A stretch of 38,883 bases of DNA from a virus. Lineage: Duplodnaviria; Caudoviricetes. Position 1 is the first letter of the stretch; the number at the start of each line of letters is the position of its first letter. Under the pieces are notes generated by a model. That model did no database searches, was not told the DNA's origin, and worked only from the letters and a program-made list of their open reading frames with translations. The stretch covers positions 1-38,883 of the IMG/VR virus record IMGVR_UViG_3300044274_000306; one strand, written 5' to 3'. Of the stretch, positions 1 through 38,883 are shown in pieces. The translations under genes and the position numbers were made by a program.

Positions 1-1320
1 TTAGAGGGCTCGTTCAATCTCTAAATTGGTCGGCATGGCGCTTGAACTCCTCAGCAAAGGCAATGTGGAGAGTGCTGTAAGCGTAAGCGATCTGAAGCGG
101 GACCACTCCTTTGCCGAGGCCGTGAAGTTGGTCGACCCTATCGGCCAGCCCATCAGCATCTCGACAAATCGCGGGTTCAAGATCCCTGGCCTGTTCGAGG
201 ATCGAGAGCCAGGCCGCATGTTCAGAAGGTCCAGGAGCAAAGAGTGGCAGGGACAGCCCTGCGCCGGCATCGGGTGCAATCCCTTGTTCCATGCCTGGTA
301 ATAGGCCGTCCTGGGGGCACCCGATGATCCCTCTCCGGAACAGGCTCGTGGTGTCGGCCAGTCTGCGATCGATGCTTTCAGATTTGCTCCACCGGAACCC
401 CGTTTCGCCTTTGCGGTCTGACCCTCCGCCCCACCGGTCAACGTGGTTGGCGTCGGCCAATTCCAGGCCGAGGCTTCGTCGGTCAGGTTCCGGCACCCCC
501 CGCCGCCGCGCCCTGCACGGACCCGATCTGGATTGCCGATCCCGATGTCGTGCGTCTGCGGCGTTGGCCAATAGTGCGCTACGTGGTTCGGCAGCTGCTG
601 ACCGATCACCTTGTTTCGTCCACGACGCTTCTGGCTTTCGCTGGAATTTGGCGGTCGCCAGTCCCGTGCTGCCGGCGTCGGCCAGTTCACCACTTGATCC
701 GGGAGCCTCCCTGGCCGCTTTGGATTGACCTGCCCATAACCGTTGTTCGTGCCTACAGTCGGGGTGGCCCAACTGCATCCACCAGCCATGCTGTCTGGCC
801 AGCACAATGAGTCGTTTTCTCTCGTGGCGCGCGCCTGTTTCAGCCGCGCTGAACAGTCCCGCCTTAACCCGATAGCCCATGTCCTGTAGGCAGGTCGCGA
901 CCTCCTGAAAGCCCAGGGACAAGTGCCCGGCGACATTTTCGAGTATGATTTCGACAGGCTGGACCTCTGCGATGATGCGGGCAATGTCCGGCCAGAGATA
1001 CCGTTCGTCGCGCTTCCCGCGTCGCAATCCTGCCTGGCTGAAAGGCTGACAGGGATAACCTGCAGTGATGCAATGAACGCGGTCGCGCCACGGGTGACCG
1101 TCGAAGGATCCAACGTCGTCCCAGACAGGTGCCTTATGATGGGTTCGCGTCTCTTCCATCCGCGCCACGAGGCGGGCTGCCGCCGTGATTTCCCGCTCGA
1201 CATAACATACAGGTCGAAACGCGGTGTCAGGGGCGATCCAGCCGTTGCTGGCAAGCCATCGGACGCCGAGTCCGACACCTTCTTCGAGCATTCCAAATCC
1301 GGCACATAGAGCCAAGGCAT
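1..1320 (-). CDS. Alternative-frame partner (beta-type) polypeptide of the C5 methyltransferase, with W(P/A)TP repeats
   Basis: 439-codon ORF in a different frame on the same strand; AGGAGG at 1333-1328, 7 nt before ATG 1320; C-terminal LNPRFVEMLMGWPIGST resembles motif IX. Confidence 0.75.
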   Translation of the reverse strand: MPWLYVPDLECSKKVSDSASDGLPATAGSPLTPRFDLYVMSSGKSRRQPASWRGWKRREPIIRHLSGTTLDPSTVTRGATAFIASLQVIPVSLSARQDCDAGSATNGISGRTLPASSQRSSLSKSYSKMSPGTCPWAFRRSRPAYRTWAIGLRRDCSARLKQARATRENDSLCWPDSMAGGCSWATPTVGTNNGYGQVNPKRPGRLPDQVVNWPTPAARDWRPPNSSESQKRRGRNKVIGQQLPNHVAHYWPTPQTHDIGIGNPDRVRAGRGGGGCRNLTDEASAWNWPTPTTLTGGAEGQTAKAKRGSGGANLKASIADWPTPRACSGEGSSGAPRTAYYQAWNKGLHPMPAQGCPCHSLLLDLLNMRPGSRSSNRPGILNPRFVEMLMGWPIGSTNFTASAKEWSRFRSLTLTALSTLPLLRSSSAMPTNLEIERAL

Positions 1321-1339
1321 TCCAATCCCTCCTGTTCAT
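14..1339 (-). CDS. DNA (cytosine-5) methyltransferase, catalytic (alpha-type) polypeptide
   Basis: Motif I LALCAGFG, motif IV AGYPCQPFS, motif VI LENV, motif VIII RHERKRL, motif X-like LHGLGKGVVP; ATGA overlap with the dam stop. Confidence 0.9.
   Translation of the reverse strand: MNRRDWNALALCAGFGMLEEGVGLGVRWLASNGWIAPDTAFRPVCYVEREITAAARLVARMEETRTHHKAPVWDDVGSFDGHPWRDRVHCITAGYPCQPFSQAGLRRGKRDERYLWPDIARIIAEVQPVEIILENVAGHLSLGFQEVATCLQDMGYRVKAGLFSAAETGARHERKRLIVLARQHGWWMQLGHPDCRHEQRLWAGQSKAAREAPGSSGELADAGSTGLATAKFQRKPEASWTKQGDRSAAAEPRSALLANAADARHRDRQSRSGPCRARRRGVPEPDRRSLGLELADANHVDRWGGGSDRKGETGFRWSKSESIDRRLADTTSLFRRGIIGCPQDGLLPGMEQGIAPDAGAGLSLPLFAPGPSEHAAWLSILEQARDLEPAICRDADGLADRVDQLHGLGKGVVPLQIAYAYSTLHIAFAEEFKRHADQFRD
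350..771 (-). repeat. Five degenerate 11-bp cores encoding W(P/A)TP, separated by variable in-frame segments
   Basis: Plus-strand GG(C/T/G)GT(C/T/G)G(G/C)CCA at 350, 449, 560, 674 and 761; spacings 99, 111, 114 and 87, all multiples of 3. Confidence 0.8.
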
Positions 1340-2148
1340 TTGCGGCCGCCCTGGATGATCAGTTCCTTGGCGGCTGTGTCTTTGGCAGATCCGTTGATTG
1401 AATAGGTCGTTGTCGCCTCCTCCATCTCGAAGGCCTGGAAGATGTCGCGGATCTGGGGCGTGTCGTTGATCGATAGGATGAACCGGCCTTTCAGGTCGCC
1501 GAGGATCTGCGCCAGGCGCTGAAAATCATCCTTAGTGAACATTCCCCGGCCATAGTCGGTCTCGGAGTCCCAATAGGGCGGGTCGAGATAGAACAGCGTC
1601 TCCGGCCGGTCATAGCGTTGAATGAATTCGTGATAGGGCAGGCATTCAATGACCACGCGCGATAAGCGGCCGTGAACGTCCTGGAGCATCGGGCCCAGCT
1701 TGGTCAGATCGAAGCGGGCGGCGGTCGCGGGTGAGACCCCAAAATTCCGGCTGGTGACCTTGCCGCCAAAGACGGTGCGCTGAACATACAGAAACCGCGC
1801 TGCGCGCTCCAGGTCGGTCAGCGTAGTTGGATCGATCTTGATCAGGCGTTCAAAATCGGCGCGGCTGGTCAGCTGAAATTCGATGACCTGGCGGAACTGA
1901 GGATAATGCCGCTGCAGGATCCTAAACAGGTTGGCCACGTCCTTATTCAGGTCGTTGATCACCTCTGCGGTCGGTTGGCGGGTTCGGCGGAAAAACACAC
2001 CCCCCATACCTACAAAGGCCTCGCAATAGGTCCTGTGGGGGATCGCATCAATCTTTTCGACCAGGCGCGCGGCCAGGTTCCTTTTGCCGCCGATATAGGG
2101 GGCGATGGGCTTCACGGGATCGATCACGCGGGTTTGGTTGGACTCCAT
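1336..2148 (-). CDS. dam: DNA adenine methyltransferase (Dam/D12 class)
   Basis: PYIGGK, EAFVGMGG, EVINDLN and FYLDPPY motifs; start placed at MESNQ after a GGAG. Confidence 0.92.
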   Translation of the reverse strand: MESNQTRVIDPVKPIAPYIGGKRNLAARLVEKIDAIPHRTYCEAFVGMGGVFFRRTRQPTAEVINDLNKDVANLFRILQRHYPQFRQVIEFQLTSRADFERLIKIDPTTLTDLERAARFLYVQRTVFGGKVTSRNFGVSPATAARFDLTKLGPMLQDVHGRLSRVVIECLPYHEFIQRYDRPETLFYLDPPYWDSETDYGRGMFTKDDFQRLAQILGDLKGRFILSINDTPQIRDIFQAFEMEEATTTYSINGSAKDTAAKELIIQGGRK

Positions 2149-2327
2149 GGTACAAATTGCTCCATTCTGACCCTGCCGCTCGAGCGGTGGCGGGGCGACC
2201 AACGGCCGGATGCGCAGACACGCATTCTGGCCGTTCTAAGTGAGGGGACCACTTCCCTCGGTTTGGGCGTTGGCGCGCCCGGACCCCCGCCTGTTTCGCG
2301 AGAGGCAATCACTTTGCTAACTGTCAT
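2124..2327 (-). CDS. Possible 67-aa leader ORF in the com position, overlapping the dam start
   Basis: ATG 2327 overlaps the upstream stop (ATGA); stop lies 25 nt inside dam; no Com CxxC motifs. Confidence 0.3.
   Translation of the reverse strand: MTVSKVIASRETGGGPGAPTPKPREVVPSLRTARMRVCASGRWSPRHRSSGRVRMEQFVPWSPTKPA
2171..2291 (-). promoter_or_regulatory. Multi-hairpin structured leader upstream of dam
   Basis: Stems 2189-2195/2285-2291, 2201-2207/2229-2235, 2242-2246/2255-2259 and 2265-2269/2276-2280; palindrome 2176-2187. Confidence 0.55.
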
Positions 2328-2545
2328 TTTCGGCGATCCCATATGATCGGATGAACGACCGCATGCTCAGGTAAGTCAGAGACCGGCCAGGCTATGACCT
2401 TGAGACGATAGGGGTAGGCGTTTCCTGGTCGCTCCTGTATCTCGCATATCTCAAACGCCTTCCGACCGCGCGCGGATTTCACAAAGTGACCAGCCCTCGG
2501 CAATGGCCCGGTCCACCGACATCTAATAAAGCGCGGTTTGGGCAT
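2324..2545 (-). CDS. Hypothetical basic protein (73 aa, MPKPRFIRC...)
   Basis: TGATG overlap with the tail-tip gene stop; GGAGG upstream. Confidence 0.7.
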   Translation of the reverse strand: MPKPRFIRCRWTGPLPRAGHFVKSARGRKAFEICEIQERPGNAYPYRLKVIAWPVSDLPEHAVVHPIIWDRRK

Positions 2546-5112
2546 CAATCCACCTCCGGCGGCGGATCGGTGTAGACGTCGGGATGATCGACGATCAGGC
2601 GGAGCTCGACGCGCCAATTGGCGCGCGGCGCAACCCGCAGCAGTTTGGCCTTGACCGCCCAGGCATCGGCATTCGGTCCAAAGGCAAAGGGTGTGCGCTC
2701 CTTACGGCCACCGGTATAGGGCTGGCCGTCTGATTGGGTCGGGATATCGACATCTTCCAGGATCCGGATTTTCTGAGTGGTCAGCGATCCCGACGGGTCG
2801 GCGGGCTCACAGCTATAGGGCCCGACGAAGCCACCCATGCCGTTGCCAAGCGCGATATAGCCCGTCTCTGGCCCATCACTGAAAACCACCTGTTCAGACA
2901 GGGTGGCCAGCCCGCCGATCTCCTCCTGCACCCAGTCGGTGATATCACCACTTTCGCCCCAGCGCGGCAATTCATGGGAGACGGCCGCCATGTCACCATA
3001 GCCTGGCAGCAACCCTTCTGCTTCGGTTGAGAACGACACTTCGCGTCGACGCTTGGCATTGCATTGCGCGGTGTACCAGGCCCAATCGCGCGCCATGGTC
3101 CGACCGGTACAGCCAAAGAGCTTCAGGCGGGCGGGCTCTTCCGCCAGACCAACCCAGAGGGCGCGATTGGCGGCCGTATCGGTCTTTTCCTCAGCGGTCA
3201 GCCAGGCCTGATAGGGCGCGTCCAGACAGCGTACCGCAACTTCAGACGGCTTCCAGGTCTTCGGGTTGATATATTCCACGATCACCGCGTCGGCCGTCTC
3301 TCGTGTCGGCATCAGGTAATTGATCGTGAAGGAACCCTTTTGCATATTGCGCATGGAGAAAAGGGCCGTTGGCAATGTTACCGGACCATCGCGCACAACC
3401 CGCAGCCGCGTGCCATGCGGGACGGGCACGGCACGCCCTGGCAGCACGATCTGACGCAGCGCTTCGGGCACTGTCCGGACACTGTCAAAGACCGCATCGA
3501 AATATTCGCCCCGGCTGTCCCATACGGCATCCAGATCGGCCAGGCCGTCCAGATACAGGCGTTGATCTGACAGGCGGCCGCCATAGCGTGCACGGGCGGC
3601 ATCCGCGAAAGCCCATGCGATGGAGCGTGTGGCAACAGGCGCGCTCCAGGTTCGGGTCACCTTGTCCCAAACGGGCAGTTTCCGGGTGGCGATCAGATTG
3701 ACCTCCCGCGACGCCCGGCTGGACAAATTGTTGGTTGCCCGCGCCCGCAAGGCATACAGGGTGACATCGCCATAGTCAGGCGCTTCAATCAGGCGGGCCC
3801 GCAGGCCATGCCATTCCAGAACATCGCCCGCACGGGTCGACAGGTCCGTATTGTTGGTGCGCTGTAGCTGCACTTCATAGCGCCCATTGGGCAGGCTGGA
3901 ATCGGCCAGCGAATACGCATAGCTCAGGCGCTGTGGCGTATTGGTATTCAGGGTGACGCTTTCCGTTGCCAGATCGGTCCAGGTCCCCGCGCCAACGGCC
4001 AGGCCATCATCATCAATTTCCCGCGCCTGAACCTTCCAGCTCACCGTGCGGTTATCCAGCCCACCGGAATCATTGGCATAATAGAGACCGCGCGGCAGCA
4101 CCACATCGGTGTGAATGGAACTGCACACGGTCTCCGGATTGGACGCGGGGAATGGGCCAACAATTCCATCTTCCGCTTCTTCCAGCTCATTGGGCCCCTC
4201 CAGCGTCTGGCCGCCAACCTCCAGCGCTGTTGTCATGGCGGGGTCGAACAGGGTCAGGCTCTCACCAGGCGCAATGATCTCTTCCTCAATCTCCGCGAAA
4301 TTATCGATATCGGTATTGCCGATGCGGCGGCTCTCGATCTCAACCTCGCCCTGTGAGACCACAAACAGCATATGCAGATATTGTTGGTTATCGACAAATT
4401 CCGCCCAGACCTGGCTGGCAAAATCCGGCACGATCTTGTGACGGCCATACAGCACGGGGATCGGCTGGCCCAGTCGCGCCTGGTTGCCCTGGCCTTGCAG
4501 CGAATAGGTTGGCGAAGGGGCGGGCGGCGCGCCCGCACCTGAAGAGAAGTCTCCATTATACGCGGCGGGCGATGGGGGCGGGACCAGCGCATTGACGATG
4601 ATGGATCCGCCCAAGGAAATCAGAGCCCCGGCAATCGCCTTGCCCACGGCCAACTGGCCAACGGTCAGGCCAGACGCGATGTGACCGGCACCGAAAATAC
4701 CTTCCGCCAGAACGCCGCCCAGCATCGGGGCGAAATACATTGCCGCCACCATCACCGCGATCATAAGGACAGTGCGCAGCGGGTTGGATCCGCCACCGCC
4801 ACCGCCACCGCCTTGCAGCACGGGCAGGAAGGCCACGACATCATCGGGTCTAGGCACGGTTAAATGCCACGCGCCGCGCAGCAACGGGCGGCCGTTCAGC
4901 GTGCAAACAGTCGGCAGGCTGAAATCAATACCGCGCTGCTCCAGGATTTCAGCGACGGTTCGACCGGGCGCTGATCGATAGGATTCCAGGCTGGTGAACG
5001 GTTCGAACGGGTTGTGCTGGAAAACAATCCGTGGCCCAGCTTTAGGGGGACCTGCCCGATGCGCGCCAGCCCTGGGCATTCCCGCCATCAGGTTTTGCGG
5101 ATCAGGCTGCAT
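2545..5112 (-). CDS. Tail tip / host specificity protein (lambda gpJ-like, with gpI-like N-terminus)
   Basis: NQARLGQPIPVLYG, GRYEVQLQR, TRSIAWAFADA and LFSMRN motifs; last gene of the tail-tip cluster. Confidence 0.88.
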   Translation of the reverse strand: MQPDPQNLMAGMPRAGAHRAGPPKAGPRIVFQHNPFEPFTSLESYRSAPGRTVAEILEQRGIDFSLPTVCTLNGRPLLRGAWHLTVPRPDDVVAFLPVLQGGGGGGGGSNPLRTVLMIAVMVAAMYFAPMLGGVLAEGIFGAGHIASGLTVGQLAVGKAIAGALISLGGSIIVNALVPPPSPAAYNGDFSSGAGAPPAPSPTYSLQGQGNQARLGQPIPVLYGRHKIVPDFASQVWAEFVDNQQYLHMLFVVSQGEVEIESRRIGNTDIDNFAEIEEEIIAPGESLTLFDPAMTTALEVGGQTLEGPNELEEAEDGIVGPFPASNPETVCSSIHTDVVLPRGLYYANDSGGLDNRTVSWKVQAREIDDDGLAVGAGTWTDLATESVTLNTNTPQRLSYAYSLADSSLPNGRYEVQLQRTNNTDLSTRAGDVLEWHGLRARLIEAPDYGDVTLYALRARATNNLSSRASREVNLIATRKLPVWDKVTRTWSAPVATRSIAWAFADAARARYGGRLSDQRLYLDGLADLDAVWDSRGEYFDAVFDSVRTVPEALRQIVLPGRAVPVPHGTRLRVVRDGPVTLPTALFSMRNMQKGSFTINYLMPTRETADAVIVEYINPKTWKPSEVAVRCLDAPYQAWLTAEEKTDTAANRALWVGLAEEPARLKLFGCTGRTMARDWAWYTAQCNAKRRREVSFSTEAEGLLPGYGDMAAVSHELPRWGESGDITDWVQEEIGGLATLSEQVVFSDGPETGYIALGNGMGGFVGPYSCEPADPSGSLTTQKIRILEDVDIPTQSDGQPYTGGRKERTPFAFGPNADAWAVKAKLLRVAPRANWRVELRLIVDHPDVYTDPPPEVD

Positions 5113-5626
5113 CGGGCGCTCCTTCAGGGGGCGTGTAATACCCTAAAATCTTGAAGCCTTGGACGGCCAGCATGGCGGCAGAATGGAAGCCCACGCCATG
5201 CCCGCGCGGACAATGCAGGACGCCGCCGCCATCGATTGCTAACCAGACACCAATATGATCAGCCCCCTTGCCGGGGCCCATAATAACGCCATCGCCATCT
5301 GTGGGCTGGCTGGTCTCCACCCATCCGGACACGCCGATCAGGGTTCTAAAGGCACGCTGGACCTGCAATTCGCTGGTGGCATCCGCATCGCTCATATACG
5401 GCACCGACCGATGATAAATATGGGTCTGTACCCAGCGGAACATCTCCCGGCAATCAAAGCCCCAGGTGGCGATATCGGGCTGTGTCGGGTCTGCACCCGC
5501 TGGCGCGCCGGTGCCGCCGCTGACCCAGGGAATGCCAATCAGATCTTCTGCCCAATGGCGCGGCGGGGTCTTTTGGCGCGTTGGGGCCCTATGGCGCGGC
5601 GGCGATTGTGTCGGGGATTGTATCAT
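5102..5626 (-). CDS. NlpC/P60-family tail tip protein (gpK-like)
   Basis: LIGIPW...GFDC and HIGVW...VLH catalytic pattern. Confidence 0.85.
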   Translation of the reverse strand: MIQSPTQSPPRHRAPTRQKTPPRHWAEDLIGIPWVSGGTGAPAGADPTQPDIATWGFDCREMFRWVQTHIYHRSVPYMSDADATSELQVQRAFRTLIGVSGWVETSQPTDGDGVIMGPGKGADHIGVWLAIDGGGVLHCPRGHGVGFHSAAMLAVQGFKILGYYTPPEGAPDAA

Positions 5627-6249
5627 CGTGCCAATCCCGGATATTTCTTGGCCGTATAGCTTTCAGACGGGAAGGCTCGCTGGCCAATATCAAAAATCCG
5701 CGCACGGCCTTTGGCGGTGAAGACATCGACTTCCACCGGGCCCAGCTCGACCATCAGGGGCGGGTCCATGCGCGGCTGAGAGATGTCTGAGGAGATATAG
5801 GGCCGGTATCGCACCTCGACTGGCAGCTGGCTCAAATTGGCCGCATCCAGATGTTCGACAATTTCACGTCCAACATTGTCCAGCGTGACGTCAATCTCCT
5901 GCAACTGTTCGGCGTCTTCGGTGGGAAGCTCCAGTTGAAACGCCAGGGACAGGAAGGCAACATATTCGCCGGCATTGCGCGGCGCGTCCTCTTCCAGCCT
6001 GGCGACCAGACCGATCTGACCGACCACATCCCCATCCAGCGCATCTAGTACGGCCTGGACGGCCACCGGCTGCTGTTTCAGCCAGGTCTCAAGATGCGGC
6101 TCGTGCAACACAACGCGGATCGCCGTTGGATTGCCACTATCATCGACAAAGGCTGGATGGATCAGCTCCAGCGTCTCCAGGACAACAACATCGCTGGGCG
6201 CGCTGGCCAGCGCTTCCTTGATTGCCGCATCCCACAAATCATCGCTCAT
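5623..6249 (-). CDS. Tail tip protein, DUF1833-like
   Basis: EALASAP..VVLETLELIHP, LDNV, YRPY and FPSESYT..YPGL; precedes NlpC. Confidence 0.8.
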   Translation of the reverse strand: MSDDLWDAAIKEALASAPSDVVVLETLELIHPAFVDDSGNPTAIRVVLHEPHLETWLKQQPVAVQAVLDALDGDVVGQIGLVARLEEDAPRNAGEYVAFLSLAFQLELPTEDAEQLQEIDVTLDNVGREIVEHLDAANLSQLPVEVRYRPYISSDISQPRMDPPLMVELGPVEVDVFTAKGRARIFDIGQRAFPSESYTAKKYPGLAR

Positions 6250-6638
6250 GGGGCAGTCCAGTAACTGTCATCAGTGAAATCGACGGGTATTCCTGTCGTG
6301 GCGGCCAGGGCCTGCAGCGCAAAACTGGCAGCCCAGATCGGCTGGCGAAACTGCCCGGCGGCAATCAGAATGGATTGCCACTCCACCGCCGTAACCGTCG
6401 CAGGACCGGTATCTGTCACAATGTCAATTGTGGTGGAGCCAAACCCCCCATTGATCAGTGCTTGGGCTATTTTCGTGACCTCATCCCAACCAGCCATATC
6501 CGCATCGGTCGTACCGATCCGATGCACGCCGCGCGCATCGCCGAAGTCATAATCAAACCCCAAAGCCAACCGTCGCTGCCGTTCCTGCAAAACTCGCTTT
6601 TCCAGTGACAACACCCCACCCATCTGCTTGAAACCCAT
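6246..6638 (-). CDS. DUF4376-like tail-fibre-associated protein
   Basis: ERQRRLALGF N-terminus and IPVDFTDDSYW C-terminus; AGGAG RBS; follows the fibre gene. Confidence 0.7.
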   Translation of the reverse strand: MGFKQMGGVLSLEKRVLQERQRRLALGFDYDFGDARGVHRIGTTDADMAGWDEVTKIAQALINGGFGSTTIDIVTDTGPATVTAVEWQSILIAAGQFRQPIWAASFALQALAATTGIPVDFTDDSYWTAP

Positions 6639-6648
6639 CGTCTCTCTC

Positions 6649-8037
6649 CTATGCCACGGTTAAGGTCTGATCGGCCTGCACGGTCCAGCCATGGACAAAC
6701 AGTATGCCGTCATCGGTCGTAACGACTTTGACTACGATATCGGTGCCACTCGGCTGACCGCTGACATCAACCGTCCCCCGAATGATCCGCCGACCGCCCG
6801 CCGCAATCGTCGTGGTGTCTTCCAGGGTGATCGTGGAAAATGTAGATCCGCCATCGCGGCTGGCCGACAGCACAACAGCAGGCGTGCCGGTCAGAACGCA
6901 TTCGTCTATCGCCTCTATATCGACCTGGACGCGCAATTCTGTCGGGGCCGCTGCCGCCGTGATAACACCAGCATCCGATTGCAGGGTCATAGCCGCCGGA
7001 TCCGCATCCATGATCTGCACCTCATACATCACAGGATTGGCCAGATTGAAGGTACCGGTCAGGCTGCCGTCGGTGCTGATCATGCGGACATAGCGCGCAG
7101 AACCGACCAGATCGATATCCTGATATGCACTTGATCCCGGATTGGTAAATGTGCCACTGCCCAGGGTGATTTCTTCCCCGGCAAAGGCCGTCGATACAGA
7201 CCCTTTGATCACCACATTTGCAAAATTGTCCTGGCTGGGGACCAGATAATTTCGCAATTGCGACAGGTTCTGGACACTGCCCAGGTCAAACTGCACGTAT
7301 GATCCTGCCACAAAACTGGCATCATTCGCGCTGCCCTGCCAGCTGGTGCCGGTATTGTTATCAACCAGGTTGGCAGGCGTGCCCGCATTATTGCCCATCG
7401 ACGCCGTAACCGTTGCGCCAACAGCGACATTGGACCCAACGGCCAGATTGCCGAAATAACCAGCCGCGCTGTAGACCGCGTTGCTGGACGCGCCGCTATT
7501 GATCCCGGTCTGATTATTGAACGGGTCCGCCACCGCCCGCCCATAGGCCGATGGACCAAGCGTGTTTTGCACCGCGTCCAACTCCATCAACGCCTGCAAC
7601 GCCCAATCCTGCGCAACAGGGTCCGACGTTGCCAGCCCGGTCAGGCCCGACCCATCGCCATCGGCCCGCAACAGATCGCCTGTGCCGCCTGTCGCCACAT
7701 CCAGCATCGCCGCCGAGCCCAAACCAAGGTTCCCGCGCGCCGCTGGCACGTCCTGCACGTCAGACAGGTTATTTTCAGCCAGCATGTCGCCAACACCCGC
7801 CGCCACCGCCTTTGACGCAAAATCCCCATTCGCAACATTATCCAGGGTCTTGGTCGCCTGGTTGGATGTATCGCCGATTTCGGCAATTGCCCTGGCAACC
7901 GATTTGACCGTCCCGGCATCGGTTTCCACGGTTGACCCGTCACCACTGGCCGGACCATTGACAATGTCGGACAATGCCTCTGCGGCGGATTGCAGTTTTG
8001 TCCGCGCGGCTTCCAGATCTTCTTGAATAGTTGGCAT
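6649..8037 (-). CDS. Putative tail fibre/receptor-binding protein with a discoidin (F5/8 type C)-like domain
   Basis: NNLSDV..AARGNLGLG fibre motif; NLVDNNTGTSW..YVQFDLGS..ARYVRM..EVQI carbohydrate-binding pattern. Confidence 0.75.
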   Translation of the reverse strand: MPTIQEDLEAARTKLQSAAEALSDIVNGPASGDGSTVETDAGTVKSVARAIAEIGDTSNQATKTLDNVANGDFASKAVAAGVGDMLAENNLSDVQDVPAARGNLGLGSAAMLDVATGGTGDLLRADGDGSGLTGLATSDPVAQDWALQALMELDAVQNTLGPSAYGRAVADPFNNQTGINSGASSNAVYSAAGYFGNLAVGSNVAVGATVTASMGNNAGTPANLVDNNTGTSWQGSANDASFVAGSYVQFDLGSVQNLSQLRNYLVPSQDNFANVVIKGSVSTAFAGEEITLGSGTFTNPGSSAYQDIDLVGSARYVRMISTDGSLTGTFNLANPVMYEVQIMDADPAAMTLQSDAGVITAAAAPTELRVQVDIEAIDECVLTGTPAVVLSASRDGGSTFSTITLEDTTTIAAGGRRIIRGTVDVSGQPSGTDIVVKVVTTDDGILFVHGWTVQADQTLTVA

Positions 8038-8060
8038 TTGGATTTCCTTCCTGTTTGGAC

Positions 8061-8552
8061 CTACCAGGGGCTATTGACCGCAAGGCCCTGTTGTACGGCG
8101 AGGCTTGCGGCATCTATCGCAGACAACAGGCCCTCCAGATCCTCACTCAGCGCGACGTCGATCGCCTCTTCGCTCAGCACCGGCCGGTCGCGGACTTCCA
8201 GGGTCGCATCGACGGTCCAGAACAGCTTTCCGGGCAGCGGCCGCTCCTGTTCCAGGCGCTTGAAGCGTGCCTGCATTGTGACCATGCCCATGCCGGTCAG
8301 CAGCGGGATTGCGAAATAGGCGGCCCCCTCATCGGCCTTGTGTTTGTACCAGCCCTCGAACAACGAGAGTTCGTATCGGCTGAACAGAAACTGCACCTTG
8401 ATCTCATCGGTGGCCGACAGGGTGGTGCGCCGTTGTCGGGCCGATCCCCGCTCCATATCGGTGCGCGCCACGGCCTCCCCCGGCTGAATGCTGTAACCGG
8501 ATTGACGGGGCGCTGGCAGCAGGCTGGGGTAGTTTTCATCAATCGCCATCAC
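8061..8552 (-). CDS. Distal tail protein (gpM/Dit-like)
   Basis: Directly after the tape measure; RTDMERGSARQRR and FEGWY. Confidence 0.75.
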   Translation of the reverse strand: MMAIDENYPSLLPAPRQSGYSIQPGEAVARTDMERGSARQRRTTLSATDEIKVQFLFSRYELSLFEGWYKHKADEGAAYFAIPLLTGMGMVTMQARFKRLEQERPLPGKLFWTVDATLEVRDRPVLSEEAIDVALSEDLEGLLSAIDAASLAVQQGLAVNSPW

Positions 8553-8558
8553 CGCCCC

Positions 8559-10961
8559 CTATCGCCCGATGGCGGCCGCGCCACGGGTCAAGCCGTGTTT
8601 GCGTTCCAGGACCTGGGCGAACTGGCTTTTGCCACTGCGGGCGTTCTCCGCCATGCGACCGTCGATCTCTTCAATCAACAGATCCATCTGCCAGGCACCG
8701 CCGCCGCTGCCCTGACGTGTCTGGGGACGGGCTTTTGTGCCCGGTGCCTCATAGATATTGATCACCGGCATGGCCGCCTGGCTGGGACGCGCTGCCGCAC
8801 CCAAAGCGGCCGATAACAACTGGTCAGCATTTTCCATTTGGCGGGGCGTGAAAATGCCTTCTTCCTGGCGCACGATCACAGCGCGCTCTCCCGCTGACAG
8901 ACCGTCATAACCCATGCCGCCAGAATGAAAGCGCGGTGCCCCAATAAACACGGCCGGATCGACCCGGCGGGACTGGCTGGGCGCATTGGCCATACCACCA
9001 GAATGAAACAGACCGCCAATAGCGCTGCTGAAATAACTAGCGATGGGGGCTGTAATGTTCTGCTGAATGGTCATTCGCGCAATATCGGCGATCATACTGT
9101 CAATCAGCGACCCGAATGAGACCTTGCCGGTTGTTGTGAATTCGACCAGGGCATCCTCCATGCCCTTAAAGGCACCGACTGTGGCCTGCTCCGCCGATGC
9201 GGCACTGTTTCGTGCAGCATCGGCATATTCCGCCAGACCCCGTGCGGCCCCATCACTGAAGGATCGACTGTCCGCGCGGGCCTGGGCCATCGCGGCCGCA
9301 ACCTGACCCTGGAAAATCTGCTCCACCTGGTTGGCAAATTCCTGATAGCCCGCCTTGGTCTCATCCAGCCCGGCCAGGGTGGAATCGCGCCAGGCCTCAG
9401 CCTCAGCTATCATGCGCTGATAGGTTGGCATCAACTGGCGCTGTGCCTGGGCGATGGCTTGCAGCGTTGCAGCATGGGTCGCGTCGCGCTTATTGGCCTC
9501 GGCAACCCCCGCTTCCTTTGCTTCCAGCGCCGCCTGGGCATTGGCATATTCCGATGCCAGCAAGGCAATTTCGGTGCGCAGATCTGCAGTGATCGGCCTG
9601 CCCGCCGCCAGTGCGGCCGACAGCAGGTCGGATTCTGCCCGTGCCCGCGCGATGGCCTGGGAACCCTGATCAAAAACGGCCAGATCCCGCCGCAGATCTG
9701 CCGTGCGATCGCTGACCTGCAGAAAAGCACGAGCATAGGGATCTGCCTTGTCGCGCTCCCGGTCCTTTGGTCCCTTCAGGGCCTTTTGCAGATCTGCTTT
9801 TGCCGCCGCCTTCAGGGCCGCTTCCATCTCCGCCGCGCCCGCCACATTGTTCTGGATGGCTGTATCAATCAGTTCCAGCTGCTCCCGGTACTTAGCCCAG
9901 GCGGCTTCACCTGGATTGAGACTGCGGCGCAGATCCTCAAAGGCATTGCCAAGCTCGGTCACACGCAAATCATCAATGGCGGCCTGTAATTCCGCAATCT
10001 GTTGATTGGCGGCATCGATTTCAGGCGTGCTGACAGCCTGGTACCGGTCGCGCTGGGTGGCCGCGGCCGCATCCAGTGCTTTCTGAAAATCCGGGTTGGC
10101 CGACTGGAAAGGGCTGCGCCCTTGCGACAGGTCCGGATTGAGCGCGGCGATCATCGCATCGCGTTTGACGATGGCGTCCTGCAGCTGTCGTTCCAACTGT
10201 TCCAGATCGCTGCGACCGGCATCCAGAATTTGACCGACCGGGCTCAGACCGGACAGACGTGATGACACATTGCGTTCACGAATGGCGTCCAGGGCGTCGG
10301 CATATTTCCATAGCTTTGTCTCAGCCTTGTCCGCCGCATCCCCGGTTGCGGTCAGATAGGTAACAATCCCGCCCAGCACGGCACCGGCCGCCCCGATCAC
10401 CGCCCCCCAGGGACCGAACATGGAGACCAGCTGCGTGCCCTGCTGGATCAGCGCCCGCAGGGCAGGGGTGCCACTGGCCACCTGCACGGCAAAATCACCC
10501 ACCTGCAGACCCGCCTGCTGTGCGATAAACCCGGTATTTCGATAATAGGAGGAGGCGCGCCCGACGGTCGTGCCACTCCGTTTGATCTCAGCTGCAGACT
10601 GTCGAAACGATGCCGCCAGACGCTTCTCGGCGGCACTGTATTCATCCGCACTGATTGCCCCGACCCGCAGCGCCCGGTTCAGCAACTCCGATTCCTGTGT
10701 AAAACGCTGCTGCAGGGCAAAGAGCGGATTATAGCGCGCCCTTAACTGATCCAGCTCCCGCCCATACGCAGCGATATCAGAGGCCCGTGCACCGGCATTC
10801 TGACCAGACCGGTTGATGCCTGTGGCAAATTCGATCTGGGCGCGCGCATTGCTGCGCAGGGCGGTTGTGACCTTCTGATAGGCATCCGCACTGCGCTCGG
10901 TCTCACGAATGAAACCTGACGCATCGGCCTCCAATTTCGCTGAGAATACGAAATCACTCAT
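8559..10961 (-). CDS. Tail tape measure protein (lambda-type)
   Basis: 800 aa, Ala-rich and helical; QVGDFAVQVASG..LIQQGTQL; AFKGMEDALVEF..TGKVSF..LIDSMIADIAR. Confidence 0.93.
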   Translation of the reverse strand: MSDFVFSAKLEADASGFIRETERSADAYQKVTTALRSNARAQIEFATGINRSGQNAGARASDIAAYGRELDQLRARYNPLFALQQRFTQESELLNRALRVGAISADEYSAAEKRLAASFRQSAAEIKRSGTTVGRASSYYRNTGFIAQQAGLQVGDFAVQVASGTPALRALIQQGTQLVSMFGPWGAVIGAAGAVLGGIVTYLTATGDAADKAETKLWKYADALDAIRERNVSSRLSGLSPVGQILDAGRSDLEQLERQLQDAIVKRDAMIAALNPDLSQGRSPFQSANPDFQKALDAAAATQRDRYQAVSTPEIDAANQQIAELQAAIDDLRVTELGNAFEDLRRSLNPGEAAWAKYREQLELIDTAIQNNVAGAAEMEAALKAAAKADLQKALKGPKDRERDKADPYARAFLQVSDRTADLRRDLAVFDQGSQAIARARAESDLLSAALAAGRPITADLRTEIALLASEYANAQAALEAKEAGVAEANKRDATHAATLQAIAQAQRQLMPTYQRMIAEAEAWRDSTLAGLDETKAGYQEFANQVEQIFQGQVAAAMAQARADSRSFSDGAARGLAEYADAARNSAASAEQATVGAFKGMEDALVEFTTTGKVSFGSLIDSMIADIARMTIQQNITAPIASYFSSAIGGLFHSGGMANAPSQSRRVDPAVFIGAPRFHSGGMGYDGLSAGERAVIVRQEEGIFTPRQMENADQLLSAALGAAARPSQAAMPVINIYEAPGTKARPQTRQGSGGGAWQMDLLIEEIDGRMAENARSGKSQFAQVLERKHGLTRGAAAIGR

Positions 10962-11004
10962 TGTGGATCAGCCTCTTGTCGAAACGACAGATCAAGTCAT
11001 GCGC

Positions 11005-11229
11005 TCAATCAGCGCTGGAGATATCCAGGTAATAGTGTTTGCCGACTTCAAATGTCCGGGCCGTTTCCGCAGAGACCAGACCAATCTTGAGGTCGCCATG
11101 GGGCGTGAACCTGAAGAAACTTTCGTTCTCAGGACTTCCGGATGTGACCGGCCTCATCTCAATCTGATACCCATTGAGGGTTTCCGTCTTGGCGTCACAG
11201 ACAAACTTGCACCGCGTCGTCATAACCAT
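11005..11229 (-). CDS. Small hypothetical phage protein
   Basis: AAAGGAGA RBS; globular-looking 74 aa (ENESFFRFTPHG). Confidence 0.75.
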   Translation of the reverse strand: MVMTTRCKFVCDAKTETLNGYQIEMRPVTSGSPENESFFRFTPHGDLKIGLVSAETARTFEVGKHYYLDISSAD

Positions 11230-11257
11230 TCTCCTTTGAAGTTACTTGTGAAACTGC

Positions 11258-11503
11258 TCAGTCGGCCTTTGTCGTAGACAAGGCCATCGCCCCCGCTTTT
11301 CGCAGCATCGCGTCATGCGTCGCCGGATCCGGGGCTGACAGGGCCATCACCCCGATTCCACTGAGCACCGCTTCGCGTTTCATCGGATCCGGGAGGGATT
11401 GGATCATCGTTGTAATATCCCCTGGCTGATACGTGTCACCGGGCGGATACCCACACCATTCTGCGATGGTGCTCAGATCAGATGCCGACCAATCTACTTT
11501 CAT
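11258..11503 (-). CDS. Small hypothetical protein
   Basis: AAGGAG RBS; fills the gap after the tail chaperones. Confidence 0.7.
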   Translation of the reverse strand: MKVDWSASDLSTIAEWCGYPPGDTYQPGDITTMIQSLPDPMKREAVLSGIGVMALSAPDPATHDAMLRKAGAMALSTTKAD

Positions 11504-11540
11504 TGTTCTATACTCCTTCTGGTCCTTTTAGTGGTTCCTA

Positions 11541-11924
11541 CTATGCGTCTAAGCGCTCTCTGAAGACCGACAGGGCCTCCAATTCCATATCCCGCAACCC
11601 ATCGAAAACACCTGGCTCTACCTCAATCCCCATCAGACGGGCGGTGGGCGCGATTGCGGCATAGTCCATGCCTGTCACAGCCCCCATTGCGTCGCGACGC
11701 CACTGTGTTGTCAGCGCGAAAAACAACCGAACGGCAGGCTCATTAACTGCCAGGACCTCAGTCGCCTCATCCACGCGCGCTGTGCGCTCTGGCTCGGTCC
11801 AGCGGGCGATCTCCGCCTCATCGGCCCCAAAGGCCTGTAACGCGGTGACCAGGCTGTCGGCATCGGCGGGATTGCGCTGCGGGCCTGCACCGGCCCAATG
11901 CCTGGCCACCGCGATCAGTTTTTT
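11541..11924 (-). CDS. Tail assembly chaperone C-terminal part (gpT/DUF1799-like), reached by -1 frameshift
   Basis: LFFALTTQWR..GMDYAA..LRDMELEAL; frame is open back to the slippery site. Confidence 0.8.
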   Translation of the reverse strand, partial: KKLIAVARHWAGAGPQRNPADADSLVTALQAFGADEAEIARWTEPERTARVDEATEVLAVNEPAVRLFFALTTQWRRDAMGAVTGMDYAAIAPTARLMGIEVEPGVFDGLRDMELEALSVFRERLDA

Positions 11925-12247
11925 CTCTCGATCCCCATCTGTGCATCTGTAAACGCCTGGATCAGGGCCAGCCGCACATAGGGCACCCGGGCCAGCATCT
12001 GGCGTGTCTCGGCGCTGTCTTCCATCATGCCATTCTCGCCTTCAATGCCATCGGGCAGACCCACAAAGACTTCGTTCAGCAGGGCAAAATCATCCCCTGC
12101 AGCCTCTTCCAGCGCGCGTGCGGCCTCGGTATCCATCATGCGAAACCGGGCACGGAATGTCTGTACGTCAAAGCCACTACCTTCTGCCGGCACACGCACA
12201 CGCACGTCGCGAATAACTTCCAGGCGATCGACAAATTTGTATTTCAT
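11915..12247 (-). CDS. Tail assembly chaperone (gpG-like)
   Basis: Between tail tube and tape measure; ends RKN at the slippery site. Confidence 0.85.
   Translation of the reverse strand: MKYKFVDRLEVIRDVRVRVPAEGSGFDVQTFRARFRMMDTEAARALEEAAGDDFALLNEVFVGLPDGIEGENGMMEDSAETRQMLARVPYVRLALIQAFTDAQMGIERKN
11918..11924 (-). other. Programmed -1 ribosomal frameshift site A AAA AAC
   Basis: AGA AAA AAC TGA ends the chaperone; the -1 frame reads KKLIAVARHW into the next ORF. Confidence 0.85.
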
Positions 12248-12305
12248 GACTGGGCCCTTTCCCTGTTCGGTCTGCCACTGTTCTGTCTGCCGGGACGTTG
12301 CCGGT

Positions 12306-13235
12306 CTATTTAACGGTCAGTTTGAATTCATCATCACCCGCATCTGTCGGTGTACAGCGCAGATCCAGCGACACGGTCGATTTGCTGTTTCGATTGCCAT
12401 AGGTTGGCTTTGACAGCTGCACCTTGGGCGCGTCGATCTGGATGATGTGCCCGGCTGTTGTGCCGTGGATCAGCTGTAAAGCCGCCAGGGTCGCATTGCG
12501 CGCCTTGGTGACGAAATCGAAGTCGCCAACGGACGGCGTATCCAAGACGGCCCGGCCAGTCACAGCCCGATCCGTGCGATCCACCCGTTCGGCATTGATC
12601 AGGTCTTCATGCACGATCTGGTTGCCAAAGCTGAATTGCAGCTCCCCGGATATACCGGAATAGCCATGCAGGCTGAAGGTCGGTGTATTGGTCTTGCTGA
12701 TCGGAATGGCATCCTGCCAGGCCGAAAAGTCCGGGGTCGGCAGGGCAACCGCAGAGGGCGCAACGAACAGGCCGGTAAAGCTGAAGGACAGCTTGGGCAG
12801 GCCGCTGGCATTCAGGCGCAGATCAAAGGTGCCGCGCGCGCCCGTCAGGACATGCAGATTGCCGTCCAGATTGATATACAGCGTTGCACTGTCACCAGTA
12901 TCAGAAACCGGTTCATAGACCGCGCTGGTATCTTCGGTAATTGTCTCCGCCATCCCGCAGGCACGCAACAGCGGGCCATAACCAGGGGCCGTCCCTGCAG
13001 CACCGCCGCCACCCAGCTCCACATCAAAACTGACCATCTGATAGACCCCGACTGGAATGGTCGGCTGGGCCCCCAGGGCGGCGGTCTGAAAGTCCCGCGA
13101 CTCCTCATTGCCTTCCAGCGGGCGGATATCAATGTTGCTGGCCTTGACCGCATTGGCGGCCACAGGCTCGCTATCCGTGCCATAGGTTGTTTCGATCTTT
13201 GACAGGATCACAGTCTTGCGAACGAATTTTGTCAT
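12306..13235 (-). CDS. Major tail tube protein
   Basis: KIETTYGTD, PGYGPLLRACG, GARGTF and DDEFKL; structural position. Confidence 0.85.
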   Translation of the reverse strand: MTKFVRKTVILSKIETTYGTDSEPVAANAVKASNIDIRPLEGNEESRDFQTAALGAQPTIPVGVYQMVSFDVELGGGGAAGTAPGYGPLLRACGMAETITEDTSAVYEPVSDTGDSATLYINLDGNLHVLTGARGTFDLRLNASGLPKLSFSFTGLFVAPSAVALPTPDFSAWQDAIPISKTNTPTFSLHGYSGISGELQFSFGNQIVHEDLINAERVDRTDRAVTGRAVLDTPSVGDFDFVTKARNATLAALQLIHGTTAGHIIQIDAPKVQLSKPTYGNRNSKSTVSLDLRCTPTDAGDDEFKLTVK

Positions 13236-13387
13236 CGGCTTTCCTTCCGTTTCACCGACCGCTTGGCGGCAGGTTTCTTCTTCGGTTCAACAGGCGTTTC
13301 TGACCGGCTGGCAGGGTCGCGGGTCGGCGGTGACACAAGATGGGCCGTACCGTCCTCTCCAATGCGATAGCTGCCACTGCGCTTCAT
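13232..13387 (-). CDS. Small basic hypothetical protein (51 aa, MKRSGSYRIGEDG...), not in the ORF track
   Basis: Translated by hand; AGGGGG upstream; stop overlaps the tube ATG (ATGA). Confidence 0.65.
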   Translation of the reverse strand: MKRSGSYRIGEDGTAHLVSPPTRDPASRSETPVEPKKKPAAKRSVKRKESR

Positions 13388-13399
13388 CTCACGACCCCC

Positions 13400-13837
13400 T
13401 TAAACCCGAACCCAGATGTCGGTTTCAAAAACATCTTCCCACCACACCCGACCGTTCTCGACGGCCAGCAACCGGCCGGTCACGAACAGCATCGGCATGC
13501 GCCCCGGATCGGGCTGCCACCCGATCAGCGCGCTGCGCAGGGTCTGACGCAAGACCTCCAACTCACCTTCCGCTTGGGCGGCAGTGCGCTGGTTTTTTGC
13601 CTCCAGGGCCGTGACCACGATATAGCGTTCGACCAGGCGCTGTTGCGTCTCACCAATTCCGACCTGGTTGCTGGCGGATCGATCGCCCTGGGGGACGACA
13701 TAAGCGGCCGGTGCCTTCACAGCCGCCGCGCCCCCTCGACCCTTGGCCAGGCGATCCAGATCCAGCGCGCCAGCGACCGTGCGATAGGATCCGTCCAGCG
13801 CTGTCGTCAGGTGCGTGATGATGGCGTCGGTAATCAT
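13400..13837 (-). CDS. Tail terminator / Mu gp37-like protein
   Basis: PAAYVVP..LRSALIGWQP..WWEDVFET; precedes the tube gene. Confidence 0.7.
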   Translation of the reverse strand: MITDAIITHLTTALDGSYRTVAGALDLDRLAKGRGGAAAVKAPAAYVVPQGDRSASNQVGIGETQQRLVERYIVVTALEAKNQRTAAQAEGELEVLRQTLRSALIGWQPDPGRMPMLFVTGRLLAVENGRVWWEDVFETDIWVRV

Positions 13838-14349
13838 GGCGTTGCCCCTGCGCCGCCACCGGCCAGGCCGGAGAGGTAATCCGTCAGTGTTTCGGTCACA
13901 TCGGCCTGGTCACCGTCATCAAAACCCAGATAGGGGCGCGCCGGTATGGTCACCGATTTGACGGTTGCAAAGCCATCGCCGATGGGAAACCGCAGCGCCC
14001 CGCCGTTCTTGGCCTCAATCTTACCGCCCAATTGATGTATCCGCGCATAGATCAGGTTGGATCCCCATTCCACCGAATGAGTGCCGGGAATATGAGTGAC
14101 GCTGGCGCGCAGATGCCCGCGCATCGTCAATGTCTTGCCACCCTCTGCCGTCGCGCGAGCGGAAGCCTTCCATTCCTGACCATCGGGCCCGGTCTCGCGC
14201 TCGAACCGGTCAATCACGTTGGACACCAGCTGCAGGCCGATTTCGTCCATGACATCGGTCATATCAGCAACGCCGGCCAACAAGGCCGCCAGCGCCGGTG
14301 ACAGCGTGTCCCGGTTGATTGTGTAGCGCAGGCCGACACCATCTGCCAT
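13834..14349 (-). CDS. Virion morphogenesis protein (Mu gpG-like)
   Basis: RFERETGPDGQEW, GSNLIYARIHQLGG and IPARPYLG. Confidence 0.9.
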   Translation of the reverse strand: MADGVGLRYTINRDTLSPALAALLAGVADMTDVMDEIGLQLVSNVIDRFERETGPDGQEWKASARATAEGGKTLTMRGHLRASVTHIPGTHSVEWGSNLIYARIHQLGGKIEAKNGGALRFPIGDGFATVKSVTIPARPYLGFDDGDQADVTETLTDYLSGLAGGGAGATP

Positions 14350-14351
14350 GA

Positions 14352-14768
14352 TCAGAACCCTTTCAGACTGTTGGCGGAAAACAGGCGTTCGGCGCTCTGA
14401 ATTTCCGCGCTTCCCGCCTGGTCAGCGGTGGGTTCATCCCCTGCAATGTCCAGGCGCGCCTTGCCGGTTGCGATATCCCGCAACAGGCCAATCGCGGCCT
14501 TATAGGCTTCGGTCACCCGCTCGTGCGGTGCGTCGGTGTAGAGATTGTAGCGCGCAATATCACAGGCGATCTTGGTCAGCTGCGCTGGCGTATCAGCCAG
14601 CGGCAGGTCATAGCGCGTGGCGATATAGGAATCGATGACGCTGGCAGCATCTGACAAGGCGGCCGCAACCAGATCTGTATCGATCGCAGCATCATCATCG
14701 CGGTCGGCAACGGCCAGCAGCTCGTCTTCCCCAAACCGATCAATCATATTTTGTTGCGTCGCGTACAC
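14352..14768 (-). CDS. Head-tail connector (Mu gp36/DUF1320)
   Basis: MYATQQNMIDRFG, IDSYIATRYDLPL and CDIARYNL. Confidence 0.9.
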   Translation of the reverse strand: MYATQQNMIDRFGEDELLAVADRDDDAAIDTDLVAAALSDAASVIDSYIATRYDLPLADTPAQLTKIACDIARYNLYTDAPHERVTEAYKAAIGLLRDIATGKARLDIAGDEPTADQAGSAEIQSAERLFSANSLKGF

Positions 14769-14797
14769 GGGCAGCCCGTCCTTTGGTTAAAATCATA

Positions 14798-14835
14798 CCC
14801 GCCGAGGATCCCGGTGCGGCGCGATCCTCGGCGGG
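14798..14835 (-). terminator. 13-bp inverted repeat, probable partial terminator after the head genes
   Basis: CCCGCCGAGGATC/GATCCTCGGCGGG followed on the minus strand by TATGATTTT. Confidence 0.6.
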
Positions 14836-14895
14836 CTTTCCGCTATGCCTCGGCGACGGCCTTCCGCACTACCGCCCGTCTACAGCCGCTCGCTC

Positions 14896-15324
14896 TCAGG
14901 TATTCTCTTTCTTGCCATCCTGGATTTCGGCCCAGAGTTCATCGCGTTCCTTGGAAGACACGTTTTCCAGGCCAGGCATTGCCCGCAATGTCGACAAATC
15001 AGGCAGTCCGGACTTCGTCCAATGGGCCGCATTTTCGGGATCAAGCGCCAGCATCCCGGCACGGATCGCCCCTTTCCAGATCTCCGCATCAAAGGGCGGG
15101 TTGTCAGGCGCAGCATCGGCAGGGGCCGGATCTGCATCAGGCTCCTGGGGTGCGGTTCCCTTTGCGACGATCAGCAGCGGATCTGACAGCAGTGCCTGGA
15201 TCTGTTCTGCCATCAACGATGCGATTGGCACCGTTACCGGCTCATGCGGCCACCGAAGGCCCGCCCGGCGTCGGCCAGTTGGTTCAACCGCTTTTACGGT
15301 CAGGGTTTCGATCTGGGGCGTCAT
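14896..15324 (-). CDS. Mu-like head-associated protein (HI1506/gp35-like)
   Basis: GRRRAGLRW..LLSDPLLIV N-terminal domain; GAGGAG RBS; follows the capsid gene. Confidence 0.7.
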   Translation of the reverse strand: MTPQIETLTVKAVEPTGRRRAGLRWPHEPVTVPIASLMAEQIQALLSDPLLIVAKGTAPQEPDADPAPADAAPDNPPFDAEIWKGAIRAGMLALDPENAAHWTKSGLPDLSTLRAMPGLENVSSKERDELWAEIQDGKKENT

Positions 15325-15407
15325 ACGCTTGCTCCTCTCTGAAAACTGGGTTGCTGTCGGGCGTTACCTTTGCAGGGTCCGACCGGTCTTAATCAGGCTG
15401 GCTGCGA

Positions 15408-16301
15408 TCACGCCAGCCAGGGAACGACCAGCACTTCCGCCGTGCCCTTCCAGACATTCGTCGCACCGGCCGCGTCGCGTTCGCTGTTGACGATTTCCAG
15501 GGCTGCGCCTTCCAGGCTGGGGGGTACGACCAGCAGTTTGGGCTTCAGACCCAGCGGGCGGCCATAATCGCCTTTCATGCCGGACAGCGCAGCGCGTGCA
15601 TCCTTGTATGCATCCTTGTCCAGGGTCTGTTTGGATCCCCAGGCAAACTGCCAGAAGCCAAAGCCGACATTGTTGCGACCGTCGACGCCGTATTTGAATT
15701 CGCGCTTGTCGAACACATTGTCGTCTGTCGGTTTATCCTTCGCGACGAATTCAAAGCTTCGACGGCTCTGATAGATGATCGGTTTCAGGGCCCGACTGTC
15801 GTCCAGCAGGAACCACGGCGTGCCGGATCCACCATCGGTATTGGCGACGGAGGTCTCGTTGCCCTTCTCATCCAGCACGGGATGATCGGTATCGAAGAAA
15901 TACTGCTTGTCATAACAGGCCGTTGAGAAACCATCCTTCAGCAGGCTGAAGCACAGCGTGTCCGGATGGGCCCCGGTGGACATCCCCATTTCGGTGAACA
16001 GCGGCGAATAGACGCCATACTGGTCATCTTCGATATCATCGCGGTCAACAGCGATGGTCAGTTCCCAGGGCTTGTTCTTGATCGTGTAGTCATGCTGACC
16101 GATGCTATTGACAACACGGTCGCCGATCCATTCGCGAACATTGGGCAGTTTGCCCAGCCAGCCATAGCTGGAAGATTGTGTGGTTGAGGGCACCATTGTG
16201 GCAACGCGGTTCCACTGCGGTGCCGCCTGGGACAGGCCACTTGCGAAGGCCGTGTTGAACGCTGTGCGCAGGAGCGCGAGATTGGCAGCATTGATAATCA
16301 T
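15408..16301 (-). CDS. Major capsid protein (Mu gpT-like)
   Basis: YGWLGKLP..REWIGDR, YDKQYFFDTDHP and FGFWQFAWGS. Confidence 0.95.
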   Translation of the reverse strand: MIINAANLALLRTAFNTAFASGLSQAAPQWNRVATMVPSTTQSSSYGWLGKLPNVREWIGDRVVNSIGQHDYTIKNKPWELTIAVDRDDIEDDQYGVYSPLFTEMGMSTGAHPDTLCFSLLKDGFSTACYDKQYFFDTDHPVLDEKGNETSVANTDGGSGTPWFLLDDSRALKPIIYQSRRSFEFVAKDKPTDDNVFDKREFKYGVDGRNNVGFGFWQFAWGSKQTLDKDAYKDARAALSGMKGDYGRPLGLKPKLLVVPPSLEGAALEIVNSERDAAGATNVWKGTAEVLVVPWLA

Positions 16302-16347
16302 GGTCAGAAACTCCGTTTCAAAAGGTCAATGGGGGATCCGGATCGGC

Positions 16348-16758
16348 CTATACGCCGATGCGAACCCAAACACCCTGATCGTCGACATTGACGATCGTGC
16401 CTGCTTTGGACCGGGCCGAAGAGCCATCGGTCTTGGCCACGGTTTGATCGTCCACGATGTAACAGGCCGATCCGATCTCGGCGGCGGTGATGGCATCGCT
16501 GGATGCGCTGTTGTTGAAGCGAAAGACGCCAGGGCGCACCTTGCCGGTGATCGCGCTATTGGCACCGTCCGAATTGTCGGCGCGCTCGGTAAAGATACCG
16601 ACAGCGACCAGGCCGGTTGCCGTGGCACCTGGCTGTAACAGACCGGCATTCAACACCGCGATGGCACCGACATAACCAAGCACGGCAGCCTTCATTGGAA
16701 ACTCGAAGAGCTGCCCGTCGATGCGAGGGGTGTTGCGGTCATTTGCAAGGGCGGTCAT
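16348..16758 (-). CDS. Probable capsid decoration/cement protein
   Basis: MTALANDRNT..CYIVDDQTV..GVWV; between protease and capsid; GGAGA RBS. Confidence 0.7.
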   Translation of the reverse strand: MTALANDRNTPRIDGQLFEFPMKAAVLGYVGAIAVLNAGLLQPGATATGLVAVGIFTERADNSDGANSAITGKVRPGVFRFNNSASSDAITAAEIGSACYIVDDQTVAKTDGSSARSKAGTIVNVDDQGVWVRIGV

Positions 16759-16807
16759 GGCGTGTTCTCCAATCAAATCATTAAGGGTTTAACGTCACCT
16801 GGCGCTG

Positions 16808-17452
16808 TTACTGGGCGGTAGCGGCGGCGTCTCGGGTTTCCTTGTACTTTTTCGGGTCCAGACCCATGGATGAGCAGATCGCAATCTCGTCGGCGCTCAG
16901 CCCATCCTTGCCAGCGCTGGGCGGTCCACTGACAATCGTGGTGCCCGGCTTCAGGATCTCTGGTTGCGCGGCGACGAAATTCTTGAACCCGTCCAGATCC
17001 TGGGTCGCATAACGGATCGCCCAGTCTTTCGTTGCGGGTGCGATCTTGCCCGCCTTCAGGGCTTCATCAACCGCACCCTGGGCGGCACCGGTTGCCGCAG
17101 CCGCCAGAAGTTGATTGACCTGTGTCTGCAGGGACTGGATGACGGTATCCTCATCACCCTGACCTGTCGTGCCCTTGCCCGGATCGATCTTCGCAGGATC
17201 TGCGACAGCAAGCTTGGCCTTCAGGTCCCTTACAACACCGTCCACGGCGCTGGCGCGGGCCGTATCATCCGCTGCCGACTGCACCGCTTTCAGTTCCAGC
17301 GGCCCGCCATTCAGTTTGGTAACAATCTGTGAGAGGATCTTGGCCTCAAGCTGGGCTGCTACGGCATCTTTTGCGGCCTGAATGGCCAATGCCTGATCGG
17401 CATCGGGCTTGAAGCCGAAAACTGCCATCATCTGCTCAAAAAACTTTTCCAT
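16808..17452 (-). CDS. Nested in-frame scaffold protein (Mu gpZ-like)
   Basis: AGGAG 9 nt before the internal ATG (MEKFF) just after the protease domain. Confidence 0.65.
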   Translation of the reverse strand: MEKFFEQMMAVFGFKPDADQALAIQAAKDAVAAQLEAKILSQIVTKLNGGPLELKAVQSAADDTARASAVDGVVRDLKAKLAVADPAKIDPGKGTTGQGDEDTVIQSLQTQVNQLLAAAATGAAQGAVDEALKAGKIAPATKDWAIRYATQDLDGFKNFVAAQPEILKPGTTIVSGPPSAGKDGLSADEIAICSSMGLDPKKYKETRDAAATAQ

Positions 17453-17941
17453 GGATTCTGACTCCTGAGTTGAAGTGTCGTCGAGGGATCCCGCCGCGCT
17501 GTTCAGGGCGACAAGGTCCAGGTTTGGATGATTGGTCAGGGCAGCGCGCAACAGGCGCTTTACGGTGCCATCGGTGATCGAATGGTTATAGACGGGACTG
17601 ATGAAACGATATTCACGGGCCTGGACGACGGTGCGCCCCTTCTCGGTCCACTCTACCTTGCCCCAAAGGCCATCTGATCGGGATTGCAGCTCCACGATCC
17701 ATCCAGCGGCTGGTGCTGTGCCGCCAACCCGCTTGGCAACGGCAAAATCAATCTGGTGATCATAATCAATGGGCAAGGGAGCGCCTGGCGCGATGGATGC
17801 GGCAATGACTGACTCTGCATTCTTCAGCTGGTAAGGGCCATCGCCGCCCTTGCCGGAAAATTCACCTGTCGGCAGCAAATGGATCCATTCCGGCGCGCCG
17901 TCCGGAATGGGCATGGCATGTATGGCAAGGCGCACTTTCAT
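16808..17941 (-). CDS. Prohead protease/scaffold (Mu gpI-like)
   Basis: PIDYDHQ, APAAGWI, EYRFISPV and ALTNHPNL. Confidence 0.92.
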   Translation of the reverse strand: MKVRLAIHAMPIPDGAPEWIHLLPTGEFSGKGGDGPYQLKNAESVIAASIAPGAPLPIDYDHQIDFAVAKRVGGTAPAAGWIVELQSRSDGLWGKVEWTEKGRTVVQAREYRFISPVYNHSITDGTVKRLLRAALTNHPNLDLVALNSAAGSLDDTSTQESESMEKFFEQMMAVFGFKPDADQALAIQAAKDAVAAQLEAKILSQIVTKLNGGPLELKAVQSAADDTARASAVDGVVRDLKAKLAVADPAKIDPGKGTTGQGDEDTVIQSLQTQVNQLLAAAATGAAQGAVDEALKAGKIAPATKDWAIRYATQDLDGFKNFVAAQPEILKPGTTIVSGPPSAGKDGLSADEIAICSSMGLDPKKYKETRDAAATAQ

Positions 17942-17998
17942 CGACAACCGATCTCCAAACGAGCTGCCGCCCCGATGTGGTGGCGGCAATATTTGAGT

Positions 17999-18049
17999 CA
18001 GTGTCGCAAAGGTCACCCCAAAGCGGCATGGCGACATATGTCGCCATGC
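17999..18049 (-). promoter_or_regulatory. Candidate late promoter P(I) with dyad activator site
   Basis: 24-bp perfect palindrome GCATGGCGACATATGTCGCCATGC at 18026-18049 and CAGTGTCGC at 17999; same layout as 25762-25809. Confidence 0.75.
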
Positions 18050-18444
18050 AGGGTTGGCATAACTTGGGTGGGGTGTGCTTTGGGATGATCAGATCACCAT
18101 CCAGCGATCCAAACGATGCGCAGCGGAAAGCTACACCGAAGTCTCATGGAGAGTCCATGACTGTTTAAGGGGCCCATTAAGAGGCTTTAAGTGCTCTAAG
18201 AGACGCCTTGAGAGACACGCAGGGGGGATTTAGCGACAGCTACAGGCAACCGGCCTGTACGGGCACCTGTCGCTTAGAGTATCATAAAATGTCGATTGGA
18301 AGAGTATCAGGGCAATGTGGAGGGCTTTAAATCGGGGCCGATCAATCGCCGCATCGATCTCGGCGCCCAGACTTGGCGATCAGGATGCGGCCCGCACCAA
18401 GTCCTGCACGATCTAAATAACAAATCTGTGGAGAATTGCAAGGA

Positions 18445-19719
18445 TCAATCCGCGAAGATCCGCAACCCGCTGCGCACGGATTGCAGCCGGCGGGCCGTTC
18501 CTGGGATCACTGTAAAGCCGGACCAGGTGCCACCATCCTGATCGGCAACAAGACTGAAGGCGCGGCTGGAACCAAACTCAAAAGCCCGATAGTACCGGCG
18601 ACGCAAGGCAACACGACCGGAAACACGATTCTGGGCCCAGCCGATCCAGATCTCAGAGGGATCCTGGATCAAGTCAGGGATCAGCGGGAAGAATGGTTCA
18701 CGCCCGCCGCGCCTGTCGGGATCCTGCAGGATGTGATCAACGATGGCCTGGCCTATGCGCGTGCGCGCGCCCAGAGGATCGACCAATACGACTTCATCGC
18801 CGCCAATGCCCGCACGCAACGCCTGGCGCAATCCCTCTTCATCTTCAGCCCGGTCGCCCAATCTGGCTGTCGTTGGTTTTGGGTCGGGTGGCGCAGGATT
18901 GGCCGGTCGATCTCCAAAGGGAGAAGCCAGTGCCGTCCAGGGGCCATGATCTTCCATCGCCACCAGATCCGGACCACGTCCAAATCCGGCAACGCCTGGA
19001 TTGTAGGCAAAGCCCGCATCTATCCCGGTCGGGGCTGTAACCATCCGGTCACCGTCTGCTGATCGTATCCGGACAGGTCTGTCGCCAAAGCTGGGCAGGT
19101 CATCTTCCGGTGTGACCTCCAGCCCCTGGCGGCGCATCTGACGACCGGTCAGCACCTGGATGGTGCAGCGGCAGTTCCAGCCGTTTGGCGGCCAATGGGT
19201 CTCCCAGAACGCGTGATCAATCGGCAGGATGATATCATGCCAGGCGCGATGGGCCGGTCGGGTCCGGGAATCCAGCACCGCCAGGTAACGAATGTAAAGG
19301 GTTTCGCCTTGCGCCCGTTTGCGGGCAGCAACCCGGCTGGCCTGGCCCCAGCGTCCTGCACTTTGGGCCATGCGCAAGTTGGTGTTGTAAATGACCGCCG
19401 ACCGCCAGCCCCGCTTTCCGTTGTAGCTCCAACCATGGGCGGCCACGATGCGGTCAAAATCCTCCCGGAACTGCGCCAGACTGCGCCCTTCCGAAATAGC
19501 CGCCTGCACGGCACCGTGGAAATCTTCGACCAGCGCAGCTGTGTTGGCCCCGGCGACAACAAAGGCGCGGGCATGCATGCCCTGCCACAGATCTGTCCAG
19601 GCTCCACTGGGTAAGGGAACCTTCTGGCGCAAATAGTCGATGGCTTCAACAAACGGCACACCCTGCGGCAACACCTCTGGTATTTGCGAAGTTGGGGCGT
19701 TTGGAGAGGGGGGCTTCAC
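18445..19719 (-). CDS. MuF minor head protein with C-terminal BECR (PBECR2-like) nuclease extension
   Basis: RAFVVAG, IYNTNLR, DSRTRPAH and PPNGWNCRC, then an extra domain with HI..R..FFPLIPDLIQDPSEIW..RRRY; GTG start inferred. Confidence 0.85.
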   Translation of the reverse strand: MKPPSPNAPTSQIPEVLPQGVPFVEAIDYLRQKVPLPSGAWTDLWQGMHARAFVVAGANTAALVEDFHGAVQAAISEGRSLAQFREDFDRIVAAHGWSYNGKRGWRSAVIYNTNLRMAQSAGRWGQASRVAARKRAQGETLYIRYLAVLDSRTRPAHRAWHDIILPIDHAFWETHWPPNGWNCRCTIQVLTGRQMRRQGLEVTPEDDLPSFGDRPVRIRSADGDRMVTAPTGIDAGFAYNPGVAGFGRGPDLVAMEDHGPWTALASPFGDRPANPAPPDPKPTTARLGDRAEDEEGLRQALRAGIGGDEVVLVDPLGARTRIGQAIVDHILQDPDRRGGREPFFPLIPDLIQDPSEIWIGWAQNRVSGRVALRRRYYRAFEFGSSRAFSLVADQDGGTWSGFTVIPGTARRLQSVRSGLRIFAD

Positions 19720-19720
19720 G

Positions 19721-21331
19721 TCACATACCTTCCGCCAGGGAACCGACCAGGGCGTCAATTTCCGCGCGCCCGGCCAAATCTGCAGCCAGCATGCCATCGC
19801 GCATCGCAGCGGCCAGCGCCGTCATGTCCAGGTCCGGATACACGGTCAGTATGCGCGAGGCCAGGTCGTGCAGATCGCTGGCATCCTCCATTTGCAATTT
19901 GACCTGGTCGATCAATTCGGTCAGGGCCGGGGCGGCTGCCGACTCGACCAGCGTTGTCAGCCGGTCTGCCAGATCATGTTCGGCACCCTGGCTGTGATGG
20001 GCCGTATGATCCTGGGAGAGATCCTCGCGCGGCAAGGTGGGATCTGGCATCCGTGATTTGCTGGGCGGTGTGTCTGGCGCGGGTCGACGGGCCCCCAGGA
20101 CATCCAGATCATTCTCTGGTTCCTTCAGCCCCATCTTGCCGCGAATTTCGGTCTCACTGACCCGCAGGCCCAGCGGGACCAGTTTTGCCAGGGCGTCTGA
20201 CAGTCCCGCAATGTCTGTTTCTTCCGCCCGGCCAATGCTGATTTTCGGATAGCGTTTCTGCGGGCCGCGATTAAGGTCAATCAGCGGCTTGATCACATCG
20301 CGCTGCAGGGTTGCCTCCAGCTCGTTGGCATCGGCACGCTCAATATCGCCGCGCACATCATTGTGTTCCTGGCCGACCGCATGCCCGCCTGCAATGGCAT
20401 CCGTGGTGGCCGTCTGGCCGAGCACGAGCTTCGAGAGACTTTGATCCAGATATTTGGCCAGTTTCTCGTAGACATCTGCGCCCTTGGTGCCAGCGCCACC
20501 GCCCGCCTCGACAAATTCCAGCAGCATGCTTTGGGGGATGATCGCCGCCGCGTCGCGTCCGATATTGGCAACAGCCCGCAGCAGGGTTTTCTTTTCCTCC
20601 TCGGTTGCGCCGGGCCCGAATTTCCCGACCCGCAGCGGCTGGCCATAGATTTCAGCGAATTCCACCCAGCCCTTTAGATCAAAATTCTTGAACAGATAGG
20701 CCCAGGCAGCGGGTCGGGCCAACCCGGCCCGGATCGGCAGACCGGATTTGCCAGACGAAAAATGCCGCACAAATTTAAAGGCGGCCAGATCTTCGCCCTG
20801 TCCCGTATCGCTCAACAGCCGGGGTGTGCGCCGATCCGGTGTATCAAACACGATCCAGCGGGGATCCACCCAATCAATGCTGACAGGACGCCAGTCCCGC
20901 TCGGACATATCCCATTTGATTTCGCCGACAGCGAACCCTTTGCCAACTGCGTCGAGCAAATCAAACAGCTCTGTCTGCAGGATGTTGCGGTCGACAAAGT
21001 CCTGAATGATCTCTGAATTGGCGATGTCGTTCTTGTCATCGGAGGCGGGCGTGACAGTCACTTCCAGCTGACTGACCTGGCGCTTGCGCGTGCCCAGCAC
21101 AGATCGATAATGCCAGTCCTTTTCTTCCATGCGCTCGGCCAGTGCCAGATAATCGGCCGGACTGTCCATCTCTGCGGCCAACAGCAACTGCGCCAACCGC
21201 CCTGGCGTCAAATTGCTGGACGGATCCGGTGACACGGTCTGGCGCACGCCAGTCAGGTTGGCCGTCGCCTGTTCTTCGCGCAGCGCGCTCAAATCAATCG
21301 GGCGGCCAAACTGATCATATAGGGTCGCCAT
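19721..21331 (-). CDS. Portal protein (Mu gp29/DUF935)
   Basis: MEEKDWHY, DLLDAVGKGF, FAEIYGQPLRVGK and SKLVLGQT. Confidence 0.95.
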   Translation of the reverse strand: MATLYDQFGRPIDLSALREEQATANLTGVRQTVSPDPSSNLTPGRLAQLLLAAEMDSPADYLALAERMEEKDWHYRSVLGTRKRQVSQLEVTVTPASDDKNDIANSEIIQDFVDRNILQTELFDLLDAVGKGFAVGEIKWDMSERDWRPVSIDWVDPRWIVFDTPDRRTPRLLSDTGQGEDLAAFKFVRHFSSGKSGLPIRAGLARPAAWAYLFKNFDLKGWVEFAEIYGQPLRVGKFGPGATEEEKKTLLRAVANIGRDAAAIIPQSMLLEFVEAGGGAGTKGADVYEKLAKYLDQSLSKLVLGQTATTDAIAGGHAVGQEHNDVRGDIERADANELEATLQRDVIKPLIDLNRGPQKRYPKISIGRAEETDIAGLSDALAKLVPLGLRVSETEIRGKMGLKEPENDLDVLGARRPAPDTPPSKSRMPDPTLPREDLSQDHTAHHSQGAEHDLADRLTTLVESAAAPALTELIDQVKLQMEDASDLHDLASRILTVYPDLDMTALAAAMRDGMLAADLAGRAEIDALVGSLAEGM

Positions 21332-23022
21332 TACCAGGTACCTCCATTGAAAGTATCATCATCGTCAGCCCGATCCTGCATCCGGCCAATACCGCTGGAG
21401 CCTTGTCGCCAATAGCCTTCAGATTGAGACTGGCTCCACCGATCATCGTGGCGATCCGCCGTTGTTGGCGTCTGATAACCATATTCCATGTACTCCATCT
21501 GGGTGGCGGCATGGAAATTCAGCAATGCGACACCCGCATCGCCGTGACGCTTCATGCCGTCACCACCTTCATTCCGAACGCTTGTCGGGATTTTCCCAAC
21601 GCCACGCACCATCCGAAACTGGCGCAGATCGTCGGTGACATCGGCGTCGGCCGGTATCAGCATGCCGCGATCCTCAAACCCGGCGCGAAACTTTGCAGTA
21701 TGCTCTCGCAGCCATTCATTATTGGGCATCAGTTCGACGATCCGCTCCGCGCCGAATTCCTGGCGCGCCTGCTGTGCCAGAGGCATACCGTTGCCGTTTG
21801 CATCCAGGATCGCACCCATTAAAGGAATTAGTCGCTGCCCGATGAATCGCAGCGCTTGCAGCTGTTGCTCATAGGGGCAATTCCAAAGTTCTAGGATGAG
21901 CGGGACATGACGCACGAGATCCTGCGCAACATAGCCAACCGCGAACACTGTGCGGTCGTGGCGCATCGCAAAATCTTCACCAAACGCCTTACGCAGGTTT
22001 GGTGGCAAGCACGCCAAGATTGGCCCAACCTGCTCCTCCAGAAACTCTGCCATCGACGCATGCCGGACGGCGGCTGGCAGATCCACGAAGTTCGTCACTT
22101 CCGGATACCAGCGCACAACCTTGTAGTCGCGCGTTGTGCAGGCCTCTATCCAGGCCAGCGGCAACAGCCGTCCTTCACCTTCGCCGGGCACGGCATCCAG
22201 CTCTTCTGCCGCATCGGCCCCATAGAATGCGCGGATATCGCTGCGCCAGGCCGCCTCCGCCTCTGGCGACCAAGTCTTGCCGGTCACGAGGCAGATACGT
22301 TCATACAGGCCGTCGAGCAGCGCCTCGTCGAATGTGACGCGAACGATCTCTCCCTTGTTCTTCCCGGCGCGGATACCCTGGATGTACTCGTTGAATGGAT
22401 TGTCCTTTCCGTCATGGGTGGAGATGATCAGGATCTTCCCGCCCCAGATCAGGAAGGCCATACCTGCCTTCAGCATACCGGCCAGATCGTCGTGGAACGC
22501 GGCCTCATCGAAAATAAGGTATCCCTGCCGCCCGCGCAGACTGCGCGGCTTGGATGTCAGCGCCACGATTTCGAAACCGCTGGCGAACCGAATGCGGAAC
22601 GCCTGGATCGCCTGGGCGATACCCTTCTCGTCCGTCTCGGTAAACAGAAACTCAGTGACCTCAGTTGCCAGTGGCTCAAAGGCCCTGGCCCACATGCCGC
22701 AGGTGTCGATGAACTCGCGCGCCATATCCAGGTTATACCCGATGTAAAGCACGTCCATACCACCATCAGATCGGCGGCGACCGGCATGCAGTACCGCATC
22801 AGCAGCAACGGCCCAGGTCATCCCGATCCGCCGCGATTTCTCGCAGACGACAACCTGGTTCAGCGCGGTCGTCTCCAACAACCGCTGCTGATAGGGCAGC
22901 AACACACCGCGCAGCGACGCGCCGTCCTGGACAGGTAGAGAAAACCGCGCCTGTCGGCGCAGCTTTTCCCAGTCTTCGTCGGAGATCGGGTCGCCTTCCA
23001 GGCGGTCCTTCAGCGTCGACAT
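21331..23022 (-). CDS. Terminase large subunit (Mu gp28-like)
   Basis: LLPYQQ, EKSRRIGMTW, IFDEAAF, IISTHDG and RHGD. Confidence 0.95.
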   Translation of the reverse strand: MSTLKDRLEGDPISDEDWEKLRRQARFSLPVQDGASLRGVLLPYQQRLLETTALNQVVVCEKSRRIGMTWAVAADAVLHAGRRRSDGGMDVLYIGYNLDMAREFIDTCGMWARAFEPLATEVTEFLFTETDEKGIAQAIQAFRIRFASGFEIVALTSKPRSLRGRQGYLIFDEAAFHDDLAGMLKAGMAFLIWGGKILIISTHDGKDNPFNEYIQGIRAGKNKGEIVRVTFDEALLDGLYERICLVTGKTWSPEAEAAWRSDIRAFYGADAAEELDAVPGEGEGRLLPLAWIEACTTRDYKVVRWYPEVTNFVDLPAAVRHASMAEFLEEQVGPILACLPPNLRKAFGEDFAMRHDRTVFAVGYVAQDLVRHVPLILELWNCPYEQQLQALRFIGQRLIPLMGAILDANGNGMPLAQQARQEFGAERIVELMPNNEWLREHTAKFRAGFEDRGMLIPADADVTDDLRQFRMVRGVGKIPTSVRNEGGDGMKRHGDAGVALLNFHAATQMEYMEYGYQTPTTADRHDDRWSQSQSEGYWRQGSSGIGRMQDRADDDDTFNGGTW

Positions 23023-23031
23023 CGCATCCCC

Positions 23032-23595
23032 CTATCCAAACAGGATCTGTTTTTTGATCGCTTCGACCAGGTCGGCAGACAGTCCCGGCCCGCCTGACCG
23101 ACTGGTTTCGGCCAACGCCGTATCCACCGCCGCCGCCGCCTTTTCGCGTGCTTCCTCACGGATGCGCTCCAGCAGCTTTGTGTCGCGATCCAGGTCGACT
23201 TTCGATGCGGATGTCAGCGAGTGCAGGGCTTTTGAGAGGAAGTACACCTCCTGCGGATCGAACCGCACGGCTTCGCCGGTTTCTGTCGCGGTATTCAGGC
23301 GCATGATTTGGGCGTGGAGGATCTCGATATTGGCCCGTGCCACCCGGTTGTCCGGATTTTCGCCAATCCGCTCACAGATCATTTCGGCCGCTTTCCGGCT
23401 TTCCCGCGTCATCTCCAGTATCTTGTCCAGGTTCTGGATATGGCGGCCGACGCTACTGCGCGAGACATCGACGTCGAGCTCACCCAGCTTTTCGTATATC
23501 TCGTCTATCGTGCGCCCCGCTTCACGCAGGGTTCGGACCTTATCGCGGATCTGGAGGGGCAAACGGTCGATCTTCGAAGGGCGCGCCATGATCAC
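23032..23595 (-). CDS. Terminase small subunit (Mu gp27/DUF3486)
   Basis: RPSKIDRLP..VSRSSVGRH..GLSADLV. Confidence 0.88.
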   Translation of the reverse strand: MIMARPSKIDRLPLQIRDKVRTLREAGRTIDEIYEKLGELDVDVSRSSVGRHIQNLDKILEMTRESRKAAEMICERIGENPDNRVARANIEILHAQIMRLNTATETGEAVRFDPQEVYFLSKALHSLTSASKVDLDRDTKLLERIREEAREKAAAAVDTALAETSRSGGPGLSADLVEAIKKQILFG

Positions 23596-23876
23596 AACCG
23601 CCGCTTGATGCCGTCGACCACGATCCGACCGGAGTTAAAATCATCACCGCGTTCGGCAATGCGGGCGACCAGAAACAACCCGACCTTCTCGAGCGTTATC
23701 AACTCCTGCTCAGCAAGCCAACGCAGCGCAGCGCGCACTTGATCCCGACTGACATTGACGCCCTCAAGCATCGTCAATCCATCATGCAGGACGCTGTCAT
23801 TGGTGTTCGTGCCATCCTTCAGCAAGCCCAAGATTGCACCACGGGCATGTTGGTTTCTGATTTCAGCAAGGCTCAT
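23592..23876 (-). CDS. Mu gp26-like winged-helix protein
   Basis: VSRDQVRAALRWLAEQELI..ERGDD..VDGIKR. Confidence 0.8.
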   Translation of the reverse strand: MSLAEIRNQHARGAILGLLKDGTNTNDSVLHDGLTMLEGVNVSRDQVRAALRWLAEQELITLEKVGLFLVARIAERGDDFNSGRIVVDGIKRRL

Positions 23877-24325
23877 CGCTTTGAGTTTCCTTCTTTGGCG
23901 GCGCGTGCCTCGGCCAGTTCATTATCGACCAATTGCTGGACAGTGGTCTGTAACGTCCCGATGCCCATCTTGATGCCATCCATGCTCGCAGATATCCCTG
24001 CTACATTCTGGCTGATCTGACTGACGCTGTTCTTGACCTCGGATACACGGTCGTGCACGCGGTTCATCTCGTCATGACCTGGCAAGTGTTCGATTCTCTC
24101 CGACGCCTGGTTGACCCGTATGTCCAGCGAGTTCAGACGTTGATCAACGACCTTGAATTCATCTTTGATTTCGTCCTCCACGGCGGAAATCCGCTCGTCT
24201 GTTTCCTTGCGGGTTGCGCGACCTCGATTTGAAAAATAGATGAACAGCGACACCAGCAGTGCGATTCCAGACAGCAGCAGAGACCCGAAATCTGCGATCG
24301 CTTTCAGAAGGTCATAATTGATCAC
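23873..24325 (-). CDS. DUF2730-like membrane-anchored coiled-coil protein
   Basis: N-terminal hydrophobic helix and IEHLP motif; GTG start inferred. Confidence 0.7.
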   Translation of the reverse strand: MINYDLLKAIADFGSLLLSGIALLVSLFIYFSNRGRATRKETDERISAVEDEIKDEFKVVDQRLNSLDIRVNQASERIEHLPGHDEMNRVHDRVSEVKNSVSQISQNVAGISASMDGIKMGIGTLQTTVQQLVDNELAEARAAKEGNSKR

Positions 24326-24593
24326 GGTGCCCCTCGCTCTCTCTTGCACAGTCGATACAGTAAGGGGTCTTGGGCAGCGCCGCCAAGCGCGCCTCGCCAA
24401 TTTCCTCGCCACAGGCCCGACACAGGCCCGCCTGGGCCAGTACCTTCTCTCGCGCGGCCATATCCGCGCCAGCCAGTGGTGTCGCAAGCCCTGCCAGGCG
24501 CGGCACCCAATCCGCATTCTGCCGATGGGCCGCCAGCGATTTATCCAGGTGGCGCTGTGCCAGGTCGTTCGCCTCGTCGATCTGATCGGCCAT
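24312..24593 (-). CDS. TraR/DksA C4 zinc-finger protein
   Basis: MADQIDEA; CRACGEEIGEARLAALP..CIDC. Confidence 0.9.
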   Translation of the reverse strand: MADQIDEANDLAQRHLDKSLAAHRQNADWVPRLAGLATPLAGADMAAREKVLAQAGLCRACGEEIGEARLAALPKTPYCIDCARESEGHRDQL

Positions 24594-24595
24594 GG

Positions 24596-25198
24596 TCAGC
24601 TCTTGCCCGGGACGGCTATACGCGATGCGATTGCTTCAACAATGCCGAGCCCCGAAGATTGACCGGCCGCAAGCTTTTTATCGTCGCTGCGCTTCCAGAC
24701 GGACACGCCAATCACCGACAGGCCCACTGCCCACATCGTGACCATGGCGGCGTTGACCTGACCCACAGCTGTCAGGATTTCACCGGCATTGGATGGCTGC
24801 GCCATAATCGCATACAAAATACCGCCGACTGTGCCGCAGATCTGCACCGCCCAGGTGAAGGCCATCACATAGCCAAAGGTCGGCCGCCACCGTTTGACGT
24901 ATTTGTCATCGGAGGTATATTCGGCGCGCATCGTCTCATTGACTTGGCGAAGCTGCTCTGTTTCCGCTTCAATCAACTTGATTTGGATCTGTTGCGCCTG
25001 GCGCTGAAACTCGAGAACCATCTCCGGGTTCTGCTGAAGCATTGTGAGCGCTTGTTGCGGGTCTTTCGCACCGGTCACCTTCTGGGCGACATCCACAACC
25101 TCATTCGCAACAGCCTCGCCATCATCCCCGAAAATCCACTTGCCAAGTGCTGGCAATGCGAATTTTGCAATGGCAAATCCGGCAGTGATTGGATCCAT
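24596..25198 (-). CDS. Holin (3TM, GTA-holin-like)
   Basis: WRPTFGY, hydrophobic helices and RSDDK; adjacent to the lysozyme. Confidence 0.8.
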   Translation of the reverse strand: MDPITAGFAIAKFALPALGKWIFGDDGEAVANEVVDVAQKVTGAKDPQQALTMLQQNPEMVLEFQRQAQQIQIKLIEAETEQLRQVNETMRAEYTSDDKYVKRWRPTFGYVMAFTWAVQICGTVGGILYAIMAQPSNAGEILTAVGQVNAAMVTMWAVGLSVIGVSVWKRSDDKKLAAGQSSGLGIVEAIASRIAVPGKS

Positions 25199-25201
25199 GA
25201 A

Positions 25202-25705
25202 TCAGCCCTCCCGAATGTATTTGGCAAGGCGTTCGGAACGATCCTTCTGGACGTCTTCGCGCGCCCATTTCGAGTCGAGCGCTTCATCGGCTGCACGGCC
25301 ATAGGCTGCCTTTGCCTGCGGTTCGAGTCCCGAAAACTCAAAGCCATGCGCCTCTTCCAACGCCGCCCACATTTTCTTGAATTTGGACAGACGCGGCCAG
25401 CCCATGTTGAAACACATATTGACCAAGGCCAGGCGTCGATTGAAGGACAGGTCAATCCACCACGGGACATTCCGATTGAGGTCCAACACCGCGCCATCAA
25501 CATCTTCGCGGGCCAGCATAAGGCTGATCTCTTGAGAGATGCCGCGATCCTGGAGGTTGCGGCCAATCGCGATGGTTGGGATGCCGATGATGGTATCGCC
25601 CTGCCGCAGCGGCTTGCCGGTCGCGTCATCATAGACCGTCAGGCGAACGCCCTCGTCAACCTGCAGCTCACTCAGCAAAACTTGGATAAACGTGTCATCA
25701 GCCAT
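25202..25705 (-). CDS. Endolysin, T4-type lysozyme (GH24)
   Basis: DEGVRLTVYDD..TIAIGRNL, NMCFNMG and EALDSKWA. Confidence 0.88.
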   Translation of the reverse strand: MADDTFIQVLLSELQVDEGVRLTVYDDATGKPLRQGDTIIGIPTIAIGRNLQDRGISQEISLMLAREDVDGAVLDLNRNVPWWIDLSFNRRLALVNMCFNMGWPRLSKFKKMWAALEEAHGFEFSGLEPQAKAAYGRAADEALDSKWAREDVQKDRSERLAKYIREG

Positions 25706-25761
25706 GATTGCCCCACTGTCCGAAAATGACGCATCGGAGGCAGGGCCTCCGACTTCCCGGA

Positions 25762-25809
25762 CAGTGTCGCGTGGTTTGATGGCAATCGGCATGGCGACAC
25801 CTGTCGCCA
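25762..25809 (-). promoter_or_regulatory. Candidate late promoter P(lys) with dyad activator site
   Basis: TGGCGACA-CC-TGTCGCCA at 25792-25809 and CAGTGTCGC at 25762; spacing identical to the site at 18.0 kb. Confidence 0.75.
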
Positions 25810-25815
25810 GCAAGG

Positions 25816-26175
25816 TCAATCGATCAGATCAAAGAGGGGAAAGCTTGGCACCGTGTCATTGTCCCAGCGCTGAATGGTGCGTCTGGCGCGACACAAAACA
25901 CGGGCGCGGCGCTCTTGGCTCCAGCCGCGTTGCGCCAGGGCGTTGGAGAGGACGCGCGCCGAGAGGGGAATCTCTAGCGCATTACCTGCTGCCACGTCTA
26001 CTATCTTTCGCGCGGCCTCAAGCCCGATCAAGTCCTCAAGCTTGGTCCCCACAGCGCTATAGGGTACATACAGGCGGGTTCCGCCATAGGCTAGGCAGAT
26101 CGTGATGGCAGCGTCTTCACCCGCTGCATCAGCCAGTACGCGGAATCCAGCCGGTATCGGACGGTTGCCGGTCAT
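25816..26175 (-). CDS. Mor/C-family late transcription activator
   Basis: GEDAAITICLAYGGTRLYVP and a C-terminal HTH; directly before the lysis genes. Confidence 0.82.
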   Translation of the reverse strand: MTGNRPIPAGFRVLADAAGEDAAITICLAYGGTRLYVPYSAVGTKLEDLIGLEAARKIVDVAAGNALEIPLSARVLSNALAQRGWSQERRARVLCRARRTIQRWDNDTVPSFPLFDLID

Positions 26176-26240
26176 AACCGCACCACCGGCGTCTTGGCGG
26201 GATCCCCATTCGGCGCTAAACTACCTCTCAGGAGGCACTT

Positions 26241-26663
26241 ATGACCACGGGAATCGAGGCTTACAGAGCGGAAACCAGACGGGTGGCACGGCGCGTCCGA
26301 AACGGGCTTTTTGTGGCTGTGGCGGTAGGTGCTGGTGTGGTCTGGATGCTGCGCGACAGCAGGCCCGACACGGTGCTGGCCTGTGAGGGGATCATCCAGG
26401 ACAACCTGAAAGCCCCCGCCACCTATCGCCAGATCGACACCCATCATTATGGCGCTGGTAGTGACGAAGAGAGCATCTACATCACCTTTGAGGCCCAGAA
26501 TGCGATGGGGGTTCCCTTGCGGATTGAAGCTCATTGCACTTTCGCATCCTCGACCGACGGCGACCCCAGGCCGGAAATACAGGCCGTGACGCTGGATGGT
26601 GTGGCGATCCTGGCACCCAGCCGATATCGCAATCGCTGGGATCAGCTCACGTCCCGGTTCTAG
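26241..26663 (+). CDS. Membrane-anchored hypothetical protein on the opposite strand
   Basis: AGGAGG RBS; N-terminal basic stretch plus TM helix; two Cys; LKAPATY..FEAQNAMGV. Confidence 0.8.
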   Translation: MTTGIEAYRAETRRVARRVRNGLFVAVAVGAGVVWMLRDSRPDTVLACEGIIQDNLKAPATYRQIDTHHYGAGSDEESIYITFEAQNAMGVPLRIEAHCTFASSTDGDPRPEIQAVTLDGVAILAPSRYRNRWDQLTSRF

Positions 26664-26688
26664 ATTTGGGCGGCCCCGCACCATCGGA

Positions 26689-27000
26689 TCAATTCACCTG
26701 GCTGAGATGTGGCGCTCTTTCGATCTGCGCCTCAGCGGCTGCCAGGAACATCATTTGAAAATTGAGTGTGGTCCGAGCAGCCTCCGCATTGACCCGTGTC
26801 TTGGTCAGAGGGCCATTTGCAAGCAGAAGCTCTGCGCGATACTTGCACAAGATCATCAACATAATGTCGGTAACACACTCTGTGCATTGATGGTCGCCTG
26901 GGAATGCCGTTTGGCTAATCCGCACCATAAATTCATTGGCGATCTCGTTCTTCCGCTCGTTGGATATCGGCGGGTGGTCGATTGTTTTGGGGTCTGTCAT
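26689..27000 (-). CDS. Hypothetical protein
   Basis: AGGAGG RBS; abuts the upstream stop. Confidence 0.75.
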   Translation of the reverse strand: MTDPKTIDHPPISNERKNEIANEFMVRISQTAFPGDHQCTECVTDIMLMILCKYRAELLLANGPLTKTRVNAEAARTTLNFQMMFLAAAEAQIERAPHLSQVN

Positions 27001-27450
27001 TTAATCCTCCTGGCAGTTGGGTGACGCCTTTGGTGATTCAGGCATCCTTTGAAATGCAATGGGCTTTGCTTCCGCAAACCCACCGTCATCCGTCATCATC
27101 CACCAATGCTGCGTGTTGTCGGGGTGATCCTCGAAATAACCGACTGCAACATCTGGATAGTGGTGTGGGTCGTGCAGGATCAGAACACGGTCGTGATCCG
27201 CATCATCCATGTCAAAAATCCAGCCCATTGGCTTATTCTCCTTTGTCTCGTTACGGGACGTTTTCGGGGAAAGCGCATCAAGACCAGCGGCAGTGATACC
27301 ACCGTCGTTATCGAGGAAACGGCGCCGATGCAGGGAGTCTATTGTCCCTGCCAGTCCGCCCCAGTCCGAGTTGCTGCGGCAGTGATCATAGATTTTGCGA
27401 CCATTTTTCAGGTTCTCCAAAACCCGCCTCTGCGCCTTGCTGAGTTTCAT
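27001..27450 (-). CDS. Hypothetical protein
   Basis: ATGA coupling; AGGAG RBS. Confidence 0.7.
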   Translation of the reverse strand: MKLSKAQRRVLENLKNGRKIYDHCRSNSDWGGLAGTIDSLHRRRFLDNDGGITAAGLDALSPKTSRNETKENKPMGWIFDMDDADHDRVLILHDPHHYPDVAVGYFEDHPDNTQHWWMMTDDGGFAEAKPIAFQRMPESPKASPNCQED

Positions 27451-27761
27451 TCGCTCGGCTCCTGGCCGTTGGGGGACGGTTGGGCATTTGCGATTTCAAG
27501 CAGCACATCGGCATGGCAGGGCTGGTCCGTTGGACACCAGCAGGCGAGGTCTTTCCCGGCCAGTTCCCCACGAATGGCCGCACGCAATTCCACCTGTTCG
27601 GGTCGCCAGATGTGGTCTCGGAAGCACTGGACCACATAAGTGCGATCAAAAGGGCCGTCGCCATGGAAGGGATTACCCCACCTGGTGGAGCGGTCGACCT
27701 TCACTGTGCCGGGAGGCATGCGCCAACCTTTGCGTCGGCTGAGTTGGATGCGGATCGGCAT
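27447..27761 (-). CDS. DUF4326-like protein
   Basis: VDRSTRWGNPF..LAGKDLACWC..PCHADVL. Confidence 0.88.
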   Translation of the reverse strand: MPIRIQLSRRKGWRMPPGTVKVDRSTRWGNPFHGDGPFDRTYVVQCFRDHIWRPEQVELRAAIRGELAGKDLACWCPTDQPCHADVLLEIANAQPSPNGQEPSE

Positions 27762-28441
27762 CAGCCATCCCTCCCAAGCCGAAGCGTCGGGCGGCTTCCG
27801 CCGACACCTTCTGACAGATCCGTGCGGGTCGCTGCGGCAGATCCGTGAAAGCGGGTCTGACGATCCTGACTTGCCTTATAAGATTTCGCTTCGCTCGCCT
27901 CACCTTCCTGGTTGCGCATCCATTGCTCCGCACGCTGACAGGCGGCGACCTGACTATCTGCATCGAATCGATCTGATATCTTGTTTGCCAGTCCGATACA
28001 CATCCCTTCGATGAAGGATCGCCCCGCTGCCGTCTTAGCGCGGGCCGTTCTCTTGCGTTTGTAATAGGTCGTTTGCCGAAACTGGCGCGGCTCGGTTTCC
28101 AAAGCGATTAAACATCGATCAGCGATATAGGCGGCGATTTGGGGTGCAGGCTCAGCCCCGTAAAACTGCGCGTGCGCATCGCTCCCAATGATCCGCAATA
28201 CCGAACAGCCCAGCCCCTTCGCAATTGCCATCAGAACCCAATCACGCGGGGAGCTTCCTTTGGTGACCGGGCGGCGACACCGTTCCATCGTCATAACCAG
28301 ATCATCCCTGGTTAACCCATGTTCGCGCATCAACCGGGCGGCCGCATCCATCGCGGCCTCTGCTTCGGCCTCTGTGCAGCCGCGATCAACCGTTCGATCC
28401 AGCAACTTCCGAATCTTGGCCTTTAAATCATCTGTTGTCAT
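27761..28441 (-). CDS. DUF2786-like protein
   Basis: KIRKLL..TEAEAEAAMDAAARLMREHGL. Confidence 0.8.
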   Translation of the reverse strand: MTTDDLKAKIRKLLDRTVDRGCTEAEAEAAMDAAARLMREHGLTRDDLVMTMERCRRPVTKGSSPRDWVLMAIAKGLGCSVLRIIGSDAHAQFYGAEPAPQIAAYIADRCLIALETEPRQFRQTTYYKRKRTARAKTAAGRSFIEGMCIGLANKISDRFDADSQVAACQRAEQWMRNQEGEASEAKSYKASQDRQTRFHGSAAATRTDLSEGVGGSRPTLRLGRDG

Positions 28442-28668
28442 AGCGACTCCTCCCCATACTTCCAGCGGCGCTGGATTGGTTCGAGATTCAAGGTGACCTT
28501 CAGGCCATATTCCTTGGCGAGGATATCAATCTCGTCTTCGACATTGAGTGCCTCGCTAAACTTGTTGGCTTTGACCAGGCGCTCATGCTTCGCGATCAGC
28601 ATGCCCAGCGTCTGCAGCGCCTCGTTTGGAATCGACTCCAGGCCGGTATCGAATGTTGGCAATGTCAT
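28438..28668 (-). CDS. Hypothetical protein (76 aa)
   Basis: ATGA overlaps at both ends; AGGAG RBS. Confidence 0.7.
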   Translation of the reverse strand: MTLPTFDTGLESIPNEALQTLGMLIAKHERLVKANKFSEALNVEDEIDILAKEYGLKVTLNLEPIQRRWKYGEESL

Positions 28669-28943
28669 GCGGCTCTCCTGGCGCGGGGGCGGCGGGCCCA
28701 GATGGTCAGCAGGCACTGGTATTGCGTGTCATAGACCACGCGATAGCGCTGTGCTTCGGACAGGTGGACGTTCAGGCGATAGCGGGTCTGGCCGGGCTGA
28801 ACAAAGGTCGGTGTCATCGCCTCCAGGCGCTGCTCCAGGGCGTGCAACACCGTGTAGTCAACGGCGACCTTGCGCTGGACCAGCCGCTCGACCAGGTGAC
28901 GATGAATGCTGTTGCGCGCGAGGATCCGCTCCCGGTCGGTCAT
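28665..28943 (-). CDS. Hypothetical protein
   Basis: ATGA overlaps at both ends; GGAGG RBS. Confidence 0.7.
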   Translation of the reverse strand: MTDRERILARNSIHRHLVERLVQRKVAVDYTVLHALEQRLEAMTPTFVQPGQTRYRLNVHLSEAQRYRVVYDTQYQCLLTIWARRPRARRAA

Positions 28944-29671
28944 GACGCGACCCTCCGCGCGGCACGGACCCTGGGGCCCAATTCTTCAATGACCTGGTCG
29001 AGTTGGTGGTCGGCACACAACAAGAATTCCAACTGATGCGGCTGGATGCCAAGCATATGCGCAATGTCGACGGCGACCTGGCCCTTTTCAGCCGTACCGG
29101 CATTGACCAGTATCCGCCACTGCGCCTCTATCACCCGCTGGCGCGGCCGATAGTCGACTTGCCACATTCCGTCGATGAACACCTGATAACCAGACCAGTC
29201 GACATCGGCCTCACGCTCAGCCATTTTCTTCAGGGCCTCAATCACCGGTTCCCAATCGCGGACCCATTCCAGCGCGCGAACGCCAGTCTGCCGTTTGACA
29301 AAATCAGCCAGGGCGGCTTCAGCCGGGTTGCGCACGACACCGAGATGGTAAAGAGAGATCCACAACGCGCGCGCCTTCGCCGCCTCAACACCATCGGCCA
29401 GCTTGCGGGATCCCGCGCGGGTCGGGGCACGGCTTTTCGTCGGCGTCCAGCCCTGGGCTTTGAAATACCCGATCAGATCCTCCAACTCGGCCAGAGACAG
29501 CTTGGTCGAAGACGTCTTGCCGGCATAGCGCGTCGCCAGAAGGGCGCGATAATCCTCATCGGCAATACCCAGCTGCTTACAGGCAATCTTGATCTTGCCA
29601 TAAAGACCCTTGCGCTGGGCGTTTACACGGTCCTTAGAGGCTGTTGAGGGCTTGCTGAGCGGGGTCATCAC
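28940..29671 (-). CDS. gemA: GemA/gp16-family regulatory protein (DUF1018)
   Basis: KIKIACKQLGIADEDYRALL..GKTSSTKLS..KARALWISL..VIEALKKM. Confidence 0.88.
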   Translation of the reverse strand: MMTPLSKPSTASKDRVNAQRKGLYGKIKIACKQLGIADEDYRALLATRYAGKTSSTKLSLAELEDLIGYFKAQGWTPTKSRAPTRAGSRKLADGVEAAKARALWISLYHLGVVRNPAEAALADFVKRQTGVRALEWVRDWEPVIEALKKMAEREADVDWSGYQVFIDGMWQVDYRPRQRVIEAQWRILVNAGTAEKGQVAVDIAHMLGIQPHQLEFLLCADHQLDQVIEELGPRVRAARRVAS

Positions 29672-30591
29672 AGCATCCCCGCATCATTGGCGGATTTGCG
29701 GCAGCCTTCGCACATCCGGATATACTTGGAATCCGTCGTGAATGCCCTTTGGCATTTCAAACAGTTGCGATGGATGGTGGACTCTTTCGCCTTCTGTTTT
29801 GGAAGGATGGCCGCGACCTTAAATACAGAAACCTCCTCCTGCAGCCTTTGCGACATTTCCTTCGCGACTTCTTTGTTGCTGTAACCCTCGTCAACCAGGC
29901 GCAGCGCTTCGGCGCGCGTTTCAGATGTCCATTCGTGGACGGGCTTTGTAGATGGGTCAGTTGGCGCTTGGCTGGTCTCCACATATCCATTTTCAGGGAG
30001 GGCAGAATCAACAGGATCAGTCTGCGGGGCCGTTACGATGGGTACAGGTACAGTTGGCGCGTCTGAGGTATGCGGTGCGCGATACCGGAATCCTGCGTGA
30101 CCTTCCCACTTTTCGCGGATAATACGTCCAGCTATCGTGGCGTTTCTCAAAGCATTAAAAATCGATTGATTTCCAAATTGAGGTAGGGCCGCACGCAAAT
30201 CTTTGGAAGTCATCGGCTGTTTGGCACCCTGCAGGACGAAAAGGATGCTCGCCTGAACTTTACCCCAAGATGCTGGCGCGCTGGGCGCATCCTCTTTAAT
30301 CGGCCTTGCAATGACGGCGGATTCCAATCGGCCACGGGTCAGCGATATAGGAAAATCTGTGGCAGGCAGTGGGTGGGTTGCAGGATGAGACGGCGAGGCC
30401 TCCTTCTTGTCCTCAGACACCGGCCAAGAGCCCTCTGTTATGTCGCCCATTGTCAAATCATCATGCGGCTGATCCGACCAAACCCAAGCATCCGCATCCT
30501 TTGCCATTTGCACAGGATCTGCATATCCAAACTCAGCGAAGATCTTGATCAGCAGCAGGCGACGGCCTGGCACACCTTCAGATATGCTCAT
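29668..30591 (-). CDS. Multi-domain putative DNA-binding protein (wHTH, GcrA-like HTH, CxxC-CxxC)
   Basis: WTSETRAEALRLVDEGYSNKEVAKEM; RNCLKC..MCEGCR; coupled at both ends. Confidence 0.65.
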   Translation of the reverse strand: MSISEGVPGRRLLLIKIFAEFGYADPVQMAKDADAWVWSDQPHDDLTMGDITEGSWPVSEDKKEASPSHPATHPLPATDFPISLTRGRLESAVIARPIKEDAPSAPASWGKVQASILFVLQGAKQPMTSKDLRAALPQFGNQSIFNALRNATIAGRIIREKWEGHAGFRYRAPHTSDAPTVPVPIVTAPQTDPVDSALPENGYVETSQAPTDPSTKPVHEWTSETRAEALRLVDEGYSNKEVAKEMSQRLQEEVSVFKVAAILPKQKAKESTIHRNCLKCQRAFTTDSKYIRMCEGCRKSANDAGML

Positions 30592-31241
30592 TTGCCGATT
30601 TCCTCCTCATCAAAGAAGCCAATCTCATTGCCCCAACAATCCCAGCCAGGGCGCGTTGTACGGCTGTTCAACTCGACGTATGGGCCCGCCACCAGACGCT
30701 CCAGCCGCGCCATGACCTGGTCGGGCTTGCGGCTGTGCTCGCGCACGGGCGCGATGATCGTGGTCCGGACATCCTTGGCCAGGCGCAGCGGCGCATTATG
30801 TTTGGCCAAGAGGCAGAGTTCGGGATTCTGGCGTGTCCAATAGCCCATGCCGATTGGACAGATCGCATCGGTCAGCGCGTCATAGTCCTGCGCCGCCAAG
30901 GCCTGCGACAGTAGATCCAGGCGGTGGCGTTGTGTTCCGAACAGGTCATAGGTTTTGACCCAAACGAATCCGACCGTCGAATAGGTAAACCCCCAAGCAT
31001 CCAGAATTTCGAACGCTTGCTGCAAGTGTGGGTTCGTCGTCCACATTGCCAAAAGGCAGTCCGGTGCAGCCAGATCCATGACAGGCATCGCCATGATCTC
31101 TGCTTTACTCATCGTGTCGTATTTCGGCGATCGCCCTTTTCCGGAGTCCGAATACGTCTCTTGATCAAAGGCGGGATCCGCATGGATCAGGCCATAATGC
31201 AGCGGCTTCAGATCGCCCCAATACCAGTCCTTGAGTTTCAT
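30588..31241 (-). CDS. MT-A70-family N6-adenine methyltransferase with non-canonical motifs
   Basis: IHADPAF, FVWVK, GYWTRQNPELCLLA, REHSRKPD, VELNSR and GWDCWGNE. Confidence 0.88.
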   Translation of the reverse strand: MKLKDWYWGDLKPLHYGLIHADPAFDQETYSDSGKGRSPKYDTMSKAEIMAMPVMDLAAPDCLLAMWTTNPHLQQAFEILDAWGFTYSTVGFVWVKTYDLFGTQRHRLDLLSQALAAQDYDALTDAICPIGMGYWTRQNPELCLLAKHNAPLRLAKDVRTTIIAPVREHSRKPDQVMARLERLVAGPYVELNSRTTRPGWDCWGNEIGFFDEEEIGK

Positions 31242-31546
31242 CTCCGACCCATCCTTCCAGCGTGGATTCGCTTTGGGTCATATTGATCAAGGTGCTTCTC
31301 AGTGATCTCGGCGAGATGTTGTTCATATGGATGGGTATCCACAGCAACTGAGAGTTTCTTGAAATATGCCTCCAGGCGTTCTTTTGCTACGAAGGTCCTG
31401 CCGCTGTTGCGACCCGATTCCTGCAGGATGGCGCGGTAATCTCGGTAGCTGGCTACGAAGTCGCGCGCAATTGCCGCGATCTCAGCGTTAGCTTGACGGT
31501 AAGCGTCGTCATCCAGTGGGCGAGTACCGCTATATTCTGTGTCCAT
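31238..31546 (-). CDS. Hypothetical protein
   Basis: Operon-coupled with RBS. Confidence 0.7.
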   Translation of the reverse strand: MDTEYSGTRPLDDDAYRQANAEIAAIARDFVASYRDYRAILQESGRNSGRTFVAKERLEAYFKKLSVAVDTHPYEQHLAEITEKHLDQYDPKRIHAGRMGRR

Positions 31547-31549
31547 CCT

Positions 31550-31783
31550 TCAGCCCTCCAGATCGGCGCGATGGCCGGGTTGTGATCGCGCTTCGGATTC
31601 CGCAGCATCCACAGCATGGGCCAGCCGGGACATCGTGCCCGCTTGCCACTTTTCACGCTCATAGGCGCGCCAGTCAGCGATATCCCTCCAGACAGCTTGC
31701 CGCGCGCCCTGATGCAGCGGATTCGCTGCCAGGGTCGCCGCATGCAGCGCCAGGTCTTTGAGGAGGGTATCGGCGTCGCGCAT
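31550..31783 (-). CDS. Hypothetical protein
   Basis: Tightly packed in the early operon. Confidence 0.65.
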   Translation of the reverse strand: MRDADTLLKDLALHAATLAANPLHQGARQAVWRDIADWRAYEREKWQAGTMSRLAHAVDAAESEARSQPGHRADLEG

Positions 31784-31786
31784 CGG

Positions 31787-32020
31787 TCAGCCGCTCTTCC
31801 GGGATGGATGGTTCAGCGCATCCGTTGCGGTGCGAGGATCGATCTCGGTAGCCAGGACCGCGCGGGGCCCGAGACCTCGGTCGATCTCGAATCCCACCGC
31901 TTTTGCGACCTGCCGTGCGGCCTTCACGCTGCGCGCGATGACACTCGCGCCCGTGCCTCCGATACCGACCACAGCGAACACCTTCGGAGACCCGCCCTTG
32001 CCTTTGCCTTTCGACATCAC
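31787..32020 (-). CDS. Hypothetical protein
   Basis: GTGA overlap; GAGGAGG RBS. Confidence 0.65.
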   Translation of the reverse strand: MMSKGKGKGGSPKVFAVVGIGGTGASVIARSVKAARQVAKAVGFEIDRGLGPRAVLATEIDPRTATDALNHPSRKSG

Positions 32021-32682
32021 GCGGCCTCCTCATCGGCAGAGACGGGAGCCGATATCTCGGCAGAGGCCAGATCGATTGTGACTGCCTCCCACTTGGCACC
32101 TGGCTGAGGCCGCTTGTAAAAGCGGATGTATTGCTTGGAACCCATGATCCGGATCGAGTCATTCAGGGCGTCGATTGCGCGACGCCAGTTGTCGTCGTCG
32201 ATGTCGAGACGGCGCAACCCAAACAGGCTGGCGCGATTGATCTGGCCCTGCTTGTCGACCTGGAAGGCATGGTCGACAAGCGCGCGGACCTTGTCATTGG
32301 CCCCCTCCGACCATTCTGATATGCACTCATCAAACAACGCTTTCGCGACCTGCAATTCCGGGCCGAAGGTCAAAAAATCGGCGACCTGGACAACGACCTT
32401 CAGGCAGTTGTCATAGCTGGTCAGGGTCATGTTGCCCTTGGCACCGCCTTTCTTCGCGCCGTACTTCTCGGCCAAGATATCCACGAAGGTGGCAACATCG
32501 TCATTGGTGTGGCCTTTAAACCGCGCGATCTGGGCATTCAGATCCTCGGCATGACGCAGAATCTCGCGAACCGTCTGATCCTCCAGCGCTTCATGCGGTT
32601 TGACCATGCTGCGCGGCACGTAGCGGCCCTTGCCATCCAGGACAAAGTCTTTAGGCGGGCGGGTTGCTGTATTGTCAGTCAT
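32017..32682 (-). CDS. DUF3164-family Mu-like phage protein
   Basis: DGKGRYVP..GGAKGNMTLTSYD..FGPELQVAKAL..SKQYIRFYKR. Confidence 0.88.
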   Translation of the reverse strand: MTDNTATRPPKDFVLDGKGRYVPRSMVKPHEALEDQTVREILRHAEDLNAQIARFKGHTNDDVATFVDILAEKYGAKKGGAKGNMTLTSYDNCLKVVVQVADFLTFGPELQVAKALFDECISEWSEGANDKVRALVDHAFQVDKQGQINRASLFGLRRLDIDDDNWRRAIDALNDSIRIMGSKQYIRFYKRPQPGAKWEAVTIDLASAEISAPVSADEEAA

Positions 32683-32792
32683 TTAAGAACACTCCTCTTG
32701 GGTTGAGATAACAGGGTGCGAAACCAGCGGATTTGCTGGCAGATCGCCCAAACGCCAGGCAGGCGGTGCGCAGATTTCAGTAAGGCCCTCAT
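32679..32792 (-). CDS. 37-aa small protein MRALLKSAHRLPGVWAICQQIRWFRTLLSQPKRSVLK, not in the ORF track
   Basis: ATGA overlaps at both ends; GGAGG upstream. Confidence 0.6.
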   Translation of the reverse strand: MRALLKSAHRLPGVWAICQQIRWFRTLLSQPKRSVLK

Positions 32793-33295
32793 TCCGCTGC
32801 CTCCGCGCGATTTTCAGGCTTGCCGAGGCGAACTGCGACGCCCTCAAGCTCTTCCAGAACTGTGAAGGGTTGTTCGTCTGCGGCGACTGTAATGATGGCA
32901 AAAGCCCTATCCACGCGCTCCCTGAGAACGTCCTCTGTTCCTTTGAGACGGTTCAAAACCAAGCGCGACGCCCGCTGTATATGAACGATATCCAGGATCT
33001 GTGGAGCGAGGACATCTCGAAGGTTTTGGATGTCAGCCTGCAGAATGGGATCTTTTGCCAACCGGGCTTCGAATGAGGTCAAAGCAGACATGATTGTTGT
33101 ATGATCCCGATTGCCAATTTCTCGACCGATCATCGGTAAAGAGGCCGATGTCAGGGAGCGCGACAGATAGATCACCGCGTGACGTGGGATAATCACTGCG
33201 GTATCGCGACGGAGACTTTCAATATCCGAAACTGTGACCTCGTATTTTTCGGCAACGGTTTCTTTGATCAATTTGATTGGCGCTAAGATCGTCAT
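32789..33295 (-). CDS. DnaA C-terminal (domain IV)-like HTH protein
   Basis: PRHAVIYLSRSLTSASLPMIGREIGNRDHTTIMSA. Confidence 0.88.
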   Translation of the reverse strand: MTILAPIKLIKETVAEKYEVTVSDIESLRRDTAVIIPRHAVIYLSRSLTSASLPMIGREIGNRDHTTIMSALTSFEARLAKDPILQADIQNLRDVLAPQILDIVHIQRASRLVLNRLKGTEDVLRERVDRAFAIITVAADEQPFTVLEELEGVAVRLGKPENRAEAAE

Positions 33296-33651
33296 GCCGC
33301 ATCTCCTCCGCCATTTGGTTTTGGTGGGTTCTTTGGGTGCCGACGCAGAGTATCGAGCCGCAAATTATCGCTATATGCCCGAAAGCCCGGATCACCGATT
33401 TCAGGCTGTTCAGATTTGCACTGGTCGGGCGCAGGGCGCAGCGGCACGACATTGTCCGGCCCGCTGTCGGTTTGCCCATCAGTGTTCTGTCCGCCATCCG
33501 CTAGCAGCGCCATTGTATCGGCGATGCCGGCCAACCGCCGCATGGCGTGGACGAAATATTCCTGAGTCAATTCTCCCGCCAGAAACTGTTTGTCCAAGCT
33601 CTGCAGGATTGCCCGTTGGCGATGGGCCAGGGTACGGAGTTCTATGGTCAT
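33292..33651 (-). CDS. Hypothetical protein
   Basis: ATGA overlaps at both ends. Confidence 0.7.
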   Translation of the reverse strand: MTIELRTLAHRQRAILQSLDKQFLAGELTQEYFVHAMRRLAGIADTMALLADGGQNTDGQTDSGPDNVVPLRPAPDQCKSEQPEIGDPGFRAYSDNLRLDTLRRHPKNPPKPNGGGDAA

Positions 33652-34607
33652 ACCCGATCTCCCTCAGTGCCTGCCAGTTGCTGCCAGGCCTGTCGCAAAT
33701 GGCCCAGACACCGCGTCTCACCCGCGCCATCGGCCGTCACCGTCGCGATCCGCATCATCTTGGTGACGCTGCGCAGCGCGCCAGGCTTCGCTGCGATCTT
33801 GGCAATGAAGGTTCGCTCTGCCGCATCGGTGATGCTCCAGGCATCCGCGATCGAGTCCACATCACCCTTGCGCGCCTTGTTCAGCACAAGGCGCATGCCG
33901 ACACGGCTGGCCAGCTGGGCGTACTGTCCGCGCCCGGACCCACCAGCGATCTTCTTTAGGATGGAGTGGTTGCCCGCCAGCACGACCCCAGCACCCGCCG
34001 TATCGCTGAAGGCGCGCAGCTGCTCCAGCATGTCCATGCCGGCATGCTGCGCCTCGTCAATGATGATCAGCCCTTCCTTCGCCTGCAGGAACGCGCCAAT
34101 CCTCTGGCTCAACAGTGCCGGATTCTTTTCGGTGATCCGCATCACTTCCGTCAGCAGAATCAACATCGCAAACACGCTCTTGCAACTCGGCTCCAGCGTT
34201 AGGCGAAACACGTTGGGCGTGGTCGCGGCGTAATGGTCGATCGCGCTCGTCTTGCCAATTCCCGGCACACCAACAACGACGCAGAGGTCCTGCGCGACAT
34301 GGGCATAACGCAGCAGCGCCAGAATCTCGCTAGCGCTCGGCGTCGGACGATAACCTGGCACCGGCGGCAGGGTTGCATTCACCGCCGCCGCAGCTGTGCG
34401 TGCCGCCAGCCAGCGGGAGACCATTACTGCGATCCGCTCGTTGTCACCCGCGTATTTCCCGGTACTGAAGACACTGATCGTCCCGGCCTTGACGCCGCTG
34501 GCGCGCTCAATATCAGTCCAGGTCAGGCCCTCGCGGGCCTTGATCTCATTTAATTGGCGGCGAATGCCGTCAATGTCGGTTTCGGTGGTAATCGCGATAT
34601 CGTTCAT
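33648..34607 (-). CDS. MuB-like transposition AAA+ ATPase
   Basis: Walker A GVPGIGKT, Walker B IIIDEAQH, AQLASRVG and GALR. Confidence 0.95.
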   Translation of the reverse strand: MNDIAITTETDIDGIRRQLNEIKAREGLTWTDIERASGVKAGTISVFSTGKYAGDNERIAVMVSRWLAARTAAAAVNATLPPVPGYRPTPSASEILALLRYAHVAQDLCVVVGVPGIGKTSAIDHYAATTPNVFRLTLEPSCKSVFAMLILLTEVMRITEKNPALLSQRIGAFLQAKEGLIIIDEAQHAGMDMLEQLRAFSDTAGAGVVLAGNHSILKKIAGGSGRGQYAQLASRVGMRLVLNKARKGDVDSIADAWSITDAAERTFIAKIAAKPGALRSVTKMMRIATVTADGAGETRCLGHLRQAWQQLAGTEGDRV

Positions 34608-34650
34608 GTAGAAACAACTCCTGCGGTTGGGGCCATCAGGCCCGGTTGAA

Positions 34651-34683
34651 GAGGGCGTGTCCGATGTCGGTCGGCACGCCCTC
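34651..34683. other. Stem-loop between MuA and MuB
   Basis: GAGGGCGTG/CACGCCCTC with inner CCGA/TCGG; GCTTTT follows on the plus strand. Confidence 0.6.
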
Positions 34684-34694
34684 GCTTTTGCGGG

Positions 34695-36749
34695 TTATTC
34701 ACCCGCTGCGATTTTCGACATCCCCTTGACGAAGTTGACGACCATCGATTCCCCTTCATCGGCACGCAGCACCTCATGTTCGGCATCGCGCTCAGGGTCG
34801 GCCAGACGCTGGAAATGACCCTTAACCACAACCGGATCGGGTGTGCCGGGAGGTTCAATGCCAGTCGCACCAGGTGCCCCAGTGGCGTCCGAATACATTG
34901 ACGCCCTGGCCAGGACACCCATCCGCTCCTCAGCAGCGGCCTTGGCCTTTCCGGCCTTGATCGCGCGACTCTTGAATTTGCCCCATTCACGGCCGTCTGC
35001 TGTGTTGTTAAACCCGGTGCTGGGCAGGCACTCGGCGGCGAACAGATAGCGCCCGTCCAGGCCATAGACATGGACGTCAGCATGCAAGTTCTCCGGGTCG
35101 TAATGGACGGCCAGCTTCTTTCCGGCGTAATCCGGCAGTTGCGCCGACCAATACCGGTTGCGCCCATGCGGACCCATCCCCGCCTTCAGCGCTAGGTGAC
35201 CGTCGCGGGAATTGGCCCGAACGACCTCACGAGACAGCAAGAGCAACCGGCGCTGCCGCTCGGACAGCACGCGTGGAGCTTGTTCGGTGATGGCGGCTTC
35301 CCAGGCCTGATCAAAACTCAGTATTCCGCCACAGGCCTGGTTGCGGCGTTTCGTCTTGGCATTATGGCGGGCGACCTCATGGCTGATGACCGCACGCAGT
35401 TCCTCCACGGTGATCGCCGTCTTCTTGCTGAATCCGCGCCCGACAAAACTCGGGTTGGTGGCAACCATCTCGTGCAGCCCGCCGATTCCAAAGGCCCGCT
35501 CTATCGGCTTCGCACCGGGATTGCCCGTCTCCTTGTCTGGATTCGTGAAATGCACCTCGATTCCCAGCATCAACAACAGACCCTGACCATCCTCTGGATC
35601 GGACTTGAAACGCCTGCGGCCTTCCGTGCCCGCCGTCATCAGCTTGTTCGCGGCGACCGTGGTGTTATCGACATACAGATGATCCGGCGCGCAGACTCCG
35701 GTTAGGTCATAGGTCGCCAGCCGGAACAGGTCGGTGTTCTCGGTCTTGTCCAGCCGCCAGGCGAGGATCCGTCGAGTACGCAGATCCTGATAGAACCACC
35801 CTGTCGCGGTGTTTAGGATTTCACCATCCGGGAACCGGACCCACAGCCGGTCGAATTTCAGCCCATCACCGTTGACTGCCTCACCGGCCCCGAAGACCAG
35901 CGCGTCCCGGTCCTGTTTGGGCAGCACCGTTGCCGCCGCCTGCGGCCCTTCGCGCCTCAGCTTGCGTTCGTAATTCTCAACCTCGCTATTGACCCGGCGG
36001 CGTAGTGTAGCAGCAGATGGGATAACCCAACCCTCTGCCGACGCCAGCGCCTTCAGCCGGTCATAGGTATCGGCATGTGTCGGCTGCGACCGCGTCAAAT
36101 AATGCCCCCGGTACCAATCCCATGCACGCGGGTCGCACTCGGCTGTCACCTGCCGTCCGACATAGCGTGGGGCCAGGGCCGGTAGCCAGTCCGACCGCTC
36201 CAACCCCGCGACCAGCTCAAACCATGTCCAGATCGTGCGGGCGCTGATTTTCGCGCCCTCTTGCTTCCACCGCCGGGCGACTGATCCGACAGCAACATTC
36301 TTTGTCATTCCACCGCGATACAGCCCCTCAACCTCGTCCAGCACGGCCAGCCGCCACTCCGCAGTCTCTCGCTGTTTCTCGCTGGCGCGCTCGTAATCCT
36401 CCCACAGCGTCGTGCGCGATGCGGGGCGGACCACCCCGGCCTGAGGACCCGGTGTTGGGCCAACCGTTACCATACGCTCCTTGGCAAAACGCCGAGTCAG
36501 ATCCTCCTGCGCCTCGGCAGGCAGCAAGGTATAGTGATATTCCCACCCGCCACCGCGCCCCTGTTTTCGCCGTGCCAGCGCCCGCCCCATCCGGTCGCGG
36601 CGAGACCGCCATTTCTCGCGCTGTGCTAGATTATGAACCCCCATCTTAGAATGTGGCAGACAACGAAGTTCTATATCAGCGAGGGCTTTGGCATTGAACC
36701 ATTCGACCATCACGAGTTGCCCGTCGATCCACTCTGATATCGCCGTCAT
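34695..36749 (-). CDS. MuA-like DDE transposase
   Basis: N-terminal Mu HTH (GRGGGWEYH..LP); catalytic NGDG, YVDN and KPIERAF. Confidence 0.95.
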   Translation of the reverse strand: MTAISEWIDGQLVMVEWFNAKALADIELRCLPHSKMGVHNLAQREKWRSRRDRMGRALARRKQGRGGGWEYHYTLLPAEAQEDLTRRFAKERMVTVGPTPGPQAGVVRPASRTTLWEDYERASEKQRETAEWRLAVLDEVEGLYRGGMTKNVAVGSVARRWKQEGAKISARTIWTWFELVAGLERSDWLPALAPRYVGRQVTAECDPRAWDWYRGHYLTRSQPTHADTYDRLKALASAEGWVIPSAATLRRRVNSEVENYERKLRREGPQAAATVLPKQDRDALVFGAGEAVNGDGLKFDRLWVRFPDGEILNTATGWFYQDLRTRRILAWRLDKTENTDLFRLATYDLTGVCAPDHLYVDNTTVAANKLMTAGTEGRRRFKSDPEDGQGLLLMLGIEVHFTNPDKETGNPGAKPIERAFGIGGLHEMVATNPSFVGRGFSKKTAITVEELRAVISHEVARHNAKTKRRNQACGGILSFDQAWEAAITEQAPRVLSERQRRLLLLSREVVRANSRDGHLALKAGMGPHGRNRYWSAQLPDYAGKKLAVHYDPENLHADVHVYGLDGRYLFAAECLPSTGFNNTADGREWGKFKSRAIKAGKAKAAAEERMGVLARASMYSDATGAPGATGIEPPGTPDPVVVKGHFQRLADPERDAEHEVLRADEGESMVVNFVKGMSKIAAGE

Positions 36750-37228
36750 CGCAGTGCCCCCCGGCGCGCCAGGCGCAGCGTCGCATCAAAATCGCGTTCG
36801 GTCTTTGCGGCCAGTTCACGGGCTTGCTCCCGCTTGTCGGCATCCATTCCAACCTCAACCCAGGGCAGATACCGGTCTTCAGCCACGAAATAACCGATCT
36901 CCTCGGCTATCAGTTGCAGCAGCCGCGCGTCGCGCGTGACGTTGACCAGGGCGACCAGCCGCAACAGGCTGATTTGATGATCCTCGCGTGCCTCACTGGC
37001 ATAGGCGTTCAGCATGTTGATGCTGACATCCACACCCAGAAACGCACCCATCTCGGCCACAATCTCCTCGCGAGATAGCTCGCAATCCCTCAATGTCTCG
37101 CTGACACCATGAGCGATACGCGCTGCCAGACTGACCGCTCGAACCCTTTCCGGGGCAAAGCGCTGCACCACGGCGGGCGACTCCCAATCTAACAGGCTCA
37201 GAGTTTGATCATCCCGGCGCGCTGCCAT
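36746..37228 (-). CDS. Early hypothetical protein, putative DNA-binding
   Basis: LSREEIVAEM..SINMLNAYASEAREDH; GAGGAG RBS; coupled to MuA. Confidence 0.75.
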   Translation of the reverse strand: MAARRDDQTLSLLDWESPAVVQRFAPERVRAVSLAARIAHGVSETLRDCELSREEIVAEMGAFLGVDVSINMLNAYASEAREDHQISLLRLVALVNVTRDARLLQLIAEEIGYFVAEDRYLPWVEVGMDADKREQARELAAKTERDFDATLRLARRGALR

Positions 37229-37230
37229 GG

Positions 37231-38052
37231 CTACTCCTCACCAACATCAGAGTTGGTCGCACTCGCGCCTATCCGCGTTAGAAACCGGTCGCGGTCCCGT
37301 GTGCCCAGCCGCTCCCAAAGGTCCAGCATCCGGGCCAGCGTTTTCTCCGCTGCCTTCTCCTCCGCATCATTCGGCCCCTCAGCGCTGCCACTCAGGATGC
37401 GCACGGCACCCGCGACCGAACGCGACCCGCCATCGGCGATCAGGTTGGCGATAGAGCGCTGGATCGAGACGCCGTATTTCGACAAGGCCTCCAATTCTGA
37501 CAGATTGTCTTCCAGCGCCGTACCGCGCAGGGTATCGGCAATTTCTGGAGCCAGGCGCTCCCCGATGGAGACCGCTTTTTTCAGGGTGGCCTTTGCCCAA
37601 CCTGTTCGGCTAATCGCAGCGGCGGACCAAGAGCTATTGTGTAGCTCTTGAAAATCCGTACTGCGCCGGTCGCCGCCATGCGCCGCTTCTGGATACATCT
37701 CCAGATGCACCCGCTTCAATTCGGTCAGGAACTGGCACCGCTCCAGCTTTGAGAGTTCGCTACGGGTCAGGTTCTCCAGCAGCTCGTCACGACGCAGCTC
37801 CAGCTTGTTACCCTCAACCGTGAAAGCCAATATCTCTGTCCACCCCAGTCGCCTACAGGCAGTCAGTCGGTGCAGCCCGCTGACCAGCACATAGCCACCC
37901 TTTCGACCTTCCGATATCTCGATCGGCACGCGCAGCCCCCGCACAGCGATATCCACTGACAGGGCTTCAACCGCCCCTTCATCAGCGGGCCGCAGCCGCT
38001 TGCCGATATCGATGCTATCCAGCGCTATATTCAGCAGCAGCGGCTTCTTCAT
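37231..38052 (-). CDS. ParB/Srx N-terminal domain protein
   Basis: RLR..GLRVPIEI..LVSGLHRL..ENLTRSELS and HGGDRRS; GGAGGT RBS. Confidence 0.88.
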   Translation of the reverse strand: MKKPLLLNIALDSIDIGKRLRPADEGAVEALSVDIAVRGLRVPIEISEGRKGGYVLVSGLHRLTACRRLGWTEILAFTVEGNKLELRRDELLENLTRSELSKLERCQFLTELKRVHLEMYPEAAHGGDRRSTDFQELHNSSWSAAAISRTGWAKATLKKAVSIGERLAPEIADTLRGTALEDNLSELEALSKYGVSIQRSIANLIADGGSRSVAGAVRILSGSAEGPNDAEEKAAEKTLARMLDLWERLGTRDRDRFLTRIGASATNSDVGEE

Positions 38053-38342
38053 GCCACACCTCCCGCACGACATGTCACCGGCCAGGAAGTCAGCGGCCGG
38101 GCGTCATCTGGGATGGGAGCAATGACAGCCCGACCGCTTTCCCTTACACTCGGAGTCACAACACAACCGAGGAAGGAAACTGAAATGTCTGAATCGATAG
38201 ATCCGGAGCGGCCCTGGATAGTGATGGCACTCGCCGCCGCGAAAGCTATGGTGGCCAAAGGGTTGTTAAGCAAAGAGGATATTTTGGCGCAGATACCCCC
38301 GACATCAGGGGAAACACTACGCATCAGCGAAGACGAGATCAT
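38049..38342 (-). CDS. Hypothetical ORF, possibly only a coupling ORF
   Basis: ATGA overlaps at both ends, but antisense to a plausible plus-strand gene. Confidence 0.4.
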   Translation of the reverse strand: MISSSLMRSVSPDVGGICAKISSLLNNPLATIAFAAASAITIQGRSGSIDSDISVSFLGCVVTPSVRESGRAVIAPIPDDARPLTSWPVTCRAGGVA

Positions 38343-38376
38343 TCGTGTTGCCCGTGAGATGGTTGGGGAGTGGTAG
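38185..38376 (+). CDS. Small antisense hypothetical protein (63 aa)
   Basis: GAGGAAGGA just upstream of ATG 38185; helical protein-like composition. Confidence 0.55.
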   Translation: MSESIDPERPWIVMALAAAKAMVAKGLLSKEDILAQIPPTSGETLRISEDEIIRVAREMVGEW

Positions 38377-38581
38377 CTGCAGGCGCATTGATGTTCTGCG
38401 GGTTGATCGGGCTGCTCATCATCCGCCTCATTACTTGATTGGCGGCATAGTTATGTTGTCGCATCGCCTCGGCTATTAACGGGCGGATCAACCTGCCGGT
38501 CCAGTAAAGCAGGAAGCTGGGGCGGTAGCTTCCGTGCGAGGTACGTTCTTCGCGGGCGTCAGGTTTAGGATCGTTGTTCAT
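38339..38581 (-). CDS. Hypothetical protein
   Basis: ATGA overlap with ner; GAGG RBS. Confidence 0.6.
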   Translation of the reverse strand: MNNDPKPDAREERTSHGSYRPSFLLYWTGRLIRPLIAEAMRQHNYAANQVMRRMMSSPINPQNINAPAATTPQPSHGQHE

Positions 38582-38883
38582 GCTGCCTCTCTTTTTTGAC
38601 AGTGACGCAGACGGGGACGTGCCTTATAGTTTTCAGCGGGTTGAGGCTGTAGGCGCTCTCCCGTGTGGGTATTGTACCGACTGGGCCATAATTGACGGGG
38701 GGACAGGCTAAGGGCTTCGGCAATCGCCAGTTCACCCTGGATATGAGGATGGCGGACGGTGGTGCGGGCTGTACCATCGGTCAGCCCGAACATCCGGTCG
38801 ACATCAGCATAGGTCAGGCCCTTGCTGTTCAGCAGGTACCGGACCTCCTCTGGTCGTTTATCCGCACGAGACTGTCGCGCCAT
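38578..38883 (-). CDS. ner: Ner/Nlp-family transcriptional regulator
   Basis: GELAIAEALSLSPRQLWPSRY; first gene of the early operon. Confidence 0.9.
   Translation of the reverse strand: MARQSRADKRPEEVRYLLNSKGLTYADVDRMFGLTDGTARTTVRHPHIQGELAIAEALSLSPRQLWPSRYNTHTGERLQPQPAENYKARPRLRHCQKREAA

Follow-up and report, generated by a model that had tools for sequence, protein, structure and literature searches.

Among cytosine C5 methyltransferases built from two chains, the closest point of comparison for the locus described here is M.EcoHK31I, the original paper on which is reportedly that of Lee, Kam and Shaw from 1995. As described in passages of PMC2836561 and PMC3404938, this E. coli enzyme (recognition sequence YGGCCR) consists of two chains read from one DNA stretch in different frames, with motif IX residing on the other chain and both chains being required. 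A second two-chain C5 enzyme is M.AquI (CYCGRG), whose small chain comprises part of the variable region together with motifs IX and X, according to the part of PMC3404938 devoted to it. Bacillus phages (SPR, H2 and others) encode multispecific C5 methyltransferases in which, as presented in a section of PMC8936443, recognition units are arranged in tandem between motif VIII and motif IX. Finally, Mu-like prophages encode adenine methylases at the mom position (Hin1523, Hia5, Nma1821), to which PMC3299994 assigns an anti-restriction role.

The window analysed here, a stretch of 38,883 nucleotides of viral DNA, is a provirus record with a Mu-type transposase, a transposition protein, a late activator and head genes, and carries two methylase genes at the far end of this Mu-like genome. 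We consider it highly probable that the 1.3 kb at this end encode two conserved overlapping proteins, A with the C5 catalytic motifs and B with the missing motif IX, which are predicted to form one enzyme and likely methylate phage DNA against host restriction. The features of the locus are as follows.

1336..2202, minus strand: Dam-family (D12 class) adenine methylase gene of the same terminal cassette (family search)
1336..1339, minus strand: ATGA, with the start of A on the stop codon of the adenine methylase gene upstream (sequence; suggestive of translational coupling)
14..1339, minus strand: frame A, putative catalytic chain of 441 aa (PF00145, E 9.5e-23; phrog_363; AlphaFold2 pTM 0.68; Foldseek to M.HaeIII and M.HhaI)
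1328..1333, minus strand: AGGAGG Shine-Dalgarno site, 7 nt upstream of the ATG of B and identical with the Arg3-Arg4 codons (codons 3-4) of A
1..1320, minus strand: frame B (+1 relative to A), putative partner chain of 439 aa (phrog_1008, E 3e-18; 297 homologues)
1300..1320, minus strand: start of B with the conserved M-x-W-L-Y-x-P motif (alignment of B homologues, starts in relatives)
1315-1313, minus strand: in-frame TTG for A, at +5 from the B start (sequence)
1277..1309, minus strand: motif I of A, LCAGFGMLEEG (sequence)
1046..1060, minus strand: motif IV of A, GYPCQ, with the catalytic Cys within (alignment)
932..940, minus strand: motif VI of A, ENV (alignment)
812..841, minus strand: motif VIII of A, ETGARHERKR (alignment)
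349..771, minus strand: five W-x-T-P modules of B, starting at 771, 684, 570, 459 and 360, candidate tandem target-recognition units (strong selection on B; proposed recognition role)
142..180, minus strand: motif IX of frame B, LNPRFVEMLMGWP (B profile on control enzymes; complex model)
98..115, minus strand: motif X of A, GKGVVP, with Lys at 112-110 (alignment of 120 proteins)

The two frames overlap by 1,307 nt, or 98.6% of A, in the final 1.3 kb of the window on its minus strand, B starting beside the start of A and ending 13 nt past its stop. The original prediction had placed A at 1339-14 with motifs I, IV, VI, VIII and X but no motif IX, and B at 1320-1 with 439 open codons and the AGGAGG inside codons 3-4 of A; coordinates and motifs were confirmed for both frames. 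A shows no motif IX signal. Motifs I-VIII occupy residues ~5-183 of A and are followed by a low-confidence middle (~211-359), motif X and a C-terminal helix. In B, the WLYVP start motif precedes ordered N-terminal elements (37-89 and 142-161), the five WxTP modules, motif IX and a C-terminal helix. Neither the five WxTP modules nor the Lys at the motif X Asn position had figured in the original prediction.

The region around the AGGAGG has no unusual RNA structure (z +1.1), and neither a sigma-70 promoter nor a terminator was found in 1-2700. Positions 1-1339 are matched without a difference by contigs from three DNA runs, which are possibly the source of the window DNA; one RNA-library contig covers 78-252 at a depth of 2.6 and may itself derive from DNA. 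The record is trimmed exactly at the stop codon of B (window 1-3), and since contigs extend past base 1, the window does not reach the Mu right end.

Compared by description, the locus resembles M.EcoHK31I, passages on which likewise place motifs I-VIII and X on one chain and motif IX on another, read from a different frame of the same DNA. In those passages, however, the beta chain is smaller and nested in alpha, whereas here B (439 aa) is about as long as A (441 aa) and ends past the stop of A. B further differs from the beta chain as described there by an extra N-terminal region, five tandem modules and a start beside that of A, and it belongs to an orphan gene of a prophage. In M.AquI, as far as the cited part of PMC3404938 goes, motifs IX and X stay together and long dual coding is not needed, while motif X remains in frame A here.

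The PF00145 match of A extends across motifs IV-VIII, and C5 motifs I, IV (PC), VI (ENV) and VIII (RxR) lie on a Rossmann fold that resembles those of M.HaeIII and M.HhaI (Foldseek, E about 1e-10). The order expected of a one-chain C5 enzyme, with motif IX before motif X in the same chain, is not found, as IX is in frame B and X in frame A. Motif I of A carries a G-to-M variant, which recurs in a distant relative (L005, LCAGVGMLGEG). A further peculiarity concerns motif X, which reads GKG in A, while Asn (GNG) stands at this position in the other 119 of the 120 aligned proteins, none of which has the Lys410 of A; the Lys form was not counted once among the fetched loci either. The base responsible for the Lys is borne out by the contigs of the three DNA runs, with the reservation that these may be the source DNA. 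The two nearest B-frame relatives have T or M at the overlapping codon, implying Asn in their A frame, so the Lys at motif X is derived. Passages of PMC3526304 describe Asn304 of M.HhaI as lining the cofactor pocket and report a 27-fold slower methyl transfer for the Y254S/N304A double mutant. By its sequence, the window copy may hence be weaker than its family.

A stronger form of this idea, according to which the family works as proposed but the window copy is weakened or dead through the Lys near the cofactor pocket, is a tangible possibility, although we lean against it. Besides the near-invariance of the Asn, the derived state of the Lys and the slow M.HhaI double mutant speak for it. On the other hand, each frame is complete and has its start, the catalytic Cys, Glu and Arg residues are preserved, the M.HhaI mutants remained active as far as described in PMC3526304, and the equivalence of residue 410 with Asn304 rests on our own reading of the motif. 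This explanation concerns the window allele alone and is compatible with a two-chain enzyme encoded in two frames.

That frame B is open by more than chance follows from several null models. The +1 frame was stop-free in none of 150 synonymous shuffles of A (mean 6.3 stops), and with phage codon usage B was left open in 8 of 5000 recodings of A, and A in 0 of 5000 recodings of B. Sixteen other window genes contain 6-22 stops in their +1 frame, with a longest open run of 188 codons, and seven plasmid C5 methylases used as controls contain 10-31. For a comparison with relatives, 240 loci were fetched with the alignment of A alone, in three sets that each comprise the best 80 of about 560-600 confirmed loci, which tilts the sample toward close relatives whose kinship makes them non-independent. 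Before counting, 28 of the 240 were dropped for lack of a full-length A, among them some cut at contig ends, one with a transposase insertion (L056) and one rearranged locus (L302). Among the remaining 212 loci, the +1 frame is stop-free over the span of A in 184 and open over at least 85% of it in 211; a single internal stop occurs in locus L022. When the set is dereplicated at 70% identity, the +1 frame is open over at least 91% in all 66 representatives, with stops confined to the first 1% or last 9%, so that the frequent stops named beforehand as evidence against B are not seen in homologues. Relatives of 45-50% GC keep the +1 frame open likewise, while their +2 frame has 6-32 stops. Conversely, a C5-methylase match was present in the -1 frame at all of the best 80 loci fetched by the motif of B.

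The start of B is conserved as well. An ATG, GTG or TTG lies one or two codons 5' of the WLYxP Trp in 63 of the 66 representatives, compared with 94 of 717 internal Trp codons, and a purine-rich site is found upstream of the B start in 44 of the 63. As WLYxP is kept whether it lies over the leader of A or over its motif I, the motif is no shadow of A. Candidate A starts in relatives lie at -4, +2 or +5 from the B start; the latter two positions are partly a consequence of the TGG codon, yet fit the N-termini of A proteins in databases. In the window copy, two A starts are conceivable, one at -19 with coupling to the dam gene upstream and the other the TTG at +5.

B falls into PHROG 1008 and has 297 homologues in databases; these proteins begin with M-x-W-L-Y-x-P, contain WxTP repeats and have LNPxFVEWLMGWPxGWT close to their C-terminus. 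No usable match of B was obtained in Pfam, NCBIfam or the PDB by sequence, profile or fold; matches to MS2 coat protein were rejected as chance. A direct IMG/VR search with A or P0122 yielded no new close relative, only a window-identical contig and distant loci, and about 1,700 IMG/VR stretches are estimated to carry the motif of B (372 of 600 examined were confirmed). B is a real conserved gene, and chance is excluded.

How selection acts on the two frames was assessed in a gap-free clade of 55 loci by counting distinct alleles against the clade majority. The variable wobble position passes from A to B in mid-gene: over motifs I-VIII the third codon position of A is variable, while in the middle 140 codons its first position (the third of B) varies and its third is nearly fixed. 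Across these 140 codons, identity amounts to 0.84-0.98 for B versus 0.62-0.77 for A. As the loci are related, the counts are descriptive. In the middle, 221 of the 287 possible B-silent changes were seen as opposed to 45 of the 323 A-silent ones, the reverse of the A core, where the corresponding figures are 85 of 421 and 215 of 362. Among A-silent changes, those creating a stop in B occurred in 2 of 44 cases, compared with 24 of 55 for stops in the +2 frame; B-silent changes introducing a stop into the middle of A occurred in 3 of 27, and A-silent changes altering a B Trp in the core in 0 of 12. At the same time, 59% of the possible A-silent, B-missense changes do occur in the A core, which indicates that much of the N-terminal half of B is weakly constrained. 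Of four automatic neighbour-gene controls, three looked off-frame and were ignored; the one valid control gene has a third-position entropy of 1.1, compared with 0.02-0.21 in the B-dominated region. A and B are both under purifying selection in relatives. The allele patterns indicate a division of labour, with the first 180 codons important in A, the middle in B and motifs IX and X in both, each frame keeping the other open. In the part of the literature on M.EcoHK31I cited above, in contrast, the target recognition domain is assigned to alpha; here, selection on the variable region acts on B and not on A.

The motif IX-like end of B, recognised as such in the original prediction, was borne out by two comparisons. 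A profile of 48 B motifs had its best score on the canonical motif IX in five of seven plasmid C5 enzymes; of the other two, one had its best score elsewhere and one was an annotated protein without IX. Mycobacteriophage Beemo gp84, moreover, unites B-type modules with motifs IX and X in one chain in canonical order. Judged by these sequences, LNPRFVEMLMGWP of B is motif IX.

In the modelled A+B complex, an ipSAE of 0.87 was reached in three runs, compared with 0.00 for the best of three controls; for calibration, 116 of 157 solved pairs attained the mark, as did 2 of 215 mismatched ones. At least 47% of contacts are common to the runs, and the partner pLDDT is at least 51. The tightest and surest contacts join A413-415 (motif X) with B390-392 (MGW), the predicted interface also taking in WLYVP of B and its residues 37-89 and 138-167. 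The model of B alone is poor (pTM 0.28). As A and B would be halves of a known split fold, part of the complex score may stem from resemblance to one-chain C5 enzymes of known structure. The structure prediction envisaged beforehand thus places motif IX of B on motif X of A, and A and B are predicted to pair into one cytosine methylase. Together with the open frame B in relatives, the purifying selection on both frames and the identification of motif IX, this packing supports the proposal of an M.EcoHK31I-like heterodimer with near-total overlap.

The five WxTP modules lie outside the confident interface, at the position where the variable region belongs. Their number ranges from 0 to 6 per locus across 52 loci, and whole modules are gained or lost between close relatives; a WxTP profile, run on control C5 enzymes, gave no consistent match to their recognition domains. 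From their position and their modular gain and loss, the WxTP modules of B may set the target sequences. By description, this resembles the SPR and H2 enzymes, which are phage enzymes too and in which tandem units, candidates only in the present case, lie between motifs VIII and IX. As presented in PMC8936443, however, those enzymes are single chains, while two chains are proposed here and multispecificity is a mere candidate trait.

B might also be real but serve as a regulator or inhibitor of A, or have an unrelated job, with A reading DNA through its own middle region. We regard this as improbable: B has no solved homologue and the M.EcoHK31I target recognition domain is placed in alpha in the cited descriptions, but the middle of A tolerates most missense changes, has low confidence in the model and is reduced to a short linker in relatives of ~300 aa, and motif IX, which every C5 enzyme has as a structural component, is found in B. 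More improbable still is a single polypeptide made by programmed frameshifting, in which motifs I-VIII of A would be followed by a +1 shift into the modules and motif IX of B and a -1 shift back to motif X. The canonical motif order would result, and natural variants with IX and X in one frame exist (Beemo gp84; L302), yet two shifts are required, and the conserved start of B with WLYxP (63/66), the open first half of B and the open middle of A (B-silent stops of A 3/27 versus missense 221/287) would be left unexplained. The notion that B is a passive shadow of the conserved codons of A and of high GC (about 62%), to which the profile scores of B in the A core, partly a reflection of shared DNA, might lend some colour, has a negligible probability and is refuted by the open frames in relatives including those of low GC, the wobble switch and the allele counts, as well as by the synonymous shuffles, codon-usage recodings and stop-rich +1 frames of the control methylases (10-31).

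For a two-chain enzyme encoded in two frames, a single late mRNA would serve both chains: translation of A would be coupled to the stop of the dam gene upstream or begin at the TTG at +5, and that of B would depend on the AGGAGG. In most relatives, the starts of A and B are offset by -4 to +5 nt and follow what is apparently one ribosome-binding site. The motif IX helix of B would pack on motif X of A and the N-terminal elements of B would clamp on its Rossmann domain, while the tandem WxTP modules would replace the variable region as exchangeable target-recognition units and the middle third of A would be a mere read-through linker reaching motif X. In the window copy, activity may be reduced through the Asn-to-Lys change. 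A bolder proposal, which we hold tentatively and at slightly less than even chances, is that the large phage family represents a programmable two-subunit methylase, the hidden frame being the specificity subunit in which each WxTP module reads a different DNA sequence and is swapped by in-frame gain or loss, with starts 2-5 nt apart behind one ribosome-binding site setting the chain ratio. If true, a Type I-like split into catalytic and specificity subunits would have been attained by overprinting, and exchangeable modules could yield methylases of designed specificity.

The Dam-like gene and the two-frame enzyme would form an orphan modification cassette at the Mu-like genome end, where Mu has mom. 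The DNA-modifying genes for Hin1523, Hia5 and Nma1821 likewise lie at the end of a Mu-like genome; those enzymes are one-chain m6A enzymes, whereas here a Dam-family gene is followed by a two-frame m5C enzyme. Neighbouring ORFs of relatives are often adenine methylases and twice Mu Com. Short members of ~300 aa (L171, L172, L173, L176, L188, L214, L285) adjoin D12 adenine methylase, Mu Gam or Mu Com genes, showing that the pairing with a Dam-like gene recurs in Mu-like prophages. No restriction-enzyme domain was found among the 48 window proteins or 107 sampled neighbour ORFs of relatives, many of which have no family match. The role of the two-frame methylase is likely late anti-restriction methylation. 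Elsewhere in the window, a third methyltransferase-like gene (30588-31241, minus strand; phrog_359, E 4e-70) lies in the prophage early region, and an ATG ORF of 187 codons without family match (34604-35167, minus strand) shares about 470 nt with the 3' portion of the transposase gene (34695-36749, minus strand), which is on the same strand.

To our knowledge, a same-strand overlap of two genes of ~440 codons over nearly their whole length, with both under selection, is very rare outside small viruses. In the full-text literature searched, which did not extend to subscription journals, supplements, REBASE notes or SEA-PHAGES guidance, no description of a near-total two-frame methylase layout in phages was found; the portion of PMC2884959 that lists methylases makes no mention of overlap. 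Judging from the relatives, the layout is the rule in a large family and not a one-off, set apart from the EcoHK31I type by its near-total overlap and by the likely target recognition in B. The expectation that gene callers would keep only one frame holds in part: the GenBank records of phi1026b and Yong-M2-251 annotate A alone although B is open, but B-type proteins have been called often enough to give PHROG 1008 and 297 matches. As annotated copies often read as one-chain methylases, recoding or codon optimisation would destroy B and give false negatives, and specificity predictions from such copies would examine the wrong frame.

Three layouts in relatives (an AquI-like split, a nested internal start and full overlap) make the origin of such long overlapping genes testable. 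The M.AquI-like split occurs in Mycobacterium phage Beemo (L004:1441-2455), where gp85 stops after motif VIII and gp84 consists of two PTP modules, IX and X; the frame of gp84 is open well upstream of its annotated start. Mycobacterium phage OwlsT2W (L006:1498-2211) carries at gp71 an unannotated +1 ORF, a shorter B that starts inside A with one WRTP module and motif IX, and this nested form is the layout closest to EcoHK31I. At L302:328-1553, A terminates behind an incomplete motif X, and frame B runs from IX into motif X sequence, as by a small duplication, which is possibly an assembly artefact. At L056:1635-3840, transposase-like sequence is inserted just 5' of motifs IX and X and fused in frame to A. 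Finally, an annotated dcm protein on a Methylobacterium plasmid (L340:1126-2205) has motif X, no recognisable IX and an open run of 124 codons in the +1 frame, and is possibly another split enzyme.
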